Positions 1-64,000 of a stretch of DNA of 64,000 nucleotides are shown piece after piece. The DNA lies in NCBI GenBank assembly GCA_963709405.1, contig CAVPXM010000020.1, forward strand, positions 1 through 64,000, given 5' to 3'. Source of the stretch: an uncultured Nitrososphaerales archaeon (GTDB lineage Archaea; Thermoproteota; Nitrososphaeria; Nitrososphaerales; Nitrososphaeraceae). Positions within the stretch are counted from its first letter, which is position 1. Every line of letters begins with the position of its first letter. The position numbers and the translations under genes were made by a program. The notes beneath the pieces are model-generated. The model worked only from the letters and a program-made list of their open reading frames with translations, was not told the DNA's origin and did no database searches.

Positions 1-12
1 TTAGACATTCTG

Positions 13-716
13 ATGATACTAAATCATAGAAAAAAGCATAATGTGATTCTATTATCTTTCCTATTGACAAGCATTGCTAGTCTGCTACTCCTAAGTGCGA
101 GTTCCGGAACTAACAGCATTTATATCCCTAGCACAACAGATGAATGGAAATACTACCGCTACCACTGATACTTCCTCTCAAACTATGGGAAATGAAACTG
201 GCCTCAGGACAGAGCAGAATCATACCAAGCTTTGCGCTGCCAGATTTTAAAGGTACAGTGGAAAATATACCATGGTCACAACAAGGTCCACCCTCGACAA
301 AGTTTGCCGGTCAAAAACATTACCCGGCACTGATTGTGGATATACAGTCATTAGCTAAGGAAAATCATTGCTATAGAGACGAGGTCAAGACTTCAAATCA
401 TACCCAAGTAGTGCTAAATAGCCTTAAGCCTGGTGAAGAAATTGGACTAGAAGTACATAACACGCTTGATCAACTTTTGTTCTTTGTACAGGGAACTGGT
501 ATGGCAAATATTAGCGGTCATACATTCCCAATAAAAGAAGGAGATCTTGCGTACATTCCTGCAGGTACAGTGCATAATTTTGTTAATACAGGAAATACTG
601 ACTTAAAGCTGTATACAACATATTCTCCACGTAATCACGAACCAGGAACAGTTCAGGAAACAAAAGCTGAGGCAGCCGGTTATACGCCAGTTGGAAAAGT
701 TGAGGAAGAGCATTGA
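13..716 (+). CDS. Secreted cupin-domain protein, split by frameshifts
   Basis: The cupin motifs EVHNTLDQLLFFVQGTG and IPAGTVHNFVNTG are in ORF 144-716. A signal-peptide-like MILNHRKKHNVILLSFLL starts at ATG 13, and AQQMNGNTTATT lies in another frame. Confidence 0.75.
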
Positions 717-830
717 AAGAGGCTAATTAAACAACAACAAAAATAATAACAACTATAATTTCCAACCCGCACACTTCAATTTTTCTGCCGATAGTCAGCA
801 ATACGCCTTCAAAGATTAACGAACGATATA

Positions 831-1211
831 TTGGATGTGACAAGAATTTCCTCTCAAATGCTCAAATTAAATAAAGAGAAATTTAATCTAAACGACGTCA
901 TAGTACAGCTTCTAGATGAATTTGGTAGCCAAATTGACAGTGGAAGAGTAACTCTTGTATTTAACAGATCAAGGAAAGAGAAAGAGAAAGTGGAAGGACA
1001 ATTAACAGAAGATAGCTTCGTAATAGCTGATAAATCCAGGATAACACAAGTTATTTCAAATCTGTTGAGCAATGCGATCAAATTTACAAATGAATGGTTT
1101 ATTGAAATTCCCATCAAAAGGGAACAAGTCTTTAATAACCATCTTCATAGTACTAGGAATATATCTAGTCGGCAGCCTTATTCAGAAAGGAGGGCAAAGT
1201 GTCATCTCTGA
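831..1211 (+). pseudogene. Histidine kinase HATPase_c fragment
   Basis: ADKSRITQVISNLLSNAIKFT is an N-box. The H-box and G-boxes are absent. Confidence 0.8.
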
Positions 1212-1242
1212 TAGAAAACCAGCTTTGTGGAGATAATGCACT

Positions 1243-1701
1243 TTGAACACTTTGGACCACAGCAATTATTATTCCTATCTTCACACATTTCTTAGTCAAA
1301 TACCTATAATAAAATTAGATGAATCCGATCAGTTACCATTTATCAAAAAGGGAGAAAGACTTACATCAAATCTAATGGAGATTCAGTTAAAATTAAATAA
1401 ATTTCGAAGTAGAGTTTTAGAAAGATTTCCTAACCATTCCCTGCATAGGAAATTGTCTAAATTTTATGAACTAGACTTTTCCACTCTTATTGATATAATA
1501 TATAAAAGAAGTACTCATAAGCTATCATTAAAAGAAGCTGATGAATGGCAAGATTATTTTAATGCCCACAAATCTGATATACTTAGACTTATCGATGAGA
1601 ACCGGAGATTAGTAACGGAATTAGACTCCATGGTATTTGATCTATACGGACTAACCGAAGAACAAAGAAACATCATAGTTAGGTCTTTAGAATCAGAATA
1701 A
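1243..1701 (+). pseudogene. C-terminal fragment of a type IIG/Eco57I-like restriction-modification protein
   Basis: The helical tail LSQIPI...ELDSMVFDLYGLTEEQRNII is typical of these enzymes. No methyltransferase domain is present upstream. Confidence 0.65.
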
Positions 1702-1998
1702 ATATGTAATTTTTGTATTCTATTATCTATGTCTATCTAATCTATATGTAATACTAAAAATTCGTTTTCAAAGAGTAATTTTTTCTCAGTCAATATAAGA
1801 ATTAATGTCTATTCGCATAATCTCAAATGCTTTATTATCTTGCCATAGTATTTCTGATATCGTTACTGATTTATGTCCACTAGAAAGGACGTGTTCTCTT
1901 CCATCTTGTATTGCAAACCATAAATAACCATATCCTGTTTGATGTTGACATTCTATACATATCAAAAGAAATTCTATTGTAGTAAACGTATTTGAAAT

Positions 1999-2175
1999 TC
2001 ATTTTCCTTTATTGGAGTCTTTATTGACAGTTTCCTTTACAGTGTATGAGCCATAGGTTATATCATACCAGCAATTCCAACAAATCCAGTTTTTCTGTCC
2101 ATGTGCAGTATCGAAATCTATCTCATCATCGACGCACTCTTCATCTGAATTGCATCCACAAATTCTACATTTCAT
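1999..2175 (-). CDS. Small Cys-rich (CxxC) protein of the integrated element
   Basis: Manual translation gives MKCRICGCNSDEECVDD...WICWNCWYD...KGK* (58 aa), not in the ORF track. Its stop overlaps (ATGA) a further degenerate small ORF. Confidence 0.55.
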   Translation of the reverse strand: MKCRICGCNSDEECVDDEIDFDTAHGQKNWICWNCWYDITYGSYTVKETVNKDSNKGK

Positions 2176-2265
2176 TGGGAGTCTGCATCAATTGTTAATT
2201 TGATGATGAAGAGTTTGTCGTCTCAGTTGTAGTATAATCTACGGGTGCATATACAATCAAGAACT

Positions 2266-3424
2266 TCATAATGTAGAGGCAATATTGCTGACATCAATTC
2301 CAAAATTCATCCAAGCTGTAATGTATTTGTCAGTTAACTTTTGAGGATCATGCAGAACATAATATCTAGCACTAACTGATTTAAAGCGTCCCGCCAAAAC
2401 TTCAGCTTCATCTACAGATACTGTATCCCTAAATCTAATAACATTGTAGTGAATTTTTCTCATTGCTATATACGCAATGCCAACATCTCGTTTCATTATC
2501 TTGTGAGCTGCTGATATATCATAGTAATCGAATTTAGGTAATGTTCTAAGTTTATTCCAATAATTTGTTGGTATTATTGTTGCCAAGGCTTTTTTATTTC
2601 CCCTCGTCCATCCAATTGCAATTATAGTCATTTCATTTTTGCAATTTACTAAATGTAACTTTTCACAATCGCAGCCATATCCATTATTACAGACCTCTCT
2701 TTCTTTTATGTAAATCAACTCTTGTTCTCTTAATCCGCTCAATAATCCAATTTTAATAGTAAAACCAATTTCTCCTGGAATTTCAAATATTTTCTTGATC
2801 TTTTCCTCAATAAAGTGAGGACTAACAAGATATATCTTATCTTTCATATCAAGGTCTTTGTTCAAATCATATCTTTCGATGATTTGTCTAATAAGCTGAA
2901 CGACTTCTCTATTGTTATATTTCCTAAAATAAAAGTCTCCAAATCTTTTGATTCCTTGTAGTATCCAAGATCGTTTATGTGGTTTAAGCTTGAATAATTC
3001 TACATCAGGATTTATGCTAAAAAATATACTTGCGTATCTTTCAAAGTAACTAAGATAGCATCTTGAAGTTCGCTCATGATACTTTTGTTTAAGATACGAA
3101 TAAAATTCGTTTACGTCTATTTGTTTGTAAAAATCGTAGGGCTTCCCGAAAAGGCCAGTTATCTGACCGCTTGTCTGAAGATTAGTTTTCATAATGTCAA
3201 TTTGTTGATCGTCAGTCATCTTTGTTATTTTACCGGCGATTAGATCTTTAACAAGGTCACCAGCCGTGTTATAGTTGAGTACGATCTAATTGTATGTTCA
3301 GCAGTGGCAATTCTATGCTTCTGACTTTGACGCCTATTGTTTTCCATTCTGACTGTTGTCCTTTGATTTTCGTTTTAGGTTTCTCCAAAATCTGTTTTGG
3401 ATGATCGGTATTTTCTGTCATCAT
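2266..3424 (-). CDS. Tyrosine integrase with RHH-like N-terminus (frameshift near 3281)
   Basis: Catalytic-type motifs SGLREQE, AMRKIHY and LAGRFKSVSARYY. The N-terminus MMTENTD...WKTIGVKVRSIELPLLNIQLDR reads from ATG 3424 in a shifted frame. Confidence 0.85.
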
Positions 3425-3622
3425 TACTCAATCCTAATCTTATTTGGCTCCATCTGTCAAGGCACCACCGGGTGTAATATTTAACCGATGAGTTGCTTCA
3501 AAGATTACCATATATACGTTACCATATATTACTCCGACTAATAAATATTAGGGTAATGTATAAGGTCATAGCTAAGGTAATGAGTAGTAAAGATATAGAC
3601 ATCCAGTGGTAATATAGGTACT

Positions 3623-3796
3623 GTGGGGGAAATTACAACAGTATCAAAAGCATCGTCTAATTTCGCTTCATTGCGTACTGTTATTCCTATGAGCATAATA
3701 AAACAATGGAAACTGAAGGAAGGTGATAAAATAGATTGGGAATGGGAAGTTCTAAAAGGAGAAATGGTTTTGGTCGTCAAAAAGCTTAAAAAATAA
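3623..3796 (+). CDS. AbrB/MazE/SpoVT-family DNA-binding protein
   Basis: Manual translation from GTG gives MGEITTVSKASSNFASLRTVIPMSIIKQWKLKEGDKIDWEW (57 aa). It is divergent from the integrase. Confidence 0.8.
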   Translation: MGEITTVSKASSNFASLRTVIPMSIIKQWKLKEGDKIDWEWEVLKGEMVLVVKKLKK

Positions 3797-3858
3797 AATA
3801 TGAGAAATATTTGACGCAGATACTGACAGAGGGAATATAGAATCTGATTTATCATATA

Positions 3859-4023
3859 TGTTAATTTATCATATATGTTAACATGAAAAAATGCCATGTT
3901 AACACAATTTTTGAAATGTTAACAAATTAGCCGCAAGCTGTTATATATTAGCTTGAAAATGTTAGCAAAAATGTTAACATAATCCAGCCAATCAAAGCAA
4001 TTATAACCGGAAATTTGTTAACA
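3859..4023. repeat. Array of palindromic TGTTAACA motifs
   Basis: Perfect copies start at 3876, 3897, 3917, 3972 and 4016, with variants at 3859, 3939 and 3960. Confidence 0.85.
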
Positions 4024-4074
4024 TTTGCCATTTTGACGCTCAAAACCTATCGCAACCTTTCAGATAGAGTGCGA

Positions 4075-4147
4075 TGGACTGGGCGGGATTTGAACCCGCG
4101 ACCTTTCGATTGCGAATCGAACATTACTACCCCTGAACTACCAGCCC
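4075..4147 (-). tRNA. tRNA-Ala(CGC)
   Basis: GGGCTGG/CCAGTCC acceptor stem with G3:U70, anticodon arm TTCGA-TTCGCAA-TCGAA, T-arm GCGGG-TTCAAAT-CCCGC; 73 nt, no intron. Confidence 0.97.
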
Positions 4148-4430
4148 GCATCTCGATTCACACAGCATCTCACATAAGTTAACCTCTTTTATATTTACAG
4201 ATATAGAAAAGTCTGTACCTATTGCTCTGAGCCAGATTCTGTTATATTAGCAGATTTCCTCATGGTGCATTGACAATCATAAAATAAGACTTTTATTAGA
4301 AATTTGTTTCTGTGGTGAGCCTGTTACAATAATACTATTTAGTCCTTGCCTAACCGGAAATAATTTTGATAAGAATAAGCACGAATAACTAAAGGTTTAA
4401 GATATACTGCAACTTACTATCAGTACACAT

Positions 4431-4944
4431 ATGCTGAAAAAAGAAAAATCTTCCGAATATTTAAAGAGCAACAGAACTAGTCTGATAACCTTGTTAACTA
4501 TCTCGTCGTTCTTTGCAATTCTGGTCGCTACTTTGCCTCTTCAGGCGGTAAACGCACAGCTTAATCCTGACGACTTTGCAAAGTCTCTTAAAAACAGGAT
4601 ATACTAACCAATATGAGTTAAAGACTCAAAATTCAGGGGATCTTACAGTCAAATATAGCATTCTCGGCGGAGTACTGGTTGGAATACTTCCAAACGGGGC
4701 TTTGAAAGCAGGAGATATAGTCATTAATCCTGGAGGTACGGGCGGAACGTTTATTGTTCAAATACCAAGATTTGCACTCGATGCCAAGAACGCACAAGGT
4801 CAGGATGTACCATTCAAGGTTACAATAGATGGCCACGGAGCTAGCTGGCAGCAAACCCAGAGCACCAATACAGACCGAGTATTAGCGATTGCTTTTGGTA
4901 ACAATAACAGATTCATAGAAATAACTGGAACTCAAGTTGGATAA
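4431..4944 (+). CDS. Secreted thaumarchaeal protein (domain like those of PEFG-CTERM proteins), frameshifted in an A-run
   Basis: Signal peptide from ATG 4431 (...ATLPLQAVNAQ). IPRFALDAK...FKVTIDG...IEITGT follows in the shifted frame. Confidence 0.65.
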
Positions 4945-5538
4945 AAGCTCATTTAGTCCAGACTAAAGAAAATATCCTTTTTATTTCTTTTAGTGAAAAA
5001 TTGCATGCCATTATTAGTTATATGATAAATATCCTGAATTTTCATTCCCTAGTACAGCGAAATTCTCCAAATATCTGTATGGATCTTTTGGATTATGAAG
5101 CCTAGCTTATTCTCTCAAATTTAATGAATTGAAAATCTGTTAAACAGGGTTATAGTATTTCGATAAATCTCTTAAGTCACTCCCAAGACCAGAAAGTTCA
5201 TAATTTAAAGCATAAAGTATGAAGACAATTCCAAAGTAGTATCCGTTATGTTTCCAATAAGTCTATCAATTCTCATGGGTATCATACACATCAAGAATCA
5301 GTCACACAGTGTGACAAACAATTATCCAGGAAAATTTTGTTGTGAGTAATCCATTTTTGTGGAGGTTCAATTTTTATTTATTTTCTTAATCTATATTGCT
5401 ATTGATACTATTAGTATTCCTCTTCAACTAGCAAATGCATGTTAATCTGAATGATAATAACAATTTGCAAGCTCTTGCCAAAAGACTCAAACATATATGC
5501 CCCAGAAACAAATATGCACTTACGAGATATAGTTTCAA

Positions 5539-6187
5539 ATGTTATTGTTCCTAGATGCGTTAACAGTAGTATGGAATAACCTTTATCCTTTCATTGACAG
5601 ATCATTAAATGATCTTTTGAAATCCACAGTAGCCCTCTTTGTGGTCATAGACCCAATCGGTAGTGTGCCCTTGTTTATTGCCCTTACCAAAGGTATGGGA
5701 AGTAGCGACAGAAAGCGTGTATCAACTAGTGCCATAATTACAGCCGCATCATTACTTGTAGTATTTGCTGTGGCTGGTACACAGATACTATCTTTATTTG
5801 GAATCACAATTTTCAGTTTTATGATTGCAGGAGGAGTCTTACTATTCATAGTGTCAGTTGAATTATTGACTCACGGCGTGTGGAGATTTGGACAAGCCGG
5901 CAGCATAGAGGATTCGGGAGTAGTTCCATTGGCATTTCCACTTCTAGCAGGTCCAGGCGCAATCACTTCAGTAATAATTTCCTTTCAATCATACGGCATA
6001 GTAATCACAATGCTTTCCATTGCTATTGTGATTGGGATTACATATGTAGGTACTTCTTATGATAAATCCAATCTACAGACTTTTAGGTAGACGTGGATCT
6101 ACGATAGTTACCAGGGTGTTCGCAGTTTTTATAGCAGCGATCGCTGTTCAATACATAATTCAGGGAATTAAACATTTTATTTCATAG
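5539..6187 (+). CDS. MarC family membrane protein (frameshift near 3' end)
   Basis: LFVVIDPIGSVPLF and VPLAFPLLAGPGAIT. The C-terminal GRRGSTIVTRVFAVFIAAIAVQY is in another frame and ends at 6187. Confidence 0.92.
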
Positions 6188-6453
6188 AAATGAATATTTT
6201 ATGTATGTTGTTGAATATCGTTGTGGCGGAAGCCGACGATGAACGGATTTATTAAAGTAAATGCTTATTATGTCTAATTGTCAAAGGTATAGGCTATAAC
6301 ATAGAATAATAGTATGTGAACCTATTATTCAATTACATAATAGGAACAAAAATTCCATCAGAACTTTTCGTGATTGATGTAATCAGCAGTATGTAAAAAT
6401 ATGATCAAAATTAGTTTTTGGGCCATAGTCTATTCAATTAGTTGATTAACTAG

Positions 6454-6966
6454 CTAATTGATGTCTCTCGATTGAAAATCCTGCTCTAATGAATTTTGAG
6501 AAAAAGGCTCTGGCTTCTCGTACAAAGGCTTACCAGTCTCAGTTGTCCGTCTCGGAATTTTATAAACCCACTCTTTACCATTTTTCGTTCTTTCCAACTT
6601 TTTCCGATCAGAAAATCTAGACAAATATGTTGAAATTATACTTAGTTGCGTTGGCTCTTTGAACTCATGCTCGTATATTTCTAGTACATCTGAGGACGTG
6701 AACGAATTATATGTAAATTGGTTCTCGACGATATCCCAAATTCTGGCACCAATTGATGCTAAATCTTTCTTGTATGGTTCTTGACTACGATATGCATGGT
6801 TTACCGGATCAGAATCTTTATCTTTACCTCTTGCATCGAGCATATCCATCAATTCAAAAACCTTCATAACTTTACTCTTCGATATATTGCCTTCTAGTGA
6901 AAGGTTATATTTACCTCCTTCCTCGTCTTCCAATTCGATTTTTATCCTTCTTTTATCTAGGCCCAA
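6454..6966 (-). CDS. Conserved archaeal winged-helix protein
   Basis: FTSSDVLEIYE...LSIISTYLSRF...WVY wHTH pattern. Confidence 0.65.
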   Translation of the reverse strand: MGLDKRRIKIELEDEEGGKYNLSLEGNISKSKVMKVFELMDMLDARGKDKDSDPVNHAYRSQEPYKKDLASIGARIWDIVENQFTYNSFTSSDVLEIYEHEFKEPTQLSIISTYLSRFSDRKKLERTKNGKEWVYKIPRRTTETGKPLYEKPEPFSQNSLEQDFQSRDIN

Positions 6967-7227
6967 TTTTCATACTTTACTTGCAGATGAGTTAATAGTT
7001 AAGCAATTAAAGCTGATAGTAAAAATGGCCATGACAAATCGGTTAGCTTTTCTTAGCTGAATCTTGATGGAAAAAGGAATTAGCGCAATAGCAAGTTATT
7101 CTAATCATCTCTTCATTCAAAATATTAAATCCATCTATTATGTTTCAAGTGTTTCAAATAGATGAGAATTATGTCGTATAAAGAAATGTTTTTTATTTTA
7201 AATATTAGTAGAAAAAATTGAAATTAA

Positions 7228-7737
7228 TTGGAAACCAAGAGGAGACCAACAGGTGTCACAGTAATAGCCATCTTGACAATAATTGGTGGTATTCTTATAC
7301 TTATATCGGGAGTGTCCTTGCTTGCAGTATGGATCATGATTTCGGTTGCTCCAGGCAACATACCGATAACCGCAACTACAAATGTCACTTCTCATACTAT
7401 AACTCAATTTTTCGGCGTCTTCTCAGCTATTTTGGGTGCTGTGTTTTTGGCCATGGGTATAGGATATCTCACCATGTTTTATGGCCTGCTCAAAGGAAAG
7501 GGATGGGCATGGCTTGTAACTATAGTCCTACTCATAGTAGGAATAGTCGTTCAAATAGTGTCAACTACATCGGGAGGTGTATTTAATGCATCTGTTATCA
7601 GCAGAGGCGAAATCAATAATAGATCAATTATTTCTGAGATCACGGTAAGCCTAATAACAATAGCAATCAATATGCTCGTAATATATTATTTATTTAGACC
7701 ACATGTCAGAGAATACTTCGGTAAATTGCATAATTAA
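7228..7737 (+). CDS. Four-TM membrane protein
   Basis: RPTGVTVIAIL, GLLKGKGWAW and YYLFRPHVREYF motifs with four hydrophobic segments. Confidence 0.75.
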   Translation: METKRRPTGVTVIAILTIIGGILILISGVSLLAVWIMISVAPGNIPITATTNVTSHTITQFFGVFSAILGAVFLAMGIGYLTMFYGLLKGKGWAWLVTIVLLIVGIVVQIVSTTSGGVFNASVISRGEINNRSIISEITVSLITIAINMLVIYYLFRPHVREYFGKLHN

Positions 7738-7849
7738 TGGTTTACTAAAAGAGTCTAAATACAAAATATATAAAATTGGAACATTAATAATACAAGTTTG
7801 GAAACTAAAACTAGGGTGGGTCGAACCGATAGTTAGAGTCCAAGTAGCA

Positions 7850-8392
7850 TAATATCTGAATACATCACAAACGTCAGCATAATGAATAAATTCACCGCAA
7901 AAGAATGTATGCAAGACTCAACTTTCAATATATCTGTTGAGAATAAATGTTCTCTACATGTTGACGATATTATCTCCAAAATTAAGAAGAATAGAAAAGA
8001 TCTCTACTCACTTCTATATGGGTATGCTAGATACTTGGGCGAAAACAAGATTTCAACATTGCACTAAAGCAACGAGTTGTGACTATGAAAAACTTCCTCG
8101 AGTATCATGATATAGACATTAGTCCACGAAGCTTCAAACTAAAAGTGAAACCACCCTGGACAATCAGAAAAATCAGGGGTTTTATCAATACGTATTAAAG
8201 ATCTGGATTTTGATTCAAATCCCTCAAAACTAGCCGTAAGCAACTGAATCAATCAATGAGAGACCGTGATAAAATGAATGAACGATGATGCAATAGCGCA
8301 TTTATCAGATCAACTTGTGGCAATAACAGGAAGATTGCAAGAACCTGAGAGAAGACAAACAACAGCGCAAATATTTTGCCAACAGACGTAAC
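7850..8392 (+). pseudogene. Tyrosine integrase relic with internal deletions
   Basis: KQRVVTMKNFLEYHDIDISPRSFKLKVK, LKDLDFDSNP and the tail DDAIAHLSDQLVAITGRLQE occur in broken frames. Confidence 0.7.
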
Positions 8393-8720
8393 AGAAAGCA
8401 ATGAATGATAATAACAATACGGCGGATAATGAAATAATAAATGACATATGTTATTGCGAGCATAAGCAAGGTTATCATTATATATATGACTATGCTATTT
8501 TCCGCGTATTTTCAATAAAAATAGGCGAGGTCTAACGATAAATGACAATCCATTTAACAATTGGTTTTGGAAGGAATGTCAATGCAGAGTTTAGAAGCAA
8601 TTCAGAATTCCCGGTCTAGTTGCATGATAATAATACGTATTTTGATGCATACATTGCTTCTATACTCACTACTTTAGTGCCAATTTCTCAAAGTTTATCT
8701 ATCCACTTATTTTTCATGTC

Positions 8721-9011
8721 ATGTATTCAAAATCTTCACCAAATTGCGAAGTGGATCTGACTTTGCAATTGATACTGCTGGTAATAAGTATAACAAGTGA
8801 ACAATTGGAAAGAGCTGTTACATGTGAACATTGTGATGTAGATGCTTATTACAAACTGACTATTGAATACTTCAACGACTGTGAGATACTGACTACGTAT
8901 CTATGTATAAAATGTGTAAAGATAGAAAGTAAGAAAGTAGTTGATGATTTTCCTTCAATAAGATCATTAAGAGTGGAGCCTATAATACATCCTGCTATAC
9001 TCATTATTTAA
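8721..9011 (+). CDS. Small CxxC...CxxC protein
   Basis: CEHC and CIKC pairs. The start is uncertain. Confidence 0.45.
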   Translation: MYSKSSPNCEVDLTLQLILLVISITSEQLERAVTCEHCDVDAYYKLTIEYFNDCEILTTYLCIKCVKIESKKVVDDFPSIRSLRVEPIIHPAILII

Positions 9012-9202
9012 TTTTTTGAAATTTAGAAATATAATTGGAACAGGATTTGGACGATATTTGATATATCTAATTTAGTATGTATTACATAATACCTTGTATC
9101 CATATACAAGTCAAGCCATTCATTCATTCATTCATTTTCTAGCAATCTATTTCTTCGTCTAAATATAGATTATTTCCACAAGATACTCTCTTACTCACCC
9201 TT

Positions 9203-9757
9203 TTAACCCTTCCATGCTTGAAAGAGAGGTTCATATTCTTGGAATGTAGGACTAACTGGACCTAGTTGCATCATAAAGCTAAGATCATCACGGATTGCTC
9301 TGTGTTCTACTATTTTCCCACCACTAATCCTGAACATATGCATTGCTTCATAAGTGAAGTTGCGTCCTGTTCGAGGAATACCAAAAAAATTACCCACATA
9401 TTTACCACTAACAGTTACAAGAGTAATAACTTTGTCTTTTGAAGCAATCATTTCCTGTTCCTCATAATGAAGATCAGCAAATGCGTTCCGTAACGATTTG
9501 ATGGTATCTATAAACTCTTCTGGACCCTTGAGACCTGATCTATATTTAATAATATCTGTTAAATCATTTGGAAGATTTGATATGTCATCTGCTCCTGCCA
9601 TTCCCTGTGATACACGATTGATGTAATCTGGACTTATAAATTCATGAACCTTGTTTACATCTCCGCTATTAAAAGCTTGACCTGCAAGTCTAGCAATTCT
9701 AATGTTTTCTCTTTCTATTCGTTCAGTTTCGTTTTGCCCTCTTTCTTCTAAGGCCAT
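9203..9757 (-). CDS. SnoaL-like ester cyclase (NTF2-like)
   Basis: AFADLHY...GNFFGIPRTGR...FRISGGKIVEH...DDLSFMMQLG. Confidence 0.88.
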   Translation of the reverse strand: MALEERGQNETERIERENIRIARLAGQAFNSGDVNKVHEFISPDYINRVSQGMAGADDISNLPNDLTDIIKYRSGLKGPEEFIDTIKSLRNAFADLHYEEQEMIASKDKVITLVTVSGKYVGNFFGIPRTGRNFTYEAMHMFRISGGKIVEHRAIRDDLSFMMQLGPVSPTFQEYEPLFQAWKG

Positions 9758-9949
9758 AGCATCACATCTCTTTCATCATATAAATATCTAATAACGTAAG
9801 ATATCTTTTATATAATAGATCGATGACATAAACATTTTATATTTCAAGATTATCATTACATAGTAATGTCAAACAATAATAATACTAATTCTAATGATAG
9901 GCTCAATTATCACATCGCAATCTCTTAGAAGCTCTGAGTCAACAATCAC

Positions 9950-10200
9950 GTGAGTTAAGTACAAGAACTGTTCTTTTTCATCATCTTATTGGCGAACGTC
10001 TAGGGCTTAATCCTATTGACTATAAATGTCTAGATGTTATCATCAGGAGTAAGACGCCTATGTGGGCTAGTCAGTTAGGTGAAGAGACTAATCTTTCTAC
10101 AGTGCAATCACAGGTGTTGTAGATCGTTTGGAAAAAGTAGGATATGTTAGGCGAAGGAGAGATCCAAATGACCGACGAGTGATATTTATCGATTCGCTTT
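9950..10200 (+). pseudogene. MarR family regulator fragment
   Basis: GERLGLNPIDYKCLDVI and TGVVDRLEKVGYVRRRRDPNDRRVI lie in broken frames. Confidence 0.75.
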
Positions 10201-10629
10201 CTTATCATTGTCATTATTATTGGGTATACTTTCCTCAACAATATTTTTCAAATTTTGCAAATCTTGCTCCACCATTCTTATGTCTTCAGCATACTTTTCC
10301 TCTGACATACCTACTAACTGGAATACCGTAAATATCACCTCACTTCCATCACCGTTCTGCACAACACGCATAGGAACGAATACTTCATCAGGAGAGGATA
10401 ATAGCTTGACATAATGATCCAAAATACCGAGATCATTTCTTTCTGTAATTCTAACTTTGGCTTGTCCTTGAGGGGTTTTTGCAATCCATTCTCCATTCAA
10501 TAGCTTAATTGATCGACAAAACATTTTAGCCCATCTGGGAAGATTATCTAGATTTAGGACAAACTCATATATTATTTTAGGCTTCCTATTGATCGATACA
10601 CTTAATGTCCTTGATTTTAATAAAATCAT
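10186..10629 (-). CDS. SRPBCC/polyketide cyclase family protein
   Basis: NLPRWA, GILDHYV and VPMRVVQNGDGSEVIFT motifs. Confidence 0.85.
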   Translation of the reverse strand: MILLKSRTLSVSINRKPKIIYEFVLNLDNLPRWAKMFCRSIKLLNGEWIAKTPQGQAKVRITERNDLGILDHYVKLLSSPDEVFVPMRVVQNGDGSEVIFTVFQLVGMSEEKYAEDIRMVEQDLQNLKNIVEESIPNNNDNDKKANR

Positions 10630-10710
10630 GTTAATTCTTGTTCATTCCTGTTATTCTTAATAATAATTTTGATGTATGCTTAAGTCCATGGGTATTGTCT
10701 TGTCCATGAA

Positions 10711-10947
10711 TTATGAATCTGATGATGCTGTTGTAGTAGTTCTCGTTTTAAATCTATCTAGTTCTGATTCATTAATCAGAAATACAAAGATCTGACCATT
10801 GCACTCAGTAACAGACTTTAGGACATAACCACCACTAGCTATAAGGGATTCTAATTCAGCAAGCATTTTCTTTAGACTTGCACCATCATGTTTTGTCGGA
10901 TCAGCACTTTTAACTATTATTAATGGACTTTCATGCCAGTTTGTCAT
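10711..10947 (-). CDS. Hypothetical protein
   Basis: Clean 78-aa ORF, co-oriented with its neighbours. Confidence 0.5.
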   Translation of the reverse strand: MTNWHESPLIIVKSADPTKHDGASLKKMLAELESLIASGGYVLKSVTECNGQIFVFLINESELDRFKTRTTTTASSDS

Positions 10948-11053
10948 AGTTTATCCACATCCTTGTCCTTAATTTTCTTAGATTTGTTGATTTAGTCTAT
11001 ATTTTTTGAAGATATACTACTTATAAGAGGAAAAGCGTTCCCTATGTTCGCTA

Positions 11054-11749
11054 CTACAAAGAGGCAGATTTCTCAGTTCGTTTGGAGTTTCGATTATTAT
11101 CAAGAGGTGGCAAATCTGGAAATTTGCTTCTTGTATCCTCTGCTACAGTTGCAGTAGCTTCCTCCATAATCTTGACAGCCTCATCATCTAATCCCATTTC
11201 ACCAACCGCACTAATTTTTGTTCCTGAAGAAGAAGATATCTGATCTGTTGTCCCTGACATGATATTGCTCAACAGATCTGATATCTGTCCTAGCGATTGA
11301 TCTGCTTCCGGCATCATCGAAGTCAAACCCCCTTGTATTCCCTTTATTACAGACATCGCTGGACTCAGTGTAACTACCACATCTCCAAGCTCCGTCATTG
11401 TATTTAATCTCAACTGTATTTGTTCTAATGCCAATTTTGTAGAATCGACCATGTTATTCATTTTACGAACCTGTGATAATTCATTGGACAATAATTTAGC
11501 ATACTTACTATCATGATTTTGGACTGCATAAACTACACGATTAAAAATTAACTTGTCTTTTTCATACATTTTCGTAGAGATAGCATCCAATCTAGAAATC
11601 TGCATTTGTAATTTCTTTTGAGCCTCTTCGATGCGTGGTTTTAAAGGCTCTGATGATTTTATTCCCTCAGATAATTTATTCTTAACACTCTCGCTTACAC
11701 TTTTACCATACTGTGATTGTGATCTAGTCCATTTATTTCCAAATGACAT
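11054..11749 (-). CDS. cdvB: ESCRT-III/Snf7 (CdvB-like) paralog
   Basis: PLKPRIEEAQ...ELSQVRKM...KLALEQIQLRLNTMTELGDVVVTLSPAMSVIK with a KFPDLP tail. Confidence 0.88.
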   Translation of the reverse strand: MSFGNKWTRSQSQYGKSVSESVKNKLSEGIKSSEPLKPRIEEAQKKLQMQISRLDAISTKMYEKDKLIFNRVVYAVQNHDSKYAKLLSNELSQVRKMNNMVDSTKLALEQIQLRLNTMTELGDVVVTLSPAMSVIKGIQGGLTSMMPEADQSLGQISDLLSNIMSGTTDQISSSSGTKISAVGEMGLDDEAVKIMEEATATVAEDTRSKFPDLPPLDNNRNSKRTEKSASL

Positions 11750-12372
11750 ATACCAATAATGCTCCTTATATTCATGCTGCGTAAATCAGTTATTCACTGG
11801 GTATATGAATAAAAGTTGCTTAAGAACTTAACCTATTTCTTGTTGTGGTTTTTGTAATTGTTTACCAATAATTTGTTACGTAGAACTTCTTACAGAAAGC
11901 CGTTTTGTTATTGATTCTGCCTTATTATTTCATCTTCTTCATGTTGACTAGTTACGATGTCATCAGGTGTTGAATCCAAAGATTTTTCTTTAATGAACCT
12001 AACAGCATCATCAAATACAGTTGGGGATGTTAGCAAATCAGGTTTCATTGCATCGCGTTCTTTAGCCAAAGTTTATGCTTGTAACTTTTCTATTTTATTC
12101 TGAGTATTTTCACATATTATATTATATATGATGCCGAACACTATGCATTTTATTTCAGGCCCCAGATCGAGTGCATAAAGATAAGAAATGATTCATTTCA
12201 ATAATTTACCAGCCACTTATTGGAACAATCGCCTGAAAACATCATATTCTTATCGTTATGTAGAATAATATCAGTAGTTGATCATCTCGCCAAATGCGTC
12301 TTTACACTAGTCCATTAGCTCCTAATTAGGCCTCTTTGCGCTACAGATCTTGATGCTCGGCTCGATGAAAGT

Positions 12373-12567
12373 TTGGGCTTTTTAAAATATGGTTATACAC
12401 AAACCGCAGAGCGTATAAAACATGGAATATTGGAATTGGTAAGTAATCACGGGTTTATAGAATATTACGACACTTACACAAGAGAGGGATTAGGTGGAAA
12501 ATTGTTTTCGTGGGCTGCGCTGGTACTAGATATGATAAAACACTGGGATTGGAATTCCATCTACTGA
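12373..12567 (+). pseudogene. Glycoside hydrolase (MGH1/GH63-like) C-terminal fragment
   Basis: GFIEYYDTYTREGLGGKLFSWAALVLD. Confidence 0.7.
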
Positions 12568-12700
12568 TGAATAGATATGAGTCAGAGTGAGTCTATTTCC
12601 TAACCGCTGTATCTAATGCTGGTTACATTGGGTTATCTGATTGAAAAATAGTAGAAAATTGGCATTCGTAACTTATCTTTTATTCATCTATGTGTGATCT

Positions 12701-13189
12701 TCAGGATTTGCTGCTTTTTGTGGCCTTGGACGACCAGAATGTCTCGCCAGATTCTTTCCATTTTATGTAATCCATCAGAATCCTTTTATGATCAAATGCA
12801 AATTTTTCATTAGGTATGGCTTCTAAATCTATCCATTCTAGTTCCGACGCATCATCAGCAGCTAGTGCTTCAACACTTTTGTTTCTATTAACAGGAACAT
12901 ATGCTATAAATACTGTAGACATTATGTGCCCTCGCGGATCTCTTTTAGGATCTGAGTATACACCCAGGATATCAACAAGTTCAATATCTAAGGATGTTTC
13001 TTCTCTGACTTCACGTTTTGCTGCATCTTCCACCGTTTCTCCTTCATTCACAAAACCACCTGGAATTGCCATATACCCTCTAAATGGTTCATTCTTTCTT
13101 TTAACTAACAATATCTGAGTATCCATTTGGATAATAGCATCTACAGCAGGAACTGGATTTTTGTATCCTTCTTTCTTCATAAGTATCAC
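12701..13189 (-). CDS. NUDIX hydrolase (ADP-ribose pyrophosphatase-like)
   Basis: Nudix box GGFVNEGETVEDAAKREVREETS, plus RDPRGH and AFDH. Confidence 0.95.
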   Translation of the reverse strand: MILMKKEGYKNPVPAVDAIIQMDTQILLVKRKNEPFRGYMAIPGGFVNEGETVEDAAKREVREETSLDIELVDILGVYSDPKRDPRGHIMSTVFIAYVPVNRNKSVEALAADDASELEWIDLEAIPNEKFAFDHKRILMDYIKWKESGETFWSSKATKSSKS

Positions 13190-13706
13190 AATAGATTAAA
13201 GCAATTAAATAAGATAACTACGCCCATTATTTGATCGAAGAGCAGCCTTAGCCGAAGTTCAAATGTTCATGTCCAATGTATTACATAGATATATCAACCA
13301 TACTCTTACGCAAATAGCATCAATAATTGTCATGATAGTGCACATCACATCATCCTCATTATAATATCATCCTTATTTTAAAGTTATAAATTTTTCAAAT
13401 TTTTCCTATTATAGATATCCCATTCGCCTGAGTAACTCAATTCCTTGGGCGTTACATTGATTCTTGTCTAACTCATCTCCTAATATGTCTCAAATGCTCT
13501 TCTTTTCTGAAGTTCGCTATATCTTGCAAAAGTATGAAATGATAATTCTGCAGATATGAAAATCTTAACTTTGATTAGGTGATTCTGTATAATAGGTAGT
13601 CGGACATCGGAGAAAAGACTAACTTACCGCTCAACATCCAGAATTACTTCAGAAGATGATATGAACCTATGATAAGTTTGCAAAGAAAATTGGAGTAATA
13701 GTACCA

Positions 13707-14047
13707 TCAGAAATAAAGAAAGATCTTCGGACCTTCATCACTGAGACAAACGCCCTTTTCATTTGTTTTGAGATTGTCTTCATGGTAGATCTCGAAATGC
13801 ACACCTCGGTTGATAAGTTCATCCATAGTCTGTTCGAGGTTGTTCACAGGAAAATTAAGAACTGTAAACGTTGCAGGAGTATGATTCACCTTGGGATATA
13901 TCAAGATGTTTGTCCAGCCGCGATCTGAAGCTCTAAGAAATCATTGGATTCTGAAATCTCCAGACCTAGGATCTGGCTATAGAACTGCTTTGCCTTTTGT
14001 AGGTCATCCACCGAAAAACCAGAGAATGCTTTTGTGTTTTTGAACAT
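13707..14047 (-). pseudogene. VOC/glyoxalase family protein, frameshifted and truncated
   Basis: MFKNTKAFSGFSVDDLQKAKQFY from ATG 14047, then HTPATFTVLNFPV and GPKI in another frame. Confidence 0.8.
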
Positions 14048-14259
14048 TCGTTCTTTAATTCATTCTTCTCTCTTATGTATCTATACATTACCTTGGAATA
14101 CATCGACATCTCGATCTTCAGAAAGAGACATATCCAACGATTCCGTACTTTGTTAGTGGATTTCTGCAATAGGCGAATAATATTATGTTCATTAGCTGAT
14201 TATGACATTTGAATTACGAGTTTATTGTCAATAACCACGATTTCATGATAGATTAGTAT

Positions 14260-14522
14260 ATTAGAATTTTAGCTCATTTGCACTATGAAATGTAGGTTTA
14301 TCAATTTCAACATTTTGTTCGATATAGTTTTCTAGTTTAGGTAATCCTTTTTCTAATCCAAGCAATCGCAGTGCTCGTTGGTGCTCTGCATACATGTAAT
14401 CTTTTCGTAATAAGAGACCCTGAGGATCATACAAGTTATAGAATTTTCCAACAATATGTCCTGTTGCTTTTCAAAAAGCAGTGTTGTTGGCTGCTGATTT
14501 ACTGTTAATAGCAGCGCCCATT
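14260..14522 (-). pseudogene. Alpha/beta hydrolase (DUF726-like) fragment
   Basis: Manual translation MGAAIN...AF*...VGKFYNLYDPQ...ENYIEQNV contains an in-frame stop. Confidence 0.4.
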
Positions 14523-14738
14523 AGATGTATTGAAGGTATTTCAAAGTCTTTTTTCAGTTGTTAATTGTTATTTAAATCAATTAAAGCTCGCTTCCCACAA
14601 TCCTGGTACCTAACGAATGAGCAATAATCCTTATCTGGCTATTAGGACATTTATCTGAGCAATCTGAAATAAATTGTACAAGTTTTGGTTCATTTTGATC
14701 ACTCAACATGTGACAATAGTCATATATAGAAAACTAAT

Positions 14739-15930
14739 ATGAATAATCATTTGGAAAGCTACAGAGAGCGTCATTCTACATGGTTAGAAAATTTTTATGA
14801 CCTAGTAGTTGCCATTATTGTCTATCAGCTGAGTAGAGATCTCTATCAAGACGTCTCTATATACGGATTTCTTAGTTTTGTCGCGCTTTTTATCCCAGTG
14901 ATTTGGTCGTGGACAGGTGTCACATTTTATTCAACAAGATTTGAGACTGATGATTTGACACATCGACTTCTCATGCTACTTCAGGTTGCTGCCAGCTGCT
15001 TTTATGGCAGTAAGTGTGCCTGATGGATTGGGTAAGAATTCGGTCTGGTTTGCATTGTCTTATGCTGTAATACGTACCATCTTAGTAATAGAATATCTAC
15101 GCACAAGGAGACAGATTCCAGCAGCACGTCAGCTTACCACAAGGTATTCCATAGGATTTTCTATTGCAGCAGGAATATGGTTCGTATCAGTGTTTATACC
15201 TCCACCAGTTAGGTTCGTTTTGTGGATGATAGGATTAGGAGTAGATATATGCACACCTTTGTTGTTTGCAAAACACCTTTCAGTACAATTTGCACCTCAT
15301 GTACAGCATTTACCTGAGCGTTTCGGATCGTTTACGATTATTGTTTTAGGCATCTCCATACTGGGAGTTGTTAATGGAATTGCTCCTCACAATTGGACTA
15401 TATTTTCTATAATATCTGCCGGACTTGGCCTAGGCATAGCATTTAGTTTCTGGTGGATTTACTTCGATAGTGTTGACGGTTCAGAAATTAAAGCTCTTCG
15501 TGAAAATAAACAGATCGGAATTTATGTTACTTGGTTATATGTACATTTTCCGTTAATTATCGGGTTTACCGCATTTGGAGTTAGCATAGAACACGTAGTG
15601 CTAAGTAATCAATCTTTAGCTTTGCCCTCTGCCGAGAAATGGCTTCTATGTGATTCTACATTCCTCTGCTTAATTGCATTAGGAATATTGCAGATGACAT
15701 CAATAATGACTAATCCCAGTTCATCGTTGGCTAAATCAAGGAGAGTAATAAAGTACAATGCTGCAATCTATAGTCTAGTTGGAGCAATAGTTGTGCTTGT
15801 TCTTGGTGGTATATTAAAAGGCAGCAGCGTGTTGCCAATATTTGTCATTGGTATCATGGCTATAGTATGCATAGGTCAAGTCATATTAGATGTGAAACGT
15901 CATCCTCATCATCGTTTTTCAAAATCTTAG
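14739..15930 (+). CDS. ltrA: Low temperature requirement protein A (one frameshift)
   Basis: TWLENFYDLV, HLPERFGSFTIIVLG, WWIYF and WLYVHFPL across two overlapping ORFs. Confidence 0.9.
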
Positions 15931-16137
15931 ATACTGAATACATAATTCATTTAAAAAAATAATATGTACAGTTCATTCAGCTTTAGCTCACTATTATAAA
16001 CTTTATACAGACCATGGTACATTATAAAACATTAATAACATTTTGTCGGAGTAACTGCATATATTTTATTACTTACTAACTATAGCTATAAAATACATTT
16101 ATGACTATCTTAAATAGGCTATTATTCATATAACATC

Positions 16138-16668
16138 ATGCATAACCACATCAGGATAGACGATGATGTTAGGAATTCTTTGCAAATTGATGACATTAAT
16201 CTCAAAATTATCGATATTTTAAATAAAGACTCTTCAACACCATTCGTTGATATAGCAAAACGAATAGGTGTTTCAGATGCAACTGTGCATATTAGAGTTA
16301 GAAGAATGATCGCAGCAGGTATAATCAACAAATTTACAATATCTGTAGATAATGACCTTCTAGGATATGATCACCTGGCATTTATGGGAATAAATATTTC
16401 GCCCGGTTCGGCAGATCAGATCATATCCGATCTATTAAGAATTGAGGAAGTTTTAGAAATGCATGAAATGCATGGTAAATTTGATTTATTATTAAAAATT
16501 CGTGCTAAGAATTTAAATCAGATGAGAGATATAGTTGAAAATAAGATCTGTAAAATACCTCATATTCTTGAATCAGAGTTAATGACTGTACTAAAAACAG
16601 ATAAGGAAGAACAAATGATAGCTCTTGAGAATGACATTGAATATAAAGACATGCTATCTTTAAAATAG
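16138..16668 (+). CDS. Lrp/AsnC transcriptional regulator
   Basis: N-terminal HTH (PFVDIAKRIGVSDATVHIRV) followed by a RAM domain (GKFDLLLKI). Confidence 0.95.
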   Translation: MHNHIRIDDDVRNSLQIDDINLKIIDILNKDSSTPFVDIAKRIGVSDATVHIRVRRMIAAGIINKFTISVDNDLLGYDHLAFMGINISPGSADQIISDLLRIEEVLEMHEMHGKFDLLLKIRAKNLNQMRDIVENKICKIPHILESELMTVLKTDKEEQMIALENDIEYKDMLSLK

Positions 16669-17189
16669 GATCAATTAAGATCATTATTCTTTCTAGTATA
16701 TATGATAGAAACTTGAATCGAAGATGTGGTGTATCTCAAATCTCAAAATTATTTTGATTCTTGGTAACGCTTTAACGGTCTACGAATGATACAACAACTA
16801 TGTATTAATCAATTCAGGTGAATACCTGAAATTAGTTGTTATCTTATACTGTCTTAGTCGAGTAAAACAAACCGTCATCCAACGAAATGATACCTATATT
16901 ATCGGTTCGTTATCTCTGTTTTCCGTGTTACCATGACATTTTAGTGTGAGTTCAAATGGGAATGAAATCAACTATATTTAGTAACGCAGTAATTCAAGAA
17001 ACATTTTTGTAATTGCAGTGTCATTTACAATACCTCCAGCTAATTCTCTATCGGTACAGAAATCATAATTAGATGTTGTACTTATTGACATAGATGACAA
17101 TGGTTCGTTATACTCTTTTGTGGGACAAATAGAGGTGTAAAGTAGCGGGACATTTGATAAGTAATTATATGAATAAAATCTTTTTTGAT

Positions 17190-17361
17190 GATTCGGCCTT
17201 CTTTTTGCTAATGGTCCTTCTTGGTAAACACTTGTTGTAGATGGTATATTCGATCTTTTGCAGTTCAGTAACTGATCGACTGTCAAGATTTGGATCTTTG
17301 AATACTTGTGTTTCCAGACAAATGAAGCATAAGGATCCGTTATTTTAGTTTCCTTTGTCAT
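17190..17361 (-). pseudogene. C-terminal remnant of a DNA methyltransferase/Mrr-type fusion
   Basis: KYSKIQILTVDQLLN resembles the C-terminal motif of these proteins. Confidence 0.45.
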
Positions 17362-17488
17362 TTCACTTGTCAGTTCTTATCTGTGCTTCTCTATGATAGA
17401 TCTCATGATTGATGATGTGTCAACGGTTGCCTATTCTATTTCATTAAAATAATTAGAACCTAACGTAGTATATACAACCAAGAAGCAT

Positions 17489-17725
17489 CTAGTGTGAGCT
17501 ATAATGATGATGGTTGTCGCTAGTTCTCCTCTTATCAAAAGAAGCAGCATTCCGTGGCGGAGGAGGACTATCGTTCTCATGTCCTGAATGTGTTCTAATA
17601 TGATTCCAGTAGTCTGAATTTGTGATCGCAGTTTTGCATACAGGACAATTGGCATAACCACATCTATGATGTCCTATAAAGTTTGGATGAAGCGTAATGT
17701 TACATCTATCACATCTATTTTGCAT
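17489..17725 (-). CDS. Small zinc-finger protein
   Basis: CDRC...HHRC and a C2H2-type CPVC...NHIRTH, with a His-rich tail. Confidence 0.65.
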   Translation of the reverse strand: MQNRCDRCNITLHPNFIGHHRCGYANCPVCKTAITNSDYWNHIRTHSGHENDSPPPPRNAASFDKRRTSDNHHHYSSH

Positions 17726-17769
17726 GTCTTTTTATCACTTTTGTCGTTGATAGTAGGTATGTGCATATC

Positions 17770-18232
17770 TATAAAGATTCCAGACCTGTGGCTACAATAA
17801 CAGGTTCACACAGGAATTTCTGTATATTTGGTGCTATTACCTTGAAGGAAAGCAGCTATTCAGACAATTTGAAAGGTTTAATGAGGATACATTCTATGAA
17901 TTTCTAAAGCATGTACATTATAAATTCCCAAAGTGTTACTTATTCTTAGATATGGCACCTCAACATCATAAATCCCTCAAAGTAAGGAAGTACTTTGAAG
18001 AACATAAAGATACTCTAAAACCAATCTATCTTCCAACAGCATCACCAGAATTCATGGTACTGGAAGAATTTTGGAATATATCTAAAAGTGATCTGTCAGT
18101 ATTAACATTTTATCGATCATTTATAGAATTTAGAATAAGGCTAGGACAGTACTTCAGAACTAAACATTTCAATCCGAATATGAGAAATTATCTAACTGGG
18201 AATGTGTCAGAGAACTTATCTTAGTTGGTGTA
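17770..18232 (+). mobile_element. IS630-family element (type B), 3' half with right TIR
   Basis: FLDMAPQH and YLPTASPEFMVLEEFW. The end ACTTATCTTAGTTGGTG-TA is the inverse of the left end at 52368. Confidence 0.85.
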
Positions 18233-20102
18233 GGTTTAATTTGGTTCTTTGATAGATATCTAAAATTGTTATTGCTATCATACATACCATCATCTGCTAA
18301 GTGAAGTGTCTAGTTATATGTCATAATATTTTTATTGCATAGTCTAGATTGTTAGATAGATAAAGCTTAACAGATGTAGGATATTCCCATCATGTGAGAC
18401 GTGCTTCTAAGTTGAATCTAAGCCGGGGACAGAAAACAAGTCTAGAATCACTCATGAATAATACAACTAACAAGAAGGAGTATCGTAGGGTACTGGCTAT
18501 ACTTCAAAAAGTTGAAGGTAGATCTTATGAAGACATAGCACATGAACACGAAGTCAATATTCAATCTGTACAAAGATGGGTTGTTGCGTTTACTCATGGT
18601 GGGATAGGAGTGGTAAGGATAAAGAAGAGACCGAGAGGACTGAATTCACGTATAACAGATGAAAACAAAGAGGTTATCCTTTCTGCATTATTTAATGATC
18701 CCCATATCTTTGGTTATCTTAGAAATACATGGAGTCTAAGGTCACTTGCAAGATGTCTTACAGATGAGCTTGATATTCCAATCAGTTTCAAACACCTGCA
18801 AAGAATAACTAAGGATATGGGGATTAGGTGTAAAAGACCAAAATTGGAACTATTACATGGATCTGACTGTCAAGAGGGAAGAAAGAGGGTGGAAGATTAT
18901 AAACGTGTAGCATCAGCTCTGAAAAAAAGGAGTGATGTTAGTATTTGAAGATGAAACTACGATAACACAGAAACCTTGCATACGAAGATCTATGAGTTTT
19001 GAAGGCCAGCAACAAAGGATAGAACATAATGGAAGTAGAAAGAAGTTCTCTGCATACATATCCATGCTATGGCCAGATCAGAAGTTGATGTATGATTTCT
19101 ATGATAGAATGAATTCTACGAATACTATCGACCATCTGGAGAATCTCAAGATAAACATTATGAAAAATGATTGGTGTAAAAGACTCATACTCATATGGGA
19201 TAACGCTTCATACCATGTAAGCCTAATGGTACGGAATTATATCAATGCACAGAAAGGAGAAGACTGGCTAACTATAATCCACCTACCAAAGAAGGCTCCA
19301 TACCTAAATCCAAATGAAAGAAAGGTAAACCAGCTGATAAAGTCACATGTATGTGCGAATAGGTTTTATGAAAATATAGAAGACCAGAAAACCGCAGTAT
19401 CAGAATATCTAGATAATAGATTTGGAAGATGGAATAATGACATTTAATGTGACACTTGACTTAATACACCCTCCAGATTATTATTTTCAGAAGCATTATC
19501 CACTAACTTACTCAACATCCTGCCATCATCATGTACCTCTTCACTTATTACCTCCAAAGACAGGATTCTTTTCTTCTTCTTGATGTCAACTGCTACATGT
19601 ATCTTTAGATAACCTTTTCTAACATACCATTTGTGCGTATCCATTCTCCTCGATTAGCTACTTTAATGCCAGTGCTGTCTAAAGCAATCACAATATCATT
19701 TCCTAATTTTTCATTGATTTTGATGTCCAGTCTGTTTATATGTCTACTAATGGTACTATAATCTGGTATGCCTGGAACATTTTTACTTGCATGAGCTATA
19801 ACTACACCTTGTGTTTCTCTATATGGTGGATGAAAATAAGATCTCATGTAACCTAGGATCTTGATATATAAAGGAATATGGGTAGTTGTAGGGATCCATC
19901 AACCAACTTTCCAAGATTCATTTGAGATAATTCGTGATCCAATCCATCTAGTACATCAAAATCCAACAGTACCTGACCACGCCTGACTAGTGATTCATTA
20001 TAGGAAGGCCAGCCAATCATGTCAAATAGTTATTATATGTAAGCTAAATACAGATTGGTCAAATAAGTATCAGTTAAAATATAATGAATCGCGCAACAAA
20101 GC
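18233..20102 (-). mobile_element. IS5-family (IS903-group-like) element, degenerate and interrupted by IS630 insertions
   Basis: WPSYNESLVRRG, PDYSTI, ALDSTGIKV and KIHVAVD motifs. The frame resumes as LADDGMYDSNNNF left of 18298. Terminal GCTTTGTTGC at about 20102. Confidence 0.85.
18298..19463 (+). mobile_element. IS630-family element (type A), apparently complete, two-ORF transposase
   Basis: TIRs TAAGTGAAGTGTC / GACACTTGACTTA with TA duplication. HTH ORF 18394-18948 and DDE ORF 18932-19447 (FEDET, WDNASYH, YLNPNE). Confidence 0.93.
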
Positions 20103-20587
20103 AGCATTTATCATAAAAGGTTGTAAAGGTAAACAGGACTTTATATAACTTCCATGACAATTCGGTAACATTTATGATACGTTTCTTTGCTAGCCAGTAA
20201 TCTGAGATGATAGGTATTACTAACGACTCCTTCTGTCGTGTAAACTCTTAGCTACTGGACTAGAGTTTTATAGATATCGGTGGAAGGCACACACATTTAC
20301 AGAAATTGTAGAAGGATTGTTGACCTCAAGCAAATAAGTTTAGACGAATCGAAGGTCATCCATTATATAATAGCAGCCAGCAGTGTATATTTATAGTGAT
20401 AGGCGAGTAGTAAAAGGACCGATACGAAATTAGTTTTAGATCTACAAACACTTTATACACGCATAGTTGGCGTATAGCATTTACCTATTATAATAGTACG
20501 AATCCATCTATCTCAATGGATAACTTAAATCTCTACAGATATATTATAATTATCTCTCTACCTAAGGATATACAGCGATGACAGTAT

Positions 20588-20887
20588 GTGAAAGATGGCA
20601 GCAAAAATGAAGAATATCATACATGTCCAACTTGCAACCAGCGTTTGTGCATAACATGTTTTAATATGGTTCATTTTGGTGTAAATGCTCCGAGAGCTGG
20701 TAAATCAATGGTATACAATAAATGTATTTTTTGTGATGGAATATACGCAACTAATGCAAGAGGTAGCGTCTGTGATAAGTGCACTATTATACTTGATTGG
20801 ATATCTGGAATGAACTACCTTGCTGCCAGTAAACAGGGTTTCAGAGCTAATAAGGACAAACAAATTGAACTCAAAACTCAGAAATGA
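20588..20887 (+). CDS. Cys-rich protein with four CxxC pairs
   Basis: CPTC, CITC, CIFC and CDKC. Confidence 0.55.
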   Translation: MKDGSKNEEYHTCPTCNQRLCITCFNMVHFGVNAPRAGKSMVYNKCIFCDGIYATNARGSVCDKCTIILDWISGMNYLAASKQGFRANKDKQIELKTQK

Positions 20888-21252
20888 AAACTATTGTAAG
20901 GCAAATTTTGGTAGCCATGCGACGCAAGTGATAATGGATGCAATAGACAGCTCAAACATTCATTAATAATAGTGGTAACTGTAATATTAATTCCTTTAAG
21001 CCTAAGACATGCGTCATTTCCAATTAAGAAGACTTCTATCGGAAGTGAAATTTGAATGTGTCTTAAGTTCTCCCATATGAAGCGATCTGCAAGAGGGCTT
21101 ACTACAAATCGTATTAGAAAAACACTTTTTGCGATATCCAATTTTAGGCTTTCTACTTACTTTCCAGTTAGACTGAAAATATATCTTTGTCAGAAGGATT
21201 GCATAATGCTTCTTGGTAAAAATATAATAAAGATTGTCCTCTATGAAGTAAT

Positions 21253-21691
21253 AATGAGACAAGAGCATGTGACTATACAGGATCCAGAGGTTTCACGACT
21301 GTACGATCAAATCAAAAAACCTCTACAAGGCCTTAAACTGGACATAATCCACGAGGAGGAAATTGAAAATTATTGGAATCTAAAGACGCATAAAGGTACT
21401 AAAAGTAGTGTTATAATTGGAAATGTGCGTGATGTCGACGTAATGATAAGCGGCACTAAGTGGAATTATGATTTAATGTTGCGAACCGGCGCTCGGGGTA
21501 AAGATATAATCGTTCCAACGGCTATACCAGGTGCTCTAACTACCGGAATAGCTGCAATTCCTGCAAATACACTGTCGACTTATAGAGCAAACTCATTTGA
21601 GAAAAATTTCTGGAACTTTATCATAAAGACCTTGTACGATATCGGAAACGCAAACACAACATTATCTGACCCTGTAACAGTGACGCATTAA
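21253..21691 (+). CDS. Hypothetical protein
   Basis: Likely starts at MRQEHVTIQDP within ORF 21056-21691. Confidence 0.5.
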
Positions 21692-21711
21692 ATTAGGGGG
21701 TGTACTAGTGT

Positions 21712-22287
21712 TTGAAAACTAAAATGTCATCGTACCATTTATTACAACAATTAATGTACACGATACAAAGGACAAAAGAAAGCACCAATCCATTAACATT
21801 CTCATTATCGATCATTCTGGCATTTACTATCGTTACATTTTCTTATTCCTCTCAATTATCATTAGCGCAAAATAGTACATCATCTTCTCAACCAACAGCA
21901 TCCTTTGTTAATTCGTTCGAAAAGCTAGTAAATAACGCTCATAATTTGACTCAGAGTTACGAAATTGGATATGCTAAATGGAAGTCACATCAGTATGATA
22001 ACAAGACAATGATTTCAGTTACAAATAATTATTTACCGAAATATCAAAAGCTCATTAGCGAGTCAAAAGCGTTGCAACCTCCTAAGCAATATCAGAATGC
22101 TACAGATCTATATACGAAGAGTCTTGAATCGGAGCTTCAAAGTAACAATCATTTCCGAAATTATCTATTAACAAATAACTCTACTGAGAGTAAATTGTCT
22201 TCAAAATTGTTGTCTGACGCGTTCAAATACGAAATTGAAGCATTTAAGAAGCTCACATCCTCTGGATTGTTTACTATTGCGCCATGA
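21712..22287 (+). CDS. Secreted helical protein
   Basis: Hydrophobic signal ending SLAQ followed by an amphipathic helical body. Confidence 0.7.
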   Translation: MKTKMSSYHLLQQLMYTIQRTKESTNPLTFSLSIILAFTIVTFSYSSQLSLAQNSTSSSQPTASFVNSFEKLVNNAHNLTQSYEIGYAKWKSHQYDNKTMISVTNNYLPKYQKLISESKALQPPKQYQNATDLYTKSLESELQSNNHFRNYLLTNNSTESKLSSKLLSDAFKYEIEAFKKLTSSGLFTIAP

Positions 22288-22712
22288 CTAATGCATAATC
22301 TCTTGCTCCGGTATCCAATGGTGGGTAAACTGGAACCAATCAAATAACATTCCAGTTCACTGCTGGTGGTACTGCAAGCGGATTTGAATGCAGTATAGAC
22401 CCTCAGGACTCTCGGAAGCGACATTCAAGCTGTCGCAGGTGGTCGAAGTGGAAATAAAGTGATTGCCGGCTCAAATGGAGGTGATACTCTGATATGAGGA
22501 TCATGGTCAGATACCATTAATGGTCTTGGAAGCGATGATGGTATAAATGGATGTGGTGGAAATGATAACGTAAATGGTGGTGATGGAGAGAATCGTATTG
22601 CGGGAAGTTCAGGAAATGATCTCCTTCGTGATCATGCTTGAGATGGTGTAGTACAAGTGGGTTCTGGAAATGATGAAATATTTGGAGATGATGGTAATGA
22701 TGTACCTTCGGG
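22284..22712 (+). pseudogene. RTX/hemolysin-type Ca-binding repeat protein remnant
   Basis: GGxGNDx-type nonapeptides (GCGGNDNVNGGDG, GSSGNDLL, GDDGNDV) with two in-frame TGA stops. Confidence 0.75.
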
Positions 22713-23177
22713 AAGTAGACGCAATGGGGGAAGCCTTCGGCGGCTATAATGCCTCAAGCTTCTTTGCTGAAACCAAACCACTGGGAATGAGATCTACGCT
22801 TGGCAATTGGGATACGACCCGGTATATTGGAGATGAGCCACCATGCTTAAGAAGATTGGATAGCAACAAGAAATTTCCAAAAGACTTGACTCATGAGCCA
22901 CATGACGATGGGGAGATATGGTCAGCATGTATGTATGAAATACGAACCGCTCTAGGCCGTAAAACTACCGACACACTTGTAATTCCACATCACTTTGTAC
23001 CTATCTAGGTCAGCTACCTTCCAAAACGCAGCAAATGCATTAATTACCGCAGAGAAAAATTTGAATGGAGGTCGTAATCAAAATGTAATGCCCAATGTAT
23101 TTATACATCGCGAAATTCTTCCTAATCAAAACAGAAAAAATAAACGAGCAGGCTTGCCTTTCGATCAACTTGGATAA
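22713..23177 (+). pseudogene. M36/M4-like metallopeptidase C-terminal fragment
   Basis: AMGEAFG and EPHDDGEIWSACMYEIR...FQNAANALITA. Confidence 0.7.
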
Positions 23178-23283
23178 TAGCGATTTTTGAGGAAAGTAAT
23201 AACTATGTATTCTAATATTTCGCAACAGGTCATGAGAGAATATTGTCCTAAAACTATTCAAGTAGAATAGAAACATAAAAGTC

Positions 23284-23698
23284 ATGGATCAGAGTACTAG
23301 TTGGTTTCATCCGCCAGATAAAAGAAAAAGTCATCCTATAACATCAATCCGATCAGATAAAAGGTATCTTAAAAGCAAAAGATCATTATCTGTTGATAAA
23401 TCCATAAATTCTATTGTATCTCCTGTGTCGAGAAATAATATTGAAAGATGGATCAATGATCTGGCATCTTTTCACATGAGGTATACCAAATCAAGTTTAT
23501 TGACGAAGCAGCCAATTGGTTAAAGGTAGAACTTAAAAATTAGTCAAGCTAATGTTACTTTCCGTAACGATACAGAGAGTGAATATAAATTGAAAAACGT
23601 TATTTGTCAAAGGACTGGACTATCAGAAGAAGTGATTCTTATATGTGCCCACTATGATTCGCGAATGGAAAATCTTGAAGATGCCGAGTCAAGAGCTC
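23284..23698 (+). pseudogene. M28 aminopeptidase N-terminal fragment
   Basis: LASFHMRYTKS and NVICQRTG...[11 protein letters not shown]. Confidence 0.75.
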
Positions 23699-24051
23699 AC
23701 AGCCGCCTCCTAAAGCATAACCATTAACTGCAGCAATAACTGGTTTTTCTAAATTCTCTATTTTATTGAGCAAAGTATGAACAAAAGTTGCATATCTTTC
23801 TCTTCAATAGGATCAATATTTATTACATATCTGATGTCTGCTCCTGCACAAAAGGATCTTTCCCCGGTACCAGTTATAATTAGAACCTTGATTTTATCAT
23901 CTGCACCAACAATGTCAATTGGTGTAGATAATTCTGACATAACTTTTTTATTCAGAGCATTCAGTACTTCAGGCCTATTGATCTTTATAATAGCAACACC
24001 TGCATCTTTACCCTGCAAATCGAACAGTACGTATTTCATTCTAGACGACAA
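23693..24051 (-). pseudogene. Enoyl-CoA hydratase N-terminal fragment
   Basis: INRPEVLNALN and SFCAGADI, then [18 protein letters not shown] after a frameshift, then truncated. Confidence 0.85.
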
Positions 24052-24169
24052 TATAAAAGTCAGGCTATGAGTTTAATTTAAATTTCAGTCTTCTTGATAT
24101 GCTTACCCTATTTCAATATCAATATCCACATTGTTGCTATTAAAGCCAGGATTTGATCGGTGATCTGAC

Positions 24170-24363
24170 TACTATACTATGGTATATCTTTTATCAGAGA
24201 TATCATCAAAGTAATATGCAAGAGGAAATACGTTTGGCTCTCCTTTCTCATCCACTAATCCTATACTAATAAGTAAGTTGTTATCTTTATTAGCATAAAA
24301 TTTTTAGTTTCGTCTTCAGTCATTGGATCGTTGGACTTGCTGTGTATGCATTATTATTTTCAT
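24170..24363 (-). pseudogene. Pyridoxamine 5'-phosphate oxidase-like fragment
   Basis: PMTEDETKNF...LISIGLVDEKGEPNVFPLAYYFDD by manual translation. Confidence 0.5.
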
Positions 24364-24992
24364 CATTGTAACCTATGAAGCTCATGGATATATAACTAAG
24401 AGATTATCCCAAATCTAAGGCATCCTTAATTAATCACAATCAAGCGTCGTGTTATTCGTATTAAAATGGTCTTGGTGGAGATAACGGAATAAATCGATAT
24501 AATGAATAGCAATAAAACTAAAGGAGGATGATGACCATAAATATCAATTTTTCAAAATTTTATCATTTAGCCGCGCTCATTAAAGAAAATTATACACAAC
24601 TAAAATCAAATTTTTAGGATAGACTAAGGTGAAATAGAATTCCGTTACCATAACAAATGATCCACATTTCAACATAAACTTGATGATCGACTTTGAAAAA
24701 TCATAATTATGCCAGTTTCTGAAAAAATTCAATAGGTAATTTACAACTATTTCTATATGATATTAGATAAAGATTGAAATGATCGGAGTGATCGAAAGTA
24801 GTTGGTCATATGGGATAAAGTTGGTAGTGTACGTTTCAATAAATTGACAAAATGGCAAGATAGCGATGGATAATTATACTGGTTCAGTAATTGTAATTCA
24901 CGCAGCCAATATTTCTCATGCCATATTAGCTGGTCATATGTAAGCCCTTTATCAACTTCTATTCATATCTAACATTTTATACCCTTACTAGG

Positions 24993-25901
24993 ATGAACTC
25001 GTTGAGATTGACTTATAGATCCTTACCATTAATAGTGACAGTAATTGTCTGTTTGATGCTTATTGGTTCACACATTCTAATTAGTTTATCATATGCACAA
25101 AATAGTACTATCGAGAAAAAAGCGCCTACAAACATGATGGCCAAATCTAAATTGCAGGGTATAAAAATCAGATTCCCAGCACAAGGTCAAAGAATCACTG
25201 ATGATAAAAATCTTACAATAACTGGAATGTCTACATACAATAGTCATACTAATTGTCAAGTTTCAATTATTGTAAATAACGTAAGACCATATCAACACGT
25301 TATTGCTACCGGACACAATGGTGCAAATGATTATTCAACATGGAAATTCCCACTTAGCTCTAAATATACTACAGTTAAAGATGGATTGAGCAACAAGGCT
25401 ACAGCTAAATTAACCTGTAATGATAAACCGATGAATATAACAAAATTTCATAGTGTAAATTTCACCAGCGCATCGACTGGTGCATCTATCCCACAAGCGC
25501 AACTACATACTTCAAAGAATAATACGAATAGCACTAATAGTAACAAAAATAATGCCGAGTTGTTATCTATTATTGGAAAACAAAAGTCCAATAAACCAGG
25601 AAATCCTTCTGTGTCATCAATTATTGACAATCATAGTAAAATGATTAGCAATAAACAAAAGACTCTAGATAATTCTATGACAAGTAGGTCTAGGACAATT
25701 AATCATGAAAACAAATCATCTATAAAATCTGAATCTTCGGAGATATCAAAGGACTCAACTATAAATGGGATTAAGGACCCATTTGTTCTAACTTTACCTA
25801 CAATTAATGACAACTTGTCATCCTCGTCCCCATCATCTGAATTACAGTCAGAGAGCCATTCAAAAAACAATAATGAAGGTTCTCATCATCACATAAAGTA
25901 A
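24993..25901 (+). CDS. Secreted protein with Ig-like domain and S/N-rich tail
   Basis: Signal peptide (SYAQ), CQVSIIVNNVRPYQ...DYSTWKF...TAKLTC, and a low-complexity C-terminus. Confidence 0.75.
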   Translation: MNSLRLTYRSLPLIVTVIVCLMLIGSHILISLSYAQNSTIEKKAPTNMMAKSKLQGIKIRFPAQGQRITDDKNLTITGMSTYNSHTNCQVSIIVNNVRPYQHVIATGHNGANDYSTWKFPLSSKYTTVKDGLSNKATAKLTCNDKPMNITKFHSVNFTSASTGASIPQAQLHTSKNNTNSTNSNKNNAELLSIIGKQKSNKPGNPSVSSIIDNHSKMISNKQKTLDNSMTSRSRTINHENKSSIKSESSEISKDSTINGIKDPFVLTLPTINDNLSSSSPSSELQSESHSKNNNEGSHHHIK

Positions 25902-26356
25902 TTAGCATGCCTTGTCATACCTAGAACCAACTGCCACCCTTTTCCCATTATCTTTAACTAGGGTCAACAATTGTATCATCATAATCGTTTGGATTCTGTA
26001 TGTTGATCAATCGAGTAACAGAATCATGTTATTCTATCTTTTGTAATAAAAGTTTGCCCCATTATGAATTGTTCAATCTTTTCAGACGAAGTCAAACACC
26101 AGGCATCTATTTTATCGTTAGATTGCCAGGATTTTTGTCAATAACTTGAATCATTTCGTGGAATTCTTTAACAATTCTATAGGTAAAAGGTGACAACGTT
26201 TTGAGACTTTTTAATACTTTTAAGATATCACCGATTTTCGACCTTCATACGCAGAATCTCCTGTTGACATGCCCAGCCCAGCCTACCATAGACACAACGC
26301 CATTTTGATGCCTATTTAGACTGCACAATACAGAAATTCAAATCAAATTTAAATAA

Positions 26357-26404
26357 AACTACACAATTCCGTTTTCCAATATCTACTCCTATATAGTTCA
26401 GCAA
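26357..26404 (-). pseudogene. N-terminal stub of an IS110-family DEDD recombinase
   Basis: The TTG-initiated MLNYIGVDIGKRNCVV matches the Y-I-G-x-D start of the IS110 RuvC-like domain. Similarity stops after about 16 codons. Confidence 0.6.
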
Positions 26405-26655
26405 CCTTTCTTTTTCATGTTTGGTGTTCTCTTATCTCACCTCCTCCCCTTCTTTTTTCAGTATGGATAGCTGGACTCCCCTTCGTTTTTCAGTATGGAT
26501 AGCTGGACTAAGCTGCCATACATCTATGAGAGCTTATGGCTCACTTTGACAACAGCTTCGAGAATATGCCAGATTCAACATACTAGACCTATGTGGTCAT
26601 GCATGATAAGGGCCAGCTAACCCTATTGATCATAGAAGGCGACTTTCACATGTCT
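26405..26655 (-). ncRNA. Candidate IS110 bridge-RNA-like structured non-coding region
   Basis: A long closing stem encloses two hairpin arms with internal loops, directly upstream of the IS110-like start. Folded by eye. Confidence 0.45.
26446..26509. repeat. 32-bp tandem duplication
   Basis: CCCCTTC(T/G)TTTTTCAGTATGGATAGCTGGACT occurs twice with one mismatch. Confidence 0.95.
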
Positions 26656-26705
26656 TTCAATTGAGCATATTTATCCATAATAGATAGTTCGTAATATGTA
26701 ACACT

Positions 26706-28493
26706 ATGAGTAAGAAAATAAAGACAATACCCAGTAAAAATTCAACTAAAAATGGTGCGTTTCGAATAGAAAAAACGAAAATATCAATTTCATCAAATGG
26801 TACTGTACGCATAGAATCTAAGAAAGTTAGGCCCCAAAGAGCACTGATTCTTCAAGGAGGAGGGGCATTGGGTGCATACGAAGCTGGAGTCTTTAGGTCA
26901 TTAGCAGAAAAACTTGCTAGAGAAGATGGGAAAAATGGAGAAAAAGATAGACCATTATTTGATATCGTTGCTGGTTCGTCAATTGGCGCAGTCAATGCTG
27001 CTTTATTGGTGAGTTATGTAGTCCAAAATAAAAGTTGGATAGGATCTGATAATATGCTTTATCAATTTTGGGATGACTTATCAAATCCTACTTGGTGGGC
27101 TCCGGGATGGGTAAAAGATAATCCAATATTTATTAGATGGAGGCAATTTTGGATAGACTCAGTTCTAGATAATGATCTGAATGGCTATATGTGGAATTAT
27201 TGGAAAGGATTAAGAGAAATATGGAATAAATATTATAACAATAATTACCCAGTAGAAATCGAGAATGATATCAAGTATGAACGACCATTGGGATTTCCTA
27301 TTCCATACCTAAAAGATGATTGGCCTTACTTTGGCTGGAGCGGAAGCGACGAAAACTGGAAAGAGGAAAAGCCATGGATTGGTTCATATTATTGGTGGCC
27401 CGAAAATTTAGGACCAGTTGCATCTGGTGAGACTGCGCGAAGATATTTTTCATATGCGAGATCCGTCATTTTTGGTGCACCCAATGTTCTTTCACCAGTT
27501 ATTATGCAGCCTGACTGGAAGTTCTTTGATCCTGCACACTCATTTACAAGGTTTGACAATAAACCATTGGAGAGAACAATAAAGAAATATTGGGATTACG
27601 ACAAACTCCCACTCAAAACCTATTTCGAAAAAAATCAACCAAGACTTCTACTTGTTAGTGTTGATGTACAGGACTGTAGAACTGCAGTGACATTTGATAG
27701 CTATGAAAAAGAAAATGGTAGATGTAAGACTGAGTACGGAGATGATACCCTAAGACATGTTTTTGAATACGACGGCATTACTATTGACCACGTAGGCGCA
27801 AGCATGTCAACCCACCTAAGATACAAATATCCAAAATTCAGATCACGAGAAGAAAGTGTCGAGAACTATAGTGAAGACGGCCAAGAAGCACGAGGAGAAA
27901 AAGTAGGAGTAATAGTTGAAGAGAAGGATCGTTACTTCTGGGACGGAGCTTACTTGAGTAATACCCCATTAAGGGAGGTTTTGCAAGCACATCGGGATTA
28001 TTGGCATAAAGTAAGAAATGCAGAAGTGCCAGATCTTGAAATTTATATTGTTAACCTATATCCGTCTACAGAGAAATCTCTTTCAGGTGTCATCGCTGAT
28101 CTTGATGTAATACAGGATAGAGAAATTGATATCAAGTTCCATGATAGAACTGACTATGATATCCAGGCAGCAAATACTACTACAGATTACATAGATTTGA
28201 CAAAGGCGATTATAGATCTTGCGCTCAAACATACAAATAACAGTAGCTCATTTCAATCTGACATTATGAGTATCTTAAATTCGCAAAGCAGAAGCAAAGG
28301 CCGTAACAGAATGTACAGAAAATATGGTGAGCTTCTGGCTGGACGCTTCCGCATAATTAAGATAGGTTACATAGAGCGTATTGATGATGGTAATACAATT
28401 TTTGGTAAGGCATTTGAATTTTCTTATCGTACGGTAAATGATCTCAGAGATAGTGGATATAGGGATGCATCAGAAAACATGAGATATGACTAG
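26706..28493 (+). CDS. Patatin-like phospholipase family protein
   Basis: LQGGGALGAYEAG, GSSIG nucleophile elbow and WDGAYLSNTPL. Confidence 0.92.
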   Translation: MSKKIKTIPSKNSTKNGAFRIEKTKISISSNGTVRIESKKVRPQRALILQGGGALGAYEAGVFRSLAEKLAREDGKNGEKDRPLFDIVAGSSIGAVNAALLVSYVVQNKSWIGSDNMLYQFWDDLSNPTWWAPGWVKDNPIFIRWRQFWIDSVLDNDLNGYMWNYWKGLREIWNKYYNNNYPVEIENDIKYERPLGFPIPYLKDDWPYFGWSGSDENWKEEKPWIGSYYWWPENLGPVASGETARRYFSYARSVIFGAPNVLSPVIMQPDWKFFDPAHSFTRFDNKPLERTIKKYWDYDKLPLKTYFEKNQPRLLLVSVDVQDCRTAVTFDSYEKENGRCKTEYGDDTLRHVFEYDGITIDHVGASMSTHLRYKYPKFRSREESVENYSEDGQEARGEKVGVIVEEKDRYFWDGAYLSNTPLREVLQAHRDYWHKVRNAEVPDLEIYIVNLYPSTEKSLSGVIADLDVIQDREIDIKFHDRTDYDIQAANTTTDYIDLTKAIIDLALKHTNNSSSFQSDIMSILNSQSRSKGRNRMYRKYGELLAGRFRIIKIGYIERIDDGNTIFGKAFEFSYRTVNDLRDSGYRDASENMRYD

Positions 28494-28771
28494 GTATTTA
28501 CAAAGGATTTTAATAATGAAGCATCTACACAGTAATGATAAATTCTCAAATTAGGTTCTACATTAGGGGTTTTCTTAATGACAATATGATGGGTATCTGG
28601 ATTTATAGTCCAAAAATGTGTTTTACACATATTTGAAATTGATTGATTCATTGATAGTGAAGGTTTACCGCACCTAAAAATTAGTTAACATATGATCAAC
28701 ATTTTCTCCGTAGAACAATCTATTCTATCATATTTTAATACAGCGCTGTTGCATATTCTATATAGACATTA

Positions 28772-29725
28772 ATGGATTCGCGTAGTCTACAGAGAAAGAC
28801 GGAAGTAATATGTGGTAATGAAAATGCTCTTGGGATGGGCATCCGTTTTATGCAAAATGTAAGAAACAAGATGGATATATATTTCGATTATAGAGCTCCC
28901 TCGATTGTTATTGAAGTCGAGGCATACAAGAAAGGATATATTGATATTAGAAAGAGAAATGGAAAGATAAGAGCCCTTACAGAAATTACCAAAGAAAATA
29001 TCGCTTATTGCAAGGAGTTGATGCTAATAGTTGATGAGCTTCGTCATCTGGATGGTCTTAAAGGCGGATTAGCAGTAAATGAAACGGAATGCATGGCTAC
29101 CACAATTTTACAAGAAGGAGAACCGCTGACACAAGTCATTTATAGCAACGTGAAGGAAATTGTAGAACAACAGCAATACCTCTTTGATATTATATGGAGT
29201 AAGGGCATTCCAGCCAAACAAAGAATGAAAGAAATTGAGGAAGGACTCAAGAGGGAATTTATAGATATTATCCAAGATCCAGTTGAAACAGAGAAGGTTA
29301 CTTTCCAGCTATTAAAATCAGCTAGAGAAGAAATATTAGTATTATTTTCTAAAGCCGATACATTTCGGGACCCTGAAAAATACAGCGAGATACTAAATGC
29401 ACTGAAAATTGCTTCGGAGCGTGATATAAAAATTAGAATCTTACTAGACGATGAAGATCCAATAAACAACATGCTTCAAGATCTCAAAGAACAAAGAATT
29501 AAAGTTCAACATCACAGCAAGACTGCGCAAACCAAGATTTCGATTTTGGTAATAGATGAAGCATATTGTTTAACCATAGAAATGCGGGACAGTTTAGCAA
29601 CAACGTTTGATGATGCAATTGGTTTGGCCACTTATTCTAATAGCGAGGCAACTATATCTTCATATGTTTCTATATTTGAAAATCTTTGGATGCAAAGCGA
29701 ACTATATGGACAAAATGCACATTAA
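28772..29725 (+). CDS. Stand-alone tandem TrmB/PLD-like sensor domain protein (thaumarchaeal kinase input region without kinase)
   Basis: ELRHLDGLKG...IYSNVKEIVEQQQYLFDIIW and ATYSNS...YVSIFENLW. The ORF stops before any HisKA domain. Confidence 0.75.
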   Translation: MDSRSLQRKTEVICGNENALGMGIRFMQNVRNKMDIYFDYRAPSIVIEVEAYKKGYIDIRKRNGKIRALTEITKENIAYCKELMLIVDELRHLDGLKGGLAVNETECMATTILQEGEPLTQVIYSNVKEIVEQQQYLFDIIWSKGIPAKQRMKEIEEGLKREFIDIIQDPVETEKVTFQLLKSAREEILVLFSKADTFRDPEKYSEILNALKIASERDIKIRILLDDEDPINNMLQDLKEQRIKVQHHSKTAQTKISILVIDEAYCLTIEMRDSLATTFDDAIGLATYSNSEATISSYVSIFENLWMQSELYGQNAH

Positions 29726-30055
29726 TTGGCAGTACTGGTCTTAATCAGGTTCTTATTCTTGACATTCTAAAAGTCCATGTCAGATAAATCCAGGCACTAG
29801 CTCTCTAATAATATCCATTAGTGAAAGTAATGTCATACGAATAATTTGTCAGCTCGTAGCGCGAGCACTAGCCAAAAATCAAGAACAAATAAGAGCGATT
29901 ATTTGATCCGTGCTTATTTTGAGTTCAGTCCGGTAACAATGAAAATAGTAGGTAACAGAGGTAACGTTAGTGTAATAATGGTAGTAAATCGAAGATAACA
30001 AGAGCTTTAAGGAGCAATTTTTGATATACGGAATAGATACAAAAATATGAGTGAT

Positions 30056-30298
30056 CTAACTATGAAGGAAAAGGAACAACCGAATCTTAGAATAGAGGAC
30101 TTTGGAATAGAATTCAAAATCATTGATATCGTAACTAATATTTTCTGCAATTTGCAGAGGTGACATCATCGGACTGTCGTTATTACTGCCGTCATTACAA
30201 TATTCGGTAGGTGCACAACATCCTTCTGAAGACCTTCCAACTAATGCAATCTTTCCATATCTTTCTTTTACTTTCTGTTTAATTATATCCTCTCTCAC
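30056..30298 (-). pseudogene. arsM: Arsenite methyltransferase N-terminal fragment
   Basis: IKQKVKERYGKIA...GCC. The SAM-binding domain is missing. Confidence 0.7.
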
Positions 30299-30354
30299 AT
30301 CTAATGTTTACAGGAGAAACCATTTAAGTTGTCAAGAGAAACTATGTAAAGTAA

Positions 30355-30789
30355 GTGTATTATGGAACAAAAGGCAACAGAAATAGAAGAGCAAGATCAG
30401 TAAAAGCAAGAACAAAATTACCACTTGTTCAAGATATTGAAACTTGTGATTTTTATGGATATGATACAGATATGCTTATGAAAGAAACTGCTAGACTACG
30501 TAAGATAATTACAAAGAGGGGAACTCTTGAGATTCTAATCCCATTATGCTGCACCACTACGCCTGTTAGATATTTAAAATTCAGGAATACATTAAAGGGC
30601 TTTAGTAGCAAAATATTATCGAAGCGGCTAAAGGAACTTGATAATATTGGAATTTTAGAGAGACAAGCATACAACGAAATCCCACCAAGAGTAGAATATA
30701 GATTAACAAATAAAGCCCAGGAGTTGCTAGAACTTGTCATTTATCTATTAAATTGAATGAGAAAATGGGCAAAGACTAGTATAATATAA
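30355..30789 (+). CDS. HxlR-family wHTH regulator (premature TGA near the end)
   Basis: SSKILSKRLKEL...EIPPRVEYRLT, divergent from the arsM fragment. Confidence 0.85.
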
Positions 30790-31012
30790 TGTGTGTCTAA
30801 GGCTGAAATTGGAGTTTGGATTTTTTATTACTATTTTTTATCAGGCTCAAGGATTTCCTGCAATTATTTCCTTATTCGCGAAATCCTCAAAAACAGGATT
30901 GAGCCATCTCCAGATAATATTGGGTTCCATCGTCACTCATCATCAGAGAATTACCGATAATATTTTTCATTTATGTAGCAAAGCGAGAGTGTTGTGTACA
31001 AGCCTAATCTAA

Positions 31013-31862
31013 CTATCCTTCTTCGAGTTCGATGTGGTCCCCGCGACGAATTGTTACTCCCCGAAGCACAGATGCATAGATTCCAGCACTAACTTGGTTG
31101 TACCTTGCAATAGTACCTCAAGATACCCAGATCTTTAGGAAGATCTCCCTGTGGCAGAGTTGTCATCACACATCTGGTGCAACGTCCTGAGACCCTAAGT
31201 ATAACACTGCTATCTCTATCTTTACCTATTGTTATTATTTTGCCGACCCATGAATTCTCAACAAAGTCCTTTTCTATAGATGCTGACTCTATCACGATGT
31301 TTGGCCTAAACCGTCGAACTTCAAAGCGTCCTTCTGGATAGAGTTCTCGCAGACGGTTGATTGTAGCAGTAGTCAAGAGATGTATTACAGCAATATCGAA
31401 GAAAGTTTGGGAAGGCATGGTTTCATCTGTAACCTTCTGTCTTTGTGTTAGGCCGTCTATATCGGGCCAATACTCTTCATATATAGACTTTTCCAAACTA
31501 CTAGCCTTCATGAGCCTAACCTCTCTATCAAAGGTTTTTGATAAACTATAATCAATATCTTTATTATCAGACAGAAGATTGGTACCATCTGGGAAGGTAA
31601 TCCGAACTGGTGGAATATTTTCGACAACCTGTGGTGAGTCCGTAAATAAAGAACGAAAGTCGAAGAGCTTTCCCCATTTTCTGGGATTCTTGGCACTAGC
31701 CACTTTGCCATTTTGCTTGTCTATTACTGCGTATGTCCGATCCCCTACAAGTCCTCGTTCTGTTACGTACGAAGAATTGAGCTCCTCTCCCATCATTGAT
31801 TTTACTGGGTATCGCCACAAGGAAACTACCTTTCCTGCAGAGACCTGAGATTGTCGACTCAC
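31013..31862 (-). CDS. MOSC domain protein (frameshift near 3' end)
   Basis: LWRYPVKSM, RRFRPNIVI and CTRCVMTT. GIYASVLRGVTIRRGD is in a shifted frame. Confidence 0.92.
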
Positions 31863-32004
31863 AAACTGTCACCGTCTCCCATAATACTTATGACTGGAAT
31901 TTCTTATTTATCGTTTATGTCTGTAGTCATGGAAAAGCATATGAAAATACAATAACATTCTCGATAGGCCGAATCAAACACTCATTATCTTGTTTTTCAG
32001 TTCG

Positions 32005-32545
32005 TAAAACGTCTATGCTGTTATTTGTCTTCTCTCAAGTTCCTGTAATCTTCCAGTTATAGCCATAAGTTGGTCTGACAAATGTGCTATTGCATCATCT
32101 TTCATTTTATCGTGCTGGCTTAGATGATTGATTTAATTCTTCTAATTCTTCCACCTCTGTCTGTATATCTGCACCTTGCCTTTCTTGTTGATGGACATTT
32201 AGAAATATTAAATAAGGTTCTATTTAGCAAAATATCTCTTCTTTTTTCTGAATTCTTTTTACGCCAATAAGTGGAATCGGAATGTCCTATAAAATATTCC
32301 GAGTAATCTGTATATCCGAGACCAGATATGATAGCCTTTACAAATCTTCCAAGTGAAACGTGAGTTCTGTCGGCCTGTCATCATCTCGTATTGTCATATG
32401 AAGGTGGGTTGATAATGATGACGTGGAATATTATTGCTAGAGTATACGGCAAACCCCACATTTTCTGTATGAAAGAATTTTAGATAACAGAGATGAGTGT
32501 GACGTAATTCAAGCTAATGTCAAAATTCAAAAATTTGCCATAGAA
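32005..32545 (-). pseudogene. Tyrosine integrase relic
   Basis: RFVKAIISGLGYTDYSEYFIGHSDSTYWR (catalytic H/Y region) and DDAIAHLSDQLMAITGRLQELERR, homologous to 8280-8370. Confidence 0.8.
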
Positions 32546-32661
32546 AACCAAATAGATTTAACTAAATCTGTTACTCTTAAGTTAGATTCTCTACTACGAC
32601 CAGTACCCATCAGACAAAAATAGCGCAGGTTATAAATCTGGTTTTGCTCACTATGTAGTAG

Positions 32662-33483
32662 GTGCAAAGATTGCTGATGCCTCAAAGAGATATATCAGCC
32701 AGAACGATAACGAATTTGCTAAACATAGTGAAAACTTCAATTAAGAATATAAACGATGGTTTTGCTTCAGTAGTGCCACAAACAACGCCGCAGCCTATTC
32801 CTACTCCAAGTCCACAACTGGCGCCATCAGGTAACCTCGACCAGTTTGGTATCAAATGTATTTACAAGAGCAAACCAGATGGCAGGGTAGTAACAAATCC
32901 AGATATAAGATTCTTTACTCGACATTATAGATCAAGAAAAGCAGATGACCCAACAGTAGAATGTACTCTAGATTCAACGGTACCAATTACAAACCAAGAG
33001 TGTACTGCCATAATCAAGATGAACGGCATGATTCATCCTGATACTATAGACTGGAAAATGAGAGGTGGACATCACTCTTCTGACAATGGAGGAAAGGATG
33101 GAACCTGCTACAGCTTGGAAATAATGTCAGATGGCTCACAAGATAAGTATCTGGAAGTAGAAAGACCGCACCCATCGATGCATAACTGTACAAAATTTTG
33201 TAAGCCTCTGCTCAAACTACCGGATATTAGTAACGCAACGTTTGGTTGGAAAGGTATTGTAATCAATAGTGCAGATAACAAATCAGTACATTTAGAATCA
33301 TGGGTTAATCTGACACCAGACGACCAATCAAAGTGGCAGAAATATATCGACGTAACTGATACGGGCCAACTCACGCAGGGGTTAATACTACAATGTATAG
33401 GCACGAGGGCAACAATCAGGATAGACGGTATAAATGGACATCCCGAATTTGCAAATGTATCTATGAGAGAAATTACTCTCTAA
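32662..33483 (+). CDS. Hypothetical beta-rich protein with RGGHH/ExxH motifs
   Basis: Pro/Thr linker followed by LDQFGIKCIY, KMRGGHHS, EVERPHP and ATIRID. Confidence 0.7.
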   Translation: MQRLLMPQRDISARTITNLLNIVKTSIKNINDGFASVVPQTTPQPIPTPSPQLAPSGNLDQFGIKCIYKSKPDGRVVTNPDIRFFTRHYRSRKADDPTVECTLDSTVPITNQECTAIIKMNGMIHPDTIDWKMRGGHHSSDNGGKDGTCYSLEIMSDGSQDKYLEVERPHPSMHNCTKFCKPLLKLPDISNATFGWKGIVINSADNKSVHLESWVNLTPDDQSKWQKYIDVTDTGQLTQGLILQCIGTRATIRIDGINGHPEFANVSMREITL

Positions 33484-33579
33484 ATTAGACTAGTTGGTAG
33501 TTCATTTTACTTTATTTTCATTTTTTTAAATAGATTTTTATTTGCCAGACGATTTATTCGGTGTCAAGAAGACATATCC

Positions 33580-34313
33580 TCATGCTACGGTTCATGCAAA
33601 GTACTTCTCATATCCAGCAAAGAGGAGAATTCAATCCAAATAATCGACCGGCTCTATTTTGATTGTACATATAACGACCACTATAAATTTTAGTACTAAC
33701 AATTTATACGGTCTGTAAAACAAATATAACATCTATTAGTTGTAGTGTTGTCTACATTATTCCAGGAAGTGGCTTTCATGCCAAACCATTTTCCGTCTTC
33801 CACGAAGAGTTGAAAGAACGGCTTCAATTTATAATACTCATAATTAGGATGGGATAATTCGCTTAGCCCATCTTGCAGTATGTCCAGAATTTAAAGCCGA
33901 AACGACAAGGGCTATAAAGCATCTAGGTCTGGTTTATCCTTATGGTGACCTCCGCCACGCATCTTGATCGAACATTCACTTTTGGGTCCTAATTTGTTGT
34001 TTGCTTTTAAAATAATTCTGACCTCTTGATTCTTCAGATTTCTTTTGTCTCCAATAAATCCTTTGTCTATCGCCTACCTCCAATCATTAGTCTGTTTCAA
34101 GGTAGATGCAAATATATTCAAACGGCAACTCTTGCCATGTTCTCCAGTGCTTTTATAAATCGTGTCATCAGACCTTAGACTCCAAAATTCGAAATTCTTT
34201 TCTTTTTTCCTGACAAATCCATTCTGGCTTTTGGCAGTAAAGTTATCCAAATTGTTCGGATCATGATTACCAAATACAAAATGAGAACCATTATCATTTA
34301 TAGGATAAAGCAT
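33580..34313 (-). pseudogene. Degenerate paralog of the RGGxH protein
   Basis: MLYPIND..., KNQEV and SIKMRGGGHH in broken frames. Confidence 0.6.
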
Positions 34314-34411
34314 TATTATCCCGTCATGATTATAAGTAACATTTTTTAGTTATTGATACTTGAGTTGGGTTATATCGAAATTTTTCAATTGTATTTTGTT
34401 TGTCGTTTAGA

Positions 34412-34609
34412 TTATTGAAAAATGATTTCCTTAACCATTCCTTCAAAGTCATAAGTCATACACATGTATACGACTAACTCATGGTAAATATATGCTAAAT
34501 CATTATCGACATTCTGAAATTTGCTTTTGGTTTCTTCGAGACCATCCAATACTCTTTTTTTATCGAATGTTGTAGTCTCACTAATAGATATTGTTTCGAT
34601 TATAATCAT
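34412..34609 (-). CDS. Hypothetical protein
   Basis: 65-aa ORF with no recognisable motif. Confidence 0.35.
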   Translation of the reverse strand: MIIIETISISETTTFDKKRVLDGLEETKSKFQNVDNDLAYIYHELVVYMCMTYDFEGMVKEIIFQ

Positions 34610-34956
34610 ACAAGAATTTACTCTTTTTATTCCTTAAATAGCAAATCATTTTACATTTATTCTACAGCAATTAGCAGCTTTTGACTAGCAGCATATTCCA
34701 ATAACTTTTAACTTAAAAACTTATCGATTTGCGAGTTCGTCAGTAACATACCCATGAGCGTCACATGCTAGACATATATGTTTTTCTTTTTGCTTCAACA
34801 AATAATTTTTTCCATTACTTAGGGATCATTTTCTGATCTACAAAACAGAATGAGTTGTTTAAATCCTCAATGTCATATCAAGAAAGGTAAATAAAATAAT
34901 TTCCCAGCTAGATGTTGAAGATAATTCATATTCACGAGAGAAAGGACATGAAGGGT

Positions 34957-36432
34957 TTATTCTATTATCTCCTTTAAGAAGATGGTGGGATCTAGTTGGG
35001 AAAATATCGACAGATCTATTTGAGATCCTGGTTTCATTATTTCTCTAAGATCCTTCCCCGATTCTTTGTTGTACCACCAGGTATCTCCAAATTTATTCCT
35101 CATGTGTGACTCCAATTCAGCTGCTCTTACAGCTGCGAGTAAATAGCTCGGAACATACATTATTGATTCAGGAAGGATGTGATGTAACAGCCAATACTGT
35201 CCAGGCATTTTAAATCCAGTATACTCTTTCATCAAACGTGTGTAAACTTCACAAGCCTCATCTACGGTTAGATTTCTATTCCAATATTCTAATTTCATCA
35301 GTGAATTGGCAGCATAAAATGTAACAAAAAATAATTCTAGAAATTTATTTCTTGCACAAATTTTGTTAATAATAACGTCATTCTCTTGACCAAAAAGTGA
35401 TTGCAAGTAAGTCCTATTCTTAGTTATCCTTTCAAAGAGGATCGAAAATATCTCCGTTATCCCCATCGAAATTCTGTATTTATACCAATGAGGATTATTT
35501 TCATCTATCGAGCTTGCATGCATAGCATGACCTGTTTCATGAAAACATCCTTGTAAATCAAAATATGGACTTTCGCTCTTGTATAGAACTCTAATATCGT
35601 GAGGTATCTGTACAAAGAAGCAGATTGGTGAGGGATATTTATTCTTTCTATCTTCAATATCAAAATGAACACTACTCAAATCAAACTCCATAGCTCTTAG
35701 GATCTTCTTCACTTCGAATAATGGATTTATCGAAAGTCTAGATTCTATGTCAGAATATATTTTGTTTCGGAAAAAATAAAAGTCGTCATAGTATTCTGCT
35801 TCCCTATTTAAAATTGTCTTACTAACTTCATTCAATGCTTCTCTGAATGGATTTCTAGCCTTTTGCCCTAAAAATTTTACAAATTCAACTAAATAGTCAT
35901 ATGATATGTTTTCATTTTTTAAATACCCTAGAAGCGGATCTAGTCTTTGCTTTGCTTGAGTAGAGTCTTCCTTAATAGCAAATTCATATTCTTTATACGT
36001 TTCTTTTATTGAAGAGAACCTGCTTTCAATTAAAGGGCTAATGATATGAGTTTTGTTAATAAATTCATCGAATACTTCTTTTCTACTTACATCATTCTTC
36101 TCCTTACTATTAAATTGTCTCCAAGTATTCCAGTTGACCGGAATGCCATGGAATGTGTGCTTGGAGGATACTATAAGTTTATTCCTTGAGTTATGCAGTT
36201 CTAGTTCAAGGTTTTTGGTCTTGGAATAAGCAATATCTTCTATTGCACCAAGGAGAAGTGGAGTGGGGTAAGACAAATATTCAATAAAGATTTTGGAATT
36301 ATTGAGTCTTAATTCCGCTAGACGTTCCATCAATTTTTCGTTATGATCAAATCCGGCATATTGTTTATACTGCTCGTCATTCTCTGCAATCGAAATACTT
36401 TCATCTATTTTACACCATTGCTCAAGATTCAA
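34957..36432 (-). CDS. M3-like gluzincin metallopeptidase
   Basis: HETGHAMH zinc motif, downstream EIFS and MYVPSYLLA. Confidence 0.82.
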   Translation of the reverse strand: MNLEQWCKIDESISIAENDEQYKQYAGFDHNEKLMERLAELRLNNSKIFIEYLSYPTPLLLGAIEDIAYSKTKNLELELHNSRNKLIVSSKHTFHGIPVNWNTWRQFNSKEKNDVSRKEVFDEFINKTHIISPLIESRFSSIKETYKEYEFAIKEDSTQAKQRLDPLLGYLKNENISYDYLVEFVKFLGQKARNPFREALNEVSKTILNREAEYYDDFYFFRNKIYSDIESRLSINPLFEVKKILRAMEFDLSSVHFDIEDRKNKYPSPICFFVQIPHDIRVLYKSESPYFDLQGCFHETGHAMHASSIDENNPHWYKYRISMGITEIFSILFERITKNRTYLQSLFGQENDVIINKICARNKFLELFFVTFYAANSLMKLEYWNRNLTVDEACEVYTRLMKEYTGFKMPGQYWLLHHILPESIMYVPSYLLAAVRAAELESHMRNKFGDTWWYNKESGKDLREIMKPGSQIDLSIFSQLDPTIFLKEIIE

Positions 36433-36659
36433 TCCACGTGATGTATCTTGTATGACATATTAACTATTGGCAAGGTGAATGGGTTACTGATAGTATCAGT
36501 AAATATTCCAGATTTAAATGGTGATTATATTAAAGTAAGATTTACTACCATGACCAGACATGTACCTAAATATATAAACTCGTGGATATATTCTTAGATC
36601 TAAACCAATCAAGAGATCATGTTAATCTCCTAGCTAAATGGCTCAAAACATTACTAATA

Positions 36660-36810
36660 GTCTCCTTTTGTGACATACAAAAAAGTTTCAATCCCGGTGT
36701 TCTAAGAGGTATACCGATACACTATCGTAGGAAGAGAAATGTTCAAAAAAGTTGGAAAAAGTATGATATTCATCAACGATCATGATCTATTGGTTTAAAA
36801 TAGTGTTACC
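36660..36810 (+). pseudogene. Possible DUF2249-like remnant
   Basis: VGKSMIFINDHD in a broken frame, upstream of the NnrS-like gene. Confidence 0.35.
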
Positions 36811-37209
36811 CTAAATTCTGCGAGCTAACTGATGAATAAATCTCATAGATATATGCGAATAGTATCTTTGTGATGATGTCCATAATCTCTATTGAAAGGC
36901 TTATGAGAGCAACATTAGAATTCGGTGGCCTTATGCACGTAGATTACAATTTTTATCATCTACTTCCATCTGCATAATTTAGAAAAAAGTCAATTAATTC
37001 AATGGTAAGTTACTTGAAACAAGTGTTCAGGGCAAATAATACGTAAGAAAGGGAGAGAAAACCAGATTTTCATATAAATGAATAAAAAATACTCATACTA
37101 GCTAACCTGTGATATTCAAGATAAAGATTTGTTTTAATACTTTGTTGTACCGCTGAATTTTGTAAAGATAAAATAGATCTGGAACAAAAATTCTTACAAG
37201 AATCAGTTT

Positions 37210-38473
37210 TTGGCAAATACTATCAATTACAGCTCTATGAGTAAGCCATTCATAATTATGTCTATTATCCTTCTATTTATTGGATCATTTATTGGATCAA
37301 TCTGGATGATGTCTCTCTTCGGCACAAATCTCCCATTATGGCTCCATGGCACATTTCAACTTCATAAGATGTTACAAGTAGATGGTTTTCTAACATTGCT
37401 TATCATGGGAATAGGTTACATGATTATTCCAAGATTCAGAAATATACGCGTTGTTTCTGTGAAGCTGGCCTCTATTTCATTCATTTTGATACTTACATCT
37501 TTGATCTTCCAGTTTATACAATCAGTCGGAAATGACAAGAATTTGTTGACATGGATCATGATTTCAAGACTTTCAGGAGTCATTATCTTTCTAATTATAT
37601 TGTTCTGGACATTAAGAATTAGTCCAAAGCTTTTAAGGTTATCTGATTATTTTATTGCTCTTTGTCTAATTACTTTAATAACTGTTAATTTGATCGATCA
37701 ATCGCAATATGGATATTCAAATTCCTTAACTCATATTCAATTATGGCTATTTTTTCCAATACTCATGATTTTTGGAATTGAATATAAGACATTGCCATCC
37801 TTTCTCGGATATATAAGACCGCGGAAAACCTTAGCAATTGCTTCATTAGCTTCGATTTCTATTTGCATGATTTTAGGTGTTGCATCTATAATCTTCATAC
37901 ATACATTGTTACTTACAATAATTTTCAATTTTACATTATTTGTATCTGCTTTGACATTTGCAATTGCGATTTATGCATTTGGAGGATTTGATAATCAGGG
38001 AGATCCTGCTTCTTATTCATGGAGAGAAGAAGGCTCGTTATAACTTTACCGTCATTCATATTAAAATATCATTTTTGTTTCTTCTTATAGGTATTGCTAC
38101 AGCAATACTATTTAGTTTAGTTGGTCAATACTTTATTTTTTATGACCTTGCGATTCACATTATTGCCATAGGGTTCATCGGACTTACTATCGCTTTATAC
38201 TTACCTCTTATGCTTCCCCCAATAACTGGAAAAATAATTCAGTTTACTAATTTCAATAAAATTCCGCTACTTTTGATTATTATATCTTTGGGTATACGAG
38301 CAGCTGGAGATTATATTCTTGCCCAACCTTCATCTCCCTCCGAGTATGCTCTGAGTTCGCATCACATGTTGACATACTTTTTCGGCCTATCTGGATGGTT
38401 AATAGTAGCGGCTATGCTTGCTTTCGTCACAATGATACACAAATCTATGAGAAGCGAATCCTTTGTCAAGTAA
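37210..38473 (+). CDS. NnrS-like polytopic membrane protein (one frameshift)
   Basis: Repeated His-TM motifs: HKMLQVDGFLTLLIMGIGYMIIPRF, HIQLWLF and HIIAIGFIG...LPLMLP. Confidence 0.65.
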
Positions 38474-38680
38474 CATACTAATTCATACGAATTGTTTTAA
38501 CCAGGATATCAAGATGTTAATGATTTTTCAACTACTTCTGATTCCCTTCTTAAACATAGATGTTGCAATCCCCACCAACCCGTGACCAAGATTATATAAT
38601 ATTACTACGAATGACTTTCTACGCCTTGTCGCCTTGGCTTATTAGTATTCATACTAACTGGCAATCGCAAATGTTGTAGA

Positions 38681-39421
38681 TCAAAATCCGGCAAATGCCT
38701 CACTAATTTCACTATGAATTATTCCTAAAAATTCTAAAAACCTGCTATCTTTTGATAGAATTGTTTTCATCGTACTTTCTAGCTCATATAATGAAAGTCT
38801 TGCATTTTCATCTGTTATATCAGGATTGCCAGTTAACAAATTTGATTCATTATACATTATAGTTAATTTAATACCTAAAATTTTTGCTTCCCGCCTTAGA
38901 TCGTGTTCTATTTTCCTGAGACCTAATTGCCTATCATCGAGCGATTTGAAATTAGATAGAGCATTTAAGGTTATACTACAACAATCATTTAAATACTGAG
39001 TTATAGTTGCATAGAATCGACCAGTACACTGTCTAACAGTGGTGGACTGAAGATATTGAAAGAGAAGGGTTTTTAGTATTAAGCTGTCTTGATTATCTCT
39101 CAATAGCTGTGGAGAATAATTCATAGTATTAGAAAAGATATAAAATAGCCCATAAGGAGTTAACTTGTAATATATTGAATCATGAAGAAACGATTGTTGT
39201 TGTATTTCTTTAATTAATCTAAATTCTTGGAGTCGTCTCATGACAGGAAATTCAGATTTGTATTGCGATGATAGTCGTTTTATCTTAAAGTGGGATACTA
39301 TCTTGTGTGCTGAAGATTCAGATGTATTCATAATTTTAAATAATAAGGATCTGTCGATTTCTCCAAGATTTGGTTTTTCATATCCAGATATTTCAGATAG
39401 GTATGCGGCATAATCATACAT
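38681..39421 (-). CDS. Hypothetical protein with N-terminal wHTH
   Basis: RRLQEFRLIKE...YYKLTPYGLFYI wing motif. Confidence 0.6.
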   Translation of the reverse strand: MYDYAAYLSEISGYEKPNLGEIDRSLLFKIMNTSESSAHKIVSHFKIKRLSSQYKSEFPVMRRLQEFRLIKEIQQQSFLHDSIYYKLTPYGLFYIFSNTMNYSPQLLRDNQDSLILKTLLFQYLQSTTVRQCTGRFYATITQYLNDCCSITLNALSNFKSLDDRQLGLRKIEHDLRREAKILGIKLTIMYNESNLLTGNPDITDENARLSLYELESTMKTILSKDSRFLEFLGIIHSEISEAFAGF

Positions 39422-40253
39422 TTAATATGGTCTGAATTTTTAAATAAATATAATAGATATTATCTTTACGAAATTCGTTAATATATAATTTTAATGTTAT
39501 ATCGAGTTATTAATGGTGTAGAGATAAGTAGTCTATAATTTCTTCGTTTCTCTGACATCCCGACTACATTAGTAGATTTTCTTGTAGCTCAGAACTTCAA
39601 TGAGAGTCTTTTCATATTTAATTTATAAGGATAAACCTTTGGATTATATGAAATCAAAGACAAATGAAATTCTGAATATGTCAGATCCTAACATGATTAC
39701 TGCTTATTCATGGGCGGCAGGATTATTATTTCAACAGGAATTACCTACTTCTTTGACAGATGTAGAGAAAAGGGCAAGGTTAGTAATCGAAATCAACACA
39801 CAGTTAATCCGAGGAGAAGGCACCTGGCATTCCCTCATTTAAGGCCACGCTAATAAAACATCAATATACAAAGACTCCAAAGTCTGCACTCTTTATGTGA
39901 GAAAAGCGGGGGGAATGATGCTTTTAGATTGAGTTCTTCTGTTGTTAGTAAACAAGGTGTTTTCACAGTTGGGTAGAATAACACCATCATTTCGACAATT
40001 ATATGAGGCTTTTAGCTCCAGAAAAGAGGAGATTTTCGGAATTAAATTCCAAAAATTAGCGGTGGTATTAAATAAGATAGGATAGACATGAGGATTTAAG
40101 CGACACCGACGGACTGGATGGTGGCTATAATTAGATTCTCTAACCTTAGAGTGTAACTAACCCGATTAGCAACAAAATTGATTAAAGTGTATTTAGAAAG
40201 TCCGTTATTTCCACTCCCATTTCAAAAAAAGATAGACGCATAGCGGAGGAGAT

Positions 40254-40898
40254 TTAATGGATTGTATTCACATTTTCGCAATTCGTGGACACAACATCAC
40301 CTTGAGATGGATTATAATCTATGACTGAGTCTACACCATCTCCACAGTCAAAATAATCTGCTCCAGGTCCTCCCTGAAGGATATCATCCCCAGTGTTACC
40401 ATATAAACGATCATTACCAAATCCTCCCACCAAGAGGCCGTCGTCTAGTCCTCCAACAAGGTTATCGTTTCCTCCATCTCCAAATAATTGATTATTTCCA
40501 TCTCCCCCATATACTGTGTCATCGCCAGGACCTGCAAACACCTGATCGTCACCCCCCAGAGCTGAAATTACATCATTACCAAGTAAACCAAAAATGATAT
40601 CATCATCTTCGCTCCCAATTATGTAGTCATCATGGTTGGTTCCACAGATTTTTTGGATTTGTACGCTAGTCTGTATTTGACCAACAGTAATAGTACTAGA
40701 CCCATTTTTAACTGCAGTTAAATTTCCAGTAAAGATAGGAGGTGTAGATACAGCTTTTATAACGTTCCCATATTTTACGACTTCTGCTCTAGGTACAGGG
40801 AAATTGAGGCTATCATTTACAGAGAGTGATGGAAAACATTCAAAAGAATGCTGAGTAACACAGTATCTTTCCCTACACCAGAAGATGTGGTCATACAA
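40254..40898 (-). CDS. RTX-repeat calcium-binding protein (5' end disrupted)
   Basis: Multiple GGxGxD nonapeptides with a DYFDCGDG...NCE C-terminus. Confidence 0.85.
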   Translation of the reverse strand: MYDHIFWCRERYCVTQHSFECFPSLSVNDSLNFPVPRAEVVKYGNVIKAVSTPPIFTGNLTAVKNGSSTITVGQIQTSVQIQKICGTNHDDYIIGSEDDDIIFGLLGNDVISALGGDDQVFAGPGDDTVYGGDGNNQLFGDGGNDNLVGGLDDGLLVGGFGNDRLYGNTGDDILQGGPGADYFDCGDGVDSVIDYNPSQGDVVSTNCENVNTIH

Positions 40899-41200
40899 TT
40901 CGAACTCATATTAGGTTTGTGATTGCTAGTTTCTAATATGGTGGTTTAGATTTCTAACTATTTTACTCTCCTTATTTCTTATCTGGCAGATATCGCTATT
41001 ATGTAGCTTTACCTCTTCTGCGATTTCAAGTAGGAGAACTTTATGGTAGAGACCTACATACCACGTCTGACAGCATGCCTTTCTAGACGATTATAAGCTA
41101 TTCTGGATACACAAGAATAGGATTTTCTTTAAGATAGATAATTTTTCGTTTCGATATGGACTACGACACAAGAACATGCGTGCTACTGGCATTAGTACTG

Positions 41201-41737
41201 CTAATCTAACTCTGCTGATAATCTTTTAATTAAATATTCTATTGACACTGGTTTTTCGATATAACATCCGAGACTCGCATTAGGATATACTTCTCTTAGA
41301 GCATGAATATTTATTTCTAATGAGGACATAAAACATACTCTAATATTAATATCTAGTCCAAGTATCTTTTCACATAACTCAAAGCCGTTCATGTTTGGCA
41401 TATGAATATCAGTTATAAGAAGATCATAAAATTGTGGTTTGAATTCTTCCAATACTAATAGAGGATCGTTATATGTGTATACTTCAAACCTTTTCTTCTC
41501 GCCATCGCCATAATAACGACCATCTAAACCCGCTTTGAAAGTTAATGTAATGTCGGGATCATCATCTACGAGAAGTATCCTTTTGATAAATGGTGGCTTT
41601 GGAGATACTTTCGCTTCCGTTTCTAAGATGGTATGTAAGTTTGATCCATGATTTTGTAGACAATTAGGATCAGTAATAGAAGGAGAAGACTTGGATAGGT
41701 AATGCTCGCTGATGCAGACGATCACCATCGTTACCAT
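41201..41737 (-). CDS. Response regulator receiver protein
   Basis: ILLVDDD, DIHMPNMNGFEL and IEKP. Confidence 0.92.
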   Translation of the reverse strand: MVTMVIVCISEHYLSKSSPSITDPNCLQNHGSNLHTILETEAKVSPKPPFIKRILLVDDDPDITLTFKAGLDGRYYGDGEKKRFEVYTYNDPLLVLEEFKPQFYDLLITDIHMPNMNGFELCEKILGLDINIRVCFMSSLEINIHALREVYPNASLGCYIEKPVSIEYLIKRLSAELD

Positions 41738-41982
41738 AAGAATGATAAAATGAACTAATCCACATTGTGCCTATTTGTCCCTATTTTTCTTGCAGATATT
41801 TAGCTACATCGATCAAGGATGTAGCAAATCTAGTATGCTCGCAATCTGACGATGAATCTGGCGAATTACAGTAAAGAAGTTGATCTTTAAAAATTATCTC
41901 TGCTATGACATTTCTTTGAGTATCTCTTATGAAAAGACTTCCCCCGTGACTTCCAGCGTAATTCAGATGACTGAATGGCTTG

Positions 41983-43137
41983 TAAGTGAAGTGTCTAAGT
42001 TTATGTCGTTATTTGCTCATTACATAACGTAGATTTCGAAATAATTATAGCTTGGGACAAATCATATTTTTATTCTACGAATCACCCTTCCAAACTCATA
42101 CTTACCATACTACAGAAGAATAAGTTAAAGTCATTTCTGAGGAATACGAATAACAAAAAGGAATACCGCAGGTTACTGGCTATACTCCAAAAAGTTGAAG
42201 GTAGATCTTATGCAGATATAGCAAATGAACACGGAGTCAGCAGCAGGTCTGTACAAAGGTGGATTGCTGCATACATTAAGAAAGGAATTGATGATGGAGT
42301 AAGGATGAAGAAACCTGGTGGATCGAAGTCCAGCATAACAGACGAAAACAAAGAGATTATCCTTTCAGCATTATTTAACGATCCGCATATCTTTGGTTAT
42401 CTAAGGAATACGTGGAGTCTAAGGTCGCTGGCAAGGTGTCTTACAGATGAGCTTGATATTCCAATCAGTTTCAAACATCTACAAAGAATAACTAAGGATA
42501 TGGGGATTAGATGTAAAAGACCAAAATTGGAACTATTACATGGACCTGATTATGAAGAAGGGAGAAAAAGAGTGGATAACTACAAGCAAGTAGCATCAGC
42601 TCTGAAAAAAAGGAGTGATGTTAGTATTTGAAGATGAAACTACGATAACACAGAAACCATGTATACGCAAGTCCATGAGTTTTGAAGGCCAGCAACAAAG
42701 GATAGAACATAATGGAAGTAGAAACAAGTTCTCCATATACATATCCATGTTATGGCCAGATAAGAAATTGATGTATGATTTCTATAATGAGATGAACTCT
42801 ACGAATACCATAGATCATCTAGAGAAGCTCAGGAAACATGTCATGAATATCAGATGGAAAAGATTAGTCGTCATCTGGGATCATGCTTCATTCCATATCA
42901 GTAAAATGACGAATGACTATATCAATGTACAGAAACATTGGCTTACCATGATCTATCTTCCAAAGAAAGCTCCATATCTGAACCCGAATGAAAGAAAGGT
43001 AAACCAGCTGATAAAGTCATATTAGTGTGCAAATAGGTTTTATGAGCATATAGAAGACCAGAAAACCGCGGTATCAGAATTTCTAGATAATAGATTTGGA
43101 AGATGGAATAATGACATTTAATGTGACACTTGACTTA
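41983..43137 (+). mobile_element. IS630-family element (type A), second copy, degenerate
   Basis: Same TIRs as 18298-19463. ORFs 42305-42631 and 42615-43025, with extra disruptions. Confidence 0.92.
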
Positions 43138-43206
43138 GCTCTTCCTGTACAAAGAATATGACAATTCCATCAATAATATGTAAGTATACTTATCTTAATT
43201 GGTATA
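43136..43206 (-). mobile_element. Isolated left end of IS630 type B
   Basis: Near-exact reverse complement of 52368-52438. Confidence 0.88.
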
Positions 43207-43353
43207 GCATATTTCATCCTCATTTGAATTCATTCTAAAATAACCTAGGTAATAGAGAAAATAGAGGTAAGCAGCTGGAAATAATGATAATATGACGGTA
43301 ATAGGTCTTAGCACCTTTAAGATTCACTCTTACATATATTAGATATAAGAAAT

Positions 43354-43914
43354 ATGATCGGCTTGACAAGACAAGAAAAAGAAAATCGCGTTTTAGACCT
43401 TTATTATAAGGAAGGAAAGACTTACGCCGAAATAGCCAAAGAGGCACGAATATCTCTGCGTGATATAGGACCTATTCTAAAAAAATCTGGATCAGACCAA
43501 TCTTTATCTAATTCGTCTCAAGCCTACCTCCTATTTTCAGAAGGTAAATCTCCAATCCAAGTGGCTATTAAATTAGGCCTCAAGGAGCCCGAAGTGCATG
43601 AATTCTATAAGCAATACTGGAAACTACAACAACTTTATAGTCTTTATCAGGTTCATGAACATGTTAAAGAGGATATTTGGACCTTCGTAGAACTCTACAG
43701 ATTGATGAGAGCTGCAGGTATGGATCTAAAGCATGTCAAAAAACTTCTCGAAATTGCTAACAATGATTTGCCAAGCGTACAGGCTAAGTATGAAGGATTA
43801 CGAAGAGAAGTAGGTCTCTTAGAATCAAAGAAAGAGAGTCTTGAGAAACAAATATTTGATTTACACTCGACTTTGGTTCAATATCGTACATTAAAGAAGA
43901 ATCAGCTCTACTAG
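43354..43914 (+). CDS. HTH/coiled-coil protein of a thaumarchaeal accessory family (truncated)
   Basis: LTRQEKENRVLDLY...IAKEARISLRDIG and AYLLFSEGKSPIQVAIKL...YWKL. Confidence 0.7.
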   Translation: MIGLTRQEKENRVLDLYYKEGKTYAEIAKEARISLRDIGPILKKSGSDQSLSNSSQAYLLFSEGKSPIQVAIKLGLKEPEVHEFYKQYWKLQQLYSLYQVHEHVKEDIWTFVELYRLMRAAGMDLKHVKKLLEIANNDLPSVQAKYEGLRREVGLLESKKESLEKQIFDLHSTLVQYRTLKKNQLY

Positions 43915-44574
43915 ACACCCTGCATCAAGAAAGATTTGAACTGAAAGAGTCTTGAAGGCAATTCGAGAATAGTTACGAACTGCGTATCGACATTAAAGAC
44001 TAGACAACGGAGTCGCGGGTTCATGAGCAATTAAAGAAATATTATCATGAAATATCATGATATATATGAGAAAATAGTCTATTATTCTAAACAGTCATCT
44101 GATGAATTTCTATTCATGTATTTATTTAAATCATAGCGACACAAGTTCAACCTTTTCCATAACTATGAAGTCTTTCTATCAACGATTAATATCGTAGCAG
44201 TAGTTACATTATACCTAGGTGGTGATTTTAAATATCGTATTTGCAGGGGTTGAAAATCACTTTCATTTTGAGAAGAAAAAGAAGAAAAAACTGATGACTT
44301 CTTTCCTATTAATTCCAGTCAAGCCAACATGGTGGGCATTGATTAACGAGCTTTTCCAGCACATAGAAATTGCATGTCTATGAGATAAATCTGCACACCT
44401 ACAATTTATATCGACTATACAATAAATACAAATACACCAACTAGACATTGTATTTAACTAATAAGGTTATTTTCTTCTTTTTGCAATGCATTGCAACCCG
44501 AATACTTAATATCTTTTGATTCCATCAAACATAAAATGCCTTTATATGGAGGATAAAAGGACTCTTGTAACTAA

Positions 44575-46224
44575 ATGTTTTCTAAAATTGTTGATGTATC
44601 TACGTCTATTTCGGATATAAAAGATGATAGCATCATTGCCATCTCCGGTTTTAATATGGCTACAACACCAGAATATCTAATTCTTGAATTATATAAGCAG
44701 TACAAACAACAAGGACATCCAAAGAATATCTTCATAGTATCAGATGCTCTACCTGCAGTGCCTGGAAGGGCATTAGACCAGATAGGTGAAAGCTTGTACA
44801 AGGAACCGAACCAAGAATTTCTCAAAGGAGCTTTGATGCCTTTCTTGGGATTTTCTCCTTGGCTTCAAAAACTTGTAACAGATAACAGAATAGAGTGTTA
44901 TGGGTGGCCCATAGGCGTTACTGCATATTGGTTTAGAGAGATAAGTTCTGGAAGACCTGGTCTTTTAACAAAAATAGGTGTAGATACTTTTCTTGACCCA
45001 AGACAAGATAGCGCTGCATTAAATGAACTTGCAAAGAGAAAAGCTTCGTGCCACGTCCGTGTTATCGATATTGATGGCGAAGATTATCTTCTGTACCAAG
45101 CTCCTAAACCAAATTATGCTATGATTAGAGCCTCTGTATCTGATGAGATCGGTAATCTATCACTGCAAGATGAGGGCATCAGAGGTACTGTTCTTAGCAT
45201 TGCACAAGCGGCTAAAGCAGGACCAAACCAAGGCAAGGTAATAGCACAAGTAAGATGGATGACAAAGTCTGGTACAATAAATCCAAGGGATGTAGACGTA
45301 CCAGGCCCACTAGTAAATCGTATTGTCGTTTCTCCAAAAGAGTACCACTGGCAGTGTGGCAGTATCGAATACGATCCAAGATTATCTTATAAAATAATCC
45401 CACCGGCTACAGAGAACCTGCTTGTAGGCGGCATACCCAAAATATCGGTTGAAGGGCATAAAAAGGTAATAGCCAGGCGAATTCTATTGGAGTTGATTAG
45501 ATTATTTGAAACTAAGCAGTCTCCTGTTTTAGTTAATTTAGGAATAGGTATTCCCACTTTGATTTCGTTAGTTGCAGCTGAGGAGGATGTAACTGATTTC
45601 ATAATAACGGTACTTGAATCTGGGCCTTGGGGAGGACTTGCTCTTACAGGAAATGACTTTGGATTGGCAGTAAGTCCCTTTGCACTCTCTACTATACCTG
45701 ATGTGTTTTCCAATTTTGAGGGAGGAATAATTGACGCTGCATCACTTGGGTTTCTTCAAGTTGATCAAAAAGGAAATGTCAATCCTTCTATGTTACCTAA
45801 TAGGATCTTCGGGCCAGGGGGCTTTCCAGTTATAGCCGGTGGAGTACCAAGAGTATATTTTGCAGGCTCATTTATTGCAGGAAAAAGCGAAATTAGTGTA
45901 TCAGACAATAAAATTAAAATTTTACGTGAGGGCACAATAGCAAAATTCACTGAAAGCGTTTTCAAGGTAGTATTTAGTGGACATCAAGCAATAAAATATG
46001 GACAAGAGATCATGTATATTACTGAAAGAGCAGTTTTTAGATTAAATGAGGGGGGTCTAGTTTTAGAAGAAATTGCTCCTGGCATTGACATACATGAGGA
46101 CATTATATCCAAGATGAGCTTTACACCTATACTAGGAAATTCGATAAAGGAAATGGATACAAAAATATTCAATGAAGGAAAGATGGAGATTAGAGATGAG
46201 GTTATGCATTTGATCAAGAAGTAG
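44575..46224 (+). CDS. Fused family I acyl-CoA:acetate/propionate CoA-transferase (Pct/YdiF-like)
   Basis: GRPGLLTKIGVDTFLDPR, VNLGIGIP, catalytic ESG, GPGGF and YITERAVF...EIAPG. Confidence 0.92.
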   Translation: MFSKIVDVSTSISDIKDDSIIAISGFNMATTPEYLILELYKQYKQQGHPKNIFIVSDALPAVPGRALDQIGESLYKEPNQEFLKGALMPFLGFSPWLQKLVTDNRIECYGWPIGVTAYWFREISSGRPGLLTKIGVDTFLDPRQDSAALNELAKRKASCHVRVIDIDGEDYLLYQAPKPNYAMIRASVSDEIGNLSLQDEGIRGTVLSIAQAAKAGPNQGKVIAQVRWMTKSGTINPRDVDVPGPLVNRIVVSPKEYHWQCGSIEYDPRLSYKIIPPATENLLVGGIPKISVEGHKKVIARRILLELIRLFETKQSPVLVNLGIGIPTLISLVAAEEDVTDFIITVLESGPWGGLALTGNDFGLAVSPFALSTIPDVFSNFEGGIIDAASLGFLQVDQKGNVNPSMLPNRIFGPGGFPVIAGGVPRVYFAGSFIAGKSEISVSDNKIKILREGTIAKFTESVFKVVFSGHQAIKYGQEIMYITERAVFRLNEGGLVLEEIAPGIDIHEDIISKMSFTPILGNSIKEMDTKIFNEGKMEIRDEVMHLIKK

Positions 46225-46462
46225 AAAGAACTGATTCTCTAGCAGGCCTTACTAGCAGGATCCTTTTCCGTTAGGTCAGCATCTTTTTAATTTCTGTAAG
46301 CTTTGCTTAAAATCTGCAGCCATCAACAGACTAGGTATACAATGTCCTCAAGCTAAATTTGTATTGACCAAGACTATTAGGTAATATCATATGCCAGGTC
46401 ATTTCTGTTTACTAGTGTCTGTTTTATTTTTGAAGATTGCCTTTTTAATTGGACTCTTTTAG

Positions 46463-46915
46463 TTATTCTTCTTGCATCGATTGCAATATCTTTGCATTTA
46501 TATCATCAATATCCAAGTTCGCTTTTAGATATCTTGCAAAATCAGAATGAGTAATTATGCCCAAAGGTTTGTATACATCATTATCTTGTATAACAAGAAG
46601 GTGTCTTACACCATTCTGAATCATTATATCAACAGCTTGTTCAACTGAGGCATTTGCATCAATAGCAAGCAGTGGGAAAGACATTACATCTTTTATTTGC
46701 ATATTGCCGCTACTTGCATCATTAACACATACTTTTCTTACTAAATCTCGTTCAGTTACTATACCAGCAGATTTATTGTAATTGTCAGTTACTACTAATG
46801 AACTTATATTCTTGTCTCTCATTTTCTTTGATGCTTTTTGTGCAGAACTTGATATATCAATTGTTTCAAGCGTGTTATTCACGAGTTGCCCAATTGGCAT
46901 TCTTTCTACAGGCAT
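46463..46915 (-). CDS. CBS-pair protein
   Basis: GIVTERDLV and VRHLLV...GIITHSD. Confidence 0.92.
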   Translation of the reverse strand: MPVERMPIGQLVNNTLETIDISSSAQKASKKMRDKNISSLVVTDNYNKSAGIVTERDLVRKVCVNDASSGNMQIKDVMSFPLLAIDANASVEQAVDIMIQNGVRHLLVIQDNDVYKPLGIITHSDFARYLKANLDIDDINAKILQSMQEE

Positions 46916-47522
46916 GAATAATAGGATCAATAGTAGATATCTATAAAGATTAATACAGTGGAGGCAGAATAATGCAGATCCAGAGACATAAATTAGTTAG
47001 CAAATATTGGTCAATTATACAAGTGTAATTAGTATTCTATACTAATCACTAAATGAAGCATTTTCTGTTCTATCTATCTTATATTTACATTTATTTTATC
47101 ATTGCATTAACCTTAACTTCATGTGTCAAGTAGCATGTTTGAGTAGTTGTTAAATAGTAAAGAGAAACGAGATGACGACAATTGATTCAGAGCAGCTTAC
47201 AACGGACCAGATGTACTACAATTATAAATCATGTTAGACATTATTATCGAGATAGGCATACCTGTCGTTGATGTGGGCGGCCTTCACAATAACTAAGCCA
47301 ATGCTTATCCTGCTAATTTACCATTAACACAAGTTTACAAGAGCAGGAGAATTCCAATACTTCTGTCAGTTACATTCTGCTATGACGCGGACAGTTATTG
47401 TTGCTTAGAAGGAATATCTCTTGTCGTAAAACAACTACTATTGTGATGGTAGGCCAGATAATAACAATATTGATTATTTTCTATTGTTGCATTAAGAACA
47501 ATCAAAGTAGCGTATTCTTTGA

Positions 47523-47870
47523 TTGCTCCTTGAAGAAAAAGTATACTCCACTTTATCTAATGGAGCAACCCTGGTGAAACTTGCTGTAACTTGTGTAGTC
47601 CATTCGATAAAAAGCAACCCAGAACAATACGTTTCGCTAATGTATGGTAAATATTCACCGACGAATTACAACCTGCCATCCCACTCAGTTCATACTGATG
47701 ATTATAGTACTCAGGATTTGAAAATCCTACTAACAAATGATGCGGCGAAACTTTATAGCATACTTGCTAAGGATCTGGGGGATGAAATTCTTAGCAATTA
47801 CAATATCGGTACCTCACAAACCTCAATACAATCAATATCCCCATCAGAGCTAGACCTAACTTCAAAATAA
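47523..47870 (+). pseudogene. C-terminal fragment of the HTH/coiled-coil family
   Basis: LVKLAVTCVVHSIKSNPEQY resembles the tail of the family seen at 43354. Confidence 0.45.
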
Positions 47871-47879
47871 TACACTGTC

Positions 47880-48220
47880 TGATAAAGGAAGGCATGAAAA
47901 TGCCTATCTGACAAATATACTTCTCCAAACACAGAATTCAGACTACCAGAATATGCATCAAAATCACATAGAGCCAGTATTTTTTTTGAATTAGATGGCT
48001 TGTACTTGTATGAGAGCCATTGTAAAATATCATTTGATTTCCATTGATTTCTTTGCTTATCTAATAGTTGATTAGATCTTTTATCTTTTAGATCTTTTAT
48101 TTGCGAAGCTGTAACGATAGAAGCATTAAAGCCTTCAGATAGAATCTTTACTAATAGAGAGATGATTTCTTTAGCTGGCTGAAATAAAACAGGTTGAAGG
48201 ATGATATTTTGCGTAATCAT
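47880..48220 (-). pseudogene. Archaemetzincin (M54) N-terminal fragment
   Basis: DKQRNQWKS...LCDFDAYSGSLNSVFGE. The HExxH motif is missing. Confidence 0.75.
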
Positions 48221-48395
48221 CTGATCAAGGATTCTTTATTTCAATAATTCCATAAAATTTGGATATGTATAATCAACCATCCGTGTATAACCCATATAAC
48301 AAATCCTTCTTAATATCCACCAATTACAGATGAACATATATCAAATTTCTCTTAACTTTTCATCTTGTTGCCTGTGTATGTGATTCTATTATTGC

Positions 48396-49058
48396 TTAGC
48401 CCTTTTGTTTCTTAGATTTATGACCATTTTTTAATACAAATATTATAGCTATTACAGCTATGCTAGGTAATAATATAGCCAGAACCTTACTTGCCACAAG
48501 GCCCACATTATTTTCGGTATCTCCAGGTGAAGAAGGAAACGGATTCAAAATGCTTGGAAGTGGCTGATTTGGAATAAAGACGTTAAATGACGCTAAAGTG
48601 GAAGAATTTTTTTCATTTATTCTAACTATGACTTGATGAGTGCCATCATCTGGAAATATGTATTTTATAGAGAAGTCTCCATCTGGAACTCTTATATTTT
48701 CAAATTTAAATAATCTTTCACCATTTGTTACGGCCACTCTTGCAGTAAAATCTTTTAAATGATCACTTGTAGTTAAATTTTGCACACTAAATTTTAATTC
48801 AGTGAAAGTATCAATTATTGGTTTTTCCGGCTGATATGTAAATTGAATCTTAATGCGATCATTATTATTTATCCATTCTTGAGTTCTATTTCCATACAGA
48901 TGTGCATAAGAAAGTTGTGGGGTTATTGTGGATACGTCTATTATGGACGTAGTTGAAAATATTGTAATTGAAGTAGCAATAATAATAATAATAATAATAA
49001 TAACAATAATAATAATACTATATGCTTGCGTGGAAGAAGATAAAGAATCAATTAACAT
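48396..49058 (-). CDS. Secreted, C-terminally anchored Ig-like protein
   Basis: Poly-Ile signal, SYAH cleavage-like site, YIFPDDGTHQVIV and a C-terminal TM with a basic tail. Confidence 0.7.
   Translation of the reverse strand: MLIDSLSSSTQAYSIIIIVIIIIIIIIATSITIFSTTSIIDVSTITPQLSYAHLYGNRTQEWINNNDRIKIQFTYQPEKPIIDTFTELKFSVQNLTTSDHLKDFTARVAVTNGERLFKFENIRVPDGDFSIKYIFPDDGTHQVIVRINEKNSSTLASFNVFIPNQPLPSILNPFPSSPGDTENNVGLVASKVLAILLPSIAVIAIIFVLKNGHKSKKQKG
48978..49016. repeat. (AAT)8-AAC-(AAT)4 microsatellite
   Basis: Seen directly; it encodes IIIIVIIIIIIII on the minus strand. Confidence 0.95.
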
Positions 49059-49235
49059 TTACCAATAGCTACAAGTGTGCTCATATAAATAAAATTGTGT
49101 GGTTATCCCACGAAATTGAGTTAACGCAATCAGCAATCAGTAAAAAAGTTGTATTGATAATCCGATACCCGTCTTGTCAAACATAATTTTAACTGCAAGC
49201 CAATATGTTGTTATCAAAGTTGGATGGATTCCACA

Positions 49236-50646
49236 CTAGTTAGCATCTTTGGGGCTAGGCATGAAATTCTCATTGATGTACCTCTTTAGTCTTTGTGCAT
49301 CAGCGCTGCTTATCAATATATCATCGCTAAAAACGTTCTTCTTTCCCTTTGATGCTCTTACACTGATGGCATATTCATGTCCTGTCTTAGGAGTAATTTC
49401 CATTCTCAAGTCTGGGCCTTTGGCCAGCATGCCTTTTACAGCCTGAGCAACGAGTACATCCTTATTATTATCTCCGACGTTTACAACTTTACGTGGTTTA
49501 TCAAATTCTAAATTATATCTGTTGATTCTGTCTTCTATCATAATCTTCAATTTGTCAACCTTATGTTCGTTTTCCATTCTGACAATATAATTCTGCAGAC
49601 CTTCGATTTCAAAAATTGAGGAGAGGTGGAAGCAGTTTGAGGTGAAGATTCTTGTAGCTTTTCTTCCTCTTCTTGTTTGGTTTCTAATCTCTTACTATCC
49701 CATACCATCCCTTCTTTAGCCACAGTCATTCTGAATTTTCCTTCTTTTCCTATGATTTGAAGATGTGAATCTATTACCTTTTGAAGCTCATCTACAGTCA
49801 TAGCTTTTACAGGACCTCTAAACCATTGATTTGTAGCCTCTTCAAAGTCTATAAGGCCTCTGTAATGAACAATATAACATTCTTTTGCATTCCATCTTCT
49901 AACTAATTCAAATGCTTCACTAACAGAGATCATTCCAGTTTGAGGATGAGGATTGTAGCTTTGTGTACCCAAAATGGCAAGATCTGGATTCCATAATAAA
50001 TCTTCATTTACATTCGGCAACGACAGAAAATCCCATCCAATTATTACTTTATCGATTAGTTAGTTTCACTATATATATAACAGATCCAGCTGGCGAGTTG
50101 TCGCCATGGTCAGCTAAAAGAGGGATTACAGAAAAAGGACCTATCTGGAATGTTTGGTCTGGCTGTACTATGCTAAACACTAATTCTTTATTATTTATTT
50201 TAGAAGACAGTTGTGGATACTTACTGAGGATCTGGTCGTGGCATTGTGAGGTACAGTATATATTCAAATTTTTTGACTTTGATGTTTTGTCTGCCAAGAG
50301 AGGTAGCTCTTATAATATGATCGTCATGTGAATGCGTTACTAATAGAGCATCTGGAAGAATCGACGATGAGGCAAATCCAAGATCAAAAATGCCTTTTTC
50401 AATACTTTTGACTATTCCTTGGCCTATATCAACAAGTATATGAAAAATTTGATTAGTTTCACTTGCCGTGGCAAATAAAGAACAAGAAGTGTTTGTACTT
50501 GTTCCATGCTGTTTTACTTCTGCCGCTCTTTCTGACTTTTCTACATTTCCTAAGGTTGCAATATCTGGAAGTACTCCATTAATCCTTAGCAATAGCTGAT
50601 CTTGTGATAGTCTCTTAGCAGCTGCAGACGATTGCGTATTTAACAT
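49236..50646 (-). pseudogene. Metallo-beta-lactamase-fold hydrolase split into four ORFs
   Basis: ILVDIG, THSHDDH, ADHG and YIVHY lie in consecutive co-oriented fragments. Confidence 0.75.
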
Positions 50647-51169
50647 ATTGGTATTACGAGAAGGGATTAGTTAAACTTAATGATTAAGTATATCTAATAA
50701 TTTTTGAATTTAAAGCAGATACTTATAATTCTTAGAAAGATATCTTTCGCATTTTATATCATAGCGTCACTAGAAGATTCTTATAAAAAGTTCTGCATGC
50801 AAATCAGAATAATGACATCACTTCTATCTCTGCTCATCATTTTTCCATTCCATTGATATATTCTGAGCGAGCATATTTGTCTCCTCAACTGTTGATAGTG
50901 GTACGCTTTCAATTTCTGGAATTTCCATTCTTCGACCTTTTTCTATCACATCGTAGAGTAAACTTAATTCATACTGAATAATTTCTTTTCTCGTTAGCTG
51001 GATACTTTGCTACTCATTATACAATTTAATTAATTCCTATAACATCTTATCTGGTCCTCTATAAATCTATAAATCTATAAATAAATCTAATAGGCTATAG
51101 GTTAGATCTCTGTAGCAGATATTACTTTAGTTGTACTAATAATTAGTTAATTGATTAATTAATTATGTC

Positions 51170-51410
51170 CAGGCACAATAAATATTGGTAGAATTGCGGT
51201 TGCAACTACTTACGCAATTATCATAAACGGAAACCCTATTCTAAACCATCTCCCAAAAGTTAGATGATGTCTAAATTTCTCGCCTAAACCTGCGGTTATT
51301 ATACCTGCACTTGATCCAATAAGAGTACAATTATCATCCAAGTCTGGAGTTTAATTGAATGATGGAGATTCTCCTCCGCGCACGCCCTCAATTTATCTGA
51401 ACTCAATGAA
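51170..51410 (-). pseudogene. ArsB/NhaD-type transporter C-terminal remnant
   Basis: NCTLIGSSAGIITAGLGEKF...FGRWFRIGFPFM with an in-frame stop. Confidence 0.7.
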
Positions 51411-51600
51411 CTAGCCTGCATTATTATTAACTTTGATAAAGACTTTAGATATAATAATAGTTATGCAATGAACCGCTTCGAGAACCCTGCCTAGGGTTTA
51501 TCTATAATAGTTAGATCAACATAATAATTAAACAAGTCTATGAATAAGCGACTTGACAAGCTTATTATATTGTTTAGGAATACCTGATCTTGTCTTATCG

Positions 51601-52143
51601 ATGCAAGCAGTTTATATTGTAGATGATGCAAAAATTGCAAGTGTCTTAATTGATCCAATGCGAAGAGCTATCTTGAATTTGCTCAGGCAGAAGCCCATGA
51701 CTCAGGCTCAACTAGCTAACGAGCTGGGCTTGTCCGGTGCCTCACTTAATCATCACATGAAGATATTAAGGTCAAAGAAATTAGTTTCAATAGCCAGAAG
51801 GGAGATCGAAAGGCATAGAATTATGCAGATATTCTTCTCAAGTGTGGCATATCTATTTGTATATGACCTGAATTTATTACCTAAAAATATTTCTCGTTAT
51901 TTCTATCCTGTGAGTCTTGAAAGAGCAATGGTCCTCATTGCTCTATTGATGTTAAAGGAGAGGTCATTTAAAATTGATCAGAACCCAGAAATCACCAACG
52001 CTTTAGCAGAAAGGCTATCTGGGTTAATCGTAAAGACAGCAAGAAGATATGAACACAAGAGTGTTGACTCTTCATATGAAAGAATAGTTTTTGAAATATA
52101 CACTAAGGCAGTAAGCGAACTATTGCTTACAAATATTCATTAA
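51601..52143 (+). CDS. ArsR-type wHTH regulator
   Basis: DPMRRAILNLL...QLANELGLSGASLNHHMKIL. Confidence 0.88.
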   Translation: MQAVYIVDDAKIASVLIDPMRRAILNLLRQKPMTQAQLANELGLSGASLNHHMKILRSKKLVSIARREIERHRIMQIFFSSVAYLFVYDLNLLPKNISRYFYPVSLERAMVLIALLMLKERSFKIDQNPEITNALAERLSGLIVKTARRYEHKSVDSSYERIVFEIYTKAVSELLLTNIH

Positions 52144-52367
52144 TTGGACTAGTATAAATTCCTAAGTGTACCGACCATATCTATCCCTCCAAGGAGAGGG
52201 GCAGAGGAGGAGTGAATAATTAAGATGAAGGCATATTATTAAATTTCACTTTACTGTGCATGCAATGCAAGAACCGATTGTCATGCCTTGTATAGACGGT
52301 ACATTTTATTATTTTTTCATCGTCACATTCTTTCTGTCTCTCTATCTTTCTTATTGCTCCTATTACC

Positions 52368-53162
52368 TACACCAATTAAGATAAGTATACTTACATATTA
52401 TTGATGGAATTGTCATATTCTTTGTACAGGAAGAGCTATAGCTTTGTTCATTGATCTGCTTTCCTGAATGAGTCTTGACTCTTAGTAGAGGAGAATTAGA
52501 AACTCGGTACAGAAAGGAATCACGAGCGGGACTAAAGGAGAGGCTGTTGCTTATTCTCAAAGTCGAAGGTGAAGGAATGATTCCAGCCCATGTTGCAAAG
52601 GAGCTGCACAGAAGCAGAACGTGGACTTCTGATTGGCTTGCAAGATATCATAAAGAAGGAGTTGATGGACTTGAGAATAGGCCTAGGAGTGGTAGGCCCT
52701 CCAAGCTACCTAAAGAAGTTGCTCTTAAGGTAAGAAGGAAATTAAAGGAAAGAAAACAAGGCTGGACAACACAGCAGATAAATGAAATGATAGTAAAAGA
52801 AGGAAATGTACACTACCTCAAATCTATATCTACACATTGCTGCATAAGTGGGGATTCAAACAGAAAGTACAAAGGAAAGTACATGTTAATACTGCATCAT
52901 ACGAAGAGAAAAAGCACAGAAGATATTAGACTGTTTACCTAAGGCTTTTACGGCAGTATCATTAGATGAATCATTCTTTTTCTTTGACAGCCTTGTTAGA
53001 AAAGTATGGAGCTATAAAGATTCCAGAGCTGTGGTTACAATAACAGGCTCACACAGAAATTTCTGCATGTTTGGAGCTACTAGTCTTGAAGGAAACCAGT
53101 TATTCAGACAGTTTGAAAAGTTTAATGAGGATACATTTTATGGCTTCCTAAAACAGATGCAT
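52368..53162 (+). mobile_element. IS630-family element (type B), 5' part, degenerate
   Basis: Left TIR TA-CACCAATTAAGATAAGT, HTH ORF with RPRSGRPSKL, and SLDESFF. 53013-53162 is homologous to 17770-17918. Confidence 0.88.
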
Positions 53163-53481
53163 GAAATGAAGCGATTGCACACTCTACAAGAGTGTACCCT
53201 AGTATAAAGCGACTGGATATGGATTAATAAATCTGAGAATAATACGATAGTTGAAAAATGGTAGATTCCAGTGCACCTCAAGTTGTATATTGGTCAGTAC
53301 AAGGTCTAGACTTGATTGACAATACACTAAACTGAGTTCGAGGAGAAAGAAAAAAATGACATCAACATCAAAATAGATGACGTCGCTTACATAGTTGTGC
53401 TGTTATAAGGGATAAGCAATTAATGGGTATCTTATGCCAAATACTTTAATATTATAATTTCCATTTATTATTTGTGGTAAC

Positions 53482-53928
53482 ATGGACACGAAAGTCTCAT
53501 TAAATTATAATTTGACACATCATAAACCACAAAACGAATTACTATTTTCTGAAATATCACCTATCTGGTCTGAACGTCTGAATCATGCAAGAGACAATAT
53601 TTCTCCCTTTTCACTAGCACGTATAAGATGGTACTATGAACTTAAGAATTCATCAACATGTGTAGTGGGTGAAGCATATGGATTTTCATCAACATACGTG
53701 TCCAAGTGTAAAAAATGCAATAGATTAGGCTGGAAGTTTATGTTTTATTTCCTAATACAATCAAATTCAAGTATTGAAAGGACGAAAATAAAATTTGTAG
53801 ATCATTGGAATAAAGAACATTATGAAGTCAAAATTAGAAAAAAATTGAATACAAATACAAATTCACGAATTCAAAAGCCATTTTCTGTTTCTCAATCGCA
53901 TGGATTAGCAGTAACTGTAAAAAAATGA
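53482..53928 (+). CDS. Conserved hypothetical protein with Cys motif
   Basis: CVVGEAYG...CKKC...FVDHWN. Its stop overlaps the next ATG (ATGA). Confidence 0.65.
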   Translation: MDTKVSLNYNLTHHKPQNELLFSEISPIWSERLNHARDNISPFSLARIRWYYELKNSSTCVVGEAYGFSSTYVSKCKKCNRLGWKFMFYFLIQSNSSIERTKIKFVDHWNKEHYEVKIRKKLNTNTNSRIQKPFSVSQSHGLAVTVKK

Positions 53929-54970
53929 TAATTTTCTGTAAAGTACCTTTTTTACTGTTATCAATCTTTGCAATTATCACGGTTAATTTTTTATTATATT
54001 CCTCGGTTAACCCTATTTTGCTTTTCCATGATATGCGATATCACAATCTAGCATATGCCGCGGGTGCTAAGCATTATACTATAACAATTCCTAAAGGATC
54101 TGCAAATCCCGAAGTTGATATAACAAAGCTAGGTCCCAGACAATGGTATTTGCCTAGAGAACTGAGTATAAATCTAAACGATACAGTGACTTGGATTAAT
54201 AATGATACAGAAGCTCATACTGTTACAAGCGGTATTGGAGGAGGTATGGAAAGCTTGATAAACACTAAAAAGTTGGGAATCCAAACTGGTATTTTTAATA
54301 GCGGTCTATTTAAACCAGGACAATCCTGGATACACACATTTAGCAGGCCTGGGACATACAATTACTTTTGCACCATACATCCATGGATGGAAGGCATAAT
54401 ACAAGTAAAAGCACAACCACAGAACATACCTAATTATCCAGTTACTGACTCGGGTAAACGAATAGACAAGCTACCTCTGTATACTTTTACTCCTGATGGA
54501 ATGCTAGAGGTGGGTTTAAGTTGGGATCCCCAAGTATTGCTAACAGGTAAGGAAACAACTTCTTTGTGAGTTTCTTTGATCGTGCAAACAATAAGCCTAA
54601 TCTCTTAGCATTTGATTTCGTTTTAATCCAAAATGGGAAACAACTGGAACGAATTCCGACTGGTGCTCAAATGGGGATGAAAGTACAACAGTACGTATTT
54701 GCAAATTCAGGTCCTACAAATATTAGAATTGAAAATATAGGGGGTATAAAAACATCATATGCGGCGTTCAATACGACAGTATATGATAACCCTGCTATTT
54801 CCTCATCTTCAGCTAGCCAACTCGCATCGCAATACGCGAAAGCCCTTCGTGAGTCTGGTTCGTTCCAGATAAGTCCACTAACACTTGTTTATATTGCATA
54901 TATTATTATATTTGGTATTCCAGCGGCTGTGGGTGTGACATATTTTCTCTATAGAAAGGGAATAATTTAA
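53925..54970 (+). CDS. Membrane-anchored cupredoxin (blue copper) protein, one frameshift
   Basis: Type-1 Cu ligands HTVT and YFCTIHPWM, a signal peptide, and a C-terminal TM in the second ORF. Confidence 0.88.
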
Positions 54971-55654
54971 TGCGGGATATTGATAAATGAATGGTCTCAA
55001 CTTTATTTAGTCTGTAATTTCAATTGATTGTATACCAAGATAAAATCTTGCTATATCAAGAGCAGTCGCTGTTAGCTTGACTAAACTTAACCAGCATCAG
55101 TTATTAGGAATGCGATACATTGTATTCCGTACTACCTAAGTGTAGATACGATATCAATAATTTTAGCCAATTATGGACATGCTGTTTGTTACAATTGTGT
55201 TTTCGCCATGAAAAATGATCGTCAAAATATTCTGTCCTATCTTTTATTTGTTCTTCAAATCTTTCCATCAAAATCTTCAACTCACTCTCATATACCTGAT
55301 GCCCTAATCGATCTTAACCGCTTACAATGTTATTGCATCAATATGTAGATTGGTTATTTCAATATTCCATTGGGTTTACATCACAGTGTTTTGTAGAGTT
55401 TAGACATCATGGGGTTAATCGTATAGGTTGTCAAATGTGCTCTTCTTTACTCTTAGCCTGTTACTAACTCTAGATAGTAAAGAAACCTAATTTACCGTCG
55501 TTGGCTATATGAATACGGATTACCAATTCCAGGCTACTGATGATGATGACAGTGTAACGCAGTACAAACAAAAAAACAGATCCTAGTATAGGCAGCGCTA
55601 AGTAACTTTGTTTTTGATAAATAACAACAACGAACTGCTTTTGTCATTTTATTA

Positions 55655-56564
55655 TTACCCTCTCATGATAAAAGCGGTGTATGTTACTAGCGATCTCAGT
55701 TCTAGACAATCTTCCAAGGCAAAGTGCCCTGTATCAAGCCTATGCATCTCAGCGTTGGGTAGATCTTTTAGGTAAGATTCTCCACCTTCACGAGTGAAGA
55801 ATATGTCATTCTGTCCCCAGAAAATCAATGACTTTGGCTGATAGCGCTGTAAGAACTCTTGCCATTTTGGGTACAGTTCTACGTTAGTGCGGTAGTCATA
55901 GAACAAATCCATCTGTACCCGACGCGCGTCTGGCCTTTCCATGAATCTGAAGTCCATGTTCCAGTTGTCAGGACTGATGGCTTCAGGATTCTTGTGACCG
56001 TATAGATAGACTTGCCTGATCGTGTCTAGTTGTAGAAATCCGTATAAGGGCTCCTCCGTTTCAGGAGTACCGATCCTTCCAAAGTGCGTTACGTAGTCCA
56101 TCCCATGCGCCTGTAAAGCCAATTTCATAGGCGTTTGTGTTTTGTATTATTAGCCACTCGAGCCATTCAGGATGTCGAGTTATGATTCGGAAGCCTACAG
56201 GCCCACCATAGTCTTGCATGTAAAGCCCAAAGTGTTTAAAGCCTATGGCCTTCAAGAAATCCTCCATTATTTCAGAGAGTCGATCGAATGTGTAGTTGGA
56301 TTCATCCGGATTTGGTAAGTCGGAGTTTCCAAAACCAGGATAGTCAGGTGCGATTACATGGAAATGGTCGGCTAGGGCTAAAATAAGGTTGCGGTACTGG
56401 TGAGAAGAGGCAGGAAAGCCATGGAGCAATACAAGCTTCGGATTTGATTGGTCGCCAGCTTCTCTATAGAAGATAGAGAGCCCATCAACTACTACATTCT
56501 TATACAATGTCATCCTTGAGTTGTGTGATATTAGTTTTTCTTGACTTGAAATTAGTTTGTTCAT
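55655..56564 (-). CDS. Alpha/beta hydrolase (epoxide hydrolase/dehalogenase-like), one frameshift
   Basis: LLHGFP, APDYPGFG, QDYGGP, WGQND and DTGHFALE. Confidence 0.92.
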
Positions 56565-56617
56565 ATCAAAGCAAAAAATACTCTTTTTTTATTTAAGAAT
56601 TGAGGTTTACCGACACA

Positions 56618-57357
56618 TTACTGTAAGCCAGCTGCTGTAATAGCGGGGGAACGTTTGATTATAAGGTCATGATACTCTGAAAAACGATCTTCAAGGTTTT
56701 CTGGTATCGACTTGTACAGACATAGTAAAGTGATAGGTTCTTCAAATTCTCTTATTGCGATATCGAATACGCTTTCAATCTCTACAGCATCCCCATATCT
56801 ACCCTGTTCTATTAATTTGGCCGGCAGAGTGGCAATCATATTCAACCCTTTTTTTGATTTCTCATATGCTAACTCTTCAATTCTACGCAAGTCTTTTGAC
56901 AATGGGTTCAATCGAAAAGCTACCATTATGAAAACTTTGATCAGCAGGAATTATCATTATATCCTGAGAGTTAAATAAAGAATTTATGTTTGGGAACTTG
57001 TCGAGTGACTGTAAGAATTTCTGCTCTTCCTTTCTATAAATAATCAATACATTGATCTCATTGCGATCAATTCCGCGCTTTATAAAGGCAGTAACAATCT
57101 CCTTAAATTGGATTTCATTGTTAAAGGTAAGAACTATGTGGTCGTGGTCCTTCATTTTCCAGAACTAAATCTTCCACCGATTCCATTTTATTGTAAAATG
57201 CCTCTTGCTAATCAAGAAATTCATTAATAACGCGTCTTAATCGCTCGGATTTGTTAGTCATACCCATACCTTTAGCTCTTGGTGTTTGCAAGAATTGATC
57301 AAGTCTCTTAATCAATAGCTTTGGAAGATGGACATAATACCAGTCCTTACGACCCAT
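56618..57357 (-). pseudogene. RHH-MEDS fusion regulator, disrupted
   Basis: MGRKDWYYVHLPKLLIKRLDQFL (RHH-like) from 57357, then DHIVLTF...FIKRGI and TLLCLY...HDLII (MEDS-like). Confidence 0.6.
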
Positions 57358-57806
57358 AGTGTTATAATTAAGAATTAGATCAGCTATTTTTAGTATTATA
57401 GTAAGATGGACTCACAATTTCCACAATTTCTTTTTCATGGTTTTGATCCGACTCCTGCTACGTGGTTACGTTGAATGCGCTTTTGACCTAGGTGTGTTTG
57501 TTTCTATTGATGGTTTTTGCTTTCATATTCTGGATGAGCGATAATCGCTCCATACTCATTAACCTGGTATAGTTCAAAAAATGCGATATCTGTCAAATCT
57601 ATCTTGGGGTATAGCCCTGACTTTGCTGATTCTAATATCTTGCTTCTGAGCCATTCCAAGTTGTTTCCATTTTGTATTTCAAAGATTACATTCTAGTACA
57701 GTCGATCAGTATTGCATTTTCGTAATCGTCCAAGATAAAAACTTGCTACGACTAGAACAATTTGAAGACAAATGAGCAACACAACAATAAAAAAGTACAA
57801 AAAAAC

Positions 57807-58906
57807 ATGTGGGAAACATTGAGCGTCATCGCTATTTTATTATCGGCGATTGCTCTTGTTTCATCATCCACACTACCAAGTGGAAGTAGTATAGACGTCA
57901 CTTGCGGCATCAACCAACAGTCATATTAATGATCAGACACGTGCATTACCACCTCAAACGTTAGTCCAAAATCTAACAAAGGCAAATGTGCCTGTAACAT
58001 TGCCTTTAACAAGAGGATATGTTAATGGTTTCGAAGTATTCTATATATCAACAGAAGCTTCAGATAAAGGGCTAGCTGATCACTTGACTAACTTTACTCA
58101 TTCAAGAGTATCGTATACACCAGCATTAGGAAATGCACCACCACAATCACTAGGAAATATCTATGTGTTTGCAAATGGCATTAAAGGCCCTGGTCCATTA
58201 GGCTTTCAAGCTAACGTAGCAGATTCTCAGCCAGGTGACCCAGGATATAGTCCCTTATGGAGAATTAATAATGTAGAGTGGAAACAAGGGGTTAGTCCAA
58301 GGGAGATAAAATCAGAAGCTGATATACTATCTGCACATAAGAATGGTGAATTAACTGTAACTCCGTCAAATACGGTAGTTAATTGTCCTTTCGTGCAGTG
58401 GCATGGCGGTTCATTGAAAGAAAGAGACTGACAAAACTTTAACTGATATGTCGGCTTATGGGGGAGGACAAGTTCTAAACATCGATACTAAGAAAATGCA
58501 GATCACGTTTGTAGGTCATAGAGGGTTTGCTCCTAATGGTTCAACAATCTATTACATAGCAACTGACGCATCTGTCAAGAAAGTAGCTGATGCATTAGGT
58601 GTGACATTTGTAAACAAGACCGGTGCAGCATTGTTATCTGGAGGATCATCTGATCTCTATGTGTTTACAAACGGAATCAAAGGAACTGGGCCTATGGGTT
58701 ATCAAGCAAGCATTGCAGCTGCAAATGTTGGTGATTCAACCTACAGTCCATTATGGAGAATACAGGCTACGACATGGAAGGATCCGTCACATGCAGAATT
58801 TCTGACTTCGTTGGCTCAGATTACATCTGCAGCCCAAGCTGGAAAGATAAGTACTAACATTGCTGGAGTAGTTATTAACTGTCCATTCGTTGATGTGCAT
58901 GTTTAG
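57807..58906 (+). CDS. Secreted protein with duplicated YSPLW/NCP domain (DUF7482-like), frameshifted
   Basis: Two repeats of YIxTxAS...YVFxNGIKG.GP.G.Q...YSPLWR...NCPFV. A signal-like MWETLSVIAILL starts at 57807. Confidence 0.75.
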
Positions 58907-59068
58907 AAGTAAACACAGAAAAGAAACTAGTCAGACGAGAGAAAGGAGTTTCATTTCTTCTTTTTTTATTTCACTTTTGATCCTATTATGAAAATTGACT
59001 ACCATATCATTCGATTTTCTGCAAAGTTTAAATGATTTTTTGCTGGTTAGAAGGCTCACCCTACACAT

Positions 59069-59605
59069 ATGGTCAGAGAAAATAAGAAGATTGCATTGAG
59101 GACTATAAGATTATCTAAGAAATTGGATGAGTTGCTTCAAAAAGATGCCAATTCAAAGAGGATTACTGTTGGCACACTGATATCCACGATTCTAACTAAA
59201 TATTCACAATGGGATAGATATACTGAAAAATTTGACATGATTACTCTAAGAAAGGAGAGCATAAAGGCAATTCTCGAGGCGACTGAAGATGAGGCTCTGA
59301 TTAGAAAGGCTCGTGAATTAGGAGCTAAGGTTCCCAGGGAATTTCTTATGTTCTGGTTCAAAAAAACGGATCTCGAATCATACCTTCAATATCTAGAATT
59401 ACTATGTAATTATGGAGGCTTTGCGCGCTATGAATTTGAAGCTGAAGGACCTGTATATATTATTACTCTTCTTCATAACATGGGCGAGAAATGGTCTATA
59501 TTCCTTAAGTATGTCATGGAAGAAGGTATATTGACTACTATTGGTAGCTTGCCCAAATTTGAGGTTAATAAAGGTTCACTAGTTATTAGGATTGGGATAT
59601 CTTGA
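59069..59605 (+). CDS. RHH regulator with thaumarchaeal output-type C-terminal domain
   Basis: RTIRLSKKLDELL...TLISTILTKY and HNMGEKWSIF. Confidence 0.75.
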   Translation: MVRENKKIALRTIRLSKKLDELLQKDANSKRITVGTLISTILTKYSQWDRYTEKFDMITLRKESIKAILEATEDEALIRKARELGAKVPREFLMFWFKKTDLESYLQYLELLCNYGGFARYEFEAEGPVYIITLLHNMGEKWSIFLKYVMEEGILTTIGSLPKFEVNKGSLVIRIGIS

Positions 59606-60773
59606 AGCCTCTCAAAATAAACCACACAGTAAGAGAAATTTTTTTCTAGCCAAATGTAGGTAGGACAATCATCATCATCTTCCTGAGATATTTCGCGATG
59701 GCATTGATAACAGTAGAATTCAGCATTGCATTTCCGTGTGGGACTGCAAATTTTGTAACGGTAGTGGGATCAATTCCATGTTCTGTGTTCTAGTCAATCT
59801 AGACATAAGATACTCTTCAAATAGTCGTTTGATAACTGACATTATTAGTTTCATCTTTATTTCGTTGATCGTACAGCAAATTGGGTTACCCACATTTCAT
59901 CTGCTCTCAGTATTTACCATCTGTTTCCCATATTGGTACGTGCTCATATCTTGCTGAGATCACATTGAATGCATGCAAACCATCTCTTACGAAAATATGA
60001 TTATCTTCACTATCAAATCTGTTATCAGCTGTAACTACAGATAATGGTAGAATTTGCGGTCATAGCATCAGTGTATCTGAGTTCTATCCACTATCCAATA
60101 ACGAATATTGCGAAAAATGTGATAAACGAGTCCATATATTCGGCCTTACAATAAGTCTAATAATAATTAGAAAGGCAATCATTAGCCAGATGGGAAGATC
60201 GTGAGTAGGAGAAAAGGTATACAACTGTTCACATCAAATGGTACTGCAGACGGTCCTATTACGGCCCTCATCCACACATGAGTGATCATATGTTTTTGCT
60301 ATTCTTTTTTCTTGACTTGCCAAAATAAACCATTAACCCTAAACAGATAAAACCAATGAATTCTGGGATTATAAACAACTTAAACCTATCATAAGGCGAG
60401 GCAGAATAATCCACTAAACTGGCAATAGGACCGCCAATTAACCCACCAAATAATCCCGCCATTATTGCAATAGTTATTATTCGCTCTTTTTTTCCATAAG
60501 TTCTTAAGAATCCTTTTACGCAAGTATACTTTTGCCTTTATGATTGTACTGAGTTATACTTTTCTGTTCTTCGAATAATAATTAAGTTAGTAACAATTAG
60601 TGAGGCTAACGTGAATAGCTTGCTCCTCAATTCCAAGGGATTTGAAACGGATCAAAGTCGAGTATGCCTGATTCTTGCTATATCACAAAGGGATTGGACA
60701 ATATTATAGGTAGGTACATAGCCGTATACACAGGACTGTAAGTACCAAAACTCACCTACATCCAAAAATTTCT

Positions 60774-61214
60774 TCAGTCAGCAGGAATTCTTATGGGGGT
60801 AATAAACGAATAGCTATTAGTGAGGCTGTCTCTACATTCCAAAGTGCCATCGTTGAGGATGATGCAATTTTCAGGCACTACTCTCATACTTGTGGGATTG
60901 CCCTTCATAAATTGCATAGCCTGTGATTGATTCATAACACCCATGTTCTTCATTCCCATTACTGAAATTTGCATTCGTGCCATATTCAATTGTTCCAATG
61001 CTGCACTCGCATTACCTGCTGACATTGCCTTATCTGCAGCCTTTAAATGCATTCTCGCAGATTCCATCATAACTGATGACATACTCGTGTTTGCGTTCTT
61101 CGGGCCATTCAGCTGAGCGATCGCAGGTGTCATTATTGCAGGCATAATGCTAGCCCCAAGAAACAATATTAGTGCGGAAAAACATATAGTAATTAGAGAC
61201 TGTTTTGTTCCCAT
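60774..61214 (-). CDS. Secreted Met-rich protein
   Basis: Signal peptide (AIAQ), numerous Met residues and a C-terminal Cys pair. Confidence 0.7.
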   Translation of the reverse strand: MGTKQSLITICFSALILFLGASIMPAIMTPAIAQLNGPKNANTSMSSVMMESARMHLKAADKAMSAGNASAALEQLNMARMQISVMGMKNMGVMNQSQAMQFMKGNPTSMRVVPENCIILNDGTLECRDSLTNSYSFITPIRIPAD

Positions 61215-61259
61215 GTCCAGTTGCCGTATTTATCTTATATAAGATTTCTAAGACTGGAC
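61215..61259 (-). promoter_or_regulatory. TATA box within a palindrome
   Basis: The perfect palindrome ATCTTATATAAGAT (61232-61245) lies about 25 bp upstream of ATG 61214 and is flanked by GTCCAGT/ACTGGAC. Confidence 0.55.
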
Positions 61260-61442
61260 TACGTGTTAGATCTCAACTCCAGGCTCGATTATAATTAAAT
61301 GTCCTTCAATGAGAATAAAATAATCCCGACTTTTTCGATCTTATGAGTCCTATCTACTATGTCAGGAATTCGAAATTGACTCTCATTCTCCTTGCTAAGA
61401 ATAGTGGTTACATGCTAAATGCAATCGACTATTTGACTAATC

Positions 61443-62218
61443 TTAGCTTTCATATGTTAAATTGTACGTGCTACGTTCTATAACAATTACGCCAACCAAA
61501 TAGAGTAAGATCATTGGTCCTGCAACAAACCACATTGTAATACCACTTCCATCTGGTGTCACAAATGCACCAAAGATAACAAGAATGATGATAACATATC
61601 GAAGATTCTTTCTCCAAAACTTTGGTTGGATAAATCCAGAAATCGTTAGTCCCCACATTAATAGAGGGAGCTGATAGGAAATTCCGAATGCAATAAGAAA
61701 CTGAAGTAGCAAAAGGGTACGAATTGAGATATATCTAGAAAGGTAGCGATGTCCATGAACTCTCCGTATTTGTATAAGAATTCGAGCACCAATGGTATTA
61801 CAACAAGATATGAAAACGAGCATCCTAAGCCGAAGAGTAATACAGAAAATAAAGTAATCCTTTTCATAAAGATCTTTTCACCCCGATAAAGGCCTGGTCC
61901 TATAAATGAAATGGTTTCTTTGGTGATCATGGGTATAGTCAGAATTAGTGCCAAAAGCGATGCAACATAAATCTGTGCAAAAAAGGCCTGACCTGGTGAT
62001 GTTTGGATAAGGGTAACGTTATTTGGAATAAGATCTTGTCGCAATAACGACATGGTTTGGATCGCAATATTGTCATATAGATCTGGATACAGGATTACGA
62101 TTTTGTATGGTCCATAATCAAGCATTTTGATACTAAATGTCGTAATAATTATAACCAATATAACTAAAATGATTGCAATTCTGATCACTCTCTTTCTAAG
62201 GTCTTGCAAGTATTGCAA
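61443..62218 (-). CDS. tatC: Twin-arginine translocase subunit TatC (one frameshift)
   Basis: LQDLRKRVIR, FIGPGLYRGEK, FGISYQLP and FVTPDGSGITMWFVAGPMILLY. Confidence 0.92.
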
Positions 62219-62289
62219 GTATGGTCGATTGTTATACAGGTGATACCACCAAAAAATTAATCCGACATAATGTTATTATCACTGTTGTT

Positions 62290-63966
62290 CTACGTAGCTA
62301 AAATATAATATCCGGTTGCTCCATTTGGAAAAGGATCACTGATCTGTGCTGTCTGAACTCTACCGGTTTTATCGGTGGCTCTAACTGATATATTGTAATT
62401 CGATTTGTTTCCTTTCAAATGCAATTTAGTGGCCCACAATACCCAGGTGTATTGTGAAAGTGGTTCTTTTAGCACAGTCGGCATCCATGACTTGCCACCA
62501 TCTATGCTTACCTCCACTTTCAATATGCCTCTATCTCCTGCAAAAGCCATACCACCAAAAGATACTCCTTCTGATCCTGGCAGAGTAGCATCAGATGATG
62601 ATTGAAGACCACTGAATCTTTTTCTAACTGCAGCATTTCCAGGGATCACTATAAATGAATGAGTATTATATTTTGCATTATTGGCCCAGCCTTTCCTCTG
62701 CCAATAACCCTGATATACCTTATCAACAAGTTCTATCTCAGTTATCCATTTGGGATTCATCATTCCATACAGTCCGGGGATAATGGCTCTAACAGGAAAG
62801 CCGTGTTCTGCCGTTAAAGATGCACCGTTCATTTCATATGCTAATATACTGCCGTTCAGCAACCCTCGATCAATTGGGATACCAACATCATATCCATCTG
62901 CACATCTGAATACAACATATTTGACTTCGGGCTTGACGCCTGCCATCTGAAGTATATCTTTCAAATGAACGCCTTTCCAGGCAGCTGTACTAATAAGATC
63001 TCCTCCTATCTTATTACTTACACATTCAAGAGTAGCGAATTGCTCTATTGGGGCAATCGATCTGATTTCTTGATAATTAAGTGTTAGAGGTTTATTTACC
63101 AGTCCTTTGACATTCAGACTCCAAGTCTGTGCATTCACTTCTGGTACCAGAGCATTCTTGTCTATCCTGTAAAACATGTCAGTTGGAGTTACTTCTGAAT
63201 CCAAGAGTGAAGCTAATTTTGGATCTTCAAATCCCTGTGGTTTGGTGGTGTTCTTCAGTTTTTGCTGGAATTGAGATAGTAGTAACGAAGTTGTGCTCTG
63301 AACTGCTCGTTGAGGGGAAAGAAGGCTTTCTAGTCCTAGATAAATTACAGGTATTGCAACTGCTGCGGCGATACCTGCACGAAGCATTTGTCTCTTGCTC
63401 TGATCTATCTGCTCTCCAGAATCAGGTTTACTAGCCTTAATTCTTTCCTTAGGAACCTCAATGACGGATTCAGGTGTTCGATTGTAAAGCACTGCATACA
63501 GTGTAAAGCCGAACGCAAGCTGTGGTATTATTAAATAGATAGCCAATGACGAGATCGATATTGATTGAGCCTGACCCTCTGTCAGGCCCAAGAGAGCAAT
63601 CGTTATTGCTAGGAATATAACAAAAGAAATTGCCGTACATAACAGGGAATTCTGTAGGTATCTTTCTGGAGTACGATTAGATCGTCTAGCAAAAAATATA
63701 GCTAAAAGTCCATAAACTATTAGATTGGCTATAATAGCGCCAATAAAAGCAGAGTATTTAGCAAGTGGCCCCAATGTTCCTACCGCCTGGGATTCGACTG
63801 ATCCAGGAGTAAGCGAAAATAGGGTCTGGGAAGCAATTTCTGGAACAAAAGGACCGCTTAATGCTAATCTTAGAATTAATGCTACAGCTATAGCAACAGC
63901 TCCAGTACAGAGTCCTACTATAAATAATAACTTGATGGAAAGATACTCTATTATGCAGTCACTGAC
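62290..63966 (-). CDS. Membrane-bound sulfite oxidase-family molybdopterin oxidoreductase
   Basis: LECVSN (Mo-Cys), HGFPVRAIIPGLYGMMNPKW, GYWQRKGW and VEVSIDGG. The frame is open to 63966; the start codon is uncertain. Confidence 0.92.
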   Translation of the reverse strand, partial: VSDCIIEYLSIKLLFIVGLCTGAVAIAVALILRLALSGPFVPEIASQTLFSLTPGSVESQAVGTLGPLAKYSAFIGAIIANLIVYGLLAIFFARRSNRTPERYLQNSLLCTAISFVIFLAITIALLGLTEGQAQSISISSLAIYLIIPQLAFGFTLYAVLYNRTPESVIEVPKERIKASKPDSGEQIDQSKRQMLRAGIAAAVAIPVIYLGLESLLSPQRAVQSTTSLLLSQFQQKLKNTTKPQGFEDPKLASLLDSEVTPTDMFYRIDKNALVPEVNAQTWSLNVKGLVNKPLTLNYQEIRSIAPIEQFATLECVSNKIGGDLISTAAWKGVHLKDILQMAGVKPEVKYVVFRCADGYDVGIPIDRGLLNGSILAYEMNGASLTAEHGFPVRAIIPGLYGMMNPKWITEIELVDKVYQGYWQRKGWANNAKYNTHSFIVIPGNAAVRKRFSGLQSSSDATLPGSEGVSFGGMAFAGDRGILKVEVSIDGGKSWMPTVLKEPLSQYTWVLWATKLHLKGNKSNYNISVRATDKTGRVQTAQISDPFPNGATGYYILAT

Positions 63967-64000
63967 CTACCTTAGTCAGCTAAGATTTAAGTTTTTTCCA

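Follow-up and report, generated by a model that had tools for sequence, protein, structure and literature searches.

We found that positions 26357–26667 (minus strand) of the window, the whole 64,000-nt stretch of DNA analysed here, are, as judged by comparison with homologous copies, the fossil left end of an IS110-family insertion sequence that was cut after codon 16 of its recombinase gene. The window copy retains the left end, the full RNA gene and these 16 codons; the remainder of the element has been lost, the right end with it. The homology is readily observed: the stretch is 77–92% identical to further copies in the same genome, which adjoin genes with DEDD_Tnp_IS110 and Transposase_20 domains, and the family homology stops at 26356/26357. 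Our joint reading, to which we assign a probability of about 0.85, is that of an IS1111-type fossil with a full bridge/seek-RNA gene, whose relatives read their target and which is itself immobile and most likely neutral DNA. The features of the window copy, ordered from the left end, are:

26658–26667 (−): target remnant, that is the outer 8 nt of an IS5-type terminal inverted repeat (TIR; TGCTCAAT here, TGCTYTGT in other copies) and the TG crossover core (26658–26659); from empty versus occupied sites, unoccupied TIRs and left-junction alignments
26652–26657 (−): left 6-nt terminal extension AAAGAC; boundaries from the comparison of empty and occupied sites
26641–26651 (−): left subterminal inverted repeat ATGTGAAAGTC (family consensus ATGTAAAAGTC); from repeat comparison with complete copies
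26493–26651 (−): bridge/seek-RNA module, full-length match to covariance model R1 (125.1 bits, E = 3e-24)
26614–26624 (−): P1 5' strand AGGGUUAGCUG, pairs with 26495–26505
26569–26613 (−): arm 1, target-binding loop, with distal hairpin GACC-ACAUA-GGUC; from helix and guide covariation
26600–26607 (−): right target guide AUCAUGCA, followed by U at 26599, on the 5' loop strand of arm 1
26576–26582 (−): left target guide UAUGUUG (core UG at 26576–26577), followed by a constant AAU, on the 3' loop strand of arm 1
26510–26558 (−): arm 2, donor-binding loop, with base stem AAGCUGU/GCAGCUU and distal hairpin GAGC-CAUAA-GCUC; from helix counts and guide covariation
26548–26551 (−): right donor guide UGUC, on the 5' loop strand of arm 2
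26521–26527 (−): left donor guide AUAGAUG, identical to the right-end terminus ATAGA plus core TG, on the 3' loop strand of arm 2
26495–26505 (−): P1 3' strand CAGCUAUCCAU, with a second copy of it inside the tandem duplication; from helix counts, model match and the duplication
26444–26509 (−): unit of 32 nt, repeated 2.1 times in tandem and made up of the P1 3' strand and A-rich tail, private to the window lineage
26437–26444 (−): GGAGGUGA, a block before the recombinase gene that is kept across the family in alignments and that we call Shine-Dalgarno-like from its letters
26357–26418 (−): N-terminal stub of a DEDD recombinase; from alignment to relatives and Pfam matches of full-length relatives

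The remains of the recombinase gene are short. The stub MLNYIGVDIGKRNCVV is a TTG-started ORF at 26312–26404. The family ATG at 26416–26418 is out of frame via a 1-nt deletion after it (MKKKGC-stop), and the TTG at 26402–26404 opens the frame LNYIGVDIGKRNCVV. The 16 window codons are identical to the family N-terminus, which reads MKKKGLLNYIGVDIGKRNCVVCIMDSNG in copy C18. Domains are recognised by Pfam in the homologous copies: C44 contains DEDD_Tnp_IS110 and Transposase_20, and the N-terminal half of C18 matches PF01548 at 107 bits. The frame of C44 is uninterrupted over 364 codons, but it has no ATG, GTG or TTG at the family start, and this copy has no right end. The recombinase genes of C18 and C54 carry frameshifts, for which an assembly error is possible. 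A relative, L041, aligns to the IS621 transposase (8wt6), although with low similarity (49 bits). Its DIGK, CEST, KTDKLDAR and QSGTS face the IS621 stretches that contain D11, E60, D102/D105 and S241, the catalytic residues as numbered in the text of Hiraizumi et al. 2024 (PMC11208158). The D-E-D-D residues and the serine of the IS110 family are thus present in L041, and the window stub holds the first catalytic Asp alone. Because genes with DEDD_Tnp_IS110 and Transposase_20 domains lie directly downstream of homologous modules, we conclude that the stub does not come from a sugar kinase or another RNase H-fold protein. The preliminary description of this DNA had proposed the left end of an archaeal IS110 whose RNA module outlived the recombinase gene, and the position of the homologous modules agrees with this. 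Its word 'decapitated' is misplaced, since what survives is the head of the gene, its first 16 codons, and what has been lost is the body. It had also overlooked the 1-nt deletion after the family ATG and the tandem duplication at 26444–26509.

Scanning the same genome with the covariance model, which is based on alignment A2 of 52 distinct copies, we found six full modules and one partial module. The six full modules score between 125 and 166 bits, the window copy being the lowest, and three of them (C20, C60 and C80) are without most of the recombinase gene. Furthermore, of 237 other genomes of the same family, 41 contain homologous copies upstream of recombinase genes. The model matched 44 of the 100 loci searched, and all 44 matches are on the gene strand and 5' of the recombinase match; 14 of these loci are outside the seed alignment A2 (L060–L064, L066–L068, L077, L080, L095, L104, L109 and L118). 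The copies that the preliminary description expected upstream of IS110 genes are thus present in the same genome and in others. The range of the family, as estimated with the model, spans several archaeal phyla and includes Nitrososphaerales, Nitrosopumilus, Methanosarcinales/ANME, Bathyarchaeota and Thorarchaeota. When we scanned positions 25500–27500 against Rfam 15 at E-values up to 10, we obtained four chance-level matches to unrelated families and nothing relevant, the best E-value being 1.4 to an unrelated snoRNA model.

In the relatives, the RNA of about 160 nt has an enclosing stem, P1, around two arms (30 base pairs in all), and we observed that these helices covary. In alignment A2, the 30 pairs are 90.4% paired compared to 28–49% with slid partners, and 15 pairs show double changes, a number reached by none of 500 shuffles. 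In alignment A3, which is more divergent and was fitted to the model so that its pair counts are biased toward structure, 22 of the 30 pairs show double changes and 91.3% are paired compared to 30–41% with slid partners. For P1, changes on both sides were found in 7 of 10 pairs (A2) and in 10 of 10 pairs (A3), as expected for the enclosing stem that had been suggested. In both arms, the distal hairpin and the base stem are likewise kept with compensatory changes. In the window copy itself, two P1 pairs are non-canonical and non-canonical pairing is also found in the base stem of arm 1, which reads GCCC/CUGG here and CCCC/GGGG in the family.

The fold of the single sequence is weak. For 256 nt, z is -1.74 with 9 of 200 shuffles equal or better; for the 133-nt core, z is -1.77 with 13 of 200 shuffles as good; and all z-scores that we computed span -1.7 to -2.3. 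The stability above shuffled controls that the preliminary description asked about is thus not beyond chance for the single sequence (z about -1.7), and the fold is considered real from its conservation and covariation in the relatives, not from single-sequence stability. If the z-scores of -1.7 to -1.8 and the lack of a match to an Rfam family were considered by themselves, they would agree with chance or simple-sequence pairing in AT-rich intergenic DNA, in front of a stub from another RNase H-fold protein, e.g. a sugar kinase. This explanation is refuted by the covariation of helices and guides, the 44 of 44 model matches upstream of IS110-type genes, the Pfam domain DEDD_Tnp_IS110 on full-length homologues and the alignment of a relative to the IS621 transposase, and we consider it next to impossible.

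The pairings that had been proposed earlier can be compared to this family structure. The quoted strings (UCAAUAGGGUUAGCUGG with CCAGCUAUCCAUACUGA, CCUUC with GAAGG, GACC-acaua-GGUC and GAGC-cauaa-GCUC) are all present on the minus strand as stated. For the arms, the distal hairpins and base stems are retained, whereas the pairing of AUGC with GCAU is not: it falls in a guide strand, and arm 1 is in fact closed by CCCC/GGGG. For arm 2, the proposed UGU/AUG extension falls within the donor guides, and the partner of the outer CCUUC/GAAGG extension is, by eye, not kept in C60 and C80. A likeness of the letters CUGA and UGAU in arm 2 to boxes D and C was dropped on inspection, as the guide is on the wrong side of CUGA.

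The boundaries of the element were observed by comparing empty and occupied sites. An empty site is found in a MITE of about 140 bp with at least 10 copies and reads TGCTTTGT-TG-CACGAATCC. In the C54 copy, the left junction reads ...TGCTTTGT-TG-AAAGACATGTAAAAG and the right junction ...CTTTTACATAGA-TG-CACGAATCC; C18, compared with unoccupied TGCTCTGTTGCATGATCCATTA repeats, is the second such case. An orthologous empty site for C54 was sought in relatives of the genus and none was found; this search revealed the MITE instead. In an empty site, the crossover core TG is found a single time; in an occupied one, it is found at both junctions. The donor junction of the family (right end-TG-left end) reads ...CTTTTACATAGA-TG-AAAGAC/AATACATGTAAAAG...; this circle junction occurs at 0 sites in the assembly. 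A short shared core, no long target duplication, and repeats that are subterminal instead of terminal are what we find here, as in the IS110 family. The right-end partner of the left subterminal repeat, GACTTTTACAT, is present in complete copies, and the window copy is without it.

The natural target is the TIR TGCYNTGT-TG-CRYRAT of an IS5-type transposon and its MITEs, where the target code comprises 13 nt (5 + TG + 6). The TIR-bearing element of about 1 kb encodes DDE_Tnp_1_5 and DDE_Tnp_1. We thus conclude that the element parasitises another transposon. Three other boundary models were considered. A core GC with the left end at YNTGTTGAA, taken from the TGC at both junctions, is incompatible with the empty sites, which place TGCYNTGT in the target repeat. 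A crossover near AGAC with a unique target of 17 nt was judged statistically impossible, and the corrected form with core TG was accepted, the target being a repeated TIR. Lastly, the dinucleotide YN as core, sought 7–8 nt into the right flank, was inconsistent (9/17 by eye) and was dropped.

The loops of both arms contain guides that we observed to covary with the DNA at these boundaries, as is expected of a bridge RNA; a comparison of the loops with donor and target flanks had been proposed in the preliminary description. The right target guide fits its own right flank at 5.0 of 6 positions and the flanks of other copies at 3.0 of 6 (0 of 10000 permutations, n=16). For the left target guide, the fit is 6.6 of 9 positions with its own left flank and 5.2 of 9 with those of others (0 of 10000 permutations, n=42), where both tests treat the copies as unrelated. 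In L062, one of the Methanosarcinales-type copies, the reverse complement of the right target guide, TGTTTAGC, fits the right junction at 8 of 8 positions. On the donor side, the left guide covaries between AUAGAUG/ATAGATG and, in Methanosarcinales-type copies, AUGGAUG/ATGGATG. For the right donor guide, the observed DNA/RNA pairs are GACA/UGUC, TACA/UGUA, GATA/UAUC, TGGACA/UGUCCA and TAGACA/UGUCUA; this pairing is short (4–6 nt) and stops before the core. In the window copy, the GAC of AAAGAC and the next A complement the right donor guide UGUC. All four guides change along with the DNA in the Methanosarcinales-type copies, so that the same code is found in divergent archaeal members. The two internal loops thus pair with the halves of target and donor and overlap at the core, with a short match for the right donor guide.

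By likeness to IS621 and ISEc11, the RNA would be transcribed and bound by the recombinase, which would act as the catalyst. In such a complex, arm 1 would read the target and arm 2 would read the joined ends of the element: UGUC would sit on GACA beside the left subterminal repeat, and AUAGAUG would match the right terminus together with TG, after which strand exchange by the recombinase would take place at TG. Promoter-like AT-rich boxes could also be present in the subterminal repeats of the family.

The window copy itself shows several signs of decay. At 79 columns that are conserved in at least 90% of copies it has 6 deviations, and 38 of 52 copies have two or fewer. Four of the deviations are common to the window copy and the orthologous relic in genome G020; two and four more, respectively, arose separately in each lineage. 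We conclude that the relic was present in the common ancestor of the window species and genome G020 and thus predates their split. The 32-nt duplication is missing from every other copy and from the G020 ortholog, and the latter has lost a P2b pair and the core-reading G of the guide. In arm 2 of the window copy there is a G>C change just before the guide and a 1-nt insertion after it. The left target guide fits its own flank at 4 of 9 positions, which is the lowest value (tied with L039) save that of the G020 ortholog at 1 of 9. The own guide pair of the window copy has 0 exact target sites in the genome, compared to 12 for the C18-type pair. C18 and C60 have the same right target guide, AUCAUGCA, and 23 sites in the genome match the right guide and the constant part of the left guide. 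Lastly, the module is 92.7% identical to the G020 ortholog and the third codon positions of the neighbouring gene are 89.9% identical, a comparison of low power (9 differences in 124 nt versus 30 in 298).

Transcripts were sought in four runs of RNA libraries. One soil RNA library contains a contig across the break point (26044–26392) with 19 differences. From this contig, the locus or its ortholog may be transcribed, although DNA carry-over is possible and the contigs show neither strand nor ends. In the contigs of the four runs, most pieces that cover the module have loose ends, by which they are recognised as other copies.

An orphan module could in principle be transcribed and loaded by the recombinase of another copy, e.g. 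C44, and so recombine the inverted repeats of the IS5-type element in trans. The full-length model match, a right target guide identical to that of other copies, retention of the relic at one locus in two species and RNA-library contigs that cover the region would fit such a role. So would the open 364-codon frame of C44, the three of six full modules without most of the gene, and the orphan small-RNA copies described for ISPpu9/Ssr9 in the cited part of PMC12288879. However, the module that would have to act is the lowest-scoring one, with non-canonical pairs in P1 and the arm 1 base stem. It carries six changes at conserved columns, with independent further ones in each lineage, and its own guide pair has no exact target where the C18-type pair has 12. 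Conservation of the module is no higher than at third codon positions, the G020 ortholog is without a P2b pair and the core-reading G, C44 has neither a start codon at the family start nor a right end, and most RNA contigs over the module derive from other copies. The guiding of a recombinase in trans, which the preliminary description had entertained, is thus not supported and the evidence leans against it; we consider it unlikely. The wider idea that recombinase-less modules are a kept stock of trans guides, loaded by any surviving recombinase and reshaping the archaeal chromosome via IS5-type repeats, seems quite unlikely to us.

The position of the module next to a patatin-like phospholipase gene (26706–28493, plus strand) could point to another role, that of a co-opted cis-acting leader or regulator of this gene. 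Here, the left end is 38 nt from the patatin-like start codon in divergent orientation, and the arrangement is kept in G020, where the 38-nt spacer is 97% identical. But the module is encoded on the other strand and falls outside the direction of the patatin-like transcript, the same module occurs at unrelated loci, and there is no excess conservation, so that a regulatory role appears very improbable. We thus return to the relic reading, which follows from the lowest model score, the deviations at conserved columns, the guide mismatch, the private duplication, the missing right end and recombinase body, and the conservation that shows no excess. We infer a loss of function: the window copy is immobile and has most likely become non-functional DNA under neutral drift.

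In itself, the window copy is of small importance and can be annotated as a dead transposon end. The family gives an explicit structure and guide code for an archaeal bridge/seek RNA, and the covariance model would enable the annotation of these RNAs. In the literature text searched, an explicit account of an archaeal bridge RNA was not found; supplementary tables may list predictions. If recombinase-less modules did act as trans guides, the archaeal fold, which is found in at least five archaeal lineages, would constitute a working RNA-guided system, and a comparison with C/D-box RNPs could test the proposed descent of Nop5 from IS110 recombinases.

From its ends and guides, the family is of the IS1111 type and not of the IS110/IS621 type, as indicated by subterminal repeats of 11–12 bp, extensions of 6 and 3 nt, and the order of the guides. 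IS1111-type elements (ISEc11, ISKpn4 and ISPa11) are described in the cited part of PMC11187229 with a DEDD recombinase, subterminal inverted repeats of 11–13 bp and asymmetric extensions (left 6–7 nt, right 3 nt). In their seekRNA, the complement of the target top strand precedes the match to the bottom strand, and the two matches overlap at the insertion point (PMC11187229). In the family studied here, ATGTAAAAGTC(T) pairs with (A)GACTTTTACAT over 11–12 perfect base pairs. Outside the core TG, the left extension is AAAGAC (6 nt; AATAC, 5 nt, in subfamily B) and the right extension is AGA (3 nt). In arm 1, the 5' strand carries the right target guide, and the left one follows on the 3' strand. 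The recombinase type, the subterminal repeats, the asymmetric extensions, the segment order and the overlap at the insertion point are thus all shared with the IS1111 seekRNA elements as described there. The RNA gene of IS1111 elements is nearly always downstream of the transposase, with few exceptions, e.g. ISMtsp17 (Siddiquee et al. 2024, as far as cited here; PMC11187229), whereas our module is upstream in 44 of 44 matches and the 3' non-coding part is about 90 nt. The archaeal hosts and the enclosing stem around both arms are further differences, and the placement with IS1111 is based on ends and guides, not on protein phylogeny. That a family has the ends and guide order of the IS1111 type together with the gene layout of the IS110 type bears on the divergence of both groups.

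The bridge RNA of IS621 is encoded in the left end and has two modules of stem, internal loop and hairpin, according to the cited parts of Durrant et al. 2024 (PMC11208160) and Hiraizumi et al. 2024 (PMC11208158). As in that description, the RNA of our family is upstream in the left end, has a target and a donor module, each with a left and a right guide, and reads the core dinucleotide with three guides, the right donor guide excepted. The right target guide is followed by one additional nucleotide that can pair with the last base of the donor, similar to the IS621 handshake guide, and the protein aligns with its D/E/D/D and SG columns kept. In contrast to IS621, both loops carry their guides in the opposite order (the right guide on the 5' strand and the left one on the 3' strand), the crossover core is TG instead of CT, the subterminal repeats are long instead of 2–3 bp, and an enclosing stem replaces the free arrangement of a 5' stem-loop. 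Furthermore, the left target guide has 7 nt compared to 9 nt, and the right target guide 8 nt compared to 4–7 nt.

A third comparison is ISPpu9/Ssr9 of Pseudomonas putida, an IS110-family element in repeats with extra RNA gene copies without transposase (PMC12288879, in the part cited). Our family similarly has RNA gene copies without a transposase elsewhere in the genome and inserts into repeated sequences. ISPpu9, unlike our family, is bacterial, has its RNA downstream of the gene and targets REP sequences. Site-specific insertion sequences that have subterminal inverted repeats and are aimed at the TIR of another transposon are a known lifestyle. The family shares this lifestyle, with an archaeal IS5-type element and its MITEs providing the TIR that is targeted, and is a clear case of a transposon that hunts the inverted repeats of another in ammonia-oxidising archaea.

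The observation at window 26357-26667 (minus strand) is real. All the strings quoted in the preliminary description are found on the minus strand, and its main inference, the left end of an archaeal IS110 element with an RNA module, is correct, as homologous copies precede IS110-type recombinase genes. The window holds a truncated element of the IS1111 type, within the IS110 family. Its bridge/seek-RNA module is complete but decaying, and this copy is most probably inert. It is the family that is of interest: it has an archaeal bridge-RNA fold with an enclosing stem backed by covariation, offers a readable 13-nt target code and lives by hunting IS5-type inverted repeats.

The stretch of ~310 nt recurs within the genome of the window (G000; 4.83 Mb in 100 contigs, 91% complete, 37% G+C) in copies that are 77-92% identical. 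In the copies on contigs C18, C54 and C44, it is followed by an IS110-type recombinase gene (DEDD_Tnp_IS110 and Transposase_20). The C18 protein begins with MKKKGLLNYIGVDIGKRNCVVCIMDSNG; the 16-residue stub of the window thus represents the first 16 codons of that gene. We found that the stub opens a 30-codon TTG-initiated ORF (26312-26404). Two changes had been missed before: a 1-nt deletion that puts the family ATG (26416-26418) out of frame, and a 32-nt tandem duplication (26444-26509). Homology to the element ends at 26356/26357, and the DNA past this break is unrelated to the element and mostly unique. At 26334-26358, exactly where the homology ends, the 11-nt unit AAATTCAAATA is repeated 2.3 times in tandem; this repeat may be connected with the deletion of the gene body.

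The remaining copies in G000 are also defective. The recombinase frames of the C18 and C54 copies are broken, and the C60, C80 and C6 copies are truncated. In the C44 copy the frame is open, but the family start position lacks a canonical start codon and the right end is absent. Contig C54 also carries an apparently intact 352-codon IS110-family gene (C54:44210-45268; L046:711-1769, minus; MFVGMDVHKNYLQV...), which is another IS110 lineage in the same genome. Public RNA-library contigs cover the module; judged by their loose ends, most stem from other copies. One spans the break point, and transcription of the relic is neither shown nor excluded by these contigs.

Of 237 other genomes in this taxonomic family, 41 contain element DNA; with the window's own genus included, such DNA is present in 10 of 18 genera. 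Close copies in named records carry the titles Nitrososphaerales or Nitrososphaeraceae. One relative, L041, has an uninterrupted frame of 364 codons from stop to stop. It aligns to the IS621 transposase structure 8wt6 with the Asp/Glu/Asp/Asp and Ser-Gly stretches in register. Such frames were seen only in L041 (1193-2287, +) and the C44 copy (L006:~1690-2784), both without ATG, GTG or TTG at the conserved N-terminus; AGG replaces ATG in five of ten subfamily-A copies. A full element copy (protein 89% identical to Nitrososphaerales copies, RNA-model match 142 bits) was also found on L056, a 1795-nt contig from a record titled Gemmatimonadales bacterium MAG; the contig is probably archaeal DNA that was placed in a bacterial bin. 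In another genome, G212, two inverted copies lie 1.25 kb apart (C10:287448-288699, +, L042; 289955-291206, -, L019). They have identical guides and differing right flanks, and could be the substrate or product of an RNA-guided inversion.

Folding the window sequence alone gave z = -1.74 for the 256-nt stretch (9/200 shuffles fold equally well) and z = -1.77 for the 133-nt core, which is no proof of a real structure, and no Rfam family matches the window module. The evidence for the structure comes from its relatives. An nhmmer profile yielded 55 distinct copies of the left end in loci fetched from genomes and metagenomes, 52 of which were aligned (A2). RNAalifold on this alignment recovered the enclosing stem (P1), the distal hairpin of each arm and the base stem of arm 2; for arm 1, the base stem CCCC/GGGG was added by hand. 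Over the 30 pairs, 90.4% are paired, compared to 28-49% when partners are slid by 1-3 columns. Changes on both sides occur in 15 pairs, and none of 500 shuffles reaches the observed values. The covariance model R1 built for the module has 44 matches among 100 loci, a lower bound as upstream DNA is missing from some loci, and all 44 share the strand of the recombinase gene and lie on its 5' side. At 14 loci the match lies outside the seed A2 (L060-L064, L066-L068, L077, L080, L095, L104, L109 and L118); these are titled Methanosarcinales, Methanophagales, a Methanobacteriota archaeon, Thorarchaeota, Nitrosopumilus or Nitrosopumilaceae, a Nitrososphaera, and further Nitrososphaerales. The Bathyarchaeota locus L065 is matched but belongs to the seed, and among the 100 loci none of the Planctomycetes type is matched. 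In a second alignment that includes divergent matches (A3, 34 sequences), 22 of 30 pairs have double changes and 91.3% are paired compared to 30-41%, with a lean towards the structure because A3 was fitted to R1. The enclosing stem suspected in the preliminary description is thus part of the archaeal fold and supported by covariation.

To the left of AAAGAC-ATGTAAAAGTC, every copy has TGC-YN-TGTTG, and complete copies end in GACTTTTACAT-AGA-TGC.... A first reading, with TGC at both junctions, gave GC as the core; it was overturned by comparing empty and occupied sites. Searching with the C54 copy and its flanks, we observed that its right flank consists of a ~140-bp repeat present in at least ten copies, a MITE with the inverted termini TGCTTTGTTGCA...TGCAACAAAGCA. 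Empty sites read TGCTTTGT-TG-CACGAATCC. The occupied site reads TGCTTTGT-TG-AAAGACATG... at the left junction and ...ACATAGA-TG-CACGAATCC at the right. The crossover core is thus TG, the element spans AAAGAC to AGA, and TGCYNTGT belongs to the target DNA and not to the element. In a second case, the C18 flanks rejoin as TGCTCTGT-TG-CATGATCCATTA, a sequence present unoccupied in G000. The motif TGCYNTGTTG occurs 143 times in G000 and also terminates nine ~1-kb elements. The one examined has two overlapping frames (DDE_Tnp_1_5 and DDE_Tnp_1), hence an IS5-type transposase, and in genome G194 the element adjoins such a gene. We conclude that the family uses the inverted repeats of another transposon, and of that transposon's MITEs, as insertion sites.

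Target elements in G000
G000:C7:14574-15572 (L173), and eight more ~1-kb copies: IS5-type element, DDE_Tnp_1_5 + DDE_Tnp_1
G000:C50:18512-18655: MITE example, ~140 bp

The IS5-type element and the MITE have the termini TGCYNTGTTGCA in common. Sub-terminal variants of the motif in G000 are TGCATAATTC (14), TGCGCGATTC (9), TGCATGATTC (9), TGCACAAAAT (9) and TGCACGAATC (9). Solo left-end fragments of 30-45 nt (half of the terminal repeat, TG and AAAGACATGTAAAAGTCGCC) lie at G000:C21:214028-214077 (L009), followed by sequence resembling the interior of the IS5-type repeat, and at G000:C44:8069-8100 (L010). They may be footprints of imprecise element loss.

The loops of the RNA can be read against these junctions. 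In arm 1, the target-binding loop, the 5' strand is hypervariable inside the constant frame CCCCUU-NNNNNNCA-U-GACC. Its reverse complement is TG plus the six bases right of the element (right target guide). It fits the right junction, for example, at 8/8 positions in C18 (TGCATGAT) and L139, and at 7/8 in L044 and L041, where the first position is off (A-T mismatch and G-T wobble, respectively). Over the six bases past the core, guides match their own flank at 5.0/6 and the flanks of other copies at 3.0/6 (n=16 copies with a right junction; L149 was excluded beforehand for its imperfect right-end motif and non-matching flank). The 3' strand (…NNUGU-UG-AAU; left target guide) has the same sequence as the core TG with the five bases to its left, and matches its own left flank at 6.6/9 and others at 5.2/9 (42 non-redundant copies). 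Five copies with duplicated flanks were removed before counting, as were C80 and L012, which lack the left end, and L129, L132 and L146, whose left flanks are too short. In permutation tests uncorrected for relatedness among copies, 0/10000 were as high for either guide (n=16 and n=42).

In arm 2, the donor-binding loop, the left donor guide is the 3' strand AUAGAUG, which reproduces the right terminus ATAGA followed by TG. The 5' strand (right donor guide) opens with UGUC, the complement of GACA adjoining the left subterminal repeat; this short pairing covers 4-6 nt and ends before the core. Donor guides and element ends co-vary across subfamilies.

Donor guide variants (RNA/DNA)
Right donor guide: UGUA/TACA, UAUC/GATA, UGUCCA/TGGACA, UGUCUA/TAGACA
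Left donor guide, Methanosarcinales-type copies: AUGGAUG/ATGGATG

The target guides of the Methanosarcinales-type copies agree with their DNA as well. In L062, the reverse complement of the right target guide, TGTTTAGC, equals the right junction (8/8), and the left target guide GUAUUUG matches the left flank.

The window module scores lowest of the six full-length modules in G000 (125 bits versus 142-166 with R1). It has two non-canonical pairs in P1 and two in the arm 1 base stem, and shows 6 deviations across the 79 columns with ≥90% conservation; 38 of 52 copies show two or fewer. Its left target guide matches its own left flank at 4/9 positions. In G000, no exact site exists for its guide pair, compared to 12 unoccupied sites for the C18-type pair. 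The orthologous locus of genome G020 has the same insertion adjoining the same patatin-like gene; the relic thus predates that species split. Both relics share four deviations at conserved columns, and the window and G020 copies gained two and four more independently. Their RNA cores are 92.7% identical (115/124), and third codon positions of the neighbouring gene 89.9% (268/298). Only the window lineage carries the 32-nt duplication. The neighbouring gene (26706-28493, +) has 595 codons and a patatin-like phospholipase domain; it runs divergently from the relic, with 38 nt between the relic and the gene start, and G020 keeps this arrangement. The ORF at 24993-25901 (+; 302 codons, Ser/Asn-rich) has a hydrophobic stretch at its N-terminus and paralogues on C36 and C82 (93% and 86% DNA identity).

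No archaeal bridge RNA is explicitly described in the available text of PMC11208160, PMC11208158, PMC11187229, the Vaysset et al. preprint or a 2026 preprint on intergenic clustering, whose supplementary predictions may include such RNAs. In IS621, each loop has its left guide on the 5' strand, pairing with the bottom strand, and its right guide on the 3' strand, pairing with the top strand; CT serves as the core, and subterminal repeats measure 2-3 bp (PMC11208160, PMC11208158). The archaeal family keeps these strand polarities, whereas the guide order inside each loop is reversed. Such a reversed order is described for IS1111-type seekRNAs, along with subterminal repeats of 11-13 bp and extensions of 7 or 6 bp left and 3 bp right (Siddiquee et al., PMC11187229). 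The archaeal family resembles this type in its guide order, its repeats ATGTAAAAGTC(T) and its extensions (AAAGAC or AATAC, and AGA). The sole feature that differs is the upstream position of the RNA gene, which is a rare exception in the IS1111 type (PMC11187229). According to reference entries, our only source here, IS4321 and IS5075 likewise target the inverted repeats of another transposon.
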